A DNA stretch of 64,000 nucleotides from Candidatus Latescibacterota bacterium (GCA_965208105.1 OZ242318.1:1056001-1120000), one strand, 5' to 3'; shown: positions 1 to 64,000, counted from the first letter of the stretch. Made by a program: numbers and translations. The notes: a model not told the origin generated them from the sequence alone.

Positions 1-243
1 TATTCCGAAATCTATCTGCAGGTTGGCCCCGTGAACGAGCGTAGCCTGGACACTCAGCTCGAAGTTGGACCAGTTGCCCTTCTGATAGGTCAGTGCGTTG
101 CATTGGTTCAGGCCAGCCGCATCGATGACGAGGGCATCGCCGTCACGAGACCAAACTCTCGGATCATCGGGTTCCCACCCTGCAAGATCATTGCCATGGA
201 GCAGGGATTTCCAATCACCGTCGCATTCGCCAGTTGCTTCCAT
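1..243 (-). CDS. DUF1080 / 3-keto-disaccharide hydrolase-like protein, 5' part (runs off left edge)
   Basis: Not in ORF track. Manual translation from ATG at 243 (RBS AAGGAG): MEATGECDGDWKSLLHGNDLAGWEPDDPRVWSRDGDAL...WSNFELSVQATL...LQIDFGI; clearly similar to the protein at 20605-21261. Confidence 0.75.
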   Translation of the reverse strand, partial: MEATGECDGDWKSLLHGNDLAGWEPDDPRVWSRDGDALVIDAAGLNQCNALTYQKGNWSNFELSVQATLVHGANLQIDFGI

Positions 244-293
244 CAACTCTACTCCTTGCCCGACGCAACGATTGCGCATCACCGTGCGGCCCT

Positions 294-1178
294 TTACCCC
301 TGGTTCAGTTCCGAGGGAATACCCGCTGCATTGACGTTGTCCGCTCCGGCGACGACCGGCCAGGCCTGGCCGCCCTGGAACTCGAAATCCTCGCGTCCGC
401 ACAACCAAAGAAACAGGCGCGCAACGCGCACCGAGTCGTGCCACTTCTCGGGCATCTGGCTGCCCGTGCTGAAGTCGATCTTGGTGAAATCGCACTCTGG
501 ATCGGCGACCCAGTCGCGCGTGGGCGCGGCCGTGCGCCTGTAGTTGTATTTGAGCAGGTCGCGGACCCCCCTACCCGTGGCGGTGGTGCTGCGATGCCAG
601 ATGGAGTAGTGGGTGATGAAGATCGAACCGGCCGGCGCCACGGTCTGCACCCCCTGCCGCATGCTGCCGTACTGGGTCATGTATCGGCGCTTGATACGCA
701 GAAAGTGGGAACTGGGCAAAAACTCGGTTGGCCCCAGCTCGGCGGGCGAATCCTGCGGGTAGTAGAAAACCTGAAGACAGTCCAGCCGCGGCGAGTCGAT
801 GGCCCCGCCGTCGCGGTGCCAGCCGCCGCTCATGGCGAACGGGCCCTGGAGGCGAGTGTCGCTCATGTGCATGGGCAGCGTGAAGTCTTTGCCCAGGAGC
901 GAGCGCACCGCCCCCGCTGCTTGAGGGTTCTTGATGACGTTGTCGACGAACCACTCCTTCTCCAGGATTTCCATCGGCACTAACACCCTGCGGTTTTCGA
1001 GCTGGCCCCCACCGACAGCTTGGGGGTGTTCTAATTCATACCTGTCGATGAACTCCCTGGTCCGGCGGTTGATATCATCGGGGACTACGGCTTCGAACAT
1101 CATGATGCCATTCTTGCAGAAATCAATCACCTGCTGGTCGGTCAGCGTCGGCTCGCAATTGTACTTTTCTCCCAACAT
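294..1178 (-). CDS. Phytanoyl-CoA dioxygenase (PhyH)-family Fe(II)/2OG dioxygenase
   Basis: LTDQQVIDFCKNG N-terminus, WHRD, GPTEFLPSSH and distal WHRS motifs; start moved to ATG 1178 after RBS AAAGGA. Confidence 0.85.
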   Translation of the reverse strand: MLGEKYNCEPTLTDQQVIDFCKNGIMMFEAVVPDDINRRTREFIDRYELEHPQAVGGGQLENRRVLVPMEILEKEWFVDNVIKNPQAAGAVRSLLGKDFTLPMHMSDTRLQGPFAMSGGWHRDGGAIDSPRLDCLQVFYYPQDSPAELGPTEFLPSSHFLRIKRRYMTQYGSMRQGVQTVAPAGSIFITHYSIWHRSTTATGRGVRDLLKYNYRRTAAPTRDWVADPECDFTKIDFSTGSQMPEKWHDSVRVARLFLWLCGREDFEFQGGQAWPVVAGADNVNAAGIPSELNQG

Positions 1179-1462
1179 GATCGGTCCTTTCCGCGTGTTC
1201 AAGTCTCGATGATGGAATCGGCCACCCGCTCCCCGATCGCCCTGGTGGAAAGATTGGTTCTGGCGCGTACGCAGTCAAGCATGATGGCGGAGGCGGCCAC
1301 TCGCAGGTTTTCCACGACCAGGACTAGGACAGGTAAAGAGCATAGTCGCAATTGCAGCAAGTGGCCAGATTCCTAAATGCGGCGGGCTACGAGGCGGACG
1401 ATTGACGCCGGTACGCACGAGACTGTCCCTCTGTCCGGCGCTTCCTAAACTCGGCATCCACA

Positions 1463-1503
1463 CAACACTTTTGTTGACATCAACACTTTTGTTGTGTAAT
1501 TAT
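1463..1503 (+). promoter_or_regulatory. hicAB promoter with tandem palindromic operator
   Basis: CAACACTTTTGTTG occurs at 1463-1476 and 1481-1494 (each CAACA-N4-TGTTG), overlapping TTGACA at 1474-1479 and an AT-rich -10 region; no SD before ATG 1509. Confidence 0.75.
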
Positions 1504-1508
1504 AGAAA

Positions 1509-1697
1509 ATGAAGGCCAGCGAACTCCGGCGCTGGCTCAGGAGACGAGGCTGCACGTTTCATGCGCACAAGGGCGGCAGCGGTCATATAACAGTCCGGCT
1601 TGGGGACCGCACGACTCAGTTGCCTATGCACGGTGGCAACAAGGAATTGGGCCGAGGGCTGGTGGCCAAAATCAAGAAAGACCTGGGGTTGAACTGA
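1509..1697 (+). CDS. hicA: HicA-family mRNA interferase toxin
   Basis: 62 aa, basic, KGGSGH motif, PMHG...ELGRGLVAKIKKDLGL end; TGATG overlap with next gene. Confidence 0.9.
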   Translation: MKASELRRWLRRRGCTFHAHKGGSGHITVRLGDRTTQLPMHGGNKELGRGLVAKIKKDLGLN

Positions 1698-2125
1698 TGC
1701 TGACCTATCCTATTGTACTCGAAGACGATGATAACACCCTGCTAGCTACGTCCCCGGACTTTCCGGAACTCACCACGTTTGGAATGGACCGAGACGAAGC
1801 GCTCGCACGGGCGGTTGACGCGCTAGAGGAGGCCATAGCAGCCCGCATCCACGACGGTCGGGATATTCCGTCCCCTTCACAAGGGCGGGAGGTCGCGGTG
1901 CTGCCTACGCTCACCGCCGTTAAGGTGATGCTGTATCAGGGGATGCGGGAGCAGGGGATCGGCAAGGCAGAGTTAGCGCGTCGCCTCGGCTGGCACCTTC
2001 CCCAAGTGGATCGGGTATTGGACGTTCAGCACAACTCGCGCATGGATCAGCTAGACGCAGCAATGGGTGCCATAGGCAAGCACCTGCACGTTAGGGCTAC
2101 AGACCAACAGAGGGTATCATCCTGA
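1697..2125 (+). CDS. hicB: HicB-family antitoxin with C-terminal HTH
   Basis: YPIVLEDDD...SPDFPELTTFG...EALARAVDALEEAI plus KAELARRLGWHLPQVDRVLD HTH. Confidence 0.9.
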   Translation: MLTYPIVLEDDDNTLLATSPDFPELTTFGMDRDEALARAVDALEEAIAARIHDGRDIPSPSQGREVAVLPTLTAVKVMLYQGMREQGIGKAELARRLGWHLPQVDRVLDVQHNSRMDQLDAAMGAIGKHLHVRATDQQRVSS

Positions 2126-2178
2126 CGTTGCGGATCATGCGCGGTTGCAGGCCGTCGCGTGCAGCCGGTTTGTTAGAC
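2120..2178 (-). repeat. Classical-type attC site (59 bp), R' degenerate
   Basis: Minus strand GTCTAAC-AAACCG-GCTGCACGCG...CGCATGATC-CGCAAC-GTCAGGA, directly after the stop of 2186-2953; R'' matches RYYYAAC and L'' has an extra G. Confidence 0.6.
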
Positions 2179-2185
2179 AAAATGC

Positions 2186-2953
2186 TCAGGCCATCTCTGC
2201 GACCATCCACTGCATGGAGCGCCGCCGCATGACCCGTTTAAACGGGAGATTTCCCGGTTCAGCAAGGAAGCAGAGAATCTCACCGGATGTGGAGGGCAGC
2301 ATCACTGCCACATGGAGGCCGTCGCGCCAAGTGCACGGCCATTGCGGGGCACCTACCACCACAAGGTCGCAGTTGGACTGTACATGGCCATCGCGGATGA
2401 GCGGTTGCATCGTCGTGACGAACGAGATGTGTGATGGCCCGTCAGTAGTATCCTCGGCCAGACCAAACAGTTGGCGGATTCCTACCTGAACCGAGTGTCC
2501 CTGCCGGACATGCTCTTTCAGTTCCTCCAAATCGCCGCGTACGCCATTGCCATCAGCATCGTGTTCGTAGACCGTACGCCAGCGGTCGCAGATAAACCAC
2601 CGATATATCCCGTACGGATAGGCCTGGCTCTCATCCAGGCGCACATCATGCCACATCCACTTCACGTGAGAAAAGGTCCCGGAGTCGTCGTATTTGAAGA
2701 TGCTGATGTATGGTTGATGTATGTCTTGGCCGCGGTGTGAATAGCTATGGTGATGGCTCATGAGTCCGGCAAACGCGTCACTCTCACCGGCGTAAGTCTG
2801 CTGAAAATAGAGCGTTTCCTCGTACCGATCTGTGGTCATGTAAAGCCTGAGATCTGCGCCTCGGCCCACTGCCGCCGCCAAGTCGGACACCTCGCCATGG
2901 GATGAGGTCAGGTCCGTCTGCTGTTCGAGGGCAAGAGTCCAGTAGTGTCCCAT
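2186..2953 (-). CDS. Hypothetical protein (two internally similar halves)
   Basis: Protein-like from MGHYWTL (ATG 2953, RBS GGAAAGGAAA); DLAAAVGRGADL and ELKEHVRQGHSV segments resemble each other. Confidence 0.7.
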   Translation of the reverse strand: MGHYWTLALEQQTDLTSSHGEVSDLAAAVGRGADLRLYMTTDRYEETLYFQQTYAGESDAFAGLMSHHHSYSHRGQDIHQPYISIFKYDDSGTFSHVKWMWHDVRLDESQAYPYGIYRWFICDRWRTVYEHDADGNGVRGDLEELKEHVRQGHSVQVGIRQLFGLAEDTTDGPSHISFVTTMQPLIRDGHVQSNCDLVVVGAPQWPCTWRDGLHVAVMLPSTSGEILCFLAEPGNLPFKRVMRRRSMQWMVAEMA

Positions 2954-2970
2954 TGTGCGCGTTTCCTTTC

Positions 2971-3120
2971 CTAGCAACGGGGTGGGGCATAGTCGCCATC
3001 GCAACAAGCAGCCAGAACACCATGATAGGGCACCTGAGTCAGCCGCGGCGGCGGCACCAGCGCCTCCAGTTTCTCGATCAACTCTTCGGGGGGAAGCAGC
3101 ACGCGGGGCGTGCCGTCGTA
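2971..3120 (-). pseudogene. IS91/ISCR-family (Y2 rolling-circle) transposase fragment
   Basis: Manual translation YDGTPRVLLPPEELIEKLEALVPPPRLTQVPYHGVLA matches the IS91-family C-terminal motif DGT...ELIEKLAALVPPPR...RYHGVLAP; no start, 49 codons only. Confidence 0.75.
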
Positions 3121-3201
3121 TCAATCAAATGATCAAGGAGCGCGATAGAACTATCGCCAGCTTCCTAAAGCGCCAGCAGTGCAAAAGGTTGTACCACACA
3201 G

Positions 3202-3648
3202 CTAACGGGCATCTGCCTCATCCAGGGCCTCCCCGAGCGCCTGCGCCAACCCGTCGGGATCGTCCGTCCCAATCCTGCACGTTTTGCCGTTCCTCATCAG
3301 AAGTTCAATCGCCGAGCGCCCGTATATGCTGTAAAGCCAGCCGCGCGGCGTGTATCGAATTCCCCAGCCGTAGTACCACGGATTCACCACTTTCGCGTAG
3401 GACTCGACTTCGCTTAGCTGAATGCGTTTACGGATGACTCCCACCCCGAATTGAACCGCAATAACCCCGCCGCCGACCCTTACCGTCAAGCTCGAGAACA
3501 GTGCCAGCAATATGAGCATGACAATCAGGGGAATCAAAGTAGCCGGTTTAAATTCCGAGAAGATATTTGAACAGACTAAAAACAGGACGACAGCGCTGTA
3601 CGCGATCAGGTGTATGTAACCAACTTGGGTGTGTTCGTATTCTTTCAT
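3202..3648 (-). CDS. Small membrane protein (two TM helices plus PH-like cytoplasmic domain)
   Basis: YEHTQVG start, two hydrophobic stretches, WYYGWGIRY...IGTDDP conserved-looking motifs. Confidence 0.7.
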   Translation of the reverse strand: MKEYEHTQVGYIHLIAYSAVVLFLVCSNIFSEFKPATLIPLIVMLILLALFSSLTVRVGGGVIAVQFGVGVIRKRIQLSEVESYAKVVNPWYYGWGIRYTPRGWLYSIYGRSAIELLMRNGKTCRIGTDDPDGLAQALGEALDEADAR

Positions 3649-3703
3649 CAACTCCCAACGCTTTTCCTAGGTTCCTTCTCTCCGTGCCAATTCGTACGGC
3701 GGC

Positions 3704-4795
3704 TCAGAGTAGAATCATCCCACGGGCGACTTTCCCTTCCAGCATGTCGTCAAAAGCTTCGTTCACTTCCTCCAACCGATATGTTCGGGTGATTAATTCG
3801 TCCAGCTTGAGGACGCCGGCGCGATACAGTCCAAGCAGGCGCGGCATATCGTATCGAGATCGAGATGATCCGTAACAACACCCTTTGACCGTTTTCTCGT
3901 CCCAGAAGACCACTCCCGGGTCAAGATCAAGCGGCTCGCGCGGAGGTGCGCCCACCCAGACAGCCGTTCCTCCACGCCGGATTGCGTGCACCACCTGCTC
4001 GTAAGTTGTGCGCGTGCCTATGGCTTCAAACGCATACTCGACGCCTAATCCATCGGTCAAAGCGCGAATCTCCTCTACCGGATCAACCTCGTCCGCATTG
4101 ACCGTATGCGTGGCGCCAAACTCCAAGGAAAGTGCCAGTTTCGACTCGAGCAGATCGACCGCGACGATTTTCGCCGCGCCCGCAATGGCAGCCCCTTGAA
4201 TCACATTCAAGCCGATACCGCCCGCACCAAACACGGCGACGCTGCTGCCAGGACGCACCTGCGCGGTGTTGGTCGCGGCACACACCCCGGTCGTAACACT
4301 GCAGCCAATCAGCGCAGCCTTGTCCAGTGGAATATCCCGATCAATGGGCACCGCACAGGATTCGGGAATCACACTGTACTCGGCGAAAGAAGCCACCGTG
4401 GCAAAGTGATGAATGGATTTCCCGTTTTTCTTGTAACGCGTCGTGCCGTCCGCCAGGAATCCCTTCTTTTTCTTGCGTGCCGTCAAACAAAGATTGGAGC
4501 GGCCCTCGGCGCAGTAGGTGCAATGACCGCAGGACTCCATCCATGAAAGAATGACGTGGTCCCCGGGTTTTACCAACGTGACTCCCTTGCCGACCTCCTC
4601 AACCACACCCGCCCCTTCATCGCCCAGCACCGTAGGCAATGGAGGATCGAGCAGTCCGGTGACAACATGGTAGCAGCTATGGCACACGCCCGTAGCTGCC
4701 ATCTTGACGAGCACCTCCCTCTCTTTCGGAGCTTCCATCTCAATATCTTCGACGACAACTGGTTGATTCTGTTCGTACAAGACTGCGGCTTTCAT
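3704..4795 (-). CDS. Zn-dependent alcohol dehydrogenase (class III-like MDR)
   Basis: GVCHS, GDEGAG, CGHCTYC...C structural Zn, GAGGIG NAD motif. Confidence 0.92.
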   Translation of the reverse strand: MKAAVLYEQNQPVVVEDIEMEAPKEREVLVKMAATGVCHSCYHVVTGLLDPPLPTVLGDEGAGVVEEVGKGVTLVKPGDHVILSWMESCGHCTYCAEGRSNLCLTARKKKKGFLADGTTRYKKNGKSIHHFATVASFAEYSVIPESCAVPIDRDIPLDKAALIGCSVTTGVCAATNTAQVRPGSSVAVFGAGGIGLNVIQGAAIAGAAKIVAVDLLESKLALSLEFGATHTVNADEVDPVEEIRALTDGLGVEYAFEAIGTRTTYEQVVHAIRRGGTAVWVGAPPREPLDLDPGVVFWDEKTVKGCCYGSSRSRYDMPRLLGLYRAGVLKLDELITRTYRLEEVNEAFDDMLEGKVARGMILL

Positions 4796-4850
4796 GCTTC
4801 TACCCTCAAGACTTTAACCCCGATTCCGTATTCACTGGCCGGGTTGGCGG

Positions 4851-6176
4851 CTACAGCTCGACCTTCTTGAAGTGAGGCAACCACTTTTCATTCTTGCGGA
4901 GCATCTCCTTCACCATCTTGCGCGCCTCGGCGAGCGACAGCTTGGCGGCGGTCAACGGATCGTGGGCAATCGCCTGGTAGACCAGCTCGGCGTCCCCTTT
5001 GAGACAGCCCTCCACCGCCATCATCTCGATCTGAGCGCTCAGCCCGGTGAGCATGGCACATTGCGGCGGCAGCCTGCCCACCCGGATCGGCTCGAACCCT
5101 TTGCGGCTGGCGACCACCGGCACCTCGACGCAGGCCCCGCCCGGGAGGTTGTCCACCAGGCCATCGTTGGCAACGTTCCCGTTGAACTCGAAGATCTCGC
5201 CGCCCACGAAGGCGTTGATGATCGACGCGGCGTACTCGTGACCGCGCTCCAGCGGCACCTCGTCTGTCGCGAGCCATTCTCGCACCGAACGCCGCCAGGT
5301 CTTTTCGCGTTTTCGGTACTCGTTGAGAATGTAGGCGTAGCGGCCCGGATTCCACCCGGTCCCGGTGGTGCAGTACTGACGAATCAGATCAGGCCGTTTG
5401 CGAAACCACCAGTTGTACTCCGAGTTGTGCCCGCTGGATTCAGTGACGTAGCGGCCCAGGGCGAGGAACATTTCGTTCCGCACCAACTCGTGGTTGTACA
5501 CCTTCTTGTCGGTGGACACCACCTTTTTCAGTTTGGGATACAGGTCGCGGCCACGGTGCTCCAGCTTCAAGTACCAGGCCATATGGTTGATGCCGGCGCA
5601 CTGGTAATCCATCTGCCCCGGCTTCAAACCCAACCAGCTTTCGAGCATGGCGGCGGTCCCCTGGACGGAGTGGCACAGGCCGGTGAGCTGGATCCCGGTC
5701 TCGCGTTGCATGGCGTGGCACAGCATCGCCATCGGGTTGGTGTAGTTGAGCATGATGGCGCGGGGACAGAGCTCCTCCATGTCGCGGGCGATCGCCAGCA
5801 TCTCCGGAATAGTGCGCAGAGCGCGGAAGATGCCGCTCGGACCACGGGTGTCCCCCACGTTGGTGTTGATGCCGTACTTCTTCGGTATCAGGATGTCGTG
5901 CTGCCAGACGCGGGTGGCGCCGCGGAGGATGGTAACGCAGACGGCGTCCGCACGTGAAAGTACCTGGCGCCGATCGGTGGTGGCGGTGACGGTCGCTCCG
6001 TAGCCGCCCTGGTCGATCAGCTTGCGACAGGCGCGGCGGGCAAAATCGAGTCGTTGTTTGTTGATGTCTACCAGGGCGATCTCGGCGTTGCGCAGGCGAT
6101 CGAAGGTGAGCAGATCGCGCACCAGGTTGCGCGTGAACCCGAAGCTGCCCGCTCCTATGAAGACGACTTTCGGCAT
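4851..6176 (-). CDS. melA: NAD-dependent alpha-galactosidase/alpha-glucosidase, glycoside hydrolase family 4
   Basis: [51 protein letters not shown]; start at ATG 6176. Confidence 0.88.
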
Positions 6177-6265
6177 AGTTCCTCCCCTATTTCGCGCCGT
6201 CGTCCAAATCCGGCGATCAGGCGGGACCACTGCCCGCCGAAGTCGGGGACGACGATTTTCAAAGT

Positions 6266-6811
6266 TTACACCTGCCCTTTCAGGCTTCCCCACGAAATGG
6301 GTGCAACATTCGTCTGGTCTGCAGTGAGATACAACCCGGCGCCAATGTAATAGGATACACCCTCAATCTCGATGGGGGCCACGTAGCTTACCTTGGTGGA
6401 CTCGTCCTCTCCTTCGATCGCCGGATTATCAAAGAGATATTCCGTAAATCCACCCCCGGCTTGTGCCGCCGCGATATTCTGCTGTACGATCTTAACGCCA
6501 TTGCTGTCTTCCGAGTCGATATTATTGACTCCCTCGCGCTCGGGTTTGGTCGCGTGGAAGTAGCCAGTTCCGTCAAAACCAGTGATGAAGATGTAAATTG
6601 GTCCATGCCTCCATTCTTCGTCGGTTCTGAAGGTCTCCAAAATAGCCGCCCGCTCCTCCTCGCCTTGTGCGGACTCCAACAGGCTCTTCGCTTCCAGCAC
6701 GAAATCCTTGAGCGTCTCTCGATCTACTACATCCCTTGCGGCAGCAGCGGCATTTTCTGCTCCACCGAGCAGCCCCATCGCAACCAGGACAAAGGACAAA
6801 ATTCGAATCAT
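6266..6811 (-). CDS. Secreted stand-alone single Cache-domain protein
   Basis: Signal peptide, YIFI...DSNGVKIVQ...GGGFTEY...KVSYV...IGAGLY Cache pattern, C-terminal ISWGSLK tail. Confidence 0.8.
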
Positions 6812-6841
6812 GATTTTCTCCCGTAGTTGGTAAAATTCAAG

Positions 6842-7366
6842 TTACCCATCCTTGAACTGGGCAGCGTCTTTGAACCTGCGGCCGCGGTCGGCGACCCGGC
6901 GTTCCCTCACGAACGACATGACTGGTACTCCGTAACCACAGCTCGTCTGGGTCTGCTCCACGTCGACGTCGATCACCTGCCGCGGCGGAAGCTTGAGCTC
7001 CTCTGCGGTAGATTCGAACAACCGCTCCGAAAGCGGTGATTCCCCGAACGGGACAGCCCGGGCGGTGCCATAGAGCCGTACGATAGCCACATCCGCTTCG
7101 CCAAAGGAACAAACCATCACCGTCACCGGCCCACCGGCCTCGGCGTGCCGGGCGGTTTCGTTGCCGCTGCCGGCGTAGTCCAGATAGGCAACCCTGTTGG
7201 GCGTGATAATGTGCAGGGGGGTCGCCCCTTTCGGCGACAGGTTGATGGGGCCGACATTCTTCGGTCCGCAGCGCAATTCCGGATCGGCAGTAGCAATGAA
7301 GAAAACCGCCGAGCTGCGGATCAGATCTGCCTGCTCGTCGGTTATCTGTTTAAAGTATCCTCCCAA
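6842..7366 (-). CDS. Pyridoxamine 5'-phosphate oxidase-like FMN-binding protein
   Basis: FFIATA, NLSPKG, YLDYAGSGNETARH, QTSCGYGVP; TTG start after AAGGAGGG. Confidence 0.88.
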   Translation of the reverse strand: MGGYFKQITDEQADLIRSSAVFFIATADPELRCGPKNVGPINLSPKGATPLHIITPNRVAYLDYAGSGNETARHAEAGGPVTVMVCSFGEADVAIVRLYGTARAVPFGESPLSERLFESTAEELKLPPRQVIDVDVEQTQTSCGYGVPVMSFVRERRVADRGRRFKDAAQFKDG

Positions 7367-7564
7367 TTGTCCCTCCTTTTCTGCTCATGGACTGTCGAGC
7401 AGTCGCATCAGTTGGCGCCGCGCCCAAGTGGACAGGTGGCCGGTAGCGTCCGCGTACCCGTCTTGATCCGGCAGTCGGCAAGTCCATCCGCGGCGGCCCC
7501 GGCCGGCAAGTTCGCGGCTGGGCATCGAGGTGCCGACGTGATCGCACGGACAGCCGCTTTCGCC

Positions 7565-7705
7565 AACGCAGAGTAGCAGGTTCTACCTGCGACCGCGCGA
7601 CGAAATAAGCTACACAACCCGCACAACGTCGGCCATGTACGGTCTCCGCCGCCGTCGCTGTGGGGGCAGGTCAAGCTAACTGTCCGAATTCCGGGGTCCA
7701 CCTCT
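7565..7705 (+). mobile_element. Highly eroded IS3-family remnant(s)
   Basis: 7581-7604 reads FYLRPRDE (cf. FNGRLRDE of IS407-group transposases); TGGGGGCAGGTCA (7661-7673) and AACTGTCCGAATTCCGGGGTCCACCTC (7678-7704) resemble IS3-family right ends. Confidence 0.35.
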
Positions 7706-7722
7706 CTCTCCTTCGTAAAATT

Positions 7723-7977
7723 TGCACATTTACATCTCGTTACAATTGGTTACAAAGCAGCAATCTTCGATTAATAACTGGCTCGTAGTATTAGTTGTAT
7801 CGCTTGGATCGGTGCTTGATCCAGACACTGTGTAACAGATCTCGCAAATAAATATACGATCTGATGCGCATGGCTAACACATAGTTATTTATCAGGAAAG
7901 GTGCATTTTACTTAAATCCATCTCATTTTTGGCGTGTCTGTTGCTGCTGCCAACCACAACTAGGGCCAGCCCAAGAG
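7723..7977 (+). repeat. Copy 1 of ~255-bp duplicated promoter plus decayed signal-peptide coding segment of the TonB receptor
   Basis: Aligns by eye with 11858-12115; start codon lost (CATTTTACTT vs CATTATGATT) and small deletions present. Confidence 0.92.
7730..7754 (+). promoter_or_regulatory. Triple TTACA-N5 direct repeat, OmpR/CpxR-type regulator box
   Basis: TTACA at 7730, 7740, 7750 (10-bp period); same arrangement at 11865, 11875, 11885; an OmpR-family regulator gene lies between the copies. Confidence 0.65.
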
Positions 7978-8111
7978 GCACATAGGTAAAAGAGTATGAA
8001 CAACAACGGGATTAGATTTTCAAAAAAGCGAAGTGGATCAGAGGTTCCAATAAAGGGAATTTCCCTAAATATGGGATTAATTTTCAAAATAAGTCAGATG
8101 GGGATGCGACA

Positions 8112-9716
8112 ATGAAAAAGCTCAGTATTGGCGTTATCGATCTAGTTGCCAGAGGACGTACGCAAGGCCCGTGGGCGCGGACCATGAACGCGAATCTGGC
8201 GGGAATCATGGCCCAAGCAGTTGCCGCATGGTGTGAACAAGAGGGGCATTCCGTTGCGTACACGTGCTATGTCGGCCTTGGAAATCCCGCTGAGGGGCTT
8301 CCTGAAAAATTGGATCTCGCAATTATCTCCTCCTTTTCGCAGGGAGGCCAACTGGCTTATGCGTTGAGCGCCTTTCTCCGGTCCAGGGGCGCCCTCACCG
8401 TACTTGGGGGTCCCCATGCCCGCTGCTATCCTCAGGATGCCCAGAAGTATTTCGATTACGTTGTTGGTTTCGCCGACAAAACTCTCATCCAGAACATTTT
8501 ACAGGACTGCTCTCAGCACCGGCCCCTAGGTATTCATGTTTCGGCAGAAAGGCACCCTTCGACCTTGCCCAGCGTACAAGAGCGCTGGAAATTCATAGAA
8601 ATCGCCCTCCGCAAGGCTCCATTTAAAAAATCGGTCCCCATGATTGGCAGTCTGGGATGCCCCTACAGATGCAGTTTCTGTATCGATTCGGTCATTCCCT
8701 ACCAGTCTCTGGATTTCGATGTGATCAAGGCAGATCTGCGTTTCATTCTGGGAAAGTTCAAGCACCCCGTGGTGGGCTGGCATGATCCCAACTTCGGCAT
8801 TCGATTCGACGACTGTTTGTCTGCCATAGAGGAGGCGGTACCTCCAGGCCGCATGAGCTTCGTTGCCGAAAGCAGTCTGTCTCTTCTCTCGGAACCCCAC
8901 GTGAAACGACTCCAGAAGAATGGATTCATGGCCTTGTTGCCGGGAATCGAGTCATGGCGGGACTTCGGCAACAAATCGAAAACCGGGAAAAATCAAGGCA
9001 TGGACAAGGTTCGGCAAGTCTCTGAGCAGGTCAATATGATCTTGAGATATATTCCCTACGTTCAAACCAACTTCGTCTTCGGACTCGACGCCGACGAAGG
9101 GTCGGAACCCTTCGAGCTCACCAAGCGCTTCCTTGATATGACTCCCGGCATCTACCCCGCCAATTCGCTATTGACGGCCTATGGGCAAGCGAGTCCTCTC
9201 AACCTTGAATATCAAGAGGCGGGGCGGGTTCTGCCCATTCCGTTCTACTTTCTCGACAGCTCTCAAGGAATGAATATCAAGCCCAAGAACTACACATGGA
9301 AAGAACTCTATGACAACATGGTCAGCTTGACCAGGCACAATACATCATACAGATATCTTCTCAAAAACAGCCGGGCGATTCCCGGCATCTCCATTCGGTT
9401 TATACAATTTATCCGCTTTCTATCGTGGTTCAATCGACTTAAATTTTTCAGTGAAATCCGGCGGAGACTCGATGAAGACCCGCAGGTTCGGTCTTTCTTC
9501 GAGGGAGATACGACAGAAATTCCACAGTTCTACGTGGAGAAGATAAGGCGTAGTCTAGGCCCGTTGTGGGATTGGCTCCCAGAAGGCGCCTTGTATCATG
9601 ATCCGAATGCCTATCTCAAATCACAGAAAAATCCATCTTCTGTCGACGTCTCTGTGGACTGGTCCCACACGGATACGCCTTTGGAGTCCTCCCGCGCAGT
9701 CCCTCCTGAAAATTAA
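8112..9716 (+). CDS. B12-binding domain radical SAM protein
   Basis: VLGGPHA B12-domain motif, GCPYRCSFC, WHDPNFG, NFVFGLD. Confidence 0.88.
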   Translation: MKKLSIGVIDLVARGRTQGPWARTMNANLAGIMAQAVAAWCEQEGHSVAYTCYVGLGNPAEGLPEKLDLAIISSFSQGGQLAYALSAFLRSRGALTVLGGPHARCYPQDAQKYFDYVVGFADKTLIQNILQDCSQHRPLGIHVSAERHPSTLPSVQERWKFIEIALRKAPFKKSVPMIGSLGCPYRCSFCIDSVIPYQSLDFDVIKADLRFILGKFKHPVVGWHDPNFGIRFDDCLSAIEEAVPPGRMSFVAESSLSLLSEPHVKRLQKNGFMALLPGIESWRDFGNKSKTGKNQGMDKVRQVSEQVNMILRYIPYVQTNFVFGLDADEGSEPFELTKRFLDMTPGIYPANSLLTAYGQASPLNLEYQEAGRVLPIPFYFLDSSQGMNIKPKNYTWKELYDNMVSLTRHNTSYRYLLKNSRAIPGISIRFIQFIRFLSWFNRLKFFSEIRRRLDEDPQVRSFFEGDTTEIPQFYVEKIRRSLGPLWDWLPEGALYHDPNAYLKSQKNPSSVDVSVDWSHTDTPLESSRAVPPEN

Positions 9717-9819
9717 TCGTTTGCGATCAAAGCACAGAAAAGATCTACTTACAGTTTGAGACTATCTTTCTTACGACCTAAATTTTTAATTGAAGCTCGT
9801 TTGCAGGATCATAATTTGG

Positions 9820-10512
9820 ATGATGGCTGCAATACTGATAATCGATGACGACGAAGAACTGACGGACCTTCTAGAGACCTATTTGGGAGATTTCGGATTC
9901 AAGACAACCGCTGTGTCCAGCCCGTCCAAGGGTATAGAGCTTCTTGGAAAAAGCGACTTCGACCTCGTAATTCTCGATGTAATGTTGCCCGAAATGGATG
10001 GATTCAATGTCTGCAAAACCATCCGGGAAACACATACTCTCCCCATAATTATGCTCACGGCTCGTGGAGAAATCACGGATCGTGTTGTCGGGCTGGAACT
10101 CGGAGCAGACGATTATTTACCCAAGCCCTTTGAACCCAGAGAGTTAGTCGCTCGGATTCAGGCGGTCCTCAGGCGGGGGCATAAGCCGGCCAAAAAAGGC
10201 ATTCTTGAAATCGGTGATCTGAAAATCAACCTGGAGAAATATACCGCGACCATTGACGGCGTCTCTTTGGATCTGACAACCACTGAATTCGAAATGCTCG
10301 TCCTGTTAGTCCAAAGTGGCGGCAGAGTCCTCAGCCGCGATTATATCATGCAGAATATTCGGGGCGTAGATTGGACAGCCTTCGACCGCTCCGTTGATGT
10401 TCTTATCTCGAGAATACGTCACAAGCTGAAAGACGATCCGCGAAACCCACACTATATACGGACGATTCGCGGGGCGGGTTATGTGTTTGTCGGCGCGACT
10501 GAGGCCGCATGA
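9820..10512 (+). CDS. OmpR/CpxR-family response regulator
   Basis: IIDDD, ILDVMLP, MLTARG, GADDYLPKPF, RSVDVLISRIRHKL...IRTIRGAGY. Confidence 0.95.
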   Translation: MMAAILIIDDDEELTDLLETYLGDFGFKTTAVSSPSKGIELLGKSDFDLVILDVMLPEMDGFNVCKTIRETHTLPIIMLTARGEITDRVVGLELGADDYLPKPFEPRELVARIQAVLRRGHKPAKKGILEIGDLKINLEKYTATIDGVSLDLTTTEFEMLVLLVQSGGRVLSRDYIMQNIRGVDWTAFDRSVDVLISRIRHKLKDDPRNPHYIRTIRGAGYVFVGATEAA

Positions 10513-11822
10513 CAGTTCCTTCCACGATCAATATCAAGCGATCGCTCTTCCTCAAGATCTCTTTATTGCTTTTCTTCGCTGTCTCGATCATGACAACTGG
10601 TCTCTTTTTAATTGAAGAAAAAGAAATGGAGAGCGAAATCGTGCCTGTGATATCCGATCTCATGGTCAGGCACGCACAAGGTATTGTTGCCGGCCTTGGC
10701 TCCCAACCCGAGGTGAACCAGCTACAACAAATAGCAGATAGTTTGCAAGTAGAAATCTGGTATGAGAGTGATGGCGTAGCTTGGCAGAGTGACCCAGATA
10801 TGCAGGTGAAGGACAGAGCGGCCATGAAGCCGTACAAGGATGACGAGCGAATCAGGGTTATGAACAGTGACGAGGGCGATGAGCTCTTCGTTGACCTGGA
10901 CTTAGAGCATGGTCATTATCAGTTCAATTTCCTTAAAGCCGAGTTTCTCGATCAAGACGAAATATATTTTCTCACCTCCCTTGGGCTCGTCGTATTCTCT
11001 TTTTTTATCATATATCTCCTTCTTCGCAGCCAGCTCAAGCCGATAAAAGCGCTGCATGAGGGCGTAAGAGAGATTGGGGAGGGCAACCTGGATTTCGAGA
11101 TCGAGACGAATCGGGTTGATGAGCTTGGCCAGCTCGCTCTGTCATTTAATCGTATGACGCAGCGGATCCGGAAATCGCTTCTCGCTCGCGACCAACTGCT
11201 GCTCGATGTGAGTCATGAGCTACGATCCCCTTTGACGCGCATGTTAGTCGCTATTGAGTTTCTGGAGAACAATAAGACCAAGCAGACGCTATACAAAAAT
11301 ATCAAGAATATGGAGTCAATGGTTACGGAAATCCTGGAAAACGAACGCATGAACAGCCCTCATGGAGGTCTCCAAACCGAATCGATTAATATTCTCGACT
11401 TATTAATGGATCTGTGCAAGAATCACCAGGGCCAGGAGCCAGGTGTCGTGCTTCAGTGTTCCCCGGAGGATCTTATTGTGACCGTCGACCCGACAAGAGT
11501 GACCACGGTCTTGAATAATCTCCTTTTGAATGCCATTAGACATTCAAATGCGACCGATCCCATCGAGGTCAGCTGTACCCGGGAACGAGACAAGATTCTT
11601 ATTAAAGTTCAGGACTATGGCTCAGGCATTCCGCAGGATGATCTACCACATATTTTCGAGCCCTTCTACCGGGTTGATAAATCCCGCTCGAAACAAACCG
11701 GAGGCTATGGTCTGGGTATGAGCGTATGCAAGAAGATCATGGAAGCACACGGCGGCCAGATCGACATTTCAAGCTCACCGAACAAAGGGACATGCGTTCT
11801 CCTTACCTTCCCTATGAGATAG
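10509..11822 (+). CDS. HAMP-domain sensor histidine kinase
   Basis: Two TMs, HAMP (DELGQLALSFNRM), SHELRSPL, N/G1/F/G2 boxes; ATGA overlap with the regulator. Confidence 0.95.
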   Translation: MTVPSTINIKRSLFLKISLLLFFAVSIMTTGLFLIEEKEMESEIVPVISDLMVRHAQGIVAGLGSQPEVNQLQQIADSLQVEIWYESDGVAWQSDPDMQVKDRAAMKPYKDDERIRVMNSDEGDELFVDLDLEHGHYQFNFLKAEFLDQDEIYFLTSLGLVVFSFFIIYLLLRSQLKPIKALHEGVREIGEGNLDFEIETNRVDELGQLALSFNRMTQRIRKSLLARDQLLLDVSHELRSPLTRMLVAIEFLENNKTKQTLYKNIKNMESMVTEILENERMNSPHGGLQTESINILDLLMDLCKNHQGQEPGVVLQCSPEDLIVTVDPTRVTTVLNNLLLNAIRHSNATDPIEVSCTRERDKILIKVQDYGSGIPQDDLPHIFEPFYRVDKSRSKQTGGYGLGMSVCKKIMEAHGGQIDISSSPNKGTCVLLTFPMR

Positions 11823-11857
11823 CCTGAATAGCCTCGCGTCCTCTTCTTCGCATTATC

Positions 11858-12115
11858 TGCACGTTTACATCTCATTACAATTGGTTACAAAGCAGCAATC
11901 TTCGATTAATAACTGGCTCGTAGTATTAGTCATGTCGCCTGGATCGATGCTTGATCCAGATACTGTGTAACAGATCCCGCGATAAAATACAGCGGTCTGA
12001 TGCGCATGGCTAAAACGCAGTTATCAATCAGGATAGGTGCATTATGATTAAATCCATCGCATTCCCAATGGCGTGTCTGTTGCTGCTGCCAGGCACGAGC
12101 ATCGCAGCCCAGGAG
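11858..12115 (+). repeat. Copy 2 (intact) of duplicated promoter/leader, including TTACA x3 box at 11865-11889
   Basis: Similar to 7723-7977; continues into the intact TonB receptor start at 12044. Confidence 0.92.
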
Positions 12116-14416
12116 AGATTTACCGTCAGCGGTTATGTCAAAGATGCCGCCGACGGCGAAGCCATACCCGGCGTCAACATCGCCGTATCGGCCATGGAGG
12201 CAGGCACAACGACGAACGCCTACGGCTATTACGCACTGCGGCTCCCCGCAGGCACTCATATGGTCGCGTTCACCTTTATCGGCTATGACGCGATTGTACG
12301 TCCTGTTGACCTCAATCAAGATCAAGTGCTCAATATCGAATTGGCCGCGGCAGCAATAGAGCTGACCCAGACCACTGTGAGCGCCGAGCGAGTCGATGAG
12401 AATGTCGGCTCCATCGAAATGAGCGCCGCCGAATTGGATATAAAGACCGTAGAGCGCGCGCCCGCCGTTTTGGGCGAAGCCGATCTGGTGCAAACAATCC
12501 AGTTGTTGCCGGGGGTGACGACCGTACGCGAAGGGGCTGCGGGATTTAACGTGCGCGGCGGGGCAGCAGATCAAAACCTGGTCCTGCTCGATGAAGCCAT
12601 AGTCTACAATGCGGCGCACCTCTTCGGCTTCTTCTCGGTCTTCAATGCCGACATCACCAAAGACATCAGGATCTACAAAGGAGGGATCCCTGCCCAGTAT
12701 GGCGGGCGGTTGTCCTCGGTGTTAGATGTGCGGCAAAAAGAGGGCAATGCCAAAAAGTTCCGGGGCAAGGCAGGCATAGGGGTCCTGTCGGGGCGCATGC
12801 TACTGGAAGGCCCGATCGCCGAAGGTCGTGGATCCTATGTAGTCGCCGGACGCCGTTCTTATGGCGACATCTTTTATAATGCGTTCAGCAGCGACAACAG
12901 CACCGCTCATTTCTACGACGTCAATTTTAAAGGCAACTACAATATCAACGACAACAACCGCCTCTTCGTCTCGGGTTATCGCGGCAGGGATGCCTTCAAA
13001 GTCGCTGATATTTTCGGCAACGCCTGGGGCAATACCACCACCACCGTCCGCTGGAACCGTCTCTTCAGCCGGAGATTGTTCGCCAATTTCACAGGCGTGT
13101 TCAGCCGCTACAGCTACGATAGCGATACGTTTACCGCTGGGGCGGAGCACAATTGGCTGTCCCACATCACCAACTTCAAGTTCAAATCTGATTTCTTCTA
13201 CTCATTGACCGAGGGGAATTCGCTCAATTTCGGCGCCAGCAGTATCTATTACGGCTTCACTCCTGCCAATATCAAACCTATCGGGAAAACGTCTTCGGTT
13301 GTTGCGGCGAAGCTGGATCGACAGAAGGCTGTAGAGCCAAGCGCTTATGTCAGCTTGGACCATCGACTCACCGACTTCCTCTCGTTCCAATATGGGTTGC
13401 GTCTGTCGGCGTTCAGTCGTCAGGGGGGGCAGGATTTACCCGTCTATCGCGACAACCAGCCGATCGTATACAACGAGACCTTGGGCCGGTATGAAGCGGG
13501 GGTAATCAAAAGCATCACCTCGTATGAAAACTGGAAGAACGTAAAAAGCTTTACGGGTCTGGAGCCCCGCGTATCGGCGCGATGGTCGCTGACGGAATCC
13601 AGCTCGATCAAGGCAAGCTACAATCGCACCCGGCAGTATATCCACCTCATCTCCAATACGACCGCATCCCAGCCCCTGGATATCTGGAGACCCAGCGGCC
13701 CCTTTGTCGAACCACAGACAGCCGACCAGATCGCCGGTGGATATTTCCGAAACTTTCGGGAGAATGTGTACGAAGCTTCGGTCGAAGCCTATTACAAGAA
13801 GATGAACAATCTGATCGACTACTTCGACGGGGCCCATCTGACATTCAACAACAACCTGGAGACCGAGCTATTGAAGGGCAAGGGCCGATCCTACGGCGTA
13901 GAGCTGATGGTGCGCAAACGCACGGGACGCTTGACTGGTTGGCTGGGCTATACGTGGTCGCGCACCGAGCGCCAGGTCCCTGGATTGGGCGGCGGCGATC
14001 CGGGCATCAACAATGGGGAATATTATCCGGCTAACAATGACAAGGCACACGATCTGACCTTGACCACCGTATACGCCCTTAAACCGCGTTGGTCCCTATC
14101 GACAAACTTCGCCCTGTCTACGGGTACGCCCACGACTTTCCCGATCAGCCGCTACGAGTTCGCCAATTTCACCGTTCCGCAGTATGAGACGCGGAATGGG
14201 GCTCGCTTGCCGGCCTATCACCGCCTGGATTTGGGACTGACCTACACCACGGCCAATGACCACAGTTGGGTCTTCAGCATCTACAATCTGTATAACCGAC
14301 ACAATGCCGCTACAATCAGTGTCCGACAAAGCGAGAAGGACAAGCTCGTCACCCAAGCTGTACAGACTTCGATTTTCGGCATCCTTCCCAGCATAACCTA
14401 TAACCGGAGCTTTTAA
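12044..14416 (+). CDS. TonB-dependent receptor with N-terminal carboxypeptidase-regulatory-like domain
   Basis: Signal peptide, TVSGYVKDA...TNAYGYY, plug LLPGV...NVRGG...DQN...YGGRLSSV, RLPAYHRLD, terminal Phe. Confidence 0.93.
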   Translation: MIKSIAFPMACLLLLPGTSIAAQERFTVSGYVKDAADGEAIPGVNIAVSAMEAGTTTNAYGYYALRLPAGTHMVAFTFIGYDAIVRPVDLNQDQVLNIELAAAAIELTQTTVSAERVDENVGSIEMSAAELDIKTVERAPAVLGEADLVQTIQLLPGVTTVREGAAGFNVRGGAADQNLVLLDEAIVYNAAHLFGFFSVFNADITKDIRIYKGGIPAQYGGRLSSVLDVRQKEGNAKKFRGKAGIGVLSGRMLLEGPIAEGRGSYVVAGRRSYGDIFYNAFSSDNSTAHFYDVNFKGNYNINDNNRLFVSGYRGRDAFKVADIFGNAWGNTTTTVRWNRLFSRRLFANFTGVFSRYSYDSDTFTAGAEHNWLSHITNFKFKSDFFYSLTEGNSLNFGASSIYYGFTPANIKPIGKTSSVVAAKLDRQKAVEPSAYVSLDHRLTDFLSFQYGLRLSAFSRQGGQDLPVYRDNQPIVYNETLGRYEAGVIKSITSYENWKNVKSFTGLEPRVSARWSLTESSSIKASYNRTRQYIHLISNTTASQPLDIWRPSGPFVEPQTADQIAGGYFRNFRENVYEASVEAYYKKMNNLIDYFDGAHLTFNNNLETELLKGKGRSYGVELMVRKRTGRLTGWLGYTWSRTERQVPGLGGGDPGINNGEYYPANNDKAHDLTLTTVYALKPRWSLSTNFALSTGTPTTFPISRYEFANFTVPQYETRNGARLPAYHRLDLGLTYTTANDHSWVFSIYNLYNRHNAATISVRQSEKDKLVTQAVQTSIFGILPSITYNRSF

Positions 14417-14418
14417 CC

Positions 14419-15285
14419 ATGAAAAACATACAAATCGCCATCTGGATGGCAGCGCCCCTGTTCACAGCGTGTGAGAGAGTCGTCGATATAGATGTGGAAG
14501 AAGGGCCGGAACGGCTCGTTGTCGAGGGGCGCATCGAGCGCAATATAGACGACCCGGATGCGGTGCAGTCTCTCCGGTTGTCTACCACGGCTCCCTACTT
14601 CAGTAACGAGCCAACCCCCGCGGCCAGCGGAGCAGAGGTGGTCGTGCTGGACGACTCAGGCAACACCTATCCCTTTACCGAGTCGTCGGATCAACCCGGC
14701 ATCTACGAAAACGGGGATATGCGTCCCGAGGTCGGGCGGGCCTACACCCTTGAAATTGATCTTGACGGCGAATCCTATCGAGCGGTCGAAACATTACTTC
14801 CCGTTGCGCCCATCGACCGGATCTACCAGCAATTCAACAAATCTAACCCGTTCGAGGAGGAAGGCATCCATGTAAAGATCGATTATCAAGATGTCGCCGG
14901 TCGCGAAGACTACTATCTGTGGGAGCAGTTCGCCGATGGTGTATCGCAAGCCAAGCCCGATGACGGTAATGAGTTCAATTTCGTCGGATCGGATGATTTG
15001 TATGACGGGGAGTGGGCCATCGGCTTCGAGCCGAACGAAGAAGCGACCGTAGAACCGGGCCAATTGATCCGCGTACGACAGCTCTCGTTATCAAAAAGGG
15101 CCTTTGACTATTATTTCCTGATCTTCCAGCAGACGGGGCAAAATCCGGTCTTCCCTACCCCTGCGGCCTTGGTTCGTGGCAACGTTGAGAATCTGACCAA
15201 TCCCGACCATTATGCATTGGGGTATTTTGGCGCCAGCGAAGTGGATGTTGCGGAGCTGGTTATCGTGGAAGAAGACGCGCCATGA
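14419..15285 (+). CDS. DUF4249-family lipoprotein
   Basis: FTAC lipobox followed by ERVVDIDV...LVVEG; GNVEN...ALGYFGAS C-terminal motif; typical partner of this receptor type. Confidence 0.85.
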   Translation: MKNIQIAIWMAAPLFTACERVVDIDVEEGPERLVVEGRIERNIDDPDAVQSLRLSTTAPYFSNEPTPAASGAEVVVLDDSGNTYPFTESSDQPGIYENGDMRPEVGRAYTLEIDLDGESYRAVETLLPVAPIDRIYQQFNKSNPFEEEGIHVKIDYQDVAGREDYYLWEQFADGVSQAKPDDGNEFNFVGSDDLYDGEWAIGFEPNEEATVEPGQLIRVRQLSLSKRAFDYYFLIFQQTGQNPVFPTPAALVRGNVENLTNPDHYALGYFGASEVDVAELVIVEEDAP

Positions 15286-15506
15286 AGATTTGCCAGGCAG
15301 CCCGTCACTACCGGCCTCGGAAAGCTATCTCCAAGCATGCTCGTACTTGCTCTGGAAGAAGAGAGCCTCCATCAGGTCGGTTGAAGCCTGTCAGGGTGGT
15401 GCCGGAGTGCCAATTTTTGTTATCCTTGCGGTGGCGCCTGCCGTCCAGGCAGGCTGGTGGGGCTTGATCTCGAGGGGGACCCTTCAGAAGAGAAACGGAG
15501 GTCAAT

Positions 15507-16931
15507 ATGACCGCAGCTATCGACGAAATCCTGGCGTTCGCTCCGGCCTCGGAGCTTCGAAAGCTCATCGCCGGCAAGGAACTATCCCCCGTGGAGCTCA
15601 CGGAGATGTATCTCAGGCGCATCGACCGTCTCGACTCTCGCCTCGACTCCTATCTCACGGTGGCCCACGACCAGGCCATGTCCGCCGCGCGGTCGGCGGA
15701 GGAGGCCGTCATGCGCGGCGACGACCTCGGCCCGCTCCACGGTCTGCCCATATCGATCAAGGACCTTGAATTGACCAGGGGTTTGAGGACGACCTCAGGA
15801 TCACTGATCTTCGAGGACAGGGTGCCCGACGAGGACTCGGTCGTGGTGGAGCGCGTCCGGCAGTCGGGCGCGGTGATCCTGGGCAAGACCAACACGCCTG
15901 AGTTCGGGCAGTCGGGAACGACCGACAACCGCCTGGGCGGCCCGTGCCGCAACCCGTGGAACACGGAGCGCACCACCGGAGGCTCCAGCGGCGGCGCGGG
16001 CGCGTCTACGGTTGCCGGCTTATGCGCCCTGGCCCAGGGCAGCGACGGGGGCGGCTCCATCCGCATACCTTCGAGCTTCTGCGGCGTCTACGGCCTGAAG
16101 CCGACGCAGGGGCGGGTGCCCTATTACGCCGGTCCCAGTCCCGCAATCCCCAACCACTTCAGCCAGGCGGGTCCGATGACCAGGGCGGTCGCGGACGCCG
16201 CGATGCTGCTTCAGGTGCTCGCCGGCCACGACCCCAGGGACCCGTCGTCGATACGCCAGGCCCCTCCCGACTTCCTGGCCGCGCTGGACAGGGACGTCTC
16301 AGGGCTGAGAATGGCCTGGAGCCCGGACTACGGCTACGCCGCCGTCGACCCGGAGGTCGTCGAAGTCGCGTCCCGCGCGGCGATGGCCTTCGAGGAGGTG
16401 GGATGCACCGTCGAGGGCTCCGACATCAGCCTCGATTCGCCGTTCGATGCCTTCTGGACCTTGTTCAGCGCGGTGGGCTACACCCGACTCGGCCTTCTCC
16501 TCGAAAAGGCCGACATGCTGACCGACTATGCCCGGGAGTGCATCGAGAAGGGGGCCTCGGTCACGGGGGCCGACTACGCTGCCTCCCTGGCCTACCTCGA
16601 CCGTCTCAGGCAGCAGTTCGCCGATCTATTCGACGACTACGACCTGCTGTTGTCTCCGACGATGGCCGTGCCGGCCTTCCCGGTGGACGGCCGGCCCGCC
16701 CGGATCGCGGGCCGCGACGTAGACAGCCTCTGGGGATTCCTGCCATTCACCTATCCCATAAACATGATCGGCCATCCCGCTGCAAGCATCCCCGCGGGCT
16801 TCTCTACCGAGGGCATGCCAATAGGACTGCACATCGTCGGCCGGTGGGGAGACGAGGAAACGGTGCTCGCCGCGTCCGCCGCCTTCGAGAAGGCCAGGCC
16901 CTGGATCGAGGGCAGGCCGCCGGTCTCCTGA
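15507..16931 (+). CDS. Amidase-signature family amidase
   Basis: GPLHGLPISIKD, GKTNTPEFG, GGSSGG, GSDGGGSIRIP. Confidence 0.93.
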   Translation: MTAAIDEILAFAPASELRKLIAGKELSPVELTEMYLRRIDRLDSRLDSYLTVAHDQAMSAARSAEEAVMRGDDLGPLHGLPISIKDLELTRGLRTTSGSLIFEDRVPDEDSVVVERVRQSGAVILGKTNTPEFGQSGTTDNRLGGPCRNPWNTERTTGGSSGGAGASTVAGLCALAQGSDGGGSIRIPSSFCGVYGLKPTQGRVPYYAGPSPAIPNHFSQAGPMTRAVADAAMLLQVLAGHDPRDPSSIRQAPPDFLAALDRDVSGLRMAWSPDYGYAAVDPEVVEVASRAAMAFEEVGCTVEGSDISLDSPFDAFWTLFSAVGYTRLGLLLEKADMLTDYARECIEKGASVTGADYAASLAYLDRLRQQFADLFDDYDLLLSPTMAVPAFPVDGRPARIAGRDVDSLWGFLPFTYPINMIGHPAASIPAGFSTEGMPIGLHIVGRWGDEETVLAASAAFEKARPWIEGRPPVS

Positions 16932-16956
16932 CGCCCCTGCCTGCGGATGCCGGGTT

Positions 16957-17577
16957 CTATCCCGGCCACTCCGGCCTCGCCATCGTGAAGAAGCTGTCCA
17001 CCTCGACGAAATCGAGGTAGCCCAGCCTTCCGACCGGCCGCAGCTTGAGGAAGTCCACGCGCCCGTCCACCAACACGCTGTCGTCTATGTGGACGCCTGC
17101 GACTTCGCCGAAGACTACGGTGTTCGGATCGTCGGGGTTGTCCGACAGCACCTCCAGCGAGGTTGTGTAGCGGCACTCCAGGTGGACCGGGCTCTCTGCC
17201 ACGCGGGGACAGCTCACCAGCCTGCTCTCCGCCTTGGTGAGCCCGGCGTATTCGAACTCGTCGACCTCGCGCGGGGCCGGAACGGCGGAGGCGTTCATCT
17301 GCTCGCGCAGCTCCCACGTGGCGACGTTCACGACGAACTCCCCGGTGGCCTGAGCGTCGGCCACCGCGTCCTTCAGACCGCCGAACTTGTGGTTGCTCGT
17401 GGCCGAGAACATCACCTGCGGGGGAGTGTAGGCCACAGCGTTGAAGAACGAGTAAGGCGCGAGGTTCGGGACGCCTTCGGCGCTGAGAGTCGATATCCAG
17501 CCGATGGGCCTGGGGACGACAATCGCGTTGAGCGGGTTGTGGGGCAGCCCGGACCCATCCTTGGGTTCATAGAACAT
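16957..17577 (-). CDS. Flavin reductase-like family protein
   Basis: VPRPIGWIST...NLAPYSFFN, ESPVHLEC, GRLGY. Confidence 0.9.
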   Translation of the reverse strand: MFYEPKDGSGLPHNPLNAIVVPRPIGWISTLSAEGVPNLAPYSFFNAVAYTPPQVMFSATSNHKFGGLKDAVADAQATGEFVVNVATWELREQMNASAVPAPREVDEFEYAGLTKAESRLVSCPRVAESPVHLECRYTTSLEVLSDNPDDPNTVVFGEVAGVHIDDSVLVDGRVDFLKLRPVGRLGYLDFVEVDSFFTMARPEWPG

Positions 17578-17621
17578 TGAAGCCTCCGGTCTGAACTCTG
17601 TGCGCCCCGCGCCGCGATGTC

Positions 17622-19109
17622 TCAGGTCGATTGACGGTCCGCCCCGGGCCGGCCGAACTCCCAGGAGTGGAGCGTCGCCCTCATCATCTCGAAGCGCACG
17701 GTGATCTTCGTTCCGGCCAGCCCCGATAGATCCGCACTGCCGCGCCAGCTCACCTCGCGCCCGAACTCGTCCCCGGCGAGCGGGTCGCAGTCGGCGAAAT
17801 CAAACCTCTCCAGTGGCTCTGTTTTTTCCGGCGGATATGGCAGATCCTTGTAGAGCGCGGCGCGAATCCAACCGCCCCGTTCGGTGGAATAGTTGAGTCG
17901 CAGCGGCCCGCCTTCCGCCATGCTGCCGATCAGCGAAAAGCTGCCATGGTCCTCCGCGCGCAGGCCGCCGATCCGGTCCCGGGGCCAGGTAGCCCAGGCG
18001 ACATGGCTGCGCTTGTCCCTGTCGAGATAATAGCCTTCGTTGTGCCTGGCATCGCTCGCCCCGTACGGCACCGCCATGCGGCCGTCTTCCAGAACCAGCA
18101 ACTCGGTCCCGACGTACGGCCCCCCTTCCTCGCCGCTTCCGCTTCCACCACAGGCCAGGACCGGAGTTCGCCCCGCCCGCGTCCAGTTGATGCCATCGCG
18201 GCTAACCGCCAGGAACACATCCACCTTGTCGTTGAGCTGGTCGAAGACCGAGGGAAACATCATGTGGAGACCGGCGCCGGGATAGGGCGAATAGGCATTG
18301 GTGTAGAAGGAGTGGCTGGGTCCGTCCTCCAGGCCGGGCACGACGATCGTTTCCGGTTTGGCCCACCGGCGAAAATCATCTGTCTCGGCGCGCCCGATGG
18401 CGCGGCGGCCGTTGGCGTGGGTGCGAAAAAACCCCACGTAGGTGCCCCGGTCGCCGTCGTAGCGGCAGATGGTCTGGGTATCGCAGAACATCTCGAACAG
18501 GATGTCCTCCAGCGCGGTCCAGTTGACGCCGTCGGGAGAGACCGCACCGCGATGGGTGCCGATCAGCTGTACTTCCTTCCGCATCTCATCCCTCGAGTAC
18601 CCCGCCTCTCCCAATTCGCGCCACCGGCGCAGTCCCTCTTCAGCGGTGATCTCCTTGCCCTTGTCGAACCACTGGGGGCAGTGGCCTATCCGTTTGTAGC
18701 GCTCGGCGGGAGGTGCGCTCGGATCGATGAAGGTGCAGCCGGTCCGCACCCCCGGTCCTCGCCGGCAGATATTGTTGAGGTGGGAACCGTTGAATTCGAA
18801 CAGTCCCAGTTCGGGCCGTGTCCACGACAAGCCTTCCTCGCTCTCGGCGTAGCAGAGCAGCTGATCGTTGATGCCCTTGCCGCACTGCGTTCCGTACCAC
18901 ATCCGGTACTTGCCGCCGTCGCGGAACACCGTGACATGGCTCAGGCCGCCTTCCCATGGCATTTCGTCGGTGAGGACAGGTGCCGAGCGTTCGGCCTGGT
19001 TGAATATCAACCGCACGCCCCGGGGAGGATGATAGTGGTAGGCCCTGCCGTCCGGCTCGTAGCCGGCGAAACCGGAATAGATGTCGGCGTAGTCAAGTAA
19101 CGGGCGCAT
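17622..19109 (-). CDS. Putative five-bladed beta-propeller glycoside hydrolase-like protein
   Basis: YRMWY, YAESEEGLSWTRPELG, SPDGVNW, SRDGINW repeats; paralog of 36850-38439; start ATG 19109 after AAAGGAG. Confidence 0.65.
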   Translation of the reverse strand: MRPLLDYADIYSGFAGYEPDGRAYHYHPPRGVRLIFNQAERSAPVLTDEMPWEGGLSHVTVFRDGGKYRMWYGTQCGKGINDQLLCYAESEEGLSWTRPELGLFEFNGSHLNNICRRGPGVRTGCTFIDPSAPPAERYKRIGHCPQWFDKGKEITAEEGLRRWRELGEAGYSRDEMRKEVQLIGTHRGAVSPDGVNWTALEDILFEMFCDTQTICRYDGDRGTYVGFFRTHANGRRAIGRAETDDFRRWAKPETIVVPGLEDGPSHSFYTNAYSPYPGAGLHMMFPSVFDQLNDKVDVFLAVSRDGINWTRAGRTPVLACGGSGSGEEGGPYVGTELLVLEDGRMAVPYGASDARHNEGYYLDRDKRSHVAWATWPRDRIGGLRAEDHGSFSLIGSMAEGGPLRLNYSTERGGWIRAALYKDLPYPPEKTEPLERFDFADCDPLAGDEFGREVSWRGSADLSGLAGTKITVRFEMMRATLHSWEFGRPGADRQST

Positions 19110-19276
19110 CGCATCTCCTTTCGGTCGGGGCTCCGTTAATGTATTTGTCTGGAAAAAATGCTGCGATACTTGGCGCGGTGTCACTCATTGATCACGGGGG
19201 GCCCATCCGCCAAGGGTTCTCCCAACCGCAATTCCCCCACCATACTGATCTAAATTGATTGGATTCGAATATCCTT

Positions 19277-20392
19277 CTAACGCACGAAGGACCGCTGAAT
19301 CTCCTCGGGCGTCCGGTGGGAATACTCGAACGCATCTATATCCAGTATCGGATGAGCCGCGGCGATCGACTCATCCACGTCGCATCCAAGGCCGGGAGCC
19401 TCGGGCACGAGGATAGCGCCCCCTTCTTCCTGGATGCATCCCGGCGCCACGTCGTATCGCCAGGGGACGTCATCCGCCTTGTGTTCGAGGAAGATGCAGT
19501 TGGGGATCGACGCGAGCACGTGCAGGTTCGCCATCTCGATGATCGGCCCCACGGAGCCGTCGTGAGGGGCCACGGTCACCGATTGGGCCTCGGCCATGGC
19601 CGCCAACTTCTTGAGCTCGGTGATCCCGCCCAGGCGGGTAGTCTCCGGCTGCACGATATCCACCAGGTTGCGCGCCAGCAGCTCCGAAAAGGCCCACTTG
19701 GTCGCGAAACGCTCTCCCGTTGCCAGTGGAACCGCGACCTTCTCAGCAACCTTCGCGAAAGCCTCGACATTCTCCGGCACCACGGGGTCCTCCAGAAACA
19801 TGGGACGGTACGGCTCGCATCCCCGTCCGAGCTGGATGGCGGCGGACGGGGTCATTTCCGCGTGACAGTGAACGCCGATCTCCACCTCGTATCCCACCGC
19901 CTCGCGCAAGCTTTTAATCGTTTCGATCTTCGGCCCGCACTTGAAGAACCTGTAGCCGCGATCGATCAGCCTCTCCGCCTCCGCCGGCGTGCTGGCGTGA
20001 CCGTACACCGGAATTCTGTCCCGCATCTTGCCGCCCAACAGCTCCCAGACCGGAACGCCGAGCGCCTTGCCCTTTATGTCCCACAGGGCACAGTCGAGAG
20101 CGCTGATCATCCCACCACGCACCGACCCCGTTACCCCGTGACCGTGCAGGATATCGTAGAGCCTGAGCCAGAGTCTTTCGATCTGGAAGGGGTTTTCGCC
20201 GATCACGAAGTGTTTCATCTCCTGGATCGCCTTCTCCACGATAAACGGCCAGCCGCCTCCTTCGCCTACGCCGGTCACGCCCTCGTCGGTGAAAACCTTG
20301 ACGAACAACCAGTTCCGTCCACGGGGGCGCGAGTTCATCGACGAACCCTCGTTCGCGTTGACCAGATAGGTTTTAACATCGGTGATCTTCAT
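19277..20392 (-). CDS. Mandelate racemase/galactonate dehydratase-like enolase-superfamily enzyme
   Basis: MKITDVK, TDEGVTGVGE, ALWDIKGKALGVPVWELLGG, FLEDP, ATGER, GGITE, APH. Confidence 0.9.
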   Translation of the reverse strand: MKITDVKTYLVNANEGSSMNSRPRGRNWLFVKVFTDEGVTGVGEGGGWPFIVEKAIQEMKHFVIGENPFQIERLWLRLYDILHGHGVTGSVRGGMISALDCALWDIKGKALGVPVWELLGGKMRDRIPVYGHASTPAEAERLIDRGYRFFKCGPKIETIKSLREAVGYEVEIGVHCHAEMTPSAAIQLGRGCEPYRPMFLEDPVVPENVEAFAKVAEKVAVPLATGERFATKWAFSELLARNLVDIVQPETTRLGGITELKKLAAMAEAQSVTVAPHDGSVGPIIEMANLHVLASIPNCIFLEHKADDVPWRYDVAPGCIQEEGGAILVPEAPGLGCDVDESIAAAHPILDIDAFEYSHRTPEEIQRSFVR

Positions 20393-20447
20393 GCTGGTGG
20401 TCTCCTTATTTCATGCAACCGTCGGACTTGGGTGTTGTTAATTCTTC

Positions 20448-20537
20448 GCATATCGTTTTCACGGTTTACGAACCCACGAAGTGGGTTGCCGCAGGCCAAG
20501 GGGCGAATGCCCCGCAGCGTAAATGGATGTGATATAT
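20448..20537 (-). repeat. attC-like site 5 (GAT cores at both ends)
   Basis: Plus strand gcatatc-gttttca-cggtttacg-aacccac gaa gtgggtt-gccgcaggccaa-ggggc gaat gcccc-gcag-cgtaaatgg-atgt-gatatat. Confidence 0.8.
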
Positions 20538-20604
20538 GAAATGGGACTCTTCATTACCTGTACCAGAGCTCTACTGCTGGAGCTGCCGGGGAGGGTGCCG
20601 AGCA

Positions 20605-21261
20605 TCAGTCGTGGTGGCGTTTGTAATAATGTCTGATCTTTGGGTCGCGGAAGCGAACGACCGTGTTGTGGCCCCAAACGGCCAAGCCAACTGCACCGCG
20701 CGACTCCCCAGGCAGCGTCAACCGATTGACCAATACACCGTTCACGTAGCTGGTCACTGAGCGATCACGGACCTTGAGGACAATGTCATATTCGCGACCA
20801 GGCTCCATAACGAAATCAACGACATCGAGTTTGACATCCTCACGAGTTTCCTCGTTCCGACGGACGACGACCATGGTCTTCCAACCCGTCAGGTATGTCA
20901 GGAAATGCGACGAAACACCGTCGTCGGAGATTCCAAATACGAGTTGCGGACCGGACCCCTTCTCAATGGTGGCCTGCACCTTGAATTCATAGGCAGCCCA
21001 GGTCCCATCTCCCTGGACAAGCCGCCCGCGGCTTGCCTGGCCCGTATCGGCAATGATGGCGTCGCCCTCGCGACGCCATACGGAAGGGGTGAAAGGGCCT
21101 TCACTGGCATGCCATCCGGCCAAGCCCTCACCCTCTACCATTGACTCCCACGGCTTGCCGATATCCGCTCGACCGTAGTCGTTCTCAAAGGAAGGAGTTC
21201 CGACAGCGGCACTCACTGTAGTTAGTAGGCCCAGGTAGATTGCGTAGTGAATTTTCTCCAT
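20605..21261 (-). CDS. Cassette 5: secreted DUF1080 / 3-keto-disaccharide hydrolase-like protein
   Basis: Signal peptide from MEKIHY (ATG 21261), W..M.EGEGLAGW...WRREGDAI...YEFKVQ...SYVNGVLV...GAVGLAVWG...VRFRDPKIR. Confidence 0.75.
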   Translation of the reverse strand: MEKIHYAIYLGLLTTVSAAVGTPSFENDYGRADIGKPWESMVEGEGLAGWHASEGPFTPSVWRREGDAIIADTGQASRGRLVQGDGTWAAYEFKVQATIEKGSGPQLVFGISDDGVSSHFLTYLTGWKTMVVVRRNEETREDVKLDVVDFVMEPGREYDIVLKVRDRSVTSYVNGVLVNRLTLPGESRGAVGLAVWGHNTVVRFRDPKIRHYYKRHHD

Positions 21262-21301
21262 TACATGGTCTCCGGTCGGTGATTCCGGTTCTTCCCATTT
21301 C

Positions 21302-21398
21302 ATATATCGTTCCGCCGGTTTGCAAACCCCGAGCTTGGCGAGGGGTTGCCGCAGGCCAAGGCGACGTAGCCGCCGAAGCACAAACCGTGCTGTTATAC
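21302..21398 (-). repeat. attC-like site 4
   Basis: Plus strand atatatc-gttccgc-cggtttgca-aacccc...ggggtt-gccgcaggccaa-ggcg...cgcc-gaag-cacaaaccg-tgct-gttatac. Confidence 0.85.
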
Positions 21399-21411
21399 GT
21401 CGTGATATTCA

Positions 21412-21879
21412 TTACTCTGTTGAATGCAACTCGTCTCTGATCCTACCACCAATCTCATTCATCTGATCTTCACTGACACTTTCCTCCTGAGAAACACCCA
21501 GATAAGCAAATACTCTAGTGCTTCGCCGGTCGGCCGGTTGATTAGCCATTCGAGGCACAATATGGAAGTGTACATGCGGATGATCCTTGGCCTCGGCAAA
21601 CTGGATCACATATGTTTTCACGCATCCGACTACAGCCTTAAGAGACAAGGAAACACGCCGAATCAAGGGCCCCAATTCTGCGGCTTCCTGCTCAGTGAGC
21701 TCATCAAGCGATTCGATGTGTCGTTGCAGAACCAACACCAGCCATCCGGGCAATGAGGTATCGAACGCATGCGCAACATCCCAGAACCTGGTCTGGTAAA
21801 TGCTGTCGTAAAGTGGCGCCTTCCCCAGCCTTCTTCGTGCAGTCAATTCGCACGTCTTGCACGTGTCACTACCGTTCAT
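21412..21879 (-). CDS. Cassette 4: HIT-family nucleotide hydrolase
   Basis: CKTC N-terminus, PGWLVLV, HVHFHIVPR triad; ATG 21879. Confidence 0.88.
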   Translation of the reverse strand: MNGSDTCKTCELTARRRLGKAPLYDSIYQTRFWDVAHAFDTSLPGWLVLVLQRHIESLDELTEQEAAELGPLIRRVSLSLKAVVGCVKTYVIQFAEAKDHPHVHFHIVPRMANQPADRRSTRVFAYLGVSQEESVSEDQMNEIGGRIRDELHSTE

Positions 21880-21907
21880 GTCCGACCTCTCATTGCATCT
21901 CCATGTC

Positions 21908-21996
21908 GTGTAACGTTCTGCCGGTTTGCGAACCTCGATGTGGTTGCCGAAGGCCAAGGGGCGGCAGCGCCTCAACGCAACACCGTGATTTTAGCG
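21908..21996 (-). repeat. attC-like site 3 (R'' mutated to CGCTAAA)
   Basis: Plus strand gtgtaac-gttctgc-cggtttgcg-aacc...ggtt-gccgaaggccaa-ggggcg gcag cgcctc-aa-cgcaacaccg-tgat-tttagcg. Confidence 0.82.
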
Positions 21997-22006
21997 GAAG
22001 TTTCAC

Positions 22007-22222
22007 TCAATTCAATAGATCGCGAAATTGCTCAACGGAAAGACCCGCGTCTCGAACAATTCCGCCCATTGTGAACGCATTGACCGGATTGCTTCGGGGA
22101 ATAGTCAAGATCCGGGTACCGTCACTCATGACGATGTGTTTACCCTGGCGAATTATCCGAAATCCAGCCTTTTCCAAGGCCCTTACGGCCCGCAGGTGAT
22201 TGACCTCTGGAATCTTGGGCAT
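22007..22222 (-). CDS. hicA: Cassette 3: HicA-family toxin
   Basis: MPKIP...AVRALEKAGF...QGKHIVM...TIPR...TMGGIVRDAGLSVEQFRDLL. Confidence 0.88.
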   Translation of the reverse strand: MPKIPEVNHLRAVRALEKAGFRIIRQGKHIVMSDGTRILTIPRSNPVNAFTMGGIVRDAGLSVEQFRDLLN

Positions 22223-22223
22223 C

Positions 22224-22421
22224 CTAAAGCGTCAGCTCCACCTCTTTGACTTGAGCGTCTCCTAGTAGTTCGTCGACCGCTGCAAGGTATTCGCGTATAG
22301 CCGCTTCGATGTTTGCAAGCGCTTCCGCCTCGGATGCACCTTGAGACCAACAACCGGGAAGCCCAGGAACAGAAACACTCCATCCCTCATCAGATTCGAG
22401 CAACGCGACTTTGTACTTCAT
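22224..22421 (-). CDS. hicB: Cassette 3: short HicB-family antitoxin (no DNA-binding domain)
   Basis: MKYKVAL...SVPGLPGCWSQG...EALANIEAAIREYL. Confidence 0.9.
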   Translation of the reverse strand: MKYKVALLESDEGWSVSVPGLPGCWSQGASEAEALANIEAAIREYLAAVDELLGDAQVKEVELTL

Positions 22422-22542
22422 TTCGACACCTTCCTTACTTGCGGCAATAGAGCACCATTTGCCAAATGAGGATCATAATTCAATAAATTCTTGCGAACTT
22501 CCGTGCATCACGGCGATGTAAGAATTTTCCACGTCCTATTTC

Positions 22543-22637
22543 CGCTAACGTTTCGCCGGTTTGCGAACCTGGCGCAGCCAGGTTGCTGAAAGCCAAGCCG
22601 CCTGAAGGGCGGCGTAGCGAAAACCGGTGTGTTATGT
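22543..22637 (-). repeat. attC-like site 2
   Basis: Plus strand cgctaac-gtttcgc-cggtttgcg-aacctggc gca gccaggtt-gctgaaagccaa-gccgcc tgaag ggcggc-gtag-cgaaaaccg-gtgt-gttatgt. Confidence 0.87.
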
Positions 22638-22644
22638 GCCGTGC

Positions 22645-23493
22645 CTACCCAACGTACGCTCGCCCAGATGATGTTTTCGAATGATCGGATTCCAGGGAAA
22701 TTTGAGTGATGGTGTCGTGGGCGCGTCCCGTGCGGTCATGGTGCACATACACGATGTCGTCAATGACGATTCGCCGATTACCCGGATACTTGCAGGTCAA
22801 GTCCCCGCCCCGGAAATACTGCCCATCATAGCGCCGGAAGAAGACGGTCCTTCCTCCTTCTTCAACGAAGGCTTCCACGAGCTCTCCACCGTTTGGTGAG
22901 GACAAGCCGGGTATGGGATCCAAGATACGAATACAACAAAACCTGTTGTCGCCGATAGTCACATCGTAGGTACCAGCACCGAGACCTTGCGCATCGGTCG
23001 TCTTGTAGGCGCCATCACTCAGGCGTTCGTACCGCCCATCGTCAACTATTCGACGATTCATAGAACCGCCCCAGTTGGCTTCGAAGGTCCTGTCGCCCAG
23101 CAATTCGAACACGCGTCTCCCACGCAAAGTCTTGACCACTCCAACCCATCGGGCACCCTGGTCGTCCAACAGTGCGTACATGTACCCGGGATTGAATTCT
23201 GTTGGCCAGTCCTTCCGATTTGCATACTCTTGCAATCGAAGCTCGACACAATCTGTGTCACGGAGCCTTGCTGGACCCACGGACACGATTTCGGTAACCC
23301 CTGTTAGCTGGAGCGTATCCGATTCATACGCGGCCCACATGCAGTGTTCCCCCAGCCTAGGTACGGCAAACCACCACTGTAGCTCCGGGCAGCCGACTTC
23401 GTCTACTCTCTCGCAACTTTCCTCGATCGTGACCTCAGGCCGCGTCAATGGAAACCCACGACTCGTCGCGTTGCTGGCGTTCTCAGGATTCAT
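22645..23493 (-). CDS. Cassette 2: hypothetical protein (282 aa)
   Basis: ATG 23493 with RBS GGAG; ORF fills the space between two attC-like sites; no family recognised. Confidence 0.75.
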   Translation of the reverse strand: MNPENASNATSRGFPLTRPEVTIEESCERVDEVGCPELQWWFAVPRLGEHCMWAAYESDTLQLTGVTEIVSVGPARLRDTDCVELRLQEYANRKDWPTEFNPGYMYALLDDQGARWVGVVKTLRGRRVFELLGDRTFEANWGGSMNRRIVDDGRYERLSDGAYKTTDAQGLGAGTYDVTIGDNRFCCIRILDPIPGLSSPNGGELVEAFVEEGGRTVFFRRYDGQYFRGGDLTCKYPGNRRIVIDDIVYVHHDRTGRAHDTITQISLESDHSKTSSGRAYVG

Positions 23494-23549
23494 GATGGGA
23501 TCTCCGATATCGCCTTGGGAGGTCGATGTCTGTGTGCTTCTGGCATGCC

Positions 23550-23646
23550 GCCTAACGTTTCGCCGGTTTGCGAACCCCGAGCTTGGCGAGGGGGTTGCCG
23601 CAAGCCAAGGCGCGCAAGCGCCGAAGCGCAAACCGTGCTGTTAGAT
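23550..23646 (-). repeat. attC-like site 1
   Basis: Minus strand ATCTAAC-AGCA-CGGTTTGCG...CGCAAACCG-GCGAAAC-GTTAGGC; perfect RYYYAAC and GTTRRRY cores. Confidence 0.9.
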
Positions 23647-23670
23647 GAAGCTCTCTCAGAAGTCAGATCT

Positions 23671-24042
23671 TTACGCGTCAATGGCTTCACGTGTAACGGA
23701 TGGTTCGAAAAAACGCTCCTGGAACTCCGTCAAAGCCAGGATCTGCTCGTCTGAGTAGTCTCTACCGGCAGGTACGACAATGAGCTTATCATCATCGTCG
23801 TCCGATCGTTGAATGACGGCGATACATCTGCCTGTAAAAGCCTCTATCGGTTTGAAGACACCCAGGATATAGGCGTCCATATTTTCTCCGTCAGGCGCCG
23901 GAACGTCCGGAAGAAATCCGTAGTTGACAGGATAGATGAAGCCCGCTTCAGGATGCCTGGAGCCAAGGGGTCGATCAATCGTAAGATCGACCATTTCTCC
24001 GATGAACTTCCTTGCATCCACGAAATTCTCCGTCATGGTCAT
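23671..24042 (-). CDS. Cassette 1: small inorganic pyrophosphatase-family protein
   Basis: IDRPLGSRHP...YPVNYG...DGENMDAYILG...DDDDKLIV...FQERFF. Confidence 0.85.
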   Translation of the reverse strand: MTMTENFVDARKFIGEMVDLTIDRPLGSRHPEAGFIYPVNYGFLPDVPAPDGENMDAYILGVFKPIEAFTGRCIAVIQRSDDDDDKLIVVPAGRDYSDEQILALTEFQERFFEPSVTREAIDA

Positions 24043-24089
24043 TTAATCTCCCAGCCATGTTGAAGTGAGGCAACGCTGCTCCGAGTTTC

Positions 24090-24126
24090 ATCTAACTGCC
24101 TATATGCGAACCATGGTTTCGCATAA
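24090..24126 (-). other. attI-like attachment site
   Basis: Minus strand TTATGCGAAAC-CAT-GGTTCGCATAT-AGGCA-GTTAGAT; R box GTTAGAT starts cassette 1; no attC-type hairpin upstream. Confidence 0.75.
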
Positions 24127-24378
24127 TGGCCTCCAAGTGCTGCTAATCTGAAACGAAGGTACCTATTGTCGAGAGCGGTCGCAACTAACGCCCACAATAC
24201 TTTAAATTCGCGTAACTCCTTTATATTTAAATAGATAAATCGATTCTTCATCGATTCTGTGCGACGACAACCGGTTCATCAGGAATCCTGCCGGACCCTT
24301 GCGTACTGTCCCAGCGAATTACATAGTACCGGGTACCGGTATCGGCGCCGAATTTTCATTCATTGAGGAGGAACTGGT

Positions 24379-24825
24379 ATGATCCGAGCCGTCACCTCGG
24401 AGGACATGATTGCTTGCGCACGTCTATTCGCGAAGGTCTTCTCCGAATGGCCGTACGAGGAATCGTGGACCATTGCCCAAGCCCACGACTACCTCGATCG
24501 GTTCTGGAGGTTCGATTCCGAGCATTGTCTCGTCGCTCTTGACAAAGATGAGGTTATCGGAGCGATGTTCGGATACTGCTACCCCTGGCAGAACAGAATC
24601 AACTACTACATGCAGGAGCTCTTTGTCGAGGCGGATCGGCGGCGGTCGGGCCATGGTCGAAAGCTGGTGCGCCATCTGCTCGACGGGCTTGGAGAATCAG
24701 GTACATCCATGTCCCTGATCGCCAATGAGGCAACGCCGGCTGCCGCCTTCTACCAGGAGCTTGGACTGCGGCAGCATAGATACTACAAGTTCTACTGTGG
24801 TACGGTGAACAGGGGCGACGAGTAG
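24379..24825 (+). CDS. GNAT-family N-acetyltransferase
   Basis: VFSEWPYEESW, ELFVEADRRRSGHGRKL motif A, AAAFYQELG; RBS GAGGAGG. Confidence 0.88.
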   Translation: MIRAVTSEDMIACARLFAKVFSEWPYEESWTIAQAHDYLDRFWRFDSEHCLVALDKDEVIGAMFGYCYPWQNRINYYMQELFVEADRRRSGHGRKLVRHLLDGLGESGTSMSLIANEATPAAAFYQELGLRQHRYYKFYCGTVNRGDE

Positions 24826-24955
24826 CCCGTCGTATAACCAGGTCGAATTCTCAGGGTCATGATTCCTCCTGAAGATTATCAGCGCACATCTTGACATCGC
24901 CATTTAAAATTATGGATTCAATGACGGTCGTTTCATTCTGCTCGAACTCGTTGGA

Positions 24956-27319
24956 GTGAACCACTCGATGCTGGGAATAGCCATATCCGCCGTTCTGTTC
25001 ATGGGCATGGTGCTGCCGACGCGCGCCCAAATTGAAAAGAGCGATCTCTACATCGGCCTATTGCTCGACTTCGGGGCCGAGGCGACCGGTGCGGAGCGGG
25101 ACTTGGCGCTCCTGCAGGAGGAAATCCACAAGGTGCTGGGGGTCGACAAGTCGGTCCATTTCCTCCCCGAGCACATGCGCTTTTCCGCCGGGCACGCAGG
25201 CTATATGTCCCTGGCCAACGACCCGGCGGTCGACCTGATCATTGTCGCCGGGCCGGCCAGCGCGGCGATGCTGGCCGCTCAAGGAGCCCTGCCCAAACCG
25301 ACGATCGCCGTGGGGATACTGGATGTGGAGTTACAGCAGATTCCCCTCGTCGAGCCTGGCGTCTCCGGGGTGCGAAATTTCACCTATGTCCTCGGTACCC
25401 ACTCGATCGAAAAGGACCTGGCGGCGTTCCACCGCATCCATCCCTTTGCCCATCTGGCCGTCGTCGTCAGTGAAAACCTGAAGGGCAGGCTGGATTTCGA
25501 GGGTTTCTTCGAACGCATTGCGGCGCCTTACGGGGCCCAGGTGGAGGTGTTTTTTTGGGGGGAAGAAACCTCTCTACCGACCCTGAACGACGGGGTCGAC
25601 ACGGTCTATCTGGCGGCGGTCTTCGAGCGCTCCCTGGAGGAGGTCGGCCTGCTGGCTGAGGCCCTCGCCGAGCGCAGTCTGCCTTCCTTTGCCATGAGCC
25701 GGTCTTATGTGGATGCGGGAATCATGGCCTGTATCGGCGACGAGAGCGGCCGCGACCATATTTTCCGCAAGCTGGCCCTGATCGTCGAGGGAGTGGCGCT
25801 GGGAGAGGAACTGGCGGCTATGCCCGTGCGGTACAATCTCGACGAGCAATGGGTGCTGAATGCCGCAACGATCCGCCGAATCGGTTTCGACCTCTCGTTT
25901 GAAGCGCTGTTTTCCGCCCGCTTCCTCAAGGCCGACGAACCCACAAGCGACCGCCGCTTGAGCTTGCAGGAGGTTATCGCCGAAGGCTTGCGGAGCAACC
26001 TCGACCTGCGCATTGAAGAGGGCAACCTCGATTTGGCCGGCCAGGATTTGCGCCGGGCAAAGTCGTCCCTGTTGCCCACGGTAGAAACCTCGGCCACAAT
26101 GCTGCAGATCGACCCGGACGCGGCGGAGCGCGCTTTTGGTCAACAGCCCGAGCGCACCGGCGCGGGTACTGGGACCGTGCAGCAGGTGCTGTTTTCCGAG
26201 CAGGTCTTCGCCAGCGTCAAAATCCAGCGCTACCTGGCCGAGGCCGCCCGCCATCGCGCCGATCTGGTCGCGCTCGACGTGGTGCTGAACCTGGCGACGG
26301 CCTATTTCAATATCCTGCTGGCCAAGACCGGGGGGCGCATCCAGGATGAAAACCTCGAGGTCTCGCGCCGCAATCTGAAGATAGCCCGCACCAGAAATGC
26401 CGTCGGCTATGCTGGCGTGGCCGACGTATTCCGCTGGGAGAGCGAAGTGGCTCGGGCCACCCAAGCCTCGATCGAGGCTTTCAACAACCTCTACCTGGCC
26501 AAAGTGCAGCTCAACCGCTTGCTCAACCGGACCGATATCGGCGAGGAGTTCGAGGTGGAGGATGCCCGGCTTTCCGACGAACTTTTTGGCCGCTTCGACC
26601 CGGCCCGCATCGGTCCCCTGATCGACCGCGCCGGCGATGTGGAGATCCTCACCGACTTTCTCGTCGAAGAAGCCCTGCAAAACATGCCTTCGCTCAAGCA
26701 GCTGGCGGCCAATATGAAGGCAGCCGAGCGCCGGCAGCAGATGAACCGGCGGCTCTACTACCTGCCTGCGGTGGCTTTGCGCGGACAGGCCGACTACACC
26801 TTCTGGCGCGCCGGCAAGGGCATGCCTCCGGCCTCCTCCGAGCCCCTCGACGGCACATGGAACCTGGCCCTCCACTTCAGCTATCCCCTCTTTCAGGGCA
26901 ACCAGCGCAAGATCGCCATCGTCCAGACCGCGATTCAGCAGCAGCAACTCCGCCTCCAGGAGGAGAGTCTGCGCCAGCAGCTCGCCCAGGCCGTCCGGGT
27001 GCGGATGACGAACCTGGTGTCCAGGCGCACCAACATACACTTTGCCGAGGTGGCCGCTGCAAGCGCGCAGAAGAACTTTGATCTGGTGCAGGACGCTTAC
27101 GAGAAGGGCCAACTGGCGATCACCCAACTGGTGGATGCCCAACGCGCCGCCCTTTCCGCCCGTCAGGCCGAGGCCGGGGCCGTCTATGAATACCTGGTCA
27201 GCTATCTGCAGTTGGAAAACAGCATCGGAGGCTACACCATGTTCATGACTTCAGAGGAGCAGGAGGCCTTTGTCGGGCGCTTGACGGCCTTCTTCTCCAA
27301 AAGAAAGAATGCACCATGA
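24956..27319 (+). CDS. TolC-family outer membrane factor fused to an N-terminal ABC substrate-binding-like domain
   Basis: C-terminal ~450 aa has two OEP repeats (LSLQEVI...NLDL, TAYFNIL, AYEKGQLAITQLVDAQ); N-terminal ~330 aa has an alpha/beta periplasmic-binding pattern ending WVLNAATIRRIG. Confidence 0.85.
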   Translation: MNHSMLGIAISAVLFMGMVLPTRAQIEKSDLYIGLLLDFGAEATGAERDLALLQEEIHKVLGVDKSVHFLPEHMRFSAGHAGYMSLANDPAVDLIIVAGPASAAMLAAQGALPKPTIAVGILDVELQQIPLVEPGVSGVRNFTYVLGTHSIEKDLAAFHRIHPFAHLAVVVSENLKGRLDFEGFFERIAAPYGAQVEVFFWGEETSLPTLNDGVDTVYLAAVFERSLEEVGLLAEALAERSLPSFAMSRSYVDAGIMACIGDESGRDHIFRKLALIVEGVALGEELAAMPVRYNLDEQWVLNAATIRRIGFDLSFEALFSARFLKADEPTSDRRLSLQEVIAEGLRSNLDLRIEEGNLDLAGQDLRRAKSSLLPTVETSATMLQIDPDAAERAFGQQPERTGAGTGTVQQVLFSEQVFASVKIQRYLAEAARHRADLVALDVVLNLATAYFNILLAKTGGRIQDENLEVSRRNLKIARTRNAVGYAGVADVFRWESEVARATQASIEAFNNLYLAKVQLNRLLNRTDIGEEFEVEDARLSDELFGRFDPARIGPLIDRAGDVEILTDFLVEEALQNMPSLKQLAANMKAAERRQQMNRRLYYLPAVALRGQADYTFWRAGKGMPPASSEPLDGTWNLALHFSYPLFQGNQRKIAIVQTAIQQQQLRLQEESLRQQLAQAVRVRMTNLVSRRTNIHFAEVAAASAQKNFDLVQDAYEKGQLAITQLVDAQRAALSARQAEAGAVYEYLVSYLQLENSIGGYTMFMTSEEQEAFVGRLTAFFSKRKNAP

Positions 27320-28425
27320 AGCGAGGTATCATGCCAAAGCGGAATTTCGAAACTGCCGGGGTTTTTGCAGCGGCGATGGGCCTGTGGATTGGCTGCGGCG
27401 ACGAGCCACAGGTTGCCGAACCCATCCGCCCGGTAAAATACGCCGAAGTCCGTCCCGCCAGCGCCGTCCAGAGCCAGCGCTTTGCCGGCACTGCCAAAGC
27501 CGGCGTCGAAGCCAGGCTAAGCTTCAGAACGGGTGGGCTTATCGAATCGATCAGCGTCAAGGTGGGCGACCAGGTCGAAGCGGGTCAGCGCATTGCCACC
27601 CTGGACAGCCGGGATGCGGTGCTCGCGCATCAACAGGCCAAGGCCGCGCTGGAAAATGCCCGCGTGCAGAAGGCCAATTCCCAGTCAATGCTCATTCGCG
27701 TGCGGCAGCTCTACCAGGCCAACAATGTCTCCCTCGCCGAGTACGAACAGGCCAAGAACGGCTTTGCCTCGGCCACGTCCAGTTACGAATCGGCCCGGAA
27801 GAGTTTGGATTTGCAGGAGCGCCAGCTGGGCTACAATGAGATATACGCCCCTGTCGCCGGCATAGTCACCGCGGTCCACAACGAGGTCAACGAGGTAATC
27901 CAGGCCGGCGCGCCCCTGGTAGAGTTGAGCGCAGGCAAGGACATTGAAATGGAGGTAGGGGTGCCCGAGGGCTATATCGCTCGAATCCAGACCGGACAGC
28001 CGGTGCGCGTGCGTTTTTCAGCCCTTCCCGGACTGGATTTTGCAGCCCAGGTGCGCGAGATAGCATACGCGCTCGACGCCTCCAGCACCTATCCGGTCAT
28101 CGTGCAGCTCGACGCCCCTTCCCCGTCCATTCGCCCCGGCATGGCCGGAGAGGTGGAATTTCGCTTTGGCTCCGGCGAGCCTTCGGAGGACCCGCTCGTG
28201 GTACCCGTTAAAGCGGTAGGGGAAGACGCCAACGGCCAATTTGTCTTTGTCATAGACGGGATCGACAAGGGCCTGGGAACGATCCACCGCCGGCCGATTC
28301 GGGTGGGCAAGTTGCTGGCAGACGGATTTATCGTGGAAGATGGGCTCGCCGACCGGGAGTTGGTCGCCACCGCGGGCCTCAGATCGCTCTTGAACGGGAT
28401 GAAAGTGCGCCTTTGGCAAGAGTGA
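27316..28425 (+). CDS. RND efflux periplasmic adaptor (MFP) lipoprotein
   Basis: WIGC lipobox, LSFRTGG...VKVGDQV, IYAPVAGIV, IRPGM. Confidence 0.93.
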   Translation: MKRGIMPKRNFETAGVFAAAMGLWIGCGDEPQVAEPIRPVKYAEVRPASAVQSQRFAGTAKAGVEARLSFRTGGLIESISVKVGDQVEAGQRIATLDSRDAVLAHQQAKAALENARVQKANSQSMLIRVRQLYQANNVSLAEYEQAKNGFASATSSYESARKSLDLQERQLGYNEIYAPVAGIVTAVHNEVNEVIQAGAPLVELSAGKDIEMEVGVPEGYIARIQTGQPVRVRFSALPGLDFAAQVREIAYALDASSTYPVIVQLDAPSPSIRPGMAGEVEFRFGSGEPSEDPLVVPVKAVGEDANGQFVFVIDGIDKGLGTIHRRPIRVGKLLADGFIVEDGLADRELVATAGLRSLLNGMKVRLWQE

Positions 28426-28453
28426 GACGCACCCGGCCTGAACGGACCCTGCT

Positions 28454-31400
28454 ATGAACCTCACCCGAATCGCCCTGGAGAACAACCGCGTCACCATCGT
28501 GGTCCTGTTCGTCGTTGCGCTGCTGGGCTTATTGGGCTATCAGACGATGCCACGCGACAGTATGCCCCCCTACACGGTCCGCGTCGCCTCGGTGGTGACC
28601 GGCTTTTCCGGGGCCGGTCCCGAGCGCGTCGAAGCCCTGATCACCAGCAAGATCGAAGAAGCCGCGCAGGAGTTGCCCGAGCTGAAAACCGTTGCCAGTG
28701 AGTCGCGGACGGGCTTGTCGATAGTTTCGGTAGAGCTCAAACAGGAAGTAGCTCCGGAGGAACTCCAGGCCGTATGGGACCGATTGCGCCGCAAGATTGA
28801 GACCATCCGCTCGGATTTGCCCGAGGGCATCCATGGCCCCGAGGTCAATGACGATGGGGTCGGGGTGGTGTACGGCATCGTGATCGGCCTGACCGGGGAT
28901 GGGTTCACCTTTGCCGAGCTCGAGGCCTACGCCAAAAGACTGCGGGACGATCTGATCAAGCTGCCCGACGCGGCCGAGGTAAGGATAAGCGGCATCCAGG
29001 AAGAGCGGATCTACCTGCAATTCAACGATGCCCGGCTGGCCGAGTTGGGACTCTCTGCCCAAAAGATCAAGAACAGCATCGCCAGTACCAACATCGTTTT
29101 TTCCGGCGGCGAGGTCAGCCTCGAGGACGAACGCCTGGTGCTCGAACCGACCGGCAGTTACGCCGGACTGGACGATCTGGGAAGGACGATGATCGCAGTG
29201 GGCAAGGGCGGGAGCGTGTACCTCGGCGATGTAACCCGCGTCGTGCGGGACTATGAGACACCCCGGCAGCGCCTGGTCAAGATCAACGGTCAGCCGGGGC
29301 TTGCACTATCGGTGGCGCTCAGCGAAGGGGCCAATATCATCCAGTTGGGGAAAGAGATCGACCAGCTGGTAGCCCTCCACCAGGCGCGGCTGCCTCTCGG
29401 CATAACCCTCGACAGAGTGGCTTCCCAGGACTTCGAGGTAGAAAAATCGGTCGCCAACTTCACCAACAATCTCCTGCAGAGCGTCGCTATCGTGCTGTTG
29501 TCCATGCTGCTCTTTCTGGGTCTGCGCACCGGTATGGTCGTAGCCAGCCTCATTCCCATGACCATTGTCGCCACCCTGTTCATCATGGGGATACTCGATA
29601 TCGGTCTCAATCAGGTGTCCCTGGCGGCGTTGATCATGGCCCTGGGCATGCTGGTGGACAATGCCATCGTGGTGTCCGAAGCTATCGTGGTCAAGATGGA
29701 AAAGGGCACCGATGCCAAAGAGGCGGCCATCGAGTCGGCTCGGGAGCTGGCCGTGCCGCTTCTGGTCTCTTCGCTGACCACTTCAGCCGCGTTCCTGTCC
29801 TTCTTTCTGGCCGCGTCCATCATGGGCGAGATGATGGCGCCGCTTTTCAGTGTGATTACCATAGCTCTGCTCTCCTCCTGGTTGCTTTCCCTGACCATGG
29901 TCACGTTGCTGGCGGTGTTTTTCATTCGAGTGAAACGGCAGGCCTCGCAGCCCGGGAAAAGCGCTTTTATCGATCGCCTCAACGGCCAGTATAAAGGCCT
30001 GCTGCTCAAGGCCCTTGCGCGCCCCTATTCATTCATGGGCATCATCGCCGGGTTGTTTGTATTTTCGCTTCTCGGCTTTGGTTTCCTGCCGTTCATCTTC
30101 TTTCCCGACAGCGAACGCAACCTGTTGACGGTAAACCTGAATTTGCCCCTGGGCACCAAGATCGAGACCACGACTGCCCGGGTGGAACGGCTCGAGGCGT
30201 ATATCGCGGACAGCCTTTTGGTGAGCGAAGAACGGCGGCGCGGGGTAGCGGACTGGGCGGCCTTCGTCAGCGAGGGGACGCCTCCCTACGATCTGGGTTA
30301 TCAGCCGGGTGAGGCCAACTCGGGCTACGCCCACATGTTGCTCAATACCAGTTCAGGCGACGATAACCAGTGGGTAATCGACCGCCTTAATGACTTTTGT
30401 TTCCGCTCCTTTCCCGATGCCGAGGTGCAGGTTTCGAGGCTGGCGGGGGGAGGAGGCGGAAGAGACGTGGCCGTGCGGATAACAGGGCCGGACCCCAATG
30501 AGCTGTTCGGCCTCGCCGAGCGCATCAAGCAAAAACTCAACGGAATACCCACTGCGCAGAATATCGGCGACGATTGGGGCCCCAAGATCAAAAAAGTCGT
30601 CGTTGACATCGACCAGTCCAAGACCCGGAACGCCGGCCTGACCAACCAGGATATCGCCCTCTCGTTGCAGACCGCGCTCACGGGGTTCAATACCGGTGCT
30701 TTCCGCGAGGGCGACCAGAGCCTCCCCATTGTCCTGCGCAACGAAAGCAGCCAGGACGTCGATGTGCGCCAACTGGAGAGCATCAACATCTACGCCCAGG
30801 GGTCGGGCAACAACGTGCCGCTGGGACAAGTGGCGCAGATCGTGCCTCAGTGGCAACTCGCCAAGATCAAACGGCGCGACCTGTACCGCACCTTGACCGT
30901 GACCTGCGACGCCAAAAGCGGTTATACGGCGCAGGACATCACCGACGAGCTCATCCCCTGGCTCGAAGATGACAGCGAATCGTGGAAGCCGGGCTATCGC
31001 TACGAGTTGGGCGGCGAGTCGGAGCAGAGCAGCGAGGCCATGAGCGCGGTCGTCGCCAAGCTGCCGCTGTCGGGCTTTATCATTCTGGCGCTGTTGATCG
31101 TCCAGTTCAACTCCTTCCGCAAGACCTTCATCGTGCTGAGCACCATTCCCCTCGGCCTGATCGGGGTCATCGCCGGTCTGCTCGTCTTCCGCTCCTTCTT
31201 TGGTTTCTTCGCCTTTCTCGGACTAATCTCGCTGGCCGGAATCGTCATCAACAACGCGATCGTGCTCATAGACCGCATACAAATCGAGCTGAACCAGTCC
31301 GGGAGGGCGTCTATCGAAGCGATCGTCGCCGCGGCTCAGCAGCGTTTTCGCCCCATCCTGCTGACCACCTGCACGACGACGCTGGGGCTTATTCCCCTCT

Positions 31401-31528
31401 ATCTGGGCGGTGGGCTGATGTGGGAGCCGATGGCGGTGGCCATCATGGTGGGCCTGCTCTTTGCCACTGTGATCACCTTGCTGTTCGTGCCGGTGCTCTA
31501 CAAAATCCTATTTGCGATCGAAAACTGA
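28454..31528 (+). CDS. RND efflux permease (AcrB family)
   Basis: 1024 aa; GMLVDNAIVV, GIVINNAIVLID, RFRPILLT. Confidence 0.95.
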   Translation: MNLTRIALENNRVTIVVLFVVALLGLLGYQTMPRDSMPPYTVRVASVVTGFSGAGPERVEALITSKIEEAAQELPELKTVASESRTGLSIVSVELKQEVAPEELQAVWDRLRRKIETIRSDLPEGIHGPEVNDDGVGVVYGIVIGLTGDGFTFAELEAYAKRLRDDLIKLPDAAEVRISGIQEERIYLQFNDARLAELGLSAQKIKNSIASTNIVFSGGEVSLEDERLVLEPTGSYAGLDDLGRTMIAVGKGGSVYLGDVTRVVRDYETPRQRLVKINGQPGLALSVALSEGANIIQLGKEIDQLVALHQARLPLGITLDRVASQDFEVEKSVANFTNNLLQSVAIVLLSMLLFLGLRTGMVVASLIPMTIVATLFIMGILDIGLNQVSLAALIMALGMLVDNAIVVSEAIVVKMEKGTDAKEAAIESARELAVPLLVSSLTTSAAFLSFFLAASIMGEMMAPLFSVITIALLSSWLLSLTMVTLLAVFFIRVKRQASQPGKSAFIDRLNGQYKGLLLKALARPYSFMGIIAGLFVFSLLGFGFLPFIFFPDSERNLLTVNLNLPLGTKIETTTARVERLEAYIADSLLVSEERRRGVADWAAFVSEGTPPYDLGYQPGEANSGYAHMLLNTSSGDDNQWVIDRLNDFCFRSFPDAEVQVSRLAGGGGGRDVAVRITGPDPNELFGLAERIKQKLNGIPTAQNIGDDWGPKIKKVVVDIDQSKTRNAGLTNQDIALSLQTALTGFNTGAFREGDQSLPIVLRNESSQDVDVRQLESINIYAQGSGNNVPLGQVAQIVPQWQLAKIKRRDLYRTLTVTCDAKSGYTAQDITDELIPWLEDDSESWKPGYRYELGGESEQSSEAMSAVVAKLPLSGFIILALLIVQFNSFRKTFIVLSTIPLGLIGVIAGLLVFRSFFGFFAFLGLISLAGIVINNAIVLIDRIQIELNQSGRASIEAIVAAAQQRFRPILLTTCTTTLGLIPLYLGGGLMWEPMAVAIMVGLLFATVITLLFVPVLYKILFAIEN

Positions 31529-31610
31529 CCTTATGAAAAGACCCAGGAAGACAGAGTGTCATGCGAGATGCCATGCAGTGCCACACCAAATTTGACGTTA
31601 AGCGGGTTAT

Positions 31611-32360
31611 ATGGAGGTTTCCATGCTGACTGAAGAACAGGTGCGACAGTTTCTAGAAGAGGGCTATCTCGTTTTCGAGGCCCTGATTCAAGGCGAAAGA
31701 TTGGCCTATTACAAGCAGGTGTTTGACGAGCTGGTCGCCGAGGGGAGTAAATTGACCGAGCAGGAGTCGCACTGGGCCCTCGAGTTGGACGAGCGCGGTG
31801 AGCCCCTGGCGGGTTTGCTGAACAAGATCCAGGGTGTCTGCGTGGTCGATGCCCGGGTTTTGGATCTGGCGCGCGAGCCGGCGATTTTGGACCGAGTGAC
31901 AGCATTGATCGGAGAGAACATCGATGTGTTCGGCACCAAGTTTTTTCCGAAGCTGCCCAATGGCGGCACCTCGACGGGCTGGCACCAGGACAGCTTCTAT
32001 TTTGGCACCGATACGGACCGCATCATCAGCTGCGGTATCTATCTGGAAGATTCAGATGTGGAGAACGGGTGTTTGCGGGTGGTGCCCGGGAGCCACCGGA
32101 TAGGCGAGATCGTCGAGCACCGCAGAGATCCAAGCAGTCATGGAAGCTGGACGGAGGTCGATGAATCGCGGGCAGTGGATCTTGTCATCCCCGCCGGTAC
32201 GGTGGTCCTGTTTTCCGCCAATCTGCTGCACGGTGCCTATGACAACCACAGCAATCGCACCCGCTATAGCACCGCATGGCATTATTTGCCCGAGGGACTC
32301 AATCCGGAAAAGTATCAAAAGGGAATTTACGAGGACCGGCATGTGGCGAGGAAGTGTTGA
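31611..32360 (+). CDS. PhyH-family Fe(II)/2OG dioxygenase
   Basis: LTEEQVRQFLEEGY, WHQD, NGCLRVVPGSH, LHG...R; true start may be ATG 31623. Confidence 0.9.
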   Translation: MEVSMLTEEQVRQFLEEGYLVFEALIQGERLAYYKQVFDELVAEGSKLTEQESHWALELDERGEPLAGLLNKIQGVCVVDARVLDLAREPAILDRVTALIGENIDVFGTKFFPKLPNGGTSTGWHQDSFYFGTDTDRIISCGIYLEDSDVENGCLRVVPGSHRIGEIVEHRRDPSSHGSWTEVDESRAVDLVIPAGTVVLFSANLLHGAYDNHSNRTRYSTAWHYLPEGLNPEKYQKGIYEDRHVARKC

Positions 32361-32433
32361 GGAATTGGGAAGGGGTCTGATTGTGTGTTGAGGGATTGGC
32401 CTTTGCGTACGTTCCGTAGATTGCAAAATCCCG

Positions 32434-32615
32434 TTACAGCAATTGAAACAAACCACCGATTGAAAGATTCAGATAGTGAAGATTTCGGTTGTGGTCGAAG
32501 TACCGGCCTGTCACATTGGCCTGCAGGAGAATCCTCGCCCTTCCTTGCCGTACGGGTATACCATACCCCAGTCCCAGTAACGCCCCCAAGCCCATATCGC
32601 CGGCTCTCCACCTGA
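32434..32615 (-). pseudogene. Possible C-terminal remnant of an outer-membrane beta-barrel gene
   Basis: GLGALLGLGYGIPV...ILLQANVTGRYF...LHYLNLSIGGLF shows alternating beta-strand pattern; no start or N-terminus. Confidence 0.4.
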
Positions 32616-32626
32616 CAAATTGCAGA

Positions 32627-33535
32627 CTACCTCGATCCATCGACATCATACCTCGACACGAAATCCCAGATCAGGCGGCTGGTATCTGAGCCCTCGTAGC
32701 TGATATCGAACCAGACATGCCCGCCGTCGAGGACCTTGTAATGCTCAACCGAAGCACCGTTGTCTCCTTCTGAATAGGCATGATGTTCCATGGTTACTCC
32801 GCCTTCATTCACACTGCTTACTATCGGGGTAGCGTTGGTATTGTTGAAACTCGTCCAGTAGGCGAGGACATCGTCGATGGACATCAAACCCTTACTTCCC
32901 CCCTCGTAGGGGACGACGAAGTCCGACGTGCCGTGGATATTTATCATGGCCGTAGGGTGTGACGGGCTGCAGTGGTCATAAGTCTCTTCCATCATCGTTC
33001 CGGCAACGGAACCTATGGCGGCTATCTTGTCGCTGTGATAGCAGGCAAGGGCGTAGGTGAAGAAGGCTCCGTTGGAATAGCCGCAGGAGTATACCCTGGT
33101 CGGATCGATGCTGTAGTTGGAAGAGATTTCACCGATCAATGATTCCACGAAGCCAAAATCATCGGCATCGCTTTTGTTCTCCTCTGATTCCAGGCCGGCA
33201 TTCCAATGCGGGTCTCCATTCAGCAGGGTGCCTTGCGGATAGGCCAGGATGAAATTCTCCGCGTCCGCCAGAGATCGCATGTCTGCGTATTTCAAATATT
33301 CGCTCGCAACCCCGCCGTATCCGTGAAAGTTGAGCATCAGCGGGACCTTCGCGGTCCCGTCATAGGAGTCAGGCACGTAAAGAATGTATTCCCTTGTGGT
33401 GCCATCATGGGAGAGCGTCCGTGCCAGTAGACCCGCTGTACCTGTATCGGGAGGATCGAGCGACGCGTCGTCATCTCCCGAACAGGAGAAGAAGATTGAC
33501 AATGCAAAAGGGGTGAGAATGGAAAGCTTTCTCAT
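32627..33535 (-). CDS. PHB depolymerase/LpqC-like esterase lipoprotein
   Basis: FFSC lipobox, REYILYVP, FHGYGG, GYSNG nucleophile, IHGTSD, GGHVW. Confidence 0.88.
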   Translation of the reverse strand: MRKLSILTPFALSIFFSCSGDDDASLDPPDTGTAGLLARTLSHDGTTREYILYVPDSYDGTAKVPLMLNFHGYGGVASEYLKYADMRSLADAENFILAYPQGTLLNGDPHWNAGLESEENKSDADDFGFVESLIGEISSNYSIDPTRVYSCGYSNGAFFTYALACYHSDKIAAIGSVAGTMMEETYDHCSPSHPTAMINIHGTSDFVVPYEGGSKGLMSIDDVLAYWTSFNNTNATPIVSSVNEGGVTMEHHAYSEGDNGASVEHYKVLDGGHVWFDISYEGSDTSRLIWDFVSRYDVDGSR

Positions 33536-33589
33536 TTACTGCTCGAAAACGCGGCAAAGGCGCCGGCAGAAGGGAGGAGGCCGGCGGAG

Positions 33590-34819
33590 CTAACGCCGAA
33601 CCGTGCCGTCGGCGCGCCTTGCAACCTCGTGGACACCGGAGTCTTCGGCAGGGAACCGGGCGGCCAGGTTCTCGTCGATGTCCACCCCGAGCCCGGGTTT
33701 GCCGTTGGGCCACATGTAGCCGTCCCGCACTTCGGGGGTGCCGGGGAACACTTCCTCCAAGGTGGGATGGGTGTTCAGGTAAACCGATGCCTCCTGAACC
33801 CCGAAATTCCACACGTTCATATCCAGCATGAGATTGGCGGCGTGCCCCACGGGCGAGACGTCGGCGGAGCCGTGCCAGGCAGTGCGGACGTTGAATGCCT
33901 CGCACAGCGCAGCCAGCTTGCGCGCCGGGGTCAGCCCGCCGATGGTGGAAATGTGCAGCCGCAGGAAGTCTATGAGCCGGTCCTTGATAACGGGGACCAC
34001 CTCGTGTGGATTGCTGTAGAGCTCGCCCATGGCCATGGGGGTGCTGGTCTGCTCGCGCACGAGGCGGAGGTAGTCGTTGTCCTCCGGGGCGAATAGGTCC
34101 TCCATGAAATAGGGCTTGTACTGCTCCACGTCTTTGGCCAGCGCGAGACCCTGGATAGGAGGCATGACCGACTTCACGTCGAAGAGTATCTCCGGTTCCG
34201 GGCCGAAGGTGGAGCGGAAGCGGTCGAACACGTCCACGATATTGCGGCAGACCGCCGAGGGCTCGCGGATGCCTCCGCCGCTCATGGAGGCCTTGCCGGT
34301 TATCACCGCCGGTCCGTAGAACTCCTCGTCCCGTTCCGTCATCCCGCTTCCCCATCCGAACTTGATGTGTCGGAAGCCTCGTTCCAGGAGCTCGCGGGTG
34401 TCCTCCTCGTACTGGGCGCGGTCGCGTCCCCGGGGAATCACGTAGACCGCCGCGGCCTCCCTGGACTTGCCGCCGAAGAGCTCGTAGACCGGCATCCCCG
34501 CCGCCTTGCCCTTGATGTCCCACAGGGCCTGGTCCACGCCGCTGATGGCGTTGTTGAGCACGGGGCCGCTGCGCCAGTAGGACGACGCATAGCACGATTG
34601 CCAGATGTCCTCGATCTCGCCCGGGTCCTTGCCCGACAGAAAAGGCTTCAGGTAGTCGTTCACCGCCGCGGCGACCGCCGTTGACCGGGTGCAGAACGAG
34701 GCGCATCCCACTCCGTAGAGCCCCGGCTCGTCGGTTTCCACTTTGACCACCGTGAGGGTGCGCGCTCCGGGCGGTTGGGTGATGATCGCCCGCACATCGC
34801 GAATCGCGAGTCGGTCCAT
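33590..34819 (-). CDS. Mannonate/altronate dehydratase-like (RspA-type) enolase-superfamily enzyme
   Basis: VKVETDEPGLYGVGCA, YWRSGPVLNNAISGVDQALWDIKGK, FMED, AMGEL, TAWHG; start ATG 34819. Confidence 0.88.
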   Translation of the reverse strand: MDRLAIRDVRAIITQPPGARTLTVVKVETDEPGLYGVGCASFCTRSTAVAAAVNDYLKPFLSGKDPGEIEDIWQSCYASSYWRSGPVLNNAISGVDQALWDIKGKAAGMPVYELFGGKSREAAAVYVIPRGRDRAQYEEDTRELLERGFRHIKFGWGSGMTERDEEFYGPAVITGKASMSGGGIREPSAVCRNIVDVFDRFRSTFGPEPEILFDVKSVMPPIQGLALAKDVEQYKPYFMEDLFAPEDNDYLRLVREQTSTPMAMGELYSNPHEVVPVIKDRLIDFLRLHISTIGGLTPARKLAALCEAFNVRTAWHGSADVSPVGHAANLMLDMNVWNFGVQEASVYLNTHPTLEEVFPGTPEVRDGYMWPNGKPGLGVDIDENLAARFPAEDSGVHEVARRADGTVRR

Positions 34820-34832
34820 CGCCTCTTTCTCG

Positions 34833-36824
34833 CTACTGGTAGGGCACGGGGATGGCGCCCCCGTGCCAGGGGAAGGCATAGGTCGGCTTGTGGGCGAAGC
34901 GGCGCATGCCCAGGTCCAGCCGCATGGAGGTGCCGGGGGGTAGCTGCACCGCGAAATACTTCGACCCCACCGGGATGGTCTGTTCTTCGTGCGTCAGTTC
35001 GACGAACTCGTGCTCGGCGAAAGCCCCCGCCTGCACGATCAGGTTGCGGGTCTCGCCGGGGTTCAGGTTGACGAGCTGGAGACCTGCGCTGTCGGCTCCC
35101 AGTTTGTCGACGAGGGCAGCCACGTCGGGCGGCATGCCGGGCCGGGTGCGGTCGGCGTCGAAGTAGCGCACGGTGGCGCGCAGCAGCCCTCCGGTATAGA
35201 TCGATTGCGGCGCCCCCATGGTCACCTGCGTCAACCCCTTGGTGTAGACCGTGGTGGGGGGAGAGGGGTTGTCCGCGATCAGGGTCCTGGCATCGCGGTC
35301 CTCGTTCAGGATGGTCTGGAAGTCGGCCTCGGCATTCTGGTACTCGGCCTGCATGATCTTCTCGGGCCAGTCCGGGTTCCTGCCGTCGTAGTACTGGAAG
35401 CGCGCCAGCTCGGTGTCGGCGTAGCTCTTCTCGCCGAGGACGGGCACGTGGTTCCAGTCGCGCACCTTGTCCCCCTCGCGGATCCTGGCGATGAATTCGT
35501 AGTCCTCGGGGGCCATCGATGCGTGGTAGAGGTGGACAAGCTCCTGCAGGCGACACGGAAAGAAGCGGCCCTTCTCATACTCGAAGTCCTCCCTGACGTA
35601 CTCCCACCCGTCCGCACCGTAGCGGGAAGGCAGGAGGAGCTGGCCGTCCTCGCCGGTGATGGCGTTGTCCATGAGCAGCCGGAACTGCGAGCGCAGCAGC
35701 TCCAGGTAGCCGAAGTCGCCGGTGAGCAAGAGGGCGCATTCGGCGGCGATGGTGAGCCCGGAGAACATGATGTAGTGGCCGACGAAGCTGTTCCAGCCGT
35801 AGAGCCCGCCCCACCACAGGCCACGGCGGTTTTCGCCGATCTTGCCCGTGGGTCCCACGTTGTCGGGGAGGACCCCGTTGTTGGCCTTGATGCGCTCCAT
35901 CCATGCCTCGGTGTAGTCGAGCACCCAGCGCTTGTACTTGTCCTCGCCGGTGTAGAGGAAGGCATTGGTGATCAGGGCGGTGGATCCCAGGCTGTGGGGG
36001 ACGTCGCCGTTGAGGACCATGTTGTCGAACAGCTCGAGGATCTCCTGCCGCCGCTCGGGGTCCTCGAACCAGTTTCCCTCGACGTCCGTCACCGGAACCA
36101 CCGGATCGAGAGAGGCGCGCACCTTGTAGGGCCGGTAGCCCTTCTCGTAACCCGACTCCCCTCCCTGCATCCACATGATGACGTTTTCAACCGTGGCGTG
36201 GCGCATGGGTCCGACGCTGGTCACTATGGGGCTGCGAAAGACCTTGTGCCGGGAATCGTAGTTGGGTGCTTCGGGGTCCTCGCCCATGAACATGGCCGCG
36301 AACCGTCGGGCGCGGCGCACGTTTTCCGAGATGGTGGGATCGGCCAGGCCGAAGTGGTAGAAGGCCATGTTGCCCTCGCCCTGGTGGTACCACTCGTTGG
36401 CCCCGGCGGAGGCCAGGTTGTAGTACTCGTGGTGGATCTGGGCCTGGAAGCGGGGGTGGACCCGGCTGACGATGTCGTCGGAAAAGAACCGGGTGGTGGC
36501 GTGCCATTGCTGCAGCCCGAGGTCGAGCACCTTGCGGTCGGCGCCCATGGCGTAGAACAGACCCCAGTTGTAGGCACTCTCGTAGAGGTCGTCGACATCG
36601 TCGGCGTAGTAGAAGGCCCCGCCCTTCTCGGCGTACTTGTCGACCATGGGCTGGACCGCGTCCTCCATCAGCTTCATCAGCCGCCGCTGCAGCAGCGCCC
36701 AGCCGGGGGGCGGAGATTTCCGCCGCGCCCTGACCTGGACCATGCCAGCTAGCGCCCCTGGCCGCGGGGATTTCCCCCCCTCGGCGCCGGTTGCGCCCGC
36801 TGCACTATTCCGATTGGATGCCAT
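34833..36824 (-). CDS. Conserved hypothetical protein, probable (alpha/alpha)-toroid enzyme
   Basis: 663 aa, strong codon bias, DDLYESAYNW, PDNVGPTG...WWGGLYGW motifs; function not recognised. Confidence 0.75.
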   Translation of the reverse strand: MASNRNSAAGATGAEGGKSPRPGALAGMVQVRARRKSPPPGWALLQRRLMKLMEDAVQPMVDKYAEKGGAFYYADDVDDLYESAYNWGLFYAMGADRKVLDLGLQQWHATTRFFSDDIVSRVHPRFQAQIHHEYYNLASAGANEWYHQGEGNMAFYHFGLADPTISENVRRARRFAAMFMGEDPEAPNYDSRHKVFRSPIVTSVGPMRHATVENVIMWMQGGESGYEKGYRPYKVRASLDPVVPVTDVEGNWFEDPERRQEILELFDNMVLNGDVPHSLGSTALITNAFLYTGEDKYKRWVLDYTEAWMERIKANNGVLPDNVGPTGKIGENRRGLWWGGLYGWNSFVGHYIMFSGLTIAAECALLLTGDFGYLELLRSQFRLLMDNAITGEDGQLLLPSRYGADGWEYVREDFEYEKGRFFPCRLQELVHLYHASMAPEDYEFIARIREGDKVRDWNHVPVLGEKSYADTELARFQYYDGRNPDWPEKIMQAEYQNAEADFQTILNEDRDARTLIADNPSPPTTVYTKGLTQVTMGAPQSIYTGGLLRATVRYFDADRTRPGMPPDVAALVDKLGADSAGLQLVNLNPGETRNLIVQAGAFAEHEFVELTHEEQTIPVGSKYFAVQLPPGTSMRLDLGMRRFAHKPTYAFPWHGGAIPVPYQ

Positions 36825-36849
36825 GGTATCCTGACTGGATTACATGCGG

Positions 36850-38439
36850 TCAAACCTGGTAGGCGAAGACCTTGGCCTGGAACATGCGGATCCGGACCGC
36901 CACCATCTCTCCCACCCCGGAAAGGTCGCTGTTTCCGTTCCAGGTGACCGTCCGGTCGAGCGCATCTCCTGTCAGCAGGTCGCATTCATCGAAGGTCAGG
37001 CCGGCGACCGGATCGACGTCGGGGTGGATCCGCGAGGGAATGTTGCGCAGAATCTCGGCCTTGATCCAGCCGCCCGGGCGGCAGCGGTAGTTGAGCCTGA
37101 GCTGACGGGCGGACCTCTCCACGGTGGGCAAGGTAAAGCGTCCCTCCACATCCGCTTCGATGCCGCAGAACCCGTGGGGCCGCCACCGGGCCCATTGCAG
37201 CACCGTCCTGTGCTCTCTCCTGCCGGGCTCGTTGTGCAGCGAGGTGTGCCCTCCGTACAGAGACCCCCAGCGGCCGTCGGGCAATTCCGCGATGCCGCTG
37301 CCCCAGGAATAGACCATGGCCTCGTCGGGATCTCCCGGCCTCCCCACGGGAATGATCGCCTTGCGCTCCGGCCGCTGCCAGATCAAACCGTCGCGGCTGA
37401 CAGCGAGCTGGCTGTCCACGTGGTCGGTGGCGTGATGGTAGGCCTGCACCAGCATGCAGTGCAGGTCGTCCCCGCCCGGATAGGGGAAGTAGTCGGCGCC
37501 GTAGAAGGAGAGGTCGGGCTCGTCCTGGCCGTCGGGAAAGATGAGGAGCTTGGGAGCGGGCCAATGGTTGAAGTCCCTGGTGCGGGTCAGCCCGATGGCG
37601 CGGTGGAAGATGCCGTCCTCGGGAACGCCGCTGCCGATCAGGTCGAACTGTTCCTGGGGGACCCCCTGGATGCGGCAGTAGGCGTAGTAGTAGCCGGATT
37701 TCTCGTCGTACCTGACCGATAGGCCGCCGTCCATGGGATAATCGGCGAGAATCCCGCCGGCCTGCTTCCAGTGAATGCGGTCGGGGGAGACCCACCCGAT
37801 TACCCTGCCCTTGAGAACCAGCCGGGGCCCCTCGAAGGCCGGACCCAGGTATTCCTGATCTGCCCACCACTTATCGACGGATTCATCCTCCACCTCCTCG
37901 CCCTCGTTGGCGACCTCGCTGGTCTCCGAGTTGACCCTGGCCCCCTCGCAACCCATGCCCTTGAAGCGCTCCTCGGGCGGCGCGGTTGGATCCTCGAATA
38001 CCGCTTTGAGCATGTCGCCACCCACGTCGGTAACCAGGTTGTTGTCCTTCGAGCCGTTGCGCTCGATGACGCCCAGGGGCGGCCGGGTCCAGCGGTAAGC
38101 GTCATCGCTTACCGCGTATGCCACGTGCCTCCCCTGGTAGTAGAGCAGGTGGTAGCGGCCATCGTCCTGCCACACCCGCACGGAGTTGCCGACGCCGCCG
38201 ATTTCGGCATCCACCTCGCCCTCGAACTCGAGGGGAGCGGATTTGTCAGCCTCCTCGATCGCCAGACGGACCCCGATGGGGGCATCGTAGAGTTCGAACG
38301 CGCCGCTGCGGCCTGCGGCGCGATGGCCCGGAAACACCTCCGTCAAATCGACCAATGGACGCCACTGCCCCGCGTTCTTCCTGGGCCTGACCCAGTCTCC
38401 GGGGAAATAACCGCGCACATCCTTCCATCCGTTACTCAT
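36850..38439 (-). CDS. Putative beta-propeller glycoside hydrolase-like protein
   Basis: YAVSDDAYRWTRPPLG, SPDRIHW, SRDGLIW; paralog of 17622-19109. Confidence 0.65.
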   Translation of the reverse strand: MSNGWKDVRGYFPGDWVRPRKNAGQWRPLVDLTEVFPGHRAAGRSGAFELYDAPIGVRLAIEEADKSAPLEFEGEVDAEIGGVGNSVRVWQDDGRYHLLYYQGRHVAYAVSDDAYRWTRPPLGVIERNGSKDNNLVTDVGGDMLKAVFEDPTAPPEERFKGMGCEGARVNSETSEVANEGEEVEDESVDKWWADQEYLGPAFEGPRLVLKGRVIGWVSPDRIHWKQAGGILADYPMDGGLSVRYDEKSGYYYAYCRIQGVPQEQFDLIGSGVPEDGIFHRAIGLTRTRDFNHWPAPKLLIFPDGQDEPDLSFYGADYFPYPGGDDLHCMLVQAYHHATDHVDSQLAVSRDGLIWQRPERKAIIPVGRPGDPDEAMVYSWGSGIAELPDGRWGSLYGGHTSLHNEPGRREHRTVLQWARWRPHGFCGIEADVEGRFTLPTVERSARQLRLNYRCRPGGWIKAEILRNIPSRIHPDVDPVAGLTFDECDLLTGDALDRTVTWNGNSDLSGVGEMVAVRIRMFQAKVFAYQV

Positions 38440-38526
38440 CGCAATCCTCTTTCTTCGATTGGTGCGGTCCGTCTCGATCCAGGACCACGTCCAGTGATAG
38501 CGCTGGTGCTCCGGCAGGGGTCTTAC

Positions 38527-39429
38527 TCAACTGTCTACTCTCTCCAGGATGGACCAGTCGAAATCCACCATCTCCAGGTTCAGGCCGCGCCAATAGTACT
38601 TGTACTCGTCCGAGTCCCAGCCCTCGTAGGCCTCGTCCCAGGTCATCAGGTTCACGTGGGGCTTGAGCGACATCTCCTCCACCGGCAGCGACATGGGCTG
38701 GTAGCGGTAGTCGCACGACAGCCGCACCCTGTCCCGGGTCAGATTGGGCAGCGACCGGTGCACCGTATGGCTGTGGAAGAGGATGGCGTCGCCGGCCTCC
38801 AGGTCCCCCTCGACCCAGTCGTGGTCCACCTCGTCGAGGACCACGCTGCGGTGGCCGGCTCCGGAGGCGCTTCTCACCGGCAGAATGTCCAGCTTGTGGG
38901 TGCCGCGCATCAGGCTCAGGCCGCCCAAATCCCTGGGGCAATCCCCAAGGGGCAACCAGCAGGTATAGGTGGTCCGCGTCCCCTGGATGTAGATGTAGTC
39001 CTGGTGGGGCGGCGTGGGAGCGGCCTCGCGGTGCGGCGCCATCAGCCGGGCTATATTGCGCGGGTGGACGAAGGCTGGCTCGCCGAAGATCTTCTCGCAG
39101 AGGCCGACGATGGCGGGGTGGTGCGCCAGTTGATGGAACTCCTTCATCCGGTAGACGTCCTGGTAGGCCCTCTTGTCGGCGCCGTTGGAAGCGTAGCTCT
39201 CGACCTCGTCGATCGACGGACTGACGATGCCCTCCTCGGGGTCCGTTCCGGGCAGGAGCCACCCCCTTGCATCGAACATGCGCAGGATGAGGCGGCGCAG
39301 CTCGAGCACTTCATCCTTGGGAACGAGGCCGCGGAAAAGGCCGAAACCGTCCTCGTCCATCCTCCGCCTGAGGGCATCCACATCCTCGGCCAGCGCGCTC
39401 ATGTCCTGGAATTCAGCGACCTTTGCCAA
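38527..39429 (-). CDS. PhyH-family dioxygenase
   Basis: LRRRMDEDGF, TPPHQD, WLPLGD, FHSHTVHRSLPN...RLSCDYRYQ. Confidence 0.9.
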   Translation of the reverse strand: MAKVAEFQDMSALAEDVDALRRRMDEDGFGLFRGLVPKDEVLELRRLILRMFDARGWLLPGTDPEEGIVSPSIDEVESYASNGADKRAYQDVYRMKEFHQLAHHPAIVGLCEKIFGEPAFVHPRNIARLMAPHREAAPTPPHQDYIYIQGTRTTYTCWLPLGDCPRDLGGLSLMRGTHKLDILPVRSASGAGHRSVVLDEVDHDWVEGDLEAGDAILFHSHTVHRSLPNLTRDRVRLSCDYRYQPMSLPVEEMSLKPHVNLMTWDEAYEGWDSDEYKYYWRGLNLEMVDFDWSILERVDS

Positions 39430-39447
39430 CCCGTCCTCCTTTCGGCA

Positions 39448-40836
39448 TCAGAACTGCTCCTCCGGCTCCATCATGTATTCAGGGGCCCTGTTCTCGAAGG
39501 TGGCGCATTCCCCGTTCCATGCCATGTCCACCGACCCGACCGGACCGTTGCGCTGCTTGCCGATGATGATTTCGGCATGGCCTTCCATACTGTCGCCGTC
39601 AGGATCTTTCATGCCGTAGACCTCGGGCCGGTAGATGAACATCACCAGGTCGGCGTCCTGCTCGATGGACCCTGACTCGCGCAGGTCCGAAAGCTGCGGG
39701 CGGCGGTCGGTGCGGCTCTCCACGGCGCGCGACAACTGGGCCATGGCCAGCACCGGGAGGTCCAGCTCCTTGGCCAGGGCCTTGAGCCCCCGGGAGATGT
39801 GCGAGATTTCCTGTTCTCGGCTGTTGAACTGCTGATGTCCGCTCATCAGCTGCAGGTAGTCGACCACTATGAGGCCGACCCCGTGCTCGCGCTGCAGGCG
39901 GCGGGCCTTGGCGCGGGCCTCCAGGACGGTGATACCGGGAGTGTCGTCGATGTAGATGGGGGCCTGCGCCAGCCGGGTGATATTCCGGGTCAGGTGCACC
40001 CAGTCGTCTTCGCGCAGGCGGCCGGTGCGCAGCTTGTGCAGGTCCAGCCGGGTCTCGATGCACAGGAGGCGTTGAGCCAACTGCGTGCTGGACATCTCCA
40101 GGCTGAATATGCCCACCCCCACCCCCGCCTCCATGGCCGCGTTCCGCGCCAGGCACAGGCCCAGGGCGGTCTTGCCGACGCTGGGGCGGGCGGCCACGAT
40201 CACCAGGTCGCCGCTCTGGAACCCGGAGGTCAGGTCGTTGAGGTCGCGGTAGCCGGTCTCCACGCCTGAAACGGTGCTGGCCTGGCTGTGGACCCGCTCG
40301 ATCTGCTCGACGGTCTCCCCCAGGACGCTGTCGAGCTTGGCAAAACCCTGGCTCAGCCCCCTTTCCGACAGGGCGAAGATCCGCTGCGCCGCCCAGTCGA
40401 TCACCTCGTGGATATCGCGGTGGTCCTCGTAGGCCTGCTCGCTCATCTGGGCCGAGGTCTCGATCAGCTTGCGACCGAGAGCCTTTTCCAGCACGATCCT
40501 GGCGTGGTGGTCGATGTTGGCGGCGCTCGCCACCTGCGTGGCCAGGGTCGCCAGGTAGACCCTGTCGCCCACCTCCTCCAGTTGACCGCGCTTTCTCAGC
40601 TCCTCCGCCAGGGTGAGCTGATCGACCGCTTCGTTGCCTTCGTAGAGCGCGAGGATGGCCTCGTAGATCTGGTTGTGGGACTTGTGGTAGAAACAGTCGG
40701 TGTCGAGGATCTCGATGGCGCGTCCGATGGCGCGCCGGTCGATGAGCATGGCGCCCAGAACGGCCTGCTCCACCTCCAGGGCCTGTGGCGGCAGGCGCTC
40801 CACGTTCGCTCCCCGGTCGAGGTGGGCCTGGCTCAT
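39448..40836 (-). CDS. dnaB: Replicative DNA helicase
   Basis: PPQALEVEQAVLG, AARPSVGKT, FSLEMS, VDYLQLM, QLSRAVE...DLRESGSIEQDAD, KQRNGP; no intein. Confidence 0.98.
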   Translation of the reverse strand: MSQAHLDRGANVERLPPQALEVEQAVLGAMLIDRRAIGRAIEILDTDCFYHKSHNQIYEAILALYEGNEAVDQLTLAEELRKRGQLEEVGDRVYLATLATQVASAANIDHHARIVLEKALGRKLIETSAQMSEQAYEDHRDIHEVIDWAAQRIFALSERGLSQGFAKLDSVLGETVEQIERVHSQASTVSGVETGYRDLNDLTSGFQSGDLVIVAARPSVGKTALGLCLARNAAMEAGVGVGIFSLEMSSTQLAQRLLCIETRLDLHKLRTGRLREDDWVHLTRNITRLAQAPIYIDDTPGITVLEARAKARRLQREHGVGLIVVDYLQLMSGHQQFNSREQEISHISRGLKALAKELDLPVLAMAQLSRAVESRTDRRPQLSDLRESGSIEQDADLVMFIYRPEVYGMKDPDGDSMEGHAEIIIGKQRNGPVGSVDMAWNGECATFENRAPEYMMEPEEQF

Positions 40837-40872
40837 TTCATCAACCCTTCAAGGTATTCGCGGGACGGCACG

Positions 40873-41039
40873 CTAGTGCCTGCTTGCGTAATTAAGCGTA
40901 CGAACGAGGGCGCAGAAGCGCCCGGCTCGCAAGGCGCCTGAGCGAGTCTTACCTGGAGTGTACGGCGAGGGAGGGCAACGCCGCGAGCCGGGATGCAGCG
41001 GCGGCCGAATTCACGCGGAATTGCGCAAGCAGGCACTAG
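40873..41039. mobile_element. MITE copy 1 (163 bp plus duplicated CTAG)
   Basis: Ends CTAGTGCCTGCTTGCGtAATT / AATTgCGCAAGCAGGCACTAG; three substitutions relative to copy 2; right CTAG contains the udg stop. Confidence 0.92.
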
Positions 41040-41752
41040 AGCTCCAGGCCGTCGTACTGGAGCCGCAACTGCTTCATGTCTTCCCAGGCGCCGCGCTTCC
41101 ATCCTGGATTGCGCAGCAGGGCGGCGGGATGATAGGTGACGACGAGAGGAATGCCCTCGTACTGGTGCAGGTGTCCGCGCAGCTCCCTCATGGGGGCGCC
41201 TGTCTGCAGCAGGGCCTGGGAGGCGATGCGGCCGAGGGCGCAGATGACCCGCGGCTGGATGATGCTGATCTGGCGCTTCAGGTAGGGGGCGCAGGATTCG
41301 ATCTCGTCGGGCTGCGGGTCGCGGTTTTTGGGCGGATGGCACTTGATCATATTGCAGATGTAGACGTCCTCGCGCCGCATCCTGATGGCCTCGATCATCC
41401 GGGTGAGCAGCTGGCCGGCCGCGCCCACGAAGGGCAGTCCCTGGCGGTCTTCCTCGAAGCCCGGAGCCTCGCCGACGAAGACGATGCCGGCTGCAGGATT
41501 GCCCGAGCCGAAGACGAAGCGGCGCCGGGTCTTTCCAAGGCGGCATAGGGTGCATTCGCAGATCTCGCGGCAGAAGGATTCGAGCTCCCGGCCGGATGCC
41601 TTCTCGGCTTCCTGGATCCTCCTGCCCTCCGCCTCCAGCAGGGATGCGGGAGCTATGAAGCGATCGCCTTCGAAGGCCGACAGGTCTTCGAGGTAGCGCC
41701 GAATCTGGGCGGCGATCTCGGCGGCTTCTTTGCGGCCGGCCACGGGGCTCAC
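41036..41752 (-). CDS. udg: Family 4 uracil-DNA glycosylase
   Basis: CTLC, VGEAPG, PFVGAAG, KCHPPKNRDP, TYHPAALLR. Confidence 0.95.
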   Translation of the reverse strand: MSPVAGRKEAAEIAAQIRRYLEDLSAFEGDRFIAPASLLEAEGRRIQEAEKASGRELESFCREICECTLCRLGKTRRRFVFGSGNPAAGIVFVGEAPGFEEDRQGLPFVGAAGQLLTRMIEAIRMRREDVYICNMIKCHPPKNRDPQPDEIESCAPYLKRQISIIQPRVICALGRIASQALLQTGAPMRELRGHLHQYEGIPLVVTYHPAALLRNPGWKRGAWEDMKQLRLQYDGLEL

Positions 41753-41776
41753 CGGCCTTGCGCCCGGGAGCGGGTG

Positions 41777-41805
41777 AAGATGCCTTTCGCGCCCATCTCT
41801 GTCAA
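41777..41805 (-). promoter_or_regulatory. Sigma70-type promoter for udg-dnaB
   Basis: TTGACA-N17-CATCTT on minus strand. Confidence 0.55.
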
Positions 41806-41827
41806 GCCTCTCCGAACCGGTCCCCGG

Positions 41828-42790
41828 TCATTCACCGCCCGCCTCCCTGGCCGCCTCTTTGGCCTCCTGGATGAGCCTGAGGGCCTCGTCGCTGCGGGTG
41901 ACCATGATATCCGCCGTATCGCCGTAGATGTCCTCCGCCAGGGGGTCCGCCCCTGCCTCGAGCAGGACCTTCACAAGTCCTTCGCTATCGTTGCCGGCGG
42001 CCTTCATCAGGGGCGTCTGGCGGGACGTGTTAGTCGCGTTCACGTCCGCTCCCCCCTCCAGCAGGATCTCCACCGTGCTGGCCAGGTCGCGGACGATTGC
42101 GCGCATCAAAGCGGTGTTGCCGCGCTCGTCTCCAGCCTCCGTGTCGGCCCCTCCCTCCAGCAAGACCTCCACGCACTCGTCCTGCCCCTTCTCCGCCGCC
42201 AGGATCAGGACGGAATCGCCCTCCTTGTCCTTCGTATCGACATCCGCCCCCGCTTCCAGCATGGTCCTGACTACCTCGGCGAAATCCCCGATCACCGCCT
42301 GCACCATGACCGACTCGCCGTACTGGTTTTTCGCGTGTATGTCCGCCCCCGCCACTATCAGGGTCTGGACGACGTCGAAGTGGCCCTTGTCCGCCGCCCG
42401 GCTCAAGGCCGTCTCACCGTTGTTGTTCTGTGCGTTTACGTCGGCCCCGGCCCGCACCAGGACCTCCAACGCCCCGCCGTGCCCGCCGTTGGCACTCCGC
42501 ATCAAAGCGGTCCAGCCGAATCTGTCCCGGGCCTCGGCATCCGCACCCGCCTGCAACAAGATTTCCACGACCTCTCCATGGCCCGCGGCTGCGGCCTCCA
42601 GCAAGGGGGTCCAGTCGAAGTCGCTTTTGGCGTTCACGTCCGCTCCCGCCTGCAGCAATCGCCCGACCTCGGCCTGGTCGCCCGCCTTTGCCGCGGCCAC
42701 CAGCTTCAGCCCGGCCTCCTTGCCGCCGGTGCAGGCGGCGAGTCCGATAGCCAACCCCACCAGGGCCGTGAATGTCGTCATTCGAGGCAT
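41828..42790 (-). CDS. Ankyrin-repeat lipoprotein (~8 repeats)
   Basis: LAAC lipobox; repeated TPL/TAL..AA..G...V..LL.AGADV.A 33-aa units. Confidence 0.93.
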   Translation of the reverse strand: MPRMTTFTALVGLAIGLAACTGGKEAGLKLVAAAKAGDQAEVGRLLQAGADVNAKSDFDWTPLLEAAAAGHGEVVEILLQAGADAEARDRFGWTALMRSANGGHGGALEVLVRAGADVNAQNNNGETALSRAADKGHFDVVQTLIVAGADIHAKNQYGESVMVQAVIGDFAEVVRTMLEAGADVDTKDKEGDSVLILAAEKGQDECVEVLLEGGADTEAGDERGNTALMRAIVRDLASTVEILLEGGADVNATNTSRQTPLMKAAGNDSEGLVKVLLEAGADPLAEDIYGDTADIMVTRSDEALRLIQEAKEAAREAGGE

Positions 42791-42896
42791 GATCTCCCTC
42801 CCTCTGGTCTCATTGGTGCACTTCCGTCGTAAAGAGTTTCAATCCTGTCAGGCCGGGGCTTCTCCCCCGGCCAGGTGGAGGAGGCGGGAACCACGA

Positions 42897-44114
42897 TCAC
42901 GCCCCGGCGCGCTCCGCCCACAGTTCCCCCAGGCGGTCGAGGACGCGGTCGGCCACCGCCAGCTTGCTCATCTTGGGCAGCTCTTCCACCTTGCCGCCGG
43001 CGTCGATCAGAGTGACCACGTTGGTGTCCGAGCCGAATCCGGCATCTTCCCTGCCCACGTCATTGAGGACGATCAGGTCGCAGTTCTTCTTCTCGAGCTT
43101 CTCCCTCGCCCGCGCCAGGCCGGGCTCGGTCTCGGCGGCGAAGGCCACCAGCACCTGGTCCTGCTTGCGGCGCCCAAGACCCGCCGCGATGTCCGGGTTC
43201 TCCACCAGCTCGATGACGCGGGAACCTTCCCCCCGCTTTATCTTCTGCCCGGCCACCTGCCGCACCCTGTAGTCGGCCACCGCCGCCGCCATGACCACCC
43301 CGTCCATCCCGGCGAACAGCTCATCCACCGCGGCCTGCATCTCCAGGGTGGAGCGCACGGCGGTGTGCCGGACCCCGGCCGGGGGCGCCAGGTCGGTGGG
43401 ACCGGCGACCAGCCAGACCCGGGCGCCGCGCTCGCGCGCCCGCTGCGCCATGGCATAGCCCATCTTGCCGGTGGAGCGATTGCCGATGAAACGCACCGGG
43501 TCGATGTCCTCCACCGTGGGACCGGCGGTCACCAGGACCTTGCGGCCGTCGAGATCGGCGCGCCCGGCGAAGTGGCGCAGGATGGCGGCGGCGATGGTCC
43601 CCGGGTCGGCGAGGCGGCCCTGGCCAACCTCTCCCGAAGCCAGCTCACCGGTTTCGGGCTCCACCCACAAAAACCCGCGCTCCCGCAGCCGGGCGACATT
43701 GCGCTGCACCGCGGCGTTGTGAAGCATGCCCTCCTCCATGGCCGGCGCCACCAGCACGGGGGCGGTGGTGCTCAGCAGCAGGGTGGAAAGCAGATCGTCG
43801 CCAATGCCGTTGGCCATCTTGGCGATGATATTCGCGGTGGCCGGGGCGACCACCACCAGATCGGCCCAGGCGGCCAGTCCAACGTGCAGCACGGGAAACT
43901 CCCGCGAGGACTCGAAGAGACCGGTGTGCAACGGATGCCTGGAAAGCACCTCGAGGGTGGCGGGGGCGACGAACTTGTGCGCCGCCTCGGTCATCACCAC
44001 GCGCACATCGGCGCCCTCCCCGACCAGCTCGCGCAGGATCAACACGGCCTTGTAGGCGGCGATCCCCCCGCTGATTCCGAGCACGATCCTGCGCCCTTCA
44101 AGAGCGGTGCTCAT
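42897..44114 (-). CDS. coaBC: Phosphopantothenoylcysteine decarboxylase/phosphopantothenate-cysteine ligase
   Basis: GISGGIAAYK, APATAN, APAM, VTAGPT...DPVRFIGNRSTGKMG, AAAVADY, FAAET. Confidence 0.97.
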   Translation of the reverse strand: MSTALEGRRIVLGISGGIAAYKAVLILRELVGEGADVRVVMTEAAHKFVAPATLEVLSRHPLHTGLFESSREFPVLHVGLAAWADLVVVAPATANIIAKMANGIGDDLLSTLLLSTTAPVLVAPAMEEGMLHNAAVQRNVARLRERGFLWVEPETGELASGEVGQGRLADPGTIAAAILRHFAGRADLDGRKVLVTAGPTVEDIDPVRFIGNRSTGKMGYAMAQRARERGARVWLVAGPTDLAPPAGVRHTAVRSTLEMQAAVDELFAGMDGVVMAAAVADYRVRQVAGQKIKRGEGSRVIELVENPDIAAGLGRRKQDQVLVAFAAETEPGLARAREKLEKKNCDLIVLNDVGREDAGFGSDTNVVTLIDAGGKVEELPKMSKLAVADRVLDRLGELWAERAGA

Positions 44115-44661
44115 TCTCCCCTTTCCTTCGCTGCAAGCGGGAGATGATCAAATCGGCCACCCGCCCCTGCGAGCTGCGTTCCGTATCCACGACCAGATCG
44201 TACACAGAGAGATCCTCCATGTCTATAGCGTGATGGCGGCAATAGCGCGCCGCCTCGGAACCTTCGCGTTCCTCCATGGCGCACAGGGCCTGCGGGAGCG
44301 TCTGTCCGTCGCGGCGGCCGATGCGGGCGGCGCGCGTCGGCGCCGATGCCTGCAGCCAGACCTTCAGCGCCGGCAGGCCGTGGCGGGCGGCCATCCAGCC
44401 GGTGACGCGCCCCTCCAGGATCACCCCCCGGCACCGCCGCGCCTCCTCCACCATGCGGGCGTCGAGCCCGGTGTCGATGCGGGAGTCGGTCTCGGCGCGG
44501 CGGCCGAACTCGGCCAGCGTGACACCGGCCTCCGCGGCCATGGTGCGGAAGATGCCCCCGGCGTTAATGTACCGCCATTGCAGGCGCTCCGCCAACCGCC
44601 GGCTGGTGGTGGTGGTGCCGCTGCCGGGAAGCCCGCTCACCGCAATGATGCCTTCCTTCAC
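44098..44661 (-). CDS. cmk: Archaeal-type (d)CMP kinase
   Basis: VSGLPGSGTTT P-loop, AGGIFRTMA, ILEGRVTGW, RAARI, YDLVVDT. Confidence 0.85.
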   Translation of the reverse strand: MKEGIIAVSGLPGSGTTTTSRRLAERLQWRYINAGGIFRTMAAEAGVTLAEFGRRAETDSRIDTGLDARMVEEARRCRGVILEGRVTGWMAARHGLPALKVWLQASAPTRAARIGRRDGQTLPQALCAMEEREGSEAARYCRHHAIDMEDLSVYDLVVDTERSSQGRVADLIISRLQRRKGENEHRS

Positions 44662-44669
44662 TACTCACC

Positions 44670-45551
44670 TCAGGCCAGGTTCTGCACCTGCTCGCGCAGG
44701 CGTTCCACCTCTTCCTTGATCTCCAGCACCAGGTGGACGATCTCCGATTCCGTGGACTTGGAGCTGATGGTATTGGCCTCCCTGTTCATCTCCTGGAGAA
44801 TGAAATTCAGCCGCCTGCCCACCTCCCCTCCCCTGTCCAGGGTATCGAGGAACTGAGCGTTGTGGCTGCGGAAGCGCACCACCTCCTCGGTGGTATCGCT
44901 GCGCTCGGCCAGCATGACCACTTCCTGCGCCAGGCGGTCCTCGTCCACCTCGCCGGGACGCAGCAGGGCTTCGACCCGCTCCCGCAGGCGCGCCCGCAGG
45001 CGGCCGCGGGCCTCCGCCGCCATGGCCTCGACCCGCTCAAGCGTTTCCTGCAGCCCGAGCACCCGTTGCCGCAGGTCCCGGCCCAGTGCCTCGCCCTCCC
45101 TGGCGCACATGCGGACGAAGTCGTCGAGGGCGGCGTCCACGGCTCCGGACAGCAACTCCTCAACCGCTTCGGGCTGCAGCGTTGTCGGCGCGCTCTTGAA
45201 AAGACCGGGAAGCCCGGCCACCAGGGCCAGATCGGGACGGCCTTCCATTCCGCCTATGCCGCCGCACAGCTTTTCGAGCTCATCGTAATAGTGCCGCGCC
45301 AGATCTTCGTCCAGGACGGGCAGGGGGTTTGCCGCGGCCGCCTCTTCCCAGTCGACGAATACCGTTATCTTGCCGCGGCCGATGCGGCGGCGCAGCCTCG
45401 CCCTGACCCCGGCCTCGAATCTCTGAAGGCGGGGGGGGCAGCGGATCTGGATATCGCAGTAGCGGCTGTTGACCGAGCGCAGCTCGACCTTCACCTGCCC
45501 GTGTTCCCCTTCGGCGGAGCCGCTGCCGAATCCCGTCATGCTGCTGATCAT
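44670..45551 (-). CDS. yicC: YicC/YloC-family endoribonuclease
   Basis: SMTGFG, ELRSVNSRY, GRRLNFILQEMNREANTISSK, REQVQN. Confidence 0.95.
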   Translation of the reverse strand: MISSMTGFGSGSAEGEHGQVKVELRSVNSRYCDIQIRCPPRLQRFEAGVRARLRRRIGRGKITVFVDWEEAAAANPLPVLDEDLARHYYDELEKLCGGIGGMEGRPDLALVAGLPGLFKSAPTTLQPEAVEELLSGAVDAALDDFVRMCAREGEALGRDLRQRVLGLQETLERVEAMAAEARGRLRARLRERVEALLRPGEVDEDRLAQEVVMLAERSDTTEEVVRFRSHNAQFLDTLDRGGEVGRRLNFILQEMNREANTISSKSTESEIVHLVLEIKEEVERLREQVQNLA

Positions 45552-45563
45552 GCAAATCCTCCT

Positions 45564-46865
45564 CTAAGGTACCGGGCCGGGGTCAACCTCGACCCTGGTG
45601 GCGACGAAACCCTGCAGGCGGGCGAGGCCCTCGCCCTCCATGGTCGACTTCATCAGGCCCTCTCCCGTGGCGATCCACGCTTTGCGATGCCGCTCGTCCA
45701 GGGCGATGTCCAGCACCAGGCCGCCGCCGTCCGGCGATAAAAGGTGGTGGGACAGCAGGGCGCCCTCCGCGCTGAATACGGCCAGCTCGGTCGGGCTCAC
45801 CACCCAGCAGGCGCCGCCGTGCCGGTCGACGTCCAGGGCGAGGGCGCCTGAAAATGGCAGCTCCGCTTCCAGGGCGCCGCCGCCGGCCCCGTCCAGGCGC
45901 AGGAGTCCGCCGCCGTCCCGCACCAGGAGCCAGGCGCGGCTCCCGGGAGCGGCGGCGATCGCCAGCGGACGCGGCACGTCGCGCCATTCCATCCGGCTTC
46001 TGCCCTCGTGCCCGTAGAGAAGCACCCGTTCCTCCTCCCTGTCCACGATCCAGCAGCGCCCGTCCCGCGCCGCCAGGAACATAGGTTCGGAAAAATGGGC
46101 GTCCACTTCAAGCAGCTCCAGCGGATCGCCGGGCTGCGCCGGGGAAAACGAGTAGACTGTCCGGCGCCCGGCGTCGATGATCCATCCGAGGTCGTGCTCC
46201 GAATCGATGCTCAACCCGGAGGGGCGCTCCATGTCCGCTTCGAACTCCTGCAGCTCCTCCTCCTTGTCCAGGCGAAAGAGCCCCCGGACCTGGGCGGCGC
46301 TGACCCAGCAGGACCCGTCTTTGCGGTAGAGCGCCAGGTCGGCGACGGCGGGGAAGTCCAACCACCTGAACTGGGCGCTGCGTCCGTCCGGGCTGATCTT
46401 CCAGACCGAGTTGGCGGGGAAATCGGCCACCCAGGCGGTCTCCTCGCCGGGGATGGCGCGGCTGAAGCCGACTCCAAGGTTGACCCTGTCGACTATGCCG
46501 AGAACTCTCTCGTGAAAAACCTCCCCTTCGCCGTCGATCAGCAAGCCCAGCTGGTAGTCGTGGACCACGCCGTTGACCAATCCCGTGTCCGTGTAACCGA
46601 GCTCCCCGGGCTGCAGAGGAGAAACCGGGTGGAGGGCGAAATCTCCCTCGCCGACGCGGCGGTAGAGGCGCAGAGCGTCGATGTCCTCGAAGCGGCTGTA
46701 GTCCCAGCGCAGGCGCACCTCGCTGTCGCCGGCCAGGGCCGCCAGGGGGATGTAGGAGTCCTGGGGGTTCCTGGCATCCCAGTCCAGGGGGTTGCGGCGC
46801 TGGCGCTCAGCGCAGCCGCCGGCCGCCAGGAGCAGGCAGCAGATGTATATCAACCTGAGTGCCAT
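45564..46865 (-). CDS. Lipoprotein with FnIII-like and beta-propeller domains
   Basis: AGGC lipobox, R.NPLD, VRLRW...YTDTGLVNG...Y FnIII pattern, repeated CWV/WI.D blades. Confidence 0.75.
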   Translation of the reverse strand: MALRLIYICCLLLAAGGCAERQRRNPLDWDARNPQDSYIPLAALAGDSEVRLRWDYSRFEDIDALRLYRRVGEGDFALHPVSPLQPGELGYTDTGLVNGVVHDYQLGLLIDGEGEVFHERVLGIVDRVNLGVGFSRAIPGEETAWVADFPANSVWKISPDGRSAQFRWLDFPAVADLALYRKDGSCWVSAAQVRGLFRLDKEEELQEFEADMERPSGLSIDSEHDLGWIIDAGRRTVYSFSPAQPGDPLELLEVDAHFSEPMFLAARDGRCWIVDREEERVLLYGHEGRSRMEWRDVPRPLAIAAAPGSRAWLLVRDGGGLLRLDGAGGGALEAELPFSGALALDVDRHGGACWVVSPTELAVFSAEGALLSHHLLSPDGGGLVLDIALDERHRKAWIATGEGLMKSTMEGEGLARLQGFVATRVEVDPGPVP

Positions 46866-47310
46866 GAGAGAAGAATACGAAATAGGTGGTCAGGACGATG
46901 CCCGCTTCCATCGCCGCGAAGGCGGCGCCGGCGATGCGGTCGTAGCGCTCGGCCCGCTCGAACTGCTTTTCCCGGCGCCTGATTCCGGCCGAGCGCAGGT
47001 AGCTCTCGTAGGCCTCGTCGGCGCGGTGCTTGCTCCACAGAGCCAGGCCGCCGCCGCCCAGGGCGAGGGCCGCGCTCAGGTAGAGCCTGGCGCGGGGGCG
47101 GCTTCCCTCCCCCCCTCTGCCGCGCTGCCGGATCAGGCCCGGGCCCCGTGCCGCGGCTGCCTGCGCCTGCCACGGCTCTTTACAGCGCCAGGAAGGCAGG
47201 GACGGGAAGGCGGGGGGCAGCCTCCCCTCCAGCGGCTCGGGCTCGCCGCCGAAGGCAAGACCCTGCGCCGCCATCATAGCCGACAGGGAGCAGATCAGAA
47301 ACCGCATCAT
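46807..47310 (-). CDS. Hypothetical exported/membrane protein
   Basis: Signal-like N-terminus; ADEAYESYL...RYDRIAG flanked by hydrophobic segments; fills the operon gap. Confidence 0.6.
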   Translation of the reverse strand: MMRFLICSLSAMMAAQGLAFGGEPEPLEGRLPPAFPSLPSWRCKEPWQAQAAAARGPGLIRQRGRGGEGSRPRARLYLSAALALGGGGLALWSKHRADEAYESYLRSAGIRRREKQFERAERYDRIAGAAFAAMEAGIVLTTYFVFFSHGTQVDIHLLPAPGGRRLR

Positions 47311-47320
47311 GGAAGATTTC

Positions 47321-48607
47321 CTAGTGCTCGGCGAATACATAAATCCTCTTGTTCTCCGAAGCGATGCCCACCACTCCCGGACCCAGGGCCACCGCCTCCT
47401 GGGCGGGGCCGTTCAGGCGATACTTCCAGAGCAGGCGTCCCGACTCGCTGTCCAGGGCGTAGAGGTGCTGGTCGCTGCTGCCGCAGTAGACCGTCCCGCC
47501 CGCGATGGCCGGGCTGGAGCGCACCACACCTCCGGTGGCGTAGCTCCAGCGCCGGGCACCCGACCGCGGGTCCAGCCCGTGGACGTGATGATCGGCCGAC
47601 CCCACCACCAGGACCCCGGGACCCAGGGCCATGCCCGGGGCCGGCAGGGCTCCCACCCGTGCCCGCCAGACCACCTCTCCGGAACCGGCGCTCAGAGCCA
47701 GCACGGTCCCCGCGGCGGTGCCGACGAAGACCCGATCCTCCGCGGCCACGGGACGGGCGCGCACCGCGTCGTCCAGCTGACGGCTCCAGCGGCGGGTTCC
47801 ATCCCCCAGCTCGAAGGCCGCGACGAGGCCGGAACCGTCGCCAGCGTAGACCTCCTCCGCCCCCATGGCCGCTGCCACCCGCAGGCGGCCCCCCAGGCGG
47901 GCCTGCCACAGCCTCTCCCCGGTGGAGGCGCGCAATGCCTGCAGCACCCCCGCCTCCACGGCCGCCACCAGGGTGTCGTTGCGGCCGGCGAGAGGCGCGC
48001 AGACGGCGGCCTCGGTGGGAACGGTCCAGCGCAGCTGCCGCGTGAGGCGGTCGAAGGCGCGCAGCCGGGGCTCCTTTCCTGCCTCGGCGAAGACCAGCAT
48101 GCGGCCGGCCAACAGGGGCGCGGCGCACACCGCGGCGGAACCGGGGCGGCGGCCCAGGAGCCGGCCGCTGCGAATCTCGAAGGCGTAGATGGAGCCCGCC
48201 GCGGTGAGCTGCAGCACCGCGTTTCCCGCGAAGAACGGAGGACCGAGGGGGGCGGCATCGATCTTCTGGTTCCACAATTGCTTCAGAGGCGGTTGCAGGT
48301 CCCGCGGCGCAAAGGAGTGGGCGGCTGCGGTGCCGCCGGCCTGCAGCCACTCGCTGCCGTTTTCCCCGGGCAGGTAGAACTCCTTTTCCCGGCACCCGGT
48401 CCCCAGCAGCAGGACCCCCAGCAGGCAGCTCCGCCAGGCGCTCCTAGTGCCTGCTTGCGTAAGTAAGCGTACGAACGAGGGCGCAGAAGCGCCCGGCTCG
48501 CCAGGCGCCTGAGCGAGTCGTACCTGGAGTGTACGGCGAGGGAGGGCAACGCCGCGAGCCGGGATGCAGCGGCGGCCGAATTCACGCGGAATTGCGCAAG
48601 CAGGCAC
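47321..48607 (-). CDS. PQQ-type beta-propeller (BamB-like) lipoprotein; 5' end interrupted by MITE
   Basis: LLLGTGC lipobox then W..RW/G...W PQQ repeats, SSPAIAGGTVYCGS; only the last ~375 aa of the 961-aa track ORF are real; start uncertain. Confidence 0.8.
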   Translation of the reverse strand: MPACAIPREFGRRCIPARGVALPRRTLQVRLAQAPGEPGASAPSFVRLLTQAGTRSAWRSCLLGVLLLGTGCREKEFYLPGENGSEWLQAGGTAAAHSFAPRDLQPPLKQLWNQKIDAAPLGPPFFAGNAVLQLTAAGSIYAFEIRSGRLLGRRPGSAAVCAAPLLAGRMLVFAEAGKEPRLRAFDRLTRQLRWTVPTEAAVCAPLAGRNDTLVAAVEAGVLQALRASTGERLWQARLGGRLRVAAAMGAEEVYAGDGSGLVAAFELGDGTRRWSRQLDDAVRARPVAAEDRVFVGTAAGTVLALSAGSGEVVWRARVGALPAPGMALGPGVLVVGSADHHVHGLDPRSGARRWSYATGGVVRSSPAIAGGTVYCGSSDQHLYALDSESGRLLWKYRLNGPAQEAVALGPGVVGIASENKRIYVFAEH

Positions 48608-48610
48608 TAG
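48444..48610. mobile_element. MITE copy 2
   Basis: Near-identical to 40873-41039, same orientation; right CTAG contains the stop of the Omp85 gene. Confidence 0.92.
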
Positions 48611-51438
48611 TAATCCCAGCCAAAGAAGAAGTCCCAGCGCGTGTCGTTTCCAAGGCTTTCGAAGTCGGTCCGCCTCGCCGCGTCGAGGCGAAAGACGAAT
48701 ATCCCTCCCAGCGCCAGGCGCACTCCGGCCCCCAGGCTGCCCTTCCACCCCCCGAACTCCCCGGTCCAGGCATTGCCGGCGTCCACGAAGAGAGCTCCGC
48801 GGAAGGCGCTGAGATCGATGTTCCCCACCGGCAGGCCGATCACCAGGCGGTCCAGCAGGGGGAACCGCAGCTCGTTGTTGAGCAGCAGCGCCTTGCTGCC
48901 CCATATCGAGCGCCAGCCGTAGCCGCGCAGGGTCCAGCTGCCGCCCAGAGGGAAGAACTCGGGAACGTCCCCGGAGCTGTGCCTCCCCATGAGGCGGAGG
49001 GCCAGGGCGCTGCGCCGCGACAGGCGAAAATAATGGCGGTAGTCGCCGAACAGGGTGACGTTGAAGCGGCGCGACCGCTTGAAATCCACCGTCTGCGCGG
49101 CGCCGAAGCTGTAGCGCTTGCCCTCCAGTGGTCCGGTGATGGTCCAAATGCTGCTGTCGTGGGTGTAGCTCAGCGCATTGGTGACCAGCCAGCCTTTCAG
49201 GCGCCCGCCGCCGGATTGGCGGTCGATGCTGGCGTGGCGCAGGGAGAGCCCGGTTTCCACCCGGTCGAAGCGGGAGAAAGGGTAGCTCAGGTCGATGCTG
49301 GCGCCGACCCGCTTCTCGCGCACCCGGCGCCCAAAGCGTCCGCTGAGACGGTCGTTGAGGCGAAAGACGCCCCAGGTGGTGTTGAGCTGCCTTCCCAGGT
49401 GCTGGCGTCCGAGCACCATGTTGAGCCCGTTGAGTACATCCACGTTGCCGGAGATGTGCGACAGCACCAGGTAGTAGTGGTCGTTGCCCAGCATGTCGCT
49501 CATCCCCACCTGGATTCCGCCCGAGGTGCCGAAGTCGAGGTCCTGTGAAATCTGGCTCTGGGCGATATCCAGGGACATCTTCTTCCTGTACTTCTTGCGG
49601 GCAAGGGGACCGCCCAGCGCCGCCTCGGGCTTCCACGTCGCGGCCTTTGCCGAGGGCAGGGATTCCCAGGCCACCGCGGCGCTGTCGTCCCGACCCAGCT
49701 CCTGGTGGTAGATCTGAAACCGGCCGTCCTCGTAGCCGGAGAACAGCAGCCCCCGCCGGTCCGGAGTCCACACCGGGTCGAAGGTCCCGGTCAGGGTCCG
49801 GGTGACGCGCCGGGTGGCCGCCCGCAGCCCGCCTTCCGGGGCCCGGGACAGGCGCATGGCATAGAGGTTGAACATGGTGTCGCGGTCGGAGCTGAAGACG
49901 AGACTCTGCCCGCCGGGCGACCAGGCCGGCTGCAGGTCGTTGTGCCATCCTCTGGTCAGGGGCAGGACCTGCCGCTCTTCCACCTCGTAGAGGAACAGAT
50001 TGTAGAATCCCCGGCGCCCCCCTTCCCAGCGGTCCGAGCTGAAGGCGATGCGGCTCCCGTCGGCGGACCAGTCCGGGTCGCGGTCGTGGTAGATGTCGGA
50101 GGTCAGGGCCTGCAGGCTGCCATCCACCGTGTCGACCACGTAGAGGTCCGCAATACCCCCCTTGTGGGCTCCCGAGAACACCAGGCGGCGGCCGTCCGGG
50201 GACCACGAGGGCGAGGAGATGGCGACGACCTCATCGAAGGAGAAGCGGCGCTCCTCCCTGCCCTGGCACAGGTCCCAGATGTAGAGGTGATCGCGTCCGG
50301 CGCGCTTGGCGGAGAATGCCAGGCGGCGGCCGTCCGCCGAGACCGCCGGCTTGGTGTCCAGGGCGTGCAGGGCCTCGAAGGAGGGCGAGCGCTCCCCTTC
50401 CACCACGACCACGTCATCGCCGCCCTGCAGCGAGCTGCGCACGATCTGGGTATAGCCCTGGTAGTTCCTGAAGAATATGACCCCGGCGCTGTCGCCGGCG
50501 GCGAAGACCTGCGGCTTCACGTTGAAGCCCCGCCGGGTCAGGGGGCGGGCGAGCCGGCTGGGCGGATCGGCGGCGGCGATATCGGGCAGGTACTCCTTGC
50601 CCAGCCGGTACTGCCAGTCCTTGTCCAGCTTGGCCAGGGAATCGCCGGTGACCTTCTCGAAGACCTCGGCGAAGTCGCGGCCGCGCCACCAGTTGTCGAG
50701 CAGCAGGGCGAAGATGTCCTCCCCGTAGGTGGCCGCCATGTGGGCGCAGATGGACTGCCCCTCCTTGTAGAGCTGGAAGGTGCCGTGGATGAAGTGCATG
50801 CCGTCGATGGCCACCAGGCGGCGCGAGAACAGGGAGTCTCGGATGATCATGTCGGCGTAGGTGTCCCATTCCCCTGACCAGTACTCGGCGAGACCTTCGG
50901 AAAACCACAGGGGGGCGGGCCTGAAGTCGGTGATGCCGCGGCGGCCCAGGACCTGCTTGATGCGGTCGGCCATGAAGACGTGCACCAGCTCGTGGCGCAG
51001 GACGCGTTCGAATTCGGGCAGGGAGCCGCTCAGCGGCAGCACCACCCTGCCCTTGAGGAACTCGGTGAATCCTGCAACCCCCGGCGGCAGGAGATCGGGG
51101 ATGATGTTGGTCTGCTCGAAGTAGACGTGGGAGGAATAGATGATGAGAGGAATGCGGCGCTGCACGGTGTGGGCGAATTTGCGCTCCAGGTCGGCGAATC
51201 CCCGTTCGGCCATCTCGGCGGCGTACCCTGCCAGTTCCTCCTCCTCGGCGTAGAAGTAGAGATCGAAGTGGTCGGTCTCGGTCTTCTGCCACTGGAAATC
51301 GGCGTACTGGACCTTGTTCTTGCCGAAGCGATGGACCTGGGAGGCGCCCGGATCGGCGCCCGCAACCAGGGCGGCGAGCGCCACCGGCAGGAGGAGGCCG
51401 AGATGGCGCCGGAGGTCGAATGAGGTGGAAGCGTGCAT
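48607..51438 (-). CDS. Omp85/BamA-TamA family protein with N-terminal metallopeptidase-like and PD40/TolB propeller domains
   Basis: FGKNKVQY, HELVH...WFSEGLAEY, repeated P.WSPDG, LGGSWTLRGY, FVDAGNAW, terminal FFFGWDY; start ATG 51438. Confidence 0.9.
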   Translation of the reverse strand: MHASTSFDLRRHLGLLLPVALAALVAGADPGASQVHRFGKNKVQYADFQWQKTETDHFDLYFYAEEEELAGYAAEMAERGFADLERKFAHTVQRRIPLIIYSSHVYFEQTNIIPDLLPPGVAGFTEFLKGRVVLPLSGSLPEFERVLRHELVHVFMADRIKQVLGRRGITDFRPAPLWFSEGLAEYWSGEWDTYADMIIRDSLFSRRLVAIDGMHFIHGTFQLYKEGQSICAHMAATYGEDIFALLLDNWWRGRDFAEVFEKVTGDSLAKLDKDWQYRLGKEYLPDIAAADPPSRLARPLTRRGFNVKPQVFAAGDSAGVIFFRNYQGYTQIVRSSLQGGDDVVVVEGERSPSFEALHALDTKPAVSADGRRLAFSAKRAGRDHLYIWDLCQGREERRFSFDEVVAISSPSWSPDGRRLVFSGAHKGGIADLYVVDTVDGSLQALTSDIYHDRDPDWSADGSRIAFSSDRWEGGRRGFYNLFLYEVEERQVLPLTRGWHNDLQPAWSPGGQSLVFSSDRDTMFNLYAMRLSRAPEGGLRAATRRVTRTLTGTFDPVWTPDRRGLLFSGYEDGRFQIYHQELGRDDSAAVAWESLPSAKAATWKPEAALGGPLARKKYRKKMSLDIAQSQISQDLDFGTSGGIQVGMSDMLGNDHYYLVLSHISGNVDVLNGLNMVLGRQHLGRQLNTTWGVFRLNDRLSGRFGRRVREKRVGASIDLSYPFSRFDRVETGLSLRHASIDRQSGGGRLKGWLVTNALSYTHDSSIWTITGPLEGKRYSFGAAQTVDFKRSRRFNVTLFGDYRHYFRLSRRSALALRLMGRHSSGDVPEFFPLGGSWTLRGYGWRSIWGSKALLLNNELRFPLLDRLVIGLPVGNIDLSAFRGALFVDAGNAWTGEFGGWKGSLGAGVRLALGGIFVFRLDAARRTDFESLGNDTRWDFFFGWDY

Positions 51439-51502
51439 GGAACTAGCGAACCAGAGAATGGGTTCCGGGAAGGGTCCGCGCAGCCCGCCGGGCTGCGGGG
51501 CT

Positions 51503-52585
51503 TCAGCGGCCGCCCGGAAGATGGCCCCCGAGTCCGTCCCCGGACTGGCGCAGGGGACGGTGGATGACCAGCCTGCGCCCGGCCTCGAGACCGTCCCGGT
51601 AGGCGGTGCTGGCGGCCACCCCCCGTCCATAGCTGCTGTATACCCGGGGGTTCACGTAGCGGTAGTACTGCTGCAATCTGCTGTCGCCCTTCCAGACCAT
51701 GGACCGGGTGCCGCGAATGGTGGATTCCTGCTCCTGAAGCTTGCGGTAGAACCCTTCGAGGGTGCCGGCGAAATAGCGCTGTCTCTCGCGGTTGTCGCCC
51801 AACCCCGATCTCTTCCTGTAGCCGCGCCACAGACCCTCCAGCGACCCGGCGAGGAAATCATAGGCGTAGGAGGCCATCTCCAGGTTGGCCTCCGTCCCGT
51901 AGATCTGCAGGATGGTCCCGCTCTTGTCGGACCGCGCTTCGTAGGTGGCGGCCCACAGGACCTCGACGAAGAAGAAGTCCTGGAGAATGGTGCCCAGCCA
52001 CAACTCGAAGGATGCCCGGCGCGCCTTGACGGGTCCGAGGCAGCGGCTGCCGAACCCGCGCTCGCGGTCGAGCTCCACCACCTCCACGTTGTAGCGCAGC
52101 AGCAGCCGCCGCGCCTTCTTGACGGCGCTCTCGGCCTCGTGCTCGTTGGGGCTGGAGGCCAGGGACAACACCTTCCTGATGACGCGCAGGATGCGGTCCT
52201 GATCGGTCGCCGCAGCCGTCTCTCCGCCGCCGCGCGCCCGGGGGCTGCAGCGCAGTTTCTCGCAGGCGCGCCGCCAGGCCGGGCCGTGGGGCCCCTCCCC
52301 TTGCGGCGCCAGGACCTCATCGGCGTACTGGTGAGCCATCTCGTGGCGCAGGGTATCCATGACCTCGAGCCAGGGATGGGTTTCGATGTGCCGCGACGAG
52401 ATGCCCAGGCGGCGGTGCGCCCGATCCCAGTAGCCCCATTCCCCCTCTCCGCGGCTCAGGGTGATGATGGGGACCTCGAGGGCGCAGTCGAGATACTCCT
52501 CGTTGTAGCGGTGCCACCACCAGTAGAGCTTGCGGTTCCAGGCCCTGTGCAACTCCGCTCCTATCCCTCGCCGCCGCGCCTCCAT
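51503..52585 (-). CDS. SprT-like metalloprotease plus DUF2786 domain protein
   Basis: TLRHEMAHQ...PHGPAW...C SprT motif; RVIRKVLSLASSPNEHEAESA..KARRLLLRYN DUF2786 motif. Confidence 0.82.
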   Translation of the reverse strand: MEARRRGIGAELHRAWNRKLYWWWHRYNEEYLDCALEVPIITLSRGEGEWGYWDRAHRRLGISSRHIETHPWLEVMDTLRHEMAHQYADEVLAPQGEGPHGPAWRRACEKLRCSPRARGGGETAAATDQDRILRVIRKVLSLASSPNEHEAESAVKKARRLLLRYNVEVVELDRERGFGSRCLGPVKARRASFELWLGTILQDFFFVEVLWAATYEARSDKSGTILQIYGTEANLEMASYAYDFLAGSLEGLWRGYRKRSGLGDNRERQRYFAGTLEGFYRKLQEQESTIRGTRSMVWKGDSRLQQYYRYVNPRVYSSYGRGVAASTAYRDGLEAGRRLVIHRPLRQSGDGLGGHLPGGR

Positions 52586-52589
52586 GTCC

Positions 52590-53459
52590 TCAGCGCAGGG
52601 TGCGGATGAAAGAGTTGCTGAACGCGCCGCGGGCGACCTCGGCCACCGGCCCCTTCATGGTCAGGTCGAAGTCTCCGCCCACCTTGATGCGCAGGGCGCC
52701 CCCCGGCGCTTTCACCGTCACCGGGCTTTTGACCAGCCCGAGACGAACCGCCGCGCTGGCGGCGGCGCAGGCCGAAGAGCCGGACGCCTGGGTTTCCCCG
52801 GCGCCGCGCTCCCAGATCAGAATGTAGATCGACCGCGGACCCAGCGGAACGGCGAGCTGGACGTTGGTCCGCCGCGGAAAGAGCCGGTGATTCTCGAGCT
52901 CGGGACCCAGCTCCAGCAGCTCTTCCCGGCTCCACTCCCCTCCCTCGTCCTTGAAGACGACGCAGTGGGGATTTCCCACGCTCACCCCGGTGAAGAGCAG
53001 GTCCCGGCCGGCCGCCGCGATGGGCCGGCGGACTAACTCCGCGACCTTCAGGGCGCAGGGCAGGTCCCCGGGGCTGAAGGTCGCCCGCCCCATCTCCACG
53101 GTGGCGGAGGCGGGTTCGCCGCGGGAGTCAAGGTGCAGGTCCACCTCGACCAGCCCTCCCCTGGTCTCGACGCTGAAGCGGCGCTTGCGGGTCTTGCGGG
53201 TGGCGTAGAGATAGCGGCCGAAGATGCGCAGGCCGTTGCCCGACTTTTCAGCCTCGCTGCCGTCGGGGTTGTAGATGCGCACGGCGAAATCCGCCCGACG
53301 CGATTCCTCCAGGGCGAGAATGCCGTCGCTGCCCACGCCCCAGTGGCGGTCGCAGACGGCGCGGATGTTGGCCGGGGTCAGGCGGAAGTCGAGCTCGGCG
53401 GGATTCAGCGCGATGTAGTCGTTGCCGAGGCCGTGGCCTTTGAAGAATCCGTTTTTCAT
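52590..53459 (-). CDS. dapF: Diaminopimelate epimerase
   Basis: FKGHGLGNDY, YNPDGSEAEKSGNG, VGNPHCV, WERGAGETQASGSSACA. Confidence 0.92.
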   Translation of the reverse strand: MKNGFFKGHGLGNDYIALNPAELDFRLTPANIRAVCDRHWGVGSDGILALEESRRADFAVRIYNPDGSEAEKSGNGLRIFGRYLYATRKTRKRRFSVETRGGLVEVDLHLDSRGEPASATVEMGRATFSPGDLPCALKVAELVRRPIAAAGRDLLFTGVSVGNPHCVVFKDEGGEWSREELLELGPELENHRLFPRRTNVQLAVPLGPRSIYILIWERGAGETQASGSSACAAASAAVRLGLVKSPVTVKAPGGALRIKVGGDFDLTMKGPVAEVARGAFSNSFIRTLR

Positions 53460-53502
53460 GCTTGGAAGCGCCCTGAGAGATTCCTTTCAATTTCTATAAC
53501 GA

Positions 53503-53531
53503 AAGGTAGACACGCCACTTAGCGCGGTCAA
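53503..53531 (-). promoter_or_regulatory. Sigma70-type promoter for dapF operon
   Basis: TTGACC-N17-TACCTT on minus strand. Confidence 0.6.
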
Positions 53532-53570
53532 CAGGGTTTCCCCGGCCAACCCCTTCCCTATATTATTGCC

Positions 53571-54386
53571 ATGCTCAACCTGGTTATCGCCCTGCCCGGC
53601 GAAGCGCGCCCGGTCATCAGCCGCCTCCGCCTTGAACGGCTGGAACCCGGCACTGCATTCCCGCTCTACTCCGGCGACCGCGTCCGCCTGGTGGTCTCGG
53701 GCTGCGGCAAGGTCGCCGCCGCCGCCGCCGCCGCCTACCTGGGGGCGGCCCTGCCAGATCCTCGCCCCTCCGCCTGGCTCAACCTCGGGGTTGCCGGCCA
53801 CCGCAGCTCCGCCCTGGGCGCCGCCCTGCTGGCCCACAAGGTCGTCGACCGCGCCAGCGGCCGCAGCTACTACCCGGCCATCACCTTCCCCTTCCCCGGC
53901 TCCACCACCGCCCTGGTGACGGTGGACGAGGCCGAGACGGCCTACCCCGAGCCATGCGCCTACGACATGGAGGCCAGCGGGTTCTGCGCCGCCGCCCTGC
54001 GCTTTGCCGGCGCCGAGCTGGTGCACTGCCTCAAAATCGTCTCGGACACCCCCGAAGACCCGCCGGACCAGCTCTCGGCAAAGAAGGTCGAAGCCCTGGT
54101 GCAGGCCCGAATGGACATCGTGGAGCAACTGGTCTGCATCCTGGCCGACCTGGGCGCCGAAGCGGCGGGCCTCCAGCGGGACCCGCCGCGCTACGCCGAG
54201 ATCCTAGATCGCTGGCACTTCACCGCTTCCGAGCGGCGGCAGCTCCGCCAACTGCTCCAGCGCCGCCATGCCCTGTCCGGGGCCGAGCCTGTGCCGGAAG
54301 CGGAGTGGGATGACTTGAAACGCGGCAAGGATGTCCTAATTTCTCTGCGGCGCCTGCTCGACGCCCAGGCCCCTCTCCGGTTCTGA
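53571..54386 (+). CDS. Nucleoside phosphorylase/MTA-SAH nucleosidase-like protein
   Basis: IALPGEA, SGCGK, WLNLGVAG, YDMEASGF, KIVSD; TATATT at 53559-53564 suggests a leaderless transcript. Confidence 0.82.
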   Translation: MLNLVIALPGEARPVISRLRLERLEPGTAFPLYSGDRVRLVVSGCGKVAAAAAAAYLGAALPDPRPSAWLNLGVAGHRSSALGAALLAHKVVDRASGRSYYPAITFPFPGSTTALVTVDEAETAYPEPCAYDMEASGFCAAALRFAGAELVHCLKIVSDTPEDPPDQLSAKKVEALVQARMDIVEQLVCILADLGAEAAGLQRDPPRYAEILDRWHFTASERRQLRQLLQRRHALSGAEPVPEAEWDDLKRGKDVLISLRRLLDAQAPLRF

Positions 54387-54390
54387 TCCC

Positions 54391-55401
54391 ATGTTCGACT
54401 ACCTCTACATCGAGGAAGCGGTCCTCGACCACCCGCGCACCAGAGAGATCCGCGCCCGCTTTCCCCACGCCACCGCCGTTCCTTGCAGGCACTACGGGGA
54501 GGTCTTCAACCCCCGGGCCCAGAACTTCCGCCTGCAGAAGAAGCGGCCCGCCCTCGTCCTGGCGCGCAAGGAGGGACGCCTGGTGCTGGAGGCCCCTCCC
54601 GGCTACGGCATCGGAGGCGAGCGCAACTACTACTTCTCGCACATGCTCAACTGCGTCTACGATTGCCGCTACTGCTTCCTGCAGGGGATGTACCGCTCCG
54701 CCCACATGGTGGTCTTCGTCAACTACGAGGACTTTCAGAAGGCCATCGCCGAAAAGGTGGGACAGGATGAGGACCCCCCTCCCTACTTCTTCTCCGGCTA
54801 CGACTGCGACAGCCTGGCCCTCGACGCCATCACCTCCTTCGCCGGCAGCTTCCTGGGCTTCTTCGCCGCGCTGCCCGGCGCCCGGCTGGAGCTGCGCACC
54901 AAGAGCGTCCGGGTCAAGCCCCTGCTCCAGGCCCGCGCGCTGGCCAACTGCATCGTGGCCTACAGCCTGACCCCGCCTGCCGTCGCCGCCGCGCTCGAGG
55001 TGGGCGCGCCCCCCGTCGGCCGCCGCCTCGGCGCCATGCGGCAGTTGCAGCAGCGCGGCTGGCCCCTGGGCCTGCGCTTCGACCCCCTGATCTGCCACCA
55101 GGGCTGGGAGGAGAGCTACCGCCGGCTCTTCGCCGATGCTTTCGCCGCTCTCGACCCCGCCCGCCTGCACTCGGTGAGCCTGGGCTCCTTCCGACTGCCG
55201 CGGGAGCACTACAAGCGCATCTTCCAGCTCTTCCCCGAGGAGAAGCTGTTCTCCTGGGGCCTCGAGGAGAAGGACGGCATGGTTTCCTACAAGGAGGAGA
55301 CGGGCCGGGCAATGGAGGAGTTCTGCACCCGCGAACTCCTGCGCTACATCGCGCCGGAGATCCTCTTCCCGTGCCACCCGGGGGACGGCCCGGCAGCATG
55401 A
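54391..55401 (+). CDS. Spore photoproduct lyase-like radical SAM protein
   Basis: NCVYDCRYCFLQG, VFVNYED, ELRTKS, LRFDPL, SLGSFR. Confidence 0.85.
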   Translation: MFDYLYIEEAVLDHPRTREIRARFPHATAVPCRHYGEVFNPRAQNFRLQKKRPALVLARKEGRLVLEAPPGYGIGGERNYYFSHMLNCVYDCRYCFLQGMYRSAHMVVFVNYEDFQKAIAEKVGQDEDPPPYFFSGYDCDSLALDAITSFAGSFLGFFAALPGARLELRTKSVRVKPLLQARALANCIVAYSLTPPAVAAALEVGAPPVGRRLGAMRQLQQRGWPLGLRFDPLICHQGWEESYRRLFADAFAALDPARLHSVSLGSFRLPREHYKRIFQLFPEEKLFSWGLEEKDGMVSYKEETGRAMEEFCTRELLRYIAPEILFPCHPGDGPAA

Positions 55402-56117
55402 CCGTCCTCGTAACCGGAGCCAGTTCGGGGATAGGCCGCGCCATCTGCGAGCGGCTGCTGGATGAAGGACGCCGGGTCGTGGGTCTCGCCCGCGACTTCA
55501 GCAAGTTCCCCTGCGACCACCCTGGATTCGAGACCCACCGCGCCGACCTGGCCGATCTGCAGGCCCTGCCGGCCGTCCTCGGGAAACTGGAGCGCGCCTA
55601 TCCCGGGATCGAGGCGCTGATCTGCAACGCGGGCCAGGGGCGCTTCGGCGAACTGGAGCAGTTCTCCCTGGACCAGATCAGGGAGCTGATGGACCTCAAC
55701 TTCACCAGCCACGCCTTCCTGGTGCGGACCTTCCTGCCCCGCCTGAAAAGGGCGGGGCGCGGGCACCTGGTCTTCATGGGGTCGGAGGCGGCGCTGAGCG
55801 GCGCCCGCAAAGGCTCGGTCTACTGCGCCAGCAAATTCGCCCTGCGCGGCTTCGCCCAGTCCCTGCGCCTGGAGTGCGCCGGCGCCGGGGTCAGCGTCAC
55901 CCTGGTCAACCCGGGCATGGTCGAGACCCCCTTCTACGAGGGCATGGGGTTCGCCCCCGGCCCCGACCCCGCCTGCCACATCCTGCCCGCCGACGTCGCC
56001 GAGGTTGTATCCACCATTCTGCAGGCGAGGCCGGGAACCGTCTTCGACGAGATCAATCTTTCGCCGCAGAAACGGGTAATCGACTTCGGGACCGGAAAGA
56101 AAGAGGATGGGAGCTGA
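55398..56117 (+). CDS. Short-chain dehydrogenase/reductase
   Basis: TGASSGIG, CNAG, YCASK, NPGMVET; ATGA overlap with upstream gene. Confidence 0.92.
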   Translation: MTVLVTGASSGIGRAICERLLDEGRRVVGLARDFSKFPCDHPGFETHRADLADLQALPAVLGKLERAYPGIEALICNAGQGRFGELEQFSLDQIRELMDLNFTSHAFLVRTFLPRLKRAGRGHLVFMGSEAALSGARKGSVYCASKFALRGFAQSLRLECAGAGVSVTLVNPGMVETPFYEGMGFAPGPDPACHILPADVAEVVSTILQARPGTVFDEINLSPQKRVIDFGTGKKEDGS

Positions 56118-57006
56118 CCTGCCGCGGGAAGGCCGGGGCCGGCATACCCGGCGGCTGAGAAAGGGCGGGAACATTGCCCCGGCGATCAGGAACTACGCCC
56201 TGGTCGCCGCGCTGATCTGCAGCCAGGTCGCCGGCTGCGCCGCCGCGCGCCACCGCCTGGGCTTTGCCCTGGTTCCGGTGGAGACCGAGATCGCCATCGG
56301 CGCCAGGATCGCCGCACGCATCGAGGCGCAGGAGAAGGTCCTGCCCCTGCCCAGGGTGCAGGAATACCTGCGGCAGATCGGCTGGCGGCTGGTGCAGCCC
56401 AGCCTGAGGGACCGCTCCGGCATCCGCTACCGGTTCATCGTCCTGGACGATGCCCGGCAGGTCAATGCCTTCGCCGTTCCCGGGGGCCACATCTACGTCT
56501 ATTCCGGGCTTCTTCTCGCCGCCGGGGACGAGGCCGAGGTGGCCGGAGTCCTCGCCCACGAGATCGGCCACGTGGTGGGCCGCCACGGCGCCAACCAGCT
56601 CGCCGCGCAACTGGGCATTTCCCTCCTCACCCGCCTGGCCCTGGGCGAAAATCCGGCGCAGCTGGCGGACATCGCCGTCGACTGGGGAAGCACGGGGGCC
56701 CTGCGGCGCTTCAGCCGCGACGACGAGCACCAGGCCGACGGCTTCGGGGTGGCCTACGCCATCGCCGCCGGCTACGACCCCAGGGGGCTGCTCGCCTTCT
56801 TCGAGAGGCTGCAGAAGATGGAGCGCGGCAAGCGCAGTCCCTGGGAGAACCTGCTGGCCACCCATCCTCCCACCGCCGAGCGCATTCGCCGCATCGAGGA
56901 GATGATCGTCAGGGCGGGAAGCCCCGAAGGCCGGAGATACAAGGAGCGCTACGCCAGGGAGACAGCCGTTCTGAGGAGGGACTTTCAGGCGCTCTTGCAG
57001 CCCTGA
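56107..57006 (+). CDS. M48-family Zn metalloprotease (BepA/LoiP-like)
   Basis: VNAFAVPGG, LAHEIGH, SRDDEHQAD, THPP..ERI; start uncertain. Confidence 0.9.
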   Translation: MGADLPREGRGRHTRRLRKGGNIAPAIRNYALVAALICSQVAGCAAARHRLGFALVPVETEIAIGARIAARIEAQEKVLPLPRVQEYLRQIGWRLVQPSLRDRSGIRYRFIVLDDARQVNAFAVPGGHIYVYSGLLLAAGDEAEVAGVLAHEIGHVVGRHGANQLAAQLGISLLTRLALGENPAQLADIAVDWGSTGALRRFSRDDEHQADGFGVAYAIAAGYDPRGLLAFFERLQKMERGKRSPWENLLATHPPTAERIRRIEEMIVRAGSPEGRRYKERYARETAVLRRDFQALLQP

Positions 57007-57830
57007 GGGGTTTCCCGCCAGCGCTCCAGGTAGGGCTCCATCTCCGCCAGCAGCTCGAGGTTGTTCCTCTTGCGGGCCCCATTGCAGACGATGCCCGCCT
57101 TCTCCAGCAGCACCCGCCGCGCCGCTTCGCGCTTCCCGGGGCTCAACTCCGCCGACTGCAGCAGCTTGTCCAGGGCGCGCACCCTGAAGCGGTCCATGGC
57201 GGGATAGGCGCGCGAAAGCTGGTCCTCGTGGCCGCCGTACTTGACCAGCAGCGGCTCTTCCAGGAAGGCGACGCGATAGCGCCAGGCGATGCGCAGGAAA
57301 AGCTCGTAGTCCTCGCAAACCGGAAGGGTCTCGTCGAAGGGGCCGACGCGCTCGAGGACATCCCGGTGCAGCAGGATGGAGGAAGGGGACATGATGCAGC
57401 GCGGCAGGGCCTCGAGGAAGATATCGCCGCCGGTTTTGCGGTGGTGCTTGCGCGGATTGACCCGCACCCCCCTGCGGATCCAGATTTCCTCGGTGTGACA
57501 GACGGCAAGGCGGGTTGCCCGCAGCGCCTCCATCTGCTTCTCCAGCTTCGTCGGCAGCCACTCGTCGTCCGAGTCGAGGAAGGCCAGCCATTCCCCTCTC
57601 GCCGCCTCCATGGCGCGGTTGCGCGCGGCCGACACTCCCCGGTTGCGCGGCTGCACCAGCAAGCGCACGGAGGAGCCGAAGGCGGCGCGGATCGAATCTC
57701 CGCTGCCGTCGTCCGATCCGTCGTCCACCACGATCACCTCGCGCTCGGTCCAGGTCTGCGCCAGCGCCGAGCGGATCGCCCTGCCCACCACCTCGCGGCG
57801 GTTGTACACGGGTATGACCACGGATATCAT
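56985..57830 (-). CDS. Glycosyltransferase family 2
   Basis: SVVIPVYN, VDDGSDD, GVSAARN, FLDSDD, CEDYEL. Confidence 0.93.
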   Translation of the reverse strand: MISVVIPVYNRREVVGRAIRSALAQTWTEREVIVVDDGSDDGSGDSIRAAFGSSVRLLVQPRNRGVSAARNRAMEAARGEWLAFLDSDDEWLPTKLEKQMEALRATRLAVCHTEEIWIRRGVRVNPRKHHRKTGGDIFLEALPRCIMSPSSILLHRDVLERVGPFDETLPVCEDYELFLRIAWRYRVAFLEEPLLVKYGGHEDQLSRAYPAMDRFRVRALDKLLQSAELSPGKREAARRVLLEKAGIVCNGARKRNNLELLAEMEPYLERWRETPQGCKSA

Positions 57831-57898
57831 GGAAGGCCCAGATTCAAGGTGGCCGGCCTCCGGCCCGGGCTTTCCCCGGCGGAGGTCCGGTCACGCCC

Positions 57899-60070
57899 TC
57901 AGGTTCCCCGGCGGGGGCCGGCCGCGGCGGTCTCCTCCAGCTTCTTCAGCACCAGCCCGGTGGTCAGGATCTCCGGCAGCACAACGGGCTCGCCGGAGCG
58001 CCCTCCCGGGAAGATCACGTAGAGGGGCACCGCCGAGCGCCCGAAGGATTGCAGCCAGCGGGTGATTTCGGCGTCGCGATGGGTCCAGTCGGCCTTGACC
58101 AGGGCCACGTCCAGCTCGGCGAACCGGGCGCGCACCCGGGGGTCGGCCAGCACCACCCGCTCGTTCACCTTGCAGGTCCAGCACCACTCCGCGGTGAAGT
58201 CGATGAACACGTGGCGGCCGGCATCGAGCAGCTCCTCCAGCCCCGCACTCGAAAAGGGCTGCCAGGCGAGCGGACCCTCTCCAACAGGGTCCGAGGGCAC
58301 GCGCTCCTGCTCCAGCGCCGGACGGAGGAATATTGCGTAGGCGGCGGCCACGATAGCGGCCGCCGCGCCGCGGGCGACCCAGCGCCGCACCTTGCTGCTG
58401 CCCAGGTCCACCCACTGCCCCAGGATCCAGCAGGCCAGAGCGGCGCAGAGCAGGAAGGCCCCGGTCCAGACGACGCCCTCCAGCCCAACCTGATGGCCCA
58501 GGACCCACAACAGCCACAGGACGGTGGCCATGAGGAGGAAGCCCATGAGCTGCTTGAAGAGCTCCATCCAGGCCCCGGGGCGGGGCAGGAAACGCATCCA
58601 GGACGGCTCCAGAGCCAGGACCAGGTAGGGCAGGGCCATTCCCGCGCCGATGGCGGCGAAGATAGCCCAGACGAAAGCGCCGGGCTGGGAGAAGGCAAAG
58701 CCCAGGGCCGTTCCCAGGAAGGGGGCGCTGCATGGGGTGGCCAGGATGGTTGCAAGGACCCCGTTGAGGAAACTGCCGGCCAGGCCCTGGCGCCCGGCCG
58801 CGGCCTGCAGCCCCGCCCCGCTGCCGGGCAGCCGCACGCTGAACACTCCGAAGAGGCTGAGGCCGAGGACGAAGACGAGGGCGGCCATGGCCGCCACGAA
58901 GCCGGGATACTGGAACTGGAAGCCCCAGCCGATCTGCTCGCCGCCGCGCTTGAGCAGGACGACGAGGGCGGCCAGGACCAGGAAGGTGGCCACGATCCCC
59001 GCCGCGAAGGCGAGGCCCAGATGGCGGGTGCGGCGGCGCTCCTCCCCGGCCTGGGCGACCAGGCCCAGGACCTTGAGAGAGATCACCGGCAGCACGCAGG
59101 GCATGAGATTGAGGACGAGGCCGCCCAGCGCCGCCAGAAGCAGGTAGAATGCCAGGGAGCCGGGAAAACCGGCGCCGGTTGCGGAGGCGAAATTCGGGCC
59201 CCCCGGCAGGGAAGCCGCGGCCAGGTCCAGATCGACCTCCCCGAAGCGAGTTTCCTCCTCTCCCGGGAAGCGGTAGAGTACCACCCCTCGCAGTGAACCC
59301 GGGTCCTGGCCGCCAGGCGGCTCCAGTGCGAAGCGCAGCCGGACCCGTCCGTCCTCTTCGGAAAGCTGCGCCGGACCGACCGCCGGGGCCGCGGCGCCGA
59401 AGGGAAAGAAGTCCACCACCTGCGGCTCGGGCCCGGGGCCCTGTGCGCCCCGGGCAACCGCCAGGTCCACCCGCATCCCGGCGGCACCCCCGAGCACCCG
59501 GTAGTCGAGGCGCAGGTCCGGCGCCAGGGGCTGTGGGACCCGCGCCGCGAAGCGTTCGAATACCTCCTGGTTGGCGGGGGCGGCCGCGCCCGTATCCACC
59601 GGCAGGTCGAGGGCCACGGTGGCCTCTCCCGGAATGCAGACCTCCCTGCACACCAGCCAGGAAACCTCCGCGGCAAAGCTCACGGTGGAATCCGCCGGCA
59701 GCAGCGGCGGCGGGGTTACCGGGGCGATCAGCACCACCTCGCCGGCATAGCCGTACACGGTGAGGCCGCCCTCTTCGCTGTACCTGGAGGGCAGGGGCCA
59801 TTGCAGGGGAGGGGCCTCGTAACCCGGGGGCATGCGCCAGTCGACCTCGGTTGGCAGCCCCGCGGCCCCGCTGAATTTCCAGTAGGTGTGCCAGCCCTCC
59901 TCCATGCGCAACTCGACGCCCAGGCGCAGAGGGCGCCCGGGTACGACGGTCTCGACGTCGGCCAGGAGCCGGGCCGCTACAGGGTGGTGACCGGCGGCGG
60001 AGGCGTGGAGAGCGGCGGTAGCGCCCGGCCCCAGCAGGAGGGCAAGAACCAGGGGGGCAAGGACGGTCAT
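57899..60070 (-). CDS. dsbD: DsbD-like thiol:disulfide interchange protein
   Basis: GWHTYW, VCREVCIP, LNLMPCVLPV, ATPCSAP, WCWTC thioredoxin. Confidence 0.9.
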   Translation of the reverse strand: MTVLAPLVLALLLGPGATAALHASAAGHHPVAARLLADVETVVPGRPLRLGVELRMEEGWHTYWKFSGAAGLPTEVDWRMPPGYEAPPLQWPLPSRYSEEGGLTVYGYAGEVVLIAPVTPPPLLPADSTVSFAAEVSWLVCREVCIPGEATVALDLPVDTGAAAPANQEVFERFAARVPQPLAPDLRLDYRVLGGAAGMRVDLAVARGAQGPGPEPQVVDFFPFGAAAPAVGPAQLSEEDGRVRLRFALEPPGGQDPGSLRGVVLYRFPGEEETRFGEVDLDLAAASLPGGPNFASATGAGFPGSLAFYLLLAALGGLVLNLMPCVLPVISLKVLGLVAQAGEERRRTRHLGLAFAAGIVATFLVLAALVVLLKRGGEQIGWGFQFQYPGFVAAMAALVFVLGLSLFGVFSVRLPGSGAGLQAAAGRQGLAGSFLNGVLATILATPCSAPFLGTALGFAFSQPGAFVWAIFAAIGAGMALPYLVLALEPSWMRFLPRPGAWMELFKQLMGFLLMATVLWLLWVLGHQVGLEGVVWTGAFLLCAALACWILGQWVDLGSSKVRRWVARGAAAAIVAAAYAIFLRPALEQERVPSDPVGEGPLAWQPFSSAGLEELLDAGRHVFIDFTAEWCWTCKVNERVVLADPRVRARFAELDVALVKADWTHRDAEITRWLQSFGRSAVPLYVIFPGGRSGEPVVLPEILTTGLVLKKLEETAAAGPRRGT

Positions 60071-60696
60071 GGCGCAGCCGGCGATCCCGGGAGATCGGCC
60101 GCGGCGGCGCGGCAGACCCGCTCCATGTCGATCACCTTGCAGCCCAGGCGCGCCGCGGCTTTGCGCAGCTCCTCCCCCTTGGCCGCGTCTCCCTCGGAGG
60201 TGAGCACCTCCGACATGGCCACCGCCGGGAAGAGTCCCGCCAGCCGCGCCAGCTCCACCGATCCCTCGGTGTGTCCCTGGCGCTCGCGCAGGCCGCCGCG
60301 GCGCGCCGCCAGGGGCAGCACGTGGCCGGGTATGACGAAGTCGTCGGGGCCGGACTGCGGGGAGATGGCCCGGCGGATGGTGAGGGCGCGGTCGGCGGCC
60401 GAGATCCCGGTGCCGATGCCGCGGCGGGCGTCGAAGGGCAGGCCGAAGCGCGGCGTCACCTTGCCGCCGTGGCGCGGGCTGATCAGGGGGATGCCGAGCT
60501 GCTCGAGATGGGCCTCGGTGGTGGCGAAATGGAACATGCCCCGCGCCGCGCTGAGCATGACGTTCACCTTCTCGCCGGTGACGAACTCGGCCGCCAGCAG
60601 GAGGTCGCCCTCGTCCTCCCGCTCGCGGTCGTCCATCAGGACCAGGAACTCTCCCCGGCGCAGGTCCTCTAAGGCTTCTTCCAGGCTGCAGAACAT
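60067..60696 (-). CDS. ribB: 3,4-dihydroxy-2-butanone 4-phosphate synthase
   Basis: DDREREDEGD, TGISAADRA, PGHVLPL, GHTEGSVELARLAG. Confidence 0.9.
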   Translation of the reverse strand: MFCSLEEALEDLRRGEFLVLMDDREREDEGDLLLAAEFVTGEKVNVMLSAARGMFHFATTEAHLEQLGIPLISPRHGGKVTPRFGLPFDARRGIGTGISAADRALTIRRAISPQSGPDDFVIPGHVLPLAARRGGLRERQGHTEGSVELARLAGLFPAVAMSEVLTSEGDAAKGEELRKAAARLGCKVIDMERVCRAAAADLPGSPAAP

Positions 60697-60702
60697 GCGC
60701 TC

Positions 60703-62007
60703 CTACTCTTCCATTTCAATGTGCGCTCCCAGGCCGATTAGGTCCTCGAAGAACGCCGGATAGGACTTGGCGACGTTTTCGGCGTCGAGCACGGTGAGGC
60801 CGCGGCGGCAGCGCAGCCCCACGATGGCCAGCATCTGGGCGACGCGGTGGTCGTGGTGCGACGCCACCTCCACCCCTCCCTCGTAGCCGGCGGGACGTCC
60901 GCGCACCAGGATCTCCGCCGGTCCCTCCGCGCAATCGACTCCTACCCTGCCGAGCTCGCGCACGGGAGCGGAGATGCGGTCGCACTCCTTGTGGCGCATA
61001 TTGCCGATGCCGTAGAACCGGCTCTCCCCCTCGGCCATACTCGCCACCGCCACCATGGCCAGCACCATGTCGGTGGCCACGTCGCCGTCGAACTCCACCC
61101 CCCTGAGCCCGCGGTGGCCTCCGAGCCGGACCTCGCCGCCGCCGTATCCCACCTCGACCCCCATTCGCCGCAAAAGCGGGACCACGGCGCGCTCTCCCTG
61201 GCTGTCCTCGAAGAGGCGGTCCACCGCGATGGCGCTGTTGGTGAGCGCACCCGCGGCCAGGACCGCCGCCGCCGATGGGTAGTCCCCGTTGACGGTGTAC
61301 TCCCGGGGCTGGTATTCCTGGCCCCCGGCAACGGCGAAGCGGAGGAGATCGTCCGCCGCCTCCACCTCGATCCCCGCCTGGCGCAGCACCTCCAGGGTGG
61401 TGCGCACCAGCGGCTTCGACACCAGCCCGTCCCTGACCTCGATCTCCACGTCGGCTCCCACCAGGGGCGCCAGAAACAGCAGTGAACTCAGGTACTGGGA
61501 GGTGGTTGCGCCGCTCACCACCACCCTGCCGCCGCGCAGCTTGCCGCCGCGCAGCACGATGGGCAGACGGCCGCCGTCGGACTCGCTCTCCACCCCCATC
61601 TGCTCCAGGGCCGCCAGCAGGTCTCCGTGGGGCCTGCGCCCCAGGGATTCCCGGTGGCGGGTGGTGAAGGTCACCCGGGGAAGCAGCGCCCCGACCCCCA
61701 TTAGCAGACGCGCCACCGTCCCGGCGTTTCCCGGATCCACCACACCCGGAGCTGAAGGAGCGCGGCCGAACCCGCGCACCCGCAGGCGGCGTCCGCCGCC
61801 TGCGCCGCGGCTCTCCTCGATCTCGGCGCCGAAGCGGCGCAGGCAGCGCACCATGGCCTCGGCGTCCTCGCTGCGGGCGGGATGATGCACCACGCTCTCC
61901 CCCTCAGACAGGGCAGCCGCCAGCAGGTAGCGGGTGGTGTAGTTCTTCGAGGAGGGTGGACTCAGCCGCCCCGCAAGGCGCTCCGAGTAATGTACTTTGG
62001 CCTTCAT
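60703..62007 (-). CDS. aroA: 3-phosphoshikimate 1-carboxyvinyltransferase
   Basis: PSSKNYTTR, GNAGT, SQYLS, RHKECDRI, DHRVA, VAKSYP.F. Confidence 0.93.
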   Translation of the reverse strand: MKAKVHYSERLAGRLSPPSSKNYTTRYLLAAALSEGESVVHHPARSEDAEAMVRCLRRFGAEIEESRGAGGGRRLRVRGFGRAPSAPGVVDPGNAGTVARLLMGVGALLPRVTFTTRHRESLGRRPHGDLLAALEQMGVESESDGGRLPIVLRGGKLRGGRVVVSGATTSQYLSSLLFLAPLVGADVEIEVRDGLVSKPLVRTTLEVLRQAGIEVEAADDLLRFAVAGGQEYQPREYTVNGDYPSAAAVLAAGALTNSAIAVDRLFEDSQGERAVVPLLRRMGVEVGYGGGEVRLGGHRGLRGVEFDGDVATDMVLAMVAVASMAEGESRFYGIGNMRHKECDRISAPVRELGRVGVDCAEGPAEILVRGRPAGYEGGVEVASHHDHRVAQMLAIVGLRCRRGLTVLDAENVAKSYPAFFEDLIGLGAHIEMEE

Positions 62008-62084
62008 TCAATCCGTGCTTTTTCTCTTGAAGATAACCAAAGGGATGGTCAGTCGCTACTTGCCCGCAAGGCCCCGATCCGCTC

Positions 62085-62112
62085 TTGACAGGTGGGGAAA
62101 CCTGCCTTTAAT
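62085..62112 (+). promoter_or_regulatory. Sigma70-type promoter for sox operon
   Basis: TTGACA-N16-TTTAAT. Confidence 0.5.
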
Positions 62113-62151
62113 CTATCCCACTGCAACGCAGCGAATCCCCCGCAAACACCT

Positions 62152-63390
62152 ATGCCCTTGAAGCTGATCCGCCAGGCCCTCACCCCCCGCCGTCAGCCGC
62201 CGCGCATGTGGCGCAAGCGCGAACTGGCCCCCAGCTACGACGTGGTCATCATCGGCGGCGGCGCCCACGGCCTCGCCTGCGCCTACTACCTGGCCGCCGA
62301 GCACGGCATCACCAGCGTCGCCGTCCTCGACAAAAGCTACATCGGCGCCGGGGGCAGCGGGCGCAACACCGCCATCATCCGCAGCAATTACCTGACTCCC
62401 GAGGGGGTGCTGTTCTACGACCGCAGCGTGCAGCTCTACGCCGAGATGGCGCGGCGGCTGGACTTCAACGTCATGTTCAGCCAGCGCGGCCACCTCACCC
62501 TCGCCCACAGCGACGGCGCGGTCAACACCATGCGCCGCCGCGCCGAGGTCAACCGGCTTCAGGGGGTCGATTCGCGCCTGATATGGCCCGACGAGATCGC
62601 CCGCCTCTGCCCCTGCCTGGACTTGAGCCAACGGCCGCGCTACCCCATCCTGGCGGCCCTCTACCACCCCCCCGGGGGCATCGTGCGCCACGACGCCGTG
62701 GTCTGGGGCTACGCCCGCGGCGCCGACGCCGGCGGCGTCCACATCCACCAGCACACCGAGGTGACGGGCATCGCGGTGGAGAGCGGCAAGGTGACCGGGG
62801 TGCACACCGACCGGGGCCACATCCGCACCGGCACCGTGCTCAACGCCACCGCCGGATGGGGCTCGACCATCGCCGCCATGGCCGGGGTCGACCTTCCCCT
62901 CACCACCTCGCCGCTGCAGGCCTGCGTGAGCGAGCCGCTCAAGCCCTTTCTCGACGTGGTCATCGTCTCCGGCAGCCTGCACGTCTACGTCAGCCAGTCG
63001 GACCGCGGCGAGCTGGTGATGGGGGCCAGCGTCGACCCCTTCACCTCCTACTCCATGGATTCCTCCCTCGACTTCCTCGAAGGCCTGGCGGCGCACATGC
63101 TCGAGCTCTTTCCCTCCCTGAGCCAGGTCCGCGTCCTGCGCCAGTGGGCGGGGCTCTGCGACATGACTCCCGACTTCAGTCCCATCATGGGGCTCACCCC
63201 GGTGGAGGGCTTCCTGGTCGACGTGGGATGGGGCACCTACGGATTCAAGGCGTCGCCCATCTGCGGCAAGATGTCGGCCCAACTGATCGCCAGCGGCCGC
63301 ACCCCCGAACTGATCGCTCCCTTCCGCCTGTCGCGCTTCGTCGAGCACGACCTGGTGGGCGAGAAGGGCGCCGCCTCGGTGGGGCACTAG
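62152..63390 (+). CDS. soxB: Heterotetrameric sarcosine oxidase beta subunit
   Basis: IGGGAHG, GRNTAIIRSNY, RHDAVVWGYA, GWGTYGFKA, E.GAASVGH. Confidence 0.93.
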   Translation: MPLKLIRQALTPRRQPPRMWRKRELAPSYDVVIIGGGAHGLACAYYLAAEHGITSVAVLDKSYIGAGGSGRNTAIIRSNYLTPEGVLFYDRSVQLYAEMARRLDFNVMFSQRGHLTLAHSDGAVNTMRRRAEVNRLQGVDSRLIWPDEIARLCPCLDLSQRPRYPILAALYHPPGGIVRHDAVVWGYARGADAGGVHIHQHTEVTGIAVESGKVTGVHTDRGHIRTGTVLNATAGWGSTIAAMAGVDLPLTTSPLQACVSEPLKPFLDVVIVSGSLHVYVSQSDRGELVMGASVDPFTSYSMDSSLDFLEGLAAHMLELFPSLSQVRVLRQWAGLCDMTPDFSPIMGLTPVEGFLVDVGWGTYGFKASPICGKMSAQLIASGRTPELIAPFRLSRFVEHDLVGEKGAASVGH

Positions 63391-63398
63391 GAGGGCCC

Positions 63399-63671
63399 AT
63401 GCTGGTTCTGACCTGCCCCCACTGCGGCCGCCGCAACGTCAGTGAATTCCGCTACGGCGGAGAGTACCGGCCGCGCCCCGGCGATCCCCTCGCTCCGGAA
63501 GAAGAGGATTGGGCCCGGTACCTCTACATGCGCGCCAACGTCTGGGGGGTGCAGAAGGAGTGGTGGTTCCACAACGCCGGCTGCGGCTCCTGGTTCGTGG
63601 CCGAGCGCCACACCCGCAGCAACGAGGTGATGAAGACCTACCTGCGGCCGGCGCCGGGCGGAGACTCCTGA
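63399..63671 (+). CDS. soxD: Sarcosine oxidase delta subunit
   Basis: CPHCG.R..SEFRYGGE...YLYMRAN...EWWFH..GC..WF...RHT; C-terminal part of track ORF 62208-63671. Confidence 0.92.
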   Translation: MLVLTCPHCGRRNVSEFRYGGEYRPRPGDPLAPEEEDWARYLYMRANVWGVQKEWWFHNAGCGSWFVAERHTRSNEVMKTYLRPAPGGDS

Positions 63672-64000
63672 ATGCCTGCTCCCCCATCCGGCTCTGCCGC
63701 CTCCGGACCCCGGCGCCTGCCCGCGCAGGGCGGCGAAATCATCGACCGCAGCCGCAGCTTCCAGTTCAGCTTCGAGGGCAGGAGCTATCCCGCCCATCCG
63801 GGCGACACCATCGCCTCCGCCCTGGCAGCCTCCGGGGTCCGTACCTTCAGCCGCTCCTTCAAGTACCACCGCCGCCGCGGCCTGCTGTGCTGCTCCGGCC
63901 ACTGCCCCAACTGCCTGGTGCAGGTGGGGGACGAGCCCAACGTGCGCGCCTGCCAGCGCCCGGTGCGGGAAGGACTGGCGGTCTGCGCCCAGAACGCCTG
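63672..64000 (+). CDS. soxA: Sarcosine oxidase alpha subunit, 5' part (runs off right edge)
   Basis: Manual translation ...IDRSRSFQFSFEGRSYPAHPGDTIASALAASGV...RSFKYHRRRGLLC...PNCLV. Confidence 0.88.
   Translation, partial: MPAPPSGSAASGPRRLPAQGGEIIDRSRSFQFSFEGRSYPAHPGDTIASALAASGVRTFSRSFKYHRRRGLLCCSGHCPNCLVQVGDEPNVRACQRPVREGLAVCAQNA

Follow-up and report, generated by a model that had tools for sequence, protein, structure and literature searches.

Between positions 20,445 and 24,126 the window, the 64,000-nt stretch of a Candidatus Latescibacterota genome (G000) analysed here, contains five co-oriented cassettes, each with a structured attC-type site at its end. We consider, with a probability of roughly 0.8, that the locus is a CALIN-type satellite integron array that possesses its own attI and would be served in trans. 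As in CALINs, which have at least two attC-type sites and no integrase in reach, the nearest recombinase match lies about 1 Mb from the five sites, and a large array (a sedentary chromosomal integron) is present elsewhere in the replicon. The locus differs from a CALIN in keeping a recognisable attI and in the turnover that population data show at the attI-proximal slot, and from a complete integron in that no intI adjoins the attI and array. Cury 2016 notes that searches for CALINs usually leave attI out, since most integrons have no known attI, and that CALIN cassettes may still be moved by an integrase.

The layout (Table 1) agrees with the first-pass annotation, which had described five units each followed by a related site of about 90 bp, save that the sites are closer to 100 nt. 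Mean column identity among the five is 75%. All six cassette genes lie on the minus strand, each ahead of its own site. The 283-aa protein of C2 matched no Pfam family, and its atlas matches were to unnamed clusters only.

Table 1 Features of the cassette array and its attachment sites (window coordinates; ^ marks a cut; scores are for the site model R1)
Feature	Position	Strand	Details
attC-type site 1 of cassette C5	20445-20543	+	R1 98.9 bits; R box is the variant ATATATC/GATATAT
cassette C5 (854 bp)	20454-21307	-	3-keto-disaccharide hydrolase/DUF1080-like ORF 20605-21261
attC-type site 2 of cassette C4	21299-21404	+	R1 89.3 bits
cassette C4 (606 bp)	21308-21913	-	HIT-family ORF 21412-21879
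attC-type site 3 of cassette C3	21905-22002	+	R1 83.7 bits
cassette C3 (635 bp)	21914-22548	-	toxin-antitoxin pair, hicB 22224-22421 and hicA 22007-22222
attC-type site 4 of cassette C2	22540-22643	+	R1 90.7 bits
cassette C2 (1007 bp)	22549-23555	-	hypothetical 283-aa ORF 22645-23496
attC-type site 5 of cassette C1	23547-23652	+	R1 106.5 bits
cassette C1 (540 bp)	23556-24095	-	short inorganic-pyrophosphatase-like ORF 23671-24042 (PF00719, E 3e-8)
distal R half left of last crossover	20445-20453	-	G^ATATGCGAA on minus strand
attI copy	24096-24249	-	crossover 24095^24096; L arm 24102-24112; inverted partner 24116-24126; then conserved ~120 nt
repeated element, ~80 nt	24252-24331	+	between attI and GNAT gene, in place of integrase gene

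The sequence and fold of the sites support assignment of the window units to integron-type cassettes. Across the 4.85 Mb genome, model R1 identified at least 73 sites in several arrays (150 of 1536 candidates scored), and nhmmer identified 66. The R″/R′ core sites RYYYAAC/GTTRRRY are canonical in four of the five window sites, site 1 being the exception, and genome-wide the three bases that follow the cut are nearly invariant (T in 39/42, T in 42/42 and A in 41/42). In an alignment of 49 sites the fold shows compensatory change: 90.6% of cells pair, compared with 76.3% after shuffling, and both sides have altered in 23 of the 31 pairs. None of 500 shuffles reaches these values, and slid controls paired at no more than 44%; the alignment used for counting had been fitted to the model, a bias towards the structure. 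A G follows AAC on the plus strand in 46 of the 49 sites, as described for the R′ box in Bouvier 2009, where canonical attC sites are also given extrahelical bases on the R″-L″ arm, a conserved G in L″ plus a T. The window family has a single unpaired base at a fixed place on this arm of the inferred bottom strand, and its identity varies (T 19, A 15, C 10, G 3, gap 2; n = 49); the L stem has no conserved G, and a 4-nt pyrimidine bulge lies on the other arm. The sites share with canonical integrons the R″/R′ cores, R and L stems with a branched tip, the G after AAC and the pairing of ORF and site in each cassette, and differ in their unusually conserved sequence, the pyrimidine bulge and the lack of a conserved extrahelical G. 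An Rfam search with the sites returned no matching family and two matches at chance level only.

The first bases of each cassette had been reported to match its own far end, as would be expected after integration of a circle. Such complementarity between cassette start and own R″ is clear in four of the five, namely C5 (15/16), C3 (12/16, the leading nine identical), C1 (TTAGATGAA, nine leading matches after the G) and C4 (7/9), and weak in C2 (TTA, then 10/16). The symmetrical site that the first-pass annotation had rebuilt from the array ends is likewise present. The 9-mer TTCGCATAT at 20445-20453 matches the reverse complement of 24102-24110 exactly, and joining the cut points 20453^20454 and 24095^24096 leaves 9-bp inverted arms around a 6-bp spacer. 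The reported third arm is the inverted partner of the attI L arm, with which it forms a near-palindrome. The two 9-mers occur six and seven times in the genome, against about seven expected, which gives naive odds of about 1e-6 for the exact place. The arm, however, resembles the extended R-box consensus of the site family (TTA-NNN-GAA), and the odds rise to about 1e-3 when 41 other sites supply the position frequencies; none of those 41 matches the arm at eight or more of nine positions. Among the distal ends inspected in other arrays, none rebuilds a palindrome or carries an attI-like R half, so the rebuilt palindrome is a single case. The distal R half could be either the original R half of attI or the start of a lost cassette. 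A candidate second instance, TTATGCGA beside the fourth attI, was rejected as an attI-like R half: it is an ordinary cassette start that matches its own site.

The inverted arms also bear on whether the host's XerC and XerD, or else the recombinase encoded at 399.6 kb, inserted the units at a dif-like palindrome in the manner of IMEX, which is the least probable of the readings considered here. XerC-like and XerD-like genes are present, and with XerCD/dif and IMEX the system shares a tyrosine recombinase core site that has inverted arms ending in GCATA(A/T) and a spacer of 6 bp. The arm GTTTCGCATAA is similar, though weakly so, to the E. coli XerC arm given in the first-pass annotation. A candidate host dif, located at 399,556 on the skew maximum, is asymmetric, with arms CCCCATAA and TTATGTAAAT, whereas the rebuilt site is symmetric and both its arms differ from these; they match the family's own R-box consensus. 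An identity with the Xer/dif site, which is an asymmetric 11-6-11 site whose XerC and XerD arms are distinct, was accordingly rejected. Furthermore, junctions fall at AA^C as in integrons, the same attI adjoins an IntI-like gene in two genomes, and the units, unlike those of IMEX, carry long folded sites and form arrays.

The genome has at least four paralogous copies of attI, to which the right end of the array belongs, and six copies from G000 and the same-genus genome G001, the window copy included, share an alignment of about 190 nt that starts at the crossover. The attachment site proposed earlier is real and has no integrase beside it, but it is not the one-off that a solo site implied. 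This paralogy also bears on whether an integrase placed the cassettes at a secondary, attG-type site, a non-attI position with a short GWT motif. The distal junction, G^AT, does fit the 5′-GWT-3′ consensus given for genome insertion sites in bioRxiv 10.1101/2022.09.11.507474. We nevertheless find such an insertion very improbable, as the right end is homologous over some 150-190 nt to the integrase-adjacent site and the other copies, which marks it as an attI paralogue rather than an arbitrary genomic site.

Only the attI at 2.06 Mb (copy at 2,061,051) adjoins a recombinase gene, and comparison of that locus with the window provides the first sign that the satellite site has been in use. C1 is duplicated in the attI-proximal slot of the main array there, with bodies identical at 440 of 444 positions (99.1%) and attC sites at 87 of 96. 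The attI flanks of the two arrays agree at only 116 of 153 positions (75.8%), and the sequences left of the crossover at 16 of 56; homology between C1 and its duplicate ends exactly at both crossover points. The step from 99% to 76% could also reflect gene conversion rather than site-specific insertion. The second sign comes from two other samples, X5 and X10, in which the attI-GNAT flank is joined to a different first cassette of about 780 nt. The X5 contig (1539 nt) connects 22554 with 24099 through 787 nt of other sequence, and the X10 contig (1347 nt) connects 21934 with 24099 through 779 nt, both running on into the GNAT gene. C3 is present in the X5 contig and missing from that of X10, where C4 adjoins a different attI-proximal cassette. 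These contigs are metagenomic, so other strains or other arrays could contribute. Positions 22772-23305, in C2, are covered by no contig of X5, X9 or X10. Four further joints (20489-24119, 20501-23562, 20507-21371 and 21963-23617) were not counted because their sides are shorter than 30 letters and attC sites recur. The comparison of relatives suggested earlier turned up no empty site; in G008 and G019 a different gene lies upstream of the dehydratase, and that position has no integron.

In G001, an array comes after an orthologue (97% identical) of the dehydratase that borders the window array, and with it an attI and an IntI-like gene that is intact. An intI next to this site in a relative is what the first-pass annotation had named as speaking against its proposal. 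It raises the alternative of a static remnant, in which rearrangement split an ordinary chromosomal integron or removed its integrase and left a five-cassette fossil that has not recombined since. A second attI copy in G001 that retains only the first ~60 codons of an integrase gene (~170 nt) and the stop in the G000 integrase gene are consistent with such decay, and rearrangement and intI loss appear among the origins of CALINs in Cury 2016. Homology to the G001 locus breaks off 11 nt short of the arm, and that locus lacks the 9-mer. We regard a static remnant as unlikely, though worth weighing, because identity to the main array breaks at the crossover and a different first cassette occupies the same attI-GNAT junction in two other samples. 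The exact-boundary differences imply insertion or exchange after the site had lost its neighbouring integrase, or in a site that never had one. Taken together, the sequence comparisons indicate that a solo site has probably been used, with cassettes inserted or exchanged at a satellite attI lacking an adjacent integrase.

As the first-pass annotation had stated, the window contains no tyrosine recombinase ORF: all four whole-genome matches fall outside 1,056,001-1,120,000. Nor was an intI fragment found in the window, where the GNAT gene and the ~80-nt repeat follow attI. The earlier recommendation to screen the recombinases for the IntI-specific insertion produced an IntI-like candidate, at 2.06 Mb, in which this insertion is missing. 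The candidate gene heads an array of about 50 kb, divergent from it as in canonical integrons. It carries an in-frame TAA, and the genome holds no other copy; barring an assembly error at the stop, the system may no longer function in this genome. Among solved structures the recombinase is closest to VchIntIA (2a3v, 158.5 bits), 59 chain residues of which stand opposite 17 in the query. Its identity to canonical IntI is 40-44%, and to XerD/XerC 27-31%. Model positions 180-234, which cover the IntI-specific domain near patch III (I2 helix region), are unmatched in the gene at 2.06 Mb and in P0001, with gaps of ~29 and ~10 residues relative to two canonical IntI proteins. The TIGR02249 score of 230.7 bits is below the curated cut-off of 265; a canonical IntI of the relative G020 scores 465.5. 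The extra IntI domain grips flipped-out attC bases, defines integron integrases and is the basis of their detection by software.

Divergent R1 sites lie just upstream of the short recombinase at five of nine loci (G000, G001, G010, G014 and G016); canonical IntI loci had R1 sites in none of three within 1.5 kb and none of two within 10 kb. Homologues of the short recombinase with R1-like cassette arrays occur in Bacillota (Paenibacillus, Desulfitobacterium), Spirochaetota, Gemmatimonadota, Bacteroidia and one Micrarchaeota MAG. Integrons whose integrase is co-oriented with the cassettes form the "inverted integrase" group, known members of which have the IntI-specific domain. The Desulfitobacterium, Paenibacillus and other loci resemble this group in that the short-recombinase homologue is followed by co-oriented cassettes with R1-like sites, whereas the window family has the classical divergent layout. 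A quick tree of 36 rows, with one 147-aa row dropped and the row for the G009 IntI unreliable, gives no clear answer as to whether the short recombinases are a sister group of IntI.

With the minus strand taken as the top strand, five promoter-less cassettes run leftwards from attI, and their AA^C junctions lie on the plus (bottom) strand. In the mechanism that we infer for this array, which includes the acting enzyme, a single-stranded DNA route and present-day enzyme activity, each attC would fold single-stranded into an R stem, the 4-nt pyrimidine bulge that is conserved, an L stem in which one base stays unpaired, and a tip of three hairpins, and a tyrosine recombinase would exchange the bottom strand with attI. 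The enzyme would be the genome's sole candidate, the IntI-like recombinase next to the attI paralogue at 2.06 Mb. The satellite attI may have arisen by duplication or rearrangement of an integron head, as the position of the sister genome's integrase at the same locus suggests, and cassettes would later have been inserted or swapped by an integrase acting in trans.

A more novel lead than the array itself is the integrase family that lacks the extra domain, members of which also lie beside similar arrays in other phyla. The locus and its genome tie large arrays, several attI copies and exact-boundary turnover to a recombinase without the IntI-specific domain. Should the enzyme be active, cassette capture would not need the extra domain, the family would represent a natural intermediate between Xer-type and integron-type recombination, and arrays now filed as integrase-less would be reclassified. 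A tentative extension, to which we give somewhat less than even odds, is that these loci form an unrecognised integron class, with an IntI sister family that never had or has lost the I2/additional domain, sequence-conserved attC sites (TGCGAA-type L box, pyrimidine bulge, three-hairpin tip) and several attI docking sites per chromosome. In that case a domain-based definition may account, as an artefact, for many "CALINs" and for the near-absence of integrons from Firmicutes. In the literature covered, we found no report of large arrays accompanied by integrases that lack the extra domain; Figure S1 of Cury 2016, with four "intermediate" recombinases, may bear on the point.

Several docking sites for a single integrase can coexist in one genome, which alters the possible expression layout of stockpiled cassettes. 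A search of 23950-24450 for sigma-70-like promoters or terminators found none, and no RNA run is listed among the sequencing runs that carry the genome sequence. Most copies of the ~80-nt repeat contain a TTGACA-like box. The cassettes carry ordinary accessory genes, and the genome sequence, a MAG, recurs in sponge and marine metagenome runs.

The array lies in a single-contig genome of 4.85 Mb (G000), bordered by a dehydratase and an acetyltransferase gene, between which six minus-strand genes group into five units. Read on the minus strand, every unit closes with a related site of ~100 nt, which on the plus strand starts with YTAAC-G and finishes with TGTTA, and each cassette begins with bases complementary to the far end of its own site. 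The five-cassette array described in the first-pass annotation was confirmed, and its coordinates and strings were correct on re-examination. The accompanying interpretation, that a trans-acting recombinase stacked all five cassettes into one solo site or that an adjacent intI was deleted, was partly right: here a satellite integron array possesses its own attI, and the single integrase gene of the genome is unusual and possibly broken. Across all sites, most cassettes start on the minus strand with TTA-NNN-GAA-ATG or -CATG, positions 10-12 after the cut being A in 35, T in 28 and G in 24 of 42 sites; this gives an R stem of about 12 bp, which may supply an ATG.

Positions of the array, its attI copies, recombinase genes and associated features
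Feature	Location	Strand	Remark
Mandelate-racemase/enolase-type dehydratase	window 19277-20392	minus	one border of array
GNAT acetyltransferase	window 24379-24825	plus	other border of array
Cut points	window 20453/20454, 21307/21308, 21913/21914, 22548/22549, 23555/23556, 24095/24096
hicBA toxin-antitoxin pair	window 22007-22421		single cassette, oriented as the others
Window segment matching main array	window 23553-24249
Last cassette and spacer of main array	G000 2,060,508-2,061,203		ahead of sole IntI-like gene
Sole IntI-like gene	G000 2,061,312-2,062,121
Additional attI copies	G000 1,046,776; 2,751,285		former is third copy
Array directly left of window	G000:C1:1,037,767-1,055,625		at least 11 sites
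Two more sites left of window	G000 1,053,780; 1,055,528		latter 375 bp short of window start
~80-100-nt repeat	window 24252-24331
~80-100-nt repeat	G000 4,338,027; 4,347,056; 4,360,204; 4,365,761; 4,366,810; 802,843; 1,046,931
~80-100-nt repeat	G001 and G010 (relatives)		many copies
dif-like site	G000:C1:399,556-399,583
314-aa tyrosine recombinase (locus L005)	G000 399,595-400,539		adjoins dif-like site
Partial short recombinase	G001:C1:170,132-170,623		model positions 13-179
attI copy with integrase remnant	L055 (G001:C1:3,757,500-3,762,500), ~3541-3710
Genes without recognisable sites	L051 (G001) 1767-5438	minus	part matches G000 3,165,836-3,167,421 at 82%

RNAalifold applied to the five window sites gave an R stem (TAACG/TGTTA), a 4-nt bulge, an L stem and three terminal hairpins. 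A covariance model of these sites, R1, found at least 73 sites in G000 (150 of 1536 candidates scored), and nhmmer found 66; no Rfam family matched them. Over 49 sites from G000 and its same-genus relative G001, in an alignment fitted to the R1 model and hence biased towards structure, standard pairs filled 90.6% of cells versus 76.3% for shuffles, 23 of 31 pairs changed on both sides, and none of 500 shuffles attained any of five measures. Slid structures paired at 44% or less. On this modelling, the sites are predicted to be folded recombination sites.

Four features identify the minus strand as the top strand. All six window genes stand before their site on that strand; in the main array, a ~50-kb array at 2.06 Mb headed by attI and an interrupted IntI-like gene, the sites are oriented as in the window and the recombinase gene is directed away, the classical divergent layout; the duplicated PPase unit carries along its downstream site (minus strand); and on the plus strand a G follows AAC in 46 of 49 sites, a feature ascribed to the R′ box by Bouvier 2009. 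Cumulative GC skew in G000 has its minimum at ~2.96 Mb and its maximum at ~0.38 Mb, which places the inferred bottom strand of most arrays on the leading-strand template, with the array at 4.47-4.49 Mb as an exception. Sedentary integrons as a rule have this placement. At the skew maximum, a dif-like site, CCCCATAA-GATAAA-TTATGTAAAT, adjoins a gene for an only weakly XerC/D-like recombinase (126 bits); the two may represent a single-recombinase dif system, or else an integrated element.

The attI end of the window array and its counterpart in the main array match at 92.7%. G000 has two additional attI copies and G001 at least four more. Six copies, alignable over ~190 nt starting at the crossover, have in common a near-palindrome, TATGCGAACC-A(T)T-GGTTCGCATA, 5 nt off the cut. 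TGCGAACC is common to the attI L arm and the L region of attC sites, and the arm is also similar to the extended R-box consensus TTA-NNN-GAA. By these likenesses, attI looks like a double-stranded R-spacer-L site made of the binding motif of the family itself, with a further inverted copy added. In G001, one attI copy with a single cassette is accompanied by the first ~60 codons only (~170 nt) of an integrase gene, a sign that solo attI copies originate by duplication and then truncation.

A repeat of ~80-100 nt precedes small genes that are unrelated to one another, one of which starts like a PIN/VapC protein. In the window, at the third G000 attI copy and at two copies in G001, it comes after attI, in the place expected for the integrase gene; most copies of the repeat contain TTGACA, ~17 nt and CATAGT. 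The array directly left of the window ends in the third attI copy, and ~20 kb of ordinary genes separate this array from the five cassettes, a layout similar in G001.

In G001, the dehydratase orthologue (97% identical) stands before a stretch of ~13 kb with genes and sites, after which come attI and an intact recombinase gene. The window attI is ~79% identical to the attI at this locus, whereas the 2.06-Mb copy, with attI and integrase gene, is 91.9% identical to it. These identities make the window attI a paralogue attached to an old flank rather than simply the original attI minus its gene. The G001 dehydratase is separated from the first detected site by ~3.6 kb of minus-strand genes.

The solo site appears to have been used. 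Identity to the main array changes abruptly at the crossover points: 16 of 56 positions are identical to the left of the crossover, 87 of 96 in the attC of the first cassette (PPase), 440 of 444 in its body and 116 of 153 in the attI flank. A near-identical cassette thus sits at two attI copies that diverged long ago. Metagenome contigs from other samples, from which rates cannot be read, join the window's attI and GNAT flank to a different first cassette. A 1539-nt contig of run X5 consists of 22157-22554, 787 other letters and 24099-24462, and a 1347-nt contig of run X10 of 21718-21934, 779 other letters and 24099-24459; the different cassette is followed by hicBA in X5 and directly by HIT in X10, hicBA being missing. 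The borders of the PPase cassette are end points of several contigs. Gene conversion or other strains may contribute to the identity step or the contig joints.

Joining 20453 to 24096 yields TTCGCATAT-6-ATATGCGAA, the palindrome claimed in the first-pass annotation. It is expected under the classical model if the last site of an array retains the virgin attI's R half. The match is real but modest: given the R-half composition of 41 other sites, the odds are ~1e-3, and not one of the 41 matches at 8 or more of 9 positions; no such palindrome was seen at the distal ends inspected in other arrays. A similar TTATGCGA next to the fourth attI is no second case, being the start of a normal cassette.

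The integrase family is the part of the finding that deserves follow-up. The sole IntI-like gene of G000 matches TIGR02249 in two pieces (model positions 2-179 and 235-315) and contains an in-frame TAA, which may be an assembly error; tblastn found no second copy in G000. Its G001 orthologue is intact (312 aa, 91% identical to the G000 product) and scores 230.7 bits against TIGR02249 (cut-off 265). The identity of this protein is 40% and 44% to two canonical IntI from related genomes, 31% to XerD and 27% to XerC, and it lacks about 29 + 10 residues at the place of the IntI-specific insertion; in its best solved relative, VchIntIA, 59 chain residues stand opposite 17 of the query. The family is very large and combines PF13495 and PF00589, with at least 7981 relatives at E ≤1e-20 among 8000 scored. 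G001 also carries a second, partial short-recombinase copy, with an R1 site immediately past its 3′ end.

CALINs were defined by Cury 2016, which attributes them to integrase loss, rearrangement or secondary insertion, allows that their cassettes may remain mobilisable, and mentions few intermediate recombinases, with <3 sites. Two further sources report one complete integron and a few CALINs in Firmicutes (IntegronFinder 2.0) and a GWT consensus at genome insertion sites (attG preprint, bioRxiv 10.1101/2022.09.11.507474). The literature searched, supplements apart, yielded neither a domain-less integrase with large arrays nor multiple attI copies.

R1 sites occur in 17 of the 31 genomes searched, G000 included; nine genomes have a split, short-type TIGR02249 match and three a match above the cut-off. 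Within 1.5 kb, four of the nine short-recombinase loci have an upstream R1 site in divergent layout, and none of the three canonical IntI loci has an R1 site. The short locus of G001 is a fifth case, its R1 site lying 1.4 kb upstream, beyond the 1.5-kb locus. Flanks of 10 kb gave one R1 site at the G008 short locus, downstream on the other strand, and none at the short loci of G024 and G011 or at two canonical loci.

In 80 loci from other phyla (812,572 bases), whose encoded homologues are 43-58% identical, R1 gave 20 matches in 12 loci at E ≤1, of which 13, in 10 loci, reached E ≤1e-3. Each of the 20 lies downstream of the recombinase gene and on the minus strand. A search of six of these loci without filters put 19 of 20 matches on the minus strand; the remaining match, on the plus strand, overlaps one of the 19. 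These results suggest that the short recombinase family is paired with cassette arrays more widely, as a lead rather than a survey. In Desulfitobacterium sp. Sab5 (NZ_CP172056.1), the recombinase gene is directly followed by a TTCGCA...TGCGAA repeat and then by ten co-oriented ORFs with R1-like sites.

Follow-up and report, generated by a model that had tools for sequence, protein, structure and literature searches.

The 64-kb stretch of DNA analysed here (the window) contained five copies of a repeat of 89-97 nt each, spanning positions 20448-23646, which split six minus-strand open reading frames (ORFs) into five cassettes (Table 1). Pfam searches assigned the neighbouring genes of the array to MR_MLE, GNAT, and OEP. 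No integrase was found beside the array, the nearest IntI-like gene being located 1 Mb away. According to the integron and CALIN definitions of IntegronFinder (PMC4889954), the five sites correspond to a CALIN (at least two sites, no integrase nearby), provided that they count as attC.

Table 1. Repeat sites, cassette ORFs, and platform of the window array.
Feature	Coordinates	Strand	Description
Site 1, last site of the array	20448..20537	+	Variant R box ATATC...GATAT; 7/4 spacing; three-hairpin tip is the MFE structure; model R1 90.3 bits
3-keto-disaccharide hydrolase family cassette ORF, 219 aa	20605..21264	-	Pfam PF06439, E 5.2e-09
Site 2	21302..21398	+	All of the 5' R-box part, ATATATC, is complementary to that on the 3' side of site 1; R1 80.5 bits
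HIT domain cassette ORF, 156 aa	21412..21882	-	Pfam PF01230, E 2.5e-05
Site 3	21908..21996	+	Bulged C in the 3' arm of the L stem; R1 79 bits
Two-gene cassette: HicB-like antitoxin (22224-22421) and HicA toxin (22007-22222)	22007..22421	-	PF15919, PF07927
Site 4, best-folding copy	22543..22637	+	R1 85.9 bits; ssDNA MFE -26.3 kcal/mol, z -4.70
Cassette ORF, 283 aa	22645..23496	-	No Pfam family in Pfam search
Site 5, closest to the platform	23550..23646	+	R1 98.7 bits
First cassette ORF, 123 aa, inorganic-pyrophosphatase-like	23671..24042	-	PF00719, E 3e-08; second copy at the main array
attI-like platform without integrase	24090..24185	+	ATCTAAC, 7-nt spacer, 9-bp hairpin at 24104-24124, then a conserved stretch

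Searches of the whole window with a 13-mer core revealed only the five sites at 0-1 mismatch, while up to three mismatches gave 30 matches against 24.4 expected by chance, and thus near-exact core matches alone were informative. A covariance model built from the five sites (R1) recovered exactly five in the window, with 79-98.7 bits. The asymmetric spacer of 7 nt and 4 nt that a preliminary description had claimed for all five sites was present in each of them, and the compensatory pairs it had quoted were all found in the sequence. The bulge-free stem claimed for site 1 was likewise seen, though with G.G and G.T as its outermost two pairs; the L stem of site 4 has a G.A mismatch, and sites 1 and 2 carry an ATC/GAT variant of the R box. 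Site 5 lies inside a 633-bp stretch that is 95.9% identical (blastn) to the integrase-proximal end of the main array of the same genome.

At the genome level, nhmmer revealed 95 copies of the repeat in 10 clusters (2, 13, 5, 41, 1, 13, 3, 1, 12, and 4 copies), and 89 sites were detected by the covariance model. The main array of 41 sites adjoins an IntI-like recombinase gene. The longest ORF between neighbouring sites ran opposite to them in 64 of 71 intervals of this genome and in 17 of 19 intervals at loci of distant phyla. The sites bound the cassettes at AAC/GTT triplets, lie downstream of the ORF, and form co-oriented arrays; the genome-wide dispersal unlinked to gene ends that had been named as evidence against a recombination site was not seen.

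On the plus strand, 63 of the 89 genome sites had AAC separated by 7 nt from the 9-bp stem in the 5' arm and the stem separated by 4 nt from GTTA in the 3' arm. This spacing resolved into a G.T pair, a 4-nt bulge on the 5' side, two covarying pairs, and one unpaired base of the 3' arm. The two pairs, which are absent from the model, showed 27 and 30 double changes and were paired in 73.7% of cases, so that the spacer is indeed atypical in its distances but not fully unpaired. In classical attC, the central spacer is unpaired with five to six bases per arm (PMC5027507), and two or three extrahelical bases occur in L'', the first and last being 6 bp apart (PMC5027507, PMC7439510). Neither the 5-6-nt unpaired spacer nor this pair or triple of extrahelical bases was present here. 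One unpaired base does occur in the 3' arm, though in another place than in classical attC, outside the L stem and separated by 9 bp from the next unpaired bases. The TAAC/GTTA columns were paired in 71-79 of the 89 sites, in agreement with R boxes of the form RYYYAAC/GTTRRRY, and the 9-bp stem, with 89.1% of cells paired and changes on both sides in eight of nine pairs, behaves as an L box. A bulge inside the L stem was limited to 16 of 89 sites.

Covariation across the 89 genome copies, counted in an alignment fitted to the model and among related copies rather than independent samples, involved changes on both sides in 26 of 29 modelled pairs. Paired cells amounted to 85.6%, compared to 72.6% in shuffles and 30-41% with a slid partner. 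The covarying hairpins of the preliminary description were thereby borne out for the L stem, hairpin 1, and hairpin 3, where covariation was strong, but not for hairpin 2 (GCC-GNA-GGC), which is nearly invariant (double changes of just 2, 2, and 1). Its 3-bp stem with a GNA loop occurred in only 35 of 89 sites and approximately one third of the sites have no hairpin 2 at all. The three-hairpin cloverleaf, although it was the minimum free energy (MFE) structure of the plus strand folded as ssDNA in three of the five window sites (1, 3, and 4), is hence not a general feature, and the three-hairpin tip is a subfamily trait. The MFE z-scores of the window sites 1 to 5 were modest (-2.33, -0.71, -0.78, -4.70, and -2.05).

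The plus strand was the more stable one as ssDNA in 67 of 89 sites, with a mean difference of 1.1 kcal/mol, and this difference and the asymmetries of the site are the sole support for the plus strand as the folded bottom strand. The GAA/GCA loops, which had been taken as a pointer to the recombining strand, were discarded as a strand marker, since a C-GNA-G loop is equally a C(TNCG)G loop on the complementary strand and the loop type thus leaves the strand unfixed.

The footprint of cassette exchange was examined in the outer three R-box positions. In this genome, they were Watson-Crick complementary to the next site in 168 of 219 cases, compared to 98 of 267 with their own partner and 55 of 219 in the reversed control. 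The corresponding values were 64/96, 39/117 (in situ), and 23/96 in relatives, and 45/57, 50/99 (in situ), and 28/57 at the distant loci. In a cassette common to the congener G001 (95% identity), homology begins at the TAAC of the left site and ends directly after the TAAC of the right end, which is followed by an attC in G000, whereas G001 has the platform there. Contigs of other public runs have different cassettes here: those of X5 and X11 linked position 22554 to 24099 via 787 other letters, and one of X10 linked 21934 to 24099 via 779 other letters (sides of 217-255 nt in both cases). In G001, the left flank of the window (96-97% identity) lies beside a complete element of that genome, with different cassettes.

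Analysis of the platform revealed that the stretch 3' of its hairpin is conserved across five genera and that the hairpin underwent compensatory changes in an alignment of seven platform copies. Homology to the main integron stops at 24185, which is 113 bp before the start of the integrase gene there. The protein encoded by that gene has a tyrosine recombinase catalytic domain (PF00589, E 8.3e-41, and also PF13495), and its scores were below the cut-offs of both TIGR02249 (234.9 vs 265 bits) and NF011946 (162.5 vs 435). Positions 180-234 of TIGR02249 were unmatched in this recombinase and in nine of nine insert-less homologues with both stretches listed, and were matched in the canonical IntI of relatives. 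The closest PDB match, by both sequence and fold, was VchIntIA (2a3v), where 60 residues correspond to 18 in the recombinase, and the AF2 model showed no helix at residues 197-213. By both sequence comparison and modelling, the recombinase lacks the IntI-specific (I2) domain of approximately 42 residues. The gene of this genome is broken by an in-frame TAA, and therefore nothing here need be active now.

The recombinase gene adjoins sites in G000, G001, G010, G014, G016, G040, and G008, and the insert-less recombinase was present in 9 of 12 genomes with at least 10 sites versus 2 of the 29 others. It is divergent from the cassettes in the clade of the window and oriented like the cassettes in G040, G008, and the distant loci. 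In distant phyla, arrays of the plan TAACGTT + 7 nt ... 4 nt + GTTA adjoin recombinases of 43-58% identity, and homologous recombinases were found beside arrays of the same plan in Paenibacillus, Desulfitobacterium, Spirochaetota, and Flavobacteriaceae. A likeness to repeats of Bacteroidota, named in the preliminary description, found its counterpart in the Flavobacteriaceae, where repeats by homologous recombinases read by eye as AAC + 4 nt and 7 nt + GTT. The comparative data establish the site family, its covariation and polarity, the TAAC footprint, the between-strain turnover of cassettes, and the co-location with a family of insert-less recombinases.

Taken together, these sequence-based results suggest that the five repeats are probably attC-type cassette sites of an integron-like gene-capture system, and that the window array has lost its integrase. 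The sites are imperfect palindromes. Read along the plus strand, each has a YYYTAAC R' box extended by the conserved G.T, then the 4-nt pyrimidine-rich bulge, the two covarying pairs, the 9-bp L stem, and a tip that branches into two or three hairpins. The GNAG bases, all four unpaired, follow the tip, and the L stem then returns; a single unpaired base separates this return arm from a GTTARRR R'' box. A cassette extends from one TAAC to the following one, its gene lying on the minus strand and its own site downstream of the gene, and the attI-like platform forms the terminus of the array. The enzyme for this class of sites would be the relative of integron integrases without the I2 (additional) domain. 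As the putative enzyme of this genome is 1 Mb away by the 41-site main array and carries a stop codon, the window array would be a frozen remnant; the sister genome still has the complete element in the same chromosomal neighbourhood. By analogy with integrons, the plus (bottom) strand would fold, its R and L helices would be bound by recombinase monomers, cleavage would occur within the AAC of R', and a single strand would be exchanged, with the junction resolved by replication. The 4-nt bulge, the single base of the 3' arm, and the GNAG junction are candidate landmarks by which, in the absence of I2, the strand might be chosen and the second exchange avoided.

An alternative is that the sites are ordinary attC of a lineage-specific flavour, moved by a canonical IntI now lost, the insert-less recombinase being a bystander. 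Canonical IntI genes (TIGR02249 over cut-off) were found in 8 of 41 relatives, and attC sequences are known to vary with lineage (PMC8352920). One relative (G021) has 58 sites of the window type and only a canonical IntI was found in it, without an insert-less recombinase; another (G024) has 12 sites and only a split canonical IntI, and a third (G037) has 10 sites with neither enzyme found, a pattern in which canonical IntI may act in trans on window-type sites. This reading is nevertheless improbable, as no canonical IntI was found in six genomes with 302 sites together (G000, G001, G010, G014, G016, and G040), and in four relatives no site recognised by model R2 was found within approximately 18 kb of the canonical IntI. 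The sole array there, in G019, is classical (first 3'-arm bulge in 7 of 8 sites, second in 5 of 8), and R2 matched none of its sites at E up to 1. Moreover, the insert-less gene holds the same position behind the conserved platform in five genera and recurs by such arrays in other phyla. The proposal of a distinct attC-type class with its own geometry gained support from this comparison, the canonical-IntI relative having classical two-bulge attC instead.

The R' and R'' boxes are approximately 80 nt apart and joined solely through folding, and neither the stem covariation nor the outer R-box complementarity kept within each cassette would be of any worth to a duplex site. Recombination of duplex DNA as in Xer/dif or pdif modules, with the internal hairpins serving something else, is very improbable on these grounds, even though the recombinase lacks the domain thought, in the relevant passages of PMC7790495, to confer single-strand recombination, its next best structural relatives are Xer proteins, and wobble pairs show no strand bias (G.T vs A.C mismatches, 106 vs 92). 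REP/MITE-like elements or RNA-level elements (3' stabilisers, terminators) lying behind genes by chance would agree with the position at gene 3' ends and the good folding, and, in the mRNA sense, hairpin 2 would form a C(UNCG)G loop. Such an origin is extremely improbable given co-oriented arrays only, the TAAC-bounded footprint, and cassette replacement between strains; a REP/BIME or MITE class was rejected, as the sites occur in 10 clusters with fixed polarity and are not singly dispersed. Intrinsic terminators were at chance level (4 terminator-like matches vs 4.1 expected, just one within a site), and the sites had no Rfam match, a search over 19500-25000 with E up to 10 giving two chance-level matches only. 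Almost no credence is given to the idea that an IS91-type element inserted into an attC site and brought the recombinase as its integrase. The family to which the protein belongs is very large and often annotated merely as XerD-like, but the gene downstream encodes a PhyH dioxygenase, no Y2_Tnp match was closer than approximately 74 kb in this genome, and orthologues of the recombinase gene occupy the same position in different genera.

The attC-type reading agrees with many features of sedentary chromosomal integrons and CALINs such as the Vibrio cholerae superintegron. In both, short ORFs, mostly without promoters, are arranged in co-oriented arrays, and each ORF precedes a folded imperfect palindrome with RYYYAAC...GTTRRRY ends. 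Further shared features are the likeness of sites within a genome, a platform by a divergent tyrosine recombinase, orphan arrays, toxin-antitoxin cassettes, inactivated integrases, a crossover footprint at AAC, and better folding of the bottom strand (1.1 kcal/mol here vs 2.12 in PMC5027507). Unlike in integrons, the recombinase lacks the defining IntI-specific domain and the tip of the site is branched. The unpaired centre of the site comprises 4 x 0 nt together with two pairs and a single 3' base, where integron sites have 5-6 nt on each arm, and the site has no two bulges with a 6-bp spacing. The 'reverse-orientation' integrons of Spirochaetota have a canonical IntI. They are named in an archaeal-integron preprint, and G040, G008, and the distant loci resemble them in that the recombinase gene is oriented like the cassettes; in the clade of the window, this gene is divergent, which is the classical arrangement. 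IMEX elements such as CTX phage are described in sections of PMC7790495 as integrating as a folded single strand through Xer recombinases, and the present system shares with them an insert-less Xer-like catalytic core, presumably acting on a folded site. It differs from them in having cassette arrays behind a dedicated platform rather than single integrated elements, and from Xer in that the protein is nearer to IntI by sequence (E 3.9e-47) than to Xer (4.2e-39 and weaker). Candidate kin are the 'integron-like' subgroup of simple tyrosine recombinases (Smyshlyaev et al., 2021, PMC8138268), and the passages of that work on insert-less members are silent on cassette arrays or sites. The I2 (additional) domain is held, in the relevant parts of the literature, to be necessary for activity and for recombination of folded attC (Messier and Roy, 2001, as given in PMC4889954; PMC7790495).

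Arrays with all comparative hallmarks of integron cassettes are tied here to a recombinase without I2 and to another site geometry. An integron is recognised by the I2 domain together with the classical attC model, and standard searches would label such arrays CALINs or overlook them. No prior description of insert-less cassette systems was found in the literature covered, mainly outside subscription journals, and the supplementary tables of PMC4889954 and IntegronFinder 2.0 may include such arrays under the CALIN label. The chances are about even that these systems constitute a separate cross-phylum class of integrons, in which I2 was never present or was lost and the sites would be read via the three landmarks proposed above. 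The putative class was seen in the lineage of the window, Paenibacillus, Desulfitobacterium, Spirochaetota, Thermodesulfobacterium, and Flavobacteriaceae, and would explain the apparent near absence of integrons in some phyla. If this is true, I2 is dispensable for cassette capture through folded single-stranded sites, the current definition hides much integron diversity, Gram-positive bacteria included, and the systems represent either the intermediate between Xer and IntI that has long been sought or a second way of solving the same problem. The pairing of canonical IntI with classical sites in the same bacterial family offers a natural paired comparison for the role of I2.

Regarding the cassette contents, the ORF of 283 amino acids has a DNA match of 63% identity inside the integrase-adjacent array of the relative G010. 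The homologue of the 3-keto-disaccharide hydrolase cassette in G016 (84% DNA identity) is located outside any site of the same type, and the site closest to the pyrophosphatase homologue in G001 is 1.7 kb away.

The five repeats of the window are best regarded as sites at which an integron-like system recombines its cassettes, and they stand in an integrase-less remnant array. The repeats themselves are real: their 13-nt core occurs in the 64-kb window at 0-1 mismatch in the five sites only (at 3 mismatches, 30 occurrences against 24.4 by chance are no better than chance), and R1, a covariance model made from these sites, gave exactly five matches there, with 79-98.7 bits. The asymmetric spacing claimed in the preliminary description was found in all five sites, where the + strand reads TAAC, 7 nt and a 9-bp stem, with the returning arm 4 nt from GTTA, and all compensatory stem differences that it quoted are present in the sequence. 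The proposed three-hairpin junction was recovered by ssDNA folding of the + strand in three sites but not in the other two (z-scores -0.71 to -4.70). The six ORFs between or beside the sites all lie on the - strand, and each cassette's site is downstream of its gene. The neighbouring genes are an enolase-type MR_MLE gene at one end and GNAT, OEP and HlyD genes at the other, and no recombinase gene was found near the array. In the R box, the outer inverted TAAC/GTTA ends, sites 1 and 2 carry ATC/GAT in place of AAC/GTT (20448-20454, 20531-20537, 21302-21308), and the 3' part of site 1 is complementary to the 5' part of site 2 at 7/7 positions; among the listed sites of the genome, three others show this variant at their 5' end and five others at their 3' end. 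Just upstream of the GNAT gene, the 80 nt at 24252-24331 are a dispersed repeat, which recurs at five places within 4.338-4.367 Mb of the source genome (79-81% identity) and in many copies in three relatives (G001, G010 and G016).

Coordinates of sites, cassettes, putative platform copies and recombinase gene (window positions unless a contig, G000:C1, is given)
Feature	Position	Strand or orientation	Description
Site 1	20448-20537		89-97-nt imperfect palindrome
Site 2	21302-21398		89-97-nt imperfect palindrome
Site 3	21908-21996		89-97-nt imperfect palindrome
Site 4	22543-22637		89-97-nt imperfect palindrome
Site 5	23550-23646		89-97-nt imperfect palindrome
Cassette ORF	20605-21264	-	3-keto-disaccharide hydrolase family
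Cassette ORF	21412-21882	-	HIT domain
Cassette	22007-22421	-	HicA/HicB pair
Cassette ORF	22645-23496	-	283-aa protein without Pfam family
First cassette ORF	23671-24042	-	pyrophosphatase-like protein
Platform copy	24090-24257		putative attI-like
Platform copy	G000:C1:1046784-1046935		putative attI-like
Platform copy	G000:C1:2061040-2061139		putative attI-like
Tyrosine recombinase gene	G000:C1:2,061,252-2,062,190 (L001:1441-2379)	divergent from array	beside main array

The source genome (G000) is a single 4.85-Mb contig, of which the window spans G000:C1:1056001-1120000. It contained 95 copies after three nhmmer rounds, in ten clusters of 2, 13, 5, 41, 1, 13, 3, 1, 12 and 4; in the window and twelve further regions, R1 matched 89 (E up to 0.01). 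The main array has 41 sites (2,010,544-2,060,602) and ends 650 bp short of a divergent tyrosine recombinase gene. Window positions 23553-24185, which comprise site 5, the first cassette and ~95 nt past the TAAC that starts that cassette, match the integrase-proximal end of this array at 95.9% identity. The stretch behind the TAAC is kept in seven copies from five genera and contains a hairpin 7 nt from the TAAC with compensatory changes (ATGCG/CGCAT, ACCCG/CGGGT, ATCCG/CGGAT); it is read as a putative attI-like platform. Three copies occur in G000, one of them with a recombinase gene, and at least four in the congener G001. The copies in the window and at 1.047 Mb have the same sequence beyond the platform, and thus one was derived from the other. 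In G001, the left flank of the window (96-97% identity) is followed by ~3.7 kb, then by six sites that separate different cassettes, and finally by a platform and an intact recombinase gene, indicating that the window array is the counterpart of this complete element, parted from its integrase by rearrangement. The platform-proximal cassette of G001 (L009:146-1240) encodes a 364-aa Beta-lactamase Pfam protein (PF00144, E 4.7e-55), a family to which many esterases also belong, and this does not imply a role in resistance.

Across the 89 copies, which are kin and whose alignment was fitted to the model, 85.6% of cells were paired in the modelled structure, compared to 72.6% when shuffled and 30-41% with the partner slid, and 26 of 29 pairs had changed on both sides. 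Covariation was rich in the inner L stem and in hairpins 1 and 3 of the branched tip; hairpin 2 barely varies, has its 3-bp stem and GNA loop in 35/89 sites only, and is missing from a subfamily of 82-83-nt sites. Of the 89 sites, 69 had the 7-nt spacing, 82 had the 4-nt spacing and 63 had both. Further analysis revealed two covarying pairs inside the "spacer" that are absent from the model, at columns 20-249 (CG 35, GC 21; 27 double changes) and 21-248 (CG 30, GC 21, AU 7; 30 double changes); on the 63 exact 7/4 sites these were Watson-Crick in 48 and 45 cases, respectively, compared to 27.5 and 23.5 in shuffles. The centre therefore consists of a G.T (conserved in 73 of the 86 sites with letters there), a pyrimidine-rich 4-nt bulge on the 5' arm, two pairs and one unpaired base on the 3' arm. 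An additional bulge within the L stem was seen in 16/89 sites, and before the 3' arm of this stem come four unpaired bases, which in most sites read GCAG or GAAG. [quoted passage not shown]

The modelled strand was the more stable as ssDNA in 67/89, 32/39 and 25/33 sites, with a mean gain of 1.1-1.3 kcal/mol, in agreement with the bottom-strand folding bias of classical attC sites (PMC5027507). Like classical bottom strands, it carries the long bulge on the R'-L' side and unpaired bases on the L'' side. However, G.T and A.C mismatches were even (106 and 92), and the GNA loop taken earlier as a marker of the + strand, though present, equals a TNCG loop on the opposite strand. The assignment of the + strand as the folded bottom strand is therefore only consistent with the data.

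Polarity, chain complementarity and comparison of strains all bear on cassette function. Among same-strand neighbours with intervals of 150-4000 nt, the longest inter-site ORF was opposite to the modelled strand in 64/71 intervals. For 73 pairs of + strand neighbours within 5 kb, the outer three R-box positions paired with the next site in 168/219 cells, compared to 98/267 with their own partner and 55/219 in the reversed control, as expected if the R box regains full pairing once a cassette is circular and the crossover falls between the outer positions and the remainder of the site. One cassette is common to the main array of G000 and G001 (95% identity); its homology extends from the TAAC of the left site to just after the right TAAC, past which stands a site in G000 and the platform in G001. 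Contigs of other public sequencing runs, matched at 90% likeness and with flanking sides of 217-255 nt, showed the same locus with different contents: in X11 and X5, position 22554 (in site 4, 5 nt beyond its TAAC) is joined to 24099 (3 nt beyond the TAAC of the platform) via 787 other nucleotides, and in X10, 21934, within site 3, is joined to 24099 via 779. By every comparative test run the system works in an integron-like way, and its enzymology is inferred. Contigs of marine and sponge metagenome runs from several studies also contained parts of 19800-24400 (identity at least 90%), and the 283-aa cassette stretch 22726-23495 was covered in none of the four runs compared.

The protein encoded beside the main array had TIGR02249 (integron-integrase) as its best family, but its 234.9 bits fall short of the cut-off of 265, and the match is split in two, leaving out model positions 180-234. 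By sequence, the nearest solved structure is VchIntIA (2a3v, E 3.9e-47), ahead of Xer proteins, with 18 residues opposite 60 of 2a3v. For the intact orthologue in G001, the AlphaFold model (pLDDT 83.7) also has 2a3v as its top fold match and shows no helix at residues 197-213. The missing piece is the IntI-specific additional domain (I2). Excerpts of three sources describe I2 as necessary for activity and use it to define IntI (PMC4889954; archaeal-integron preprint; PMC7790495), and for the integron-like subgroup, Smyshlyaev et al. say of the insertion that it "is not fully conserved" (PMC8138268). The G000 copy has one in-frame TAA at codon 58, where the 91%-identical G001 gene is open, and the homologues of G016 and G014 have one stop each (TGA and TAG). 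That the protein is the integrase of an IS91-type element is very unlikely: in G000, the next gene encodes a PhyH dioxygenase, and an IS91-type transposase is absent nearby. This is a very large protein family, to which 7900 of 8000 scored candidates matched at E up to 1e-30, and its source annotations read XerD-like, tyrosine recombinase and, once, "integron integrase". In the excerpts consulted, Cury et al. reported that 21 such recombinases lie close to attC sites in genomes that lack IntI, judged them not IntI, and placed four between IntI and Xer, always with <3 sites nearby (PMC4889954). We found no published account in which relatives of IntI without the insert serve cassette arrays, and supplementary tables may list such arrays as CALINs.

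A model from the 89 genome sites (R2) matched 22 of 41 related genomes, and the insert-less recombinase (E up to 1e-40) was found in 11; it occurred in 9/12 genomes with at least 10 sites compared to 2/29 others, these genomes being kin and not independent. The gene adjoins sites in G000, G001, G010, G014 and G016, divergent from the cassettes, and in G040 and G008, in the same direction. Canonical IntI scored over the cut-off in 8/41 genomes and in none of G000, G001, G010, G014, G016 and G040. Around the canonical IntI genes of G021, G008, G026 and G019 (~18 kb on each side) there was no R2 match at E up to 1, and the sole match in this search lay beside the insert-less gene of G008. Among these four loci, that of G019 has an array on the side searched for repeats.

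This G019 locus, from a relative of the same family, is a classical integron, with a full-length canonical IntI (350 bits; L130 18521-19456) and an upstream array of ~125-nt attC at 5275-15698 of L130 (G019:C7:25000-44999). Eight of its sites were folded, six of which were aligned: they have an R helix, a 2x1 loop, 5-6 bp and a single-base 3' bulge in 7/8 sites, followed after another 5-6 bp by a second such bulge on the 3' side in 5/8, and thus follow the classical two-bulge plan. For the window's system, membership in classical attC/IntI fails on three of the features tested, namely spacer, extrahelical bases and I2 domain. The distinct site class proposed from the window is upheld: its geometry departs from classical attC in defined ways and goes with a recombinase without the defining IntI domain. 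Against a strict one-to-one link of site and enzyme count G021 (58 window-type sites), G024 (12) and G037 (10), in which no insert-less gene was found in assemblies of 5, about 210 and about 280 contigs, respectively.

Relatives of insert-less length with 43-59% identity were also collected from beyond close kin, one genome per species, giving 80 loci with 39 R2 matches at E up to 1. These included three Paenibacillus loci (L106, L063 and L064, with 8, 5 and 3 matches), a Desulfitobacterium locus (L034, 6), a Spirochaetota MAG (L068, 4) and a Thermodesulfobacterium MAG (L040, 2). The distant arrays, listed for 13/80 loci, all lie downstream of the gene on the opposite strand; the ORF was opposite to the site strand in 17/19 intervals and chain complementarity was 45/57. 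The sites inspected share a common plan: TAACGTT and ~7 nt lead into a stem, above which a branched tip closes with a GC-rich hairpin and G(C/A)AG, and the return arm is then separated from GTTA by 3-4 nt. The Paenibacillus and Desulfitobacterium loci are named Bacillota with 3-8 sites directly downstream of the homologue; for Firmicutes, an excerpt of the IntegronFinder 2.0 preprint gives a single complete integron and a few CALINs. In Flavobacteriaceae, clear arrays of ~130-150-nt repeats lie downstream of the gene in four of six loci (L065, L097, L098 and L102), the set in L059 is weaker, with three repeat copies, and the repeat search found none in L077. By eye, the spacing in L065 is AAC plus 4 nt and 7 nt plus GTT on the strand shown.
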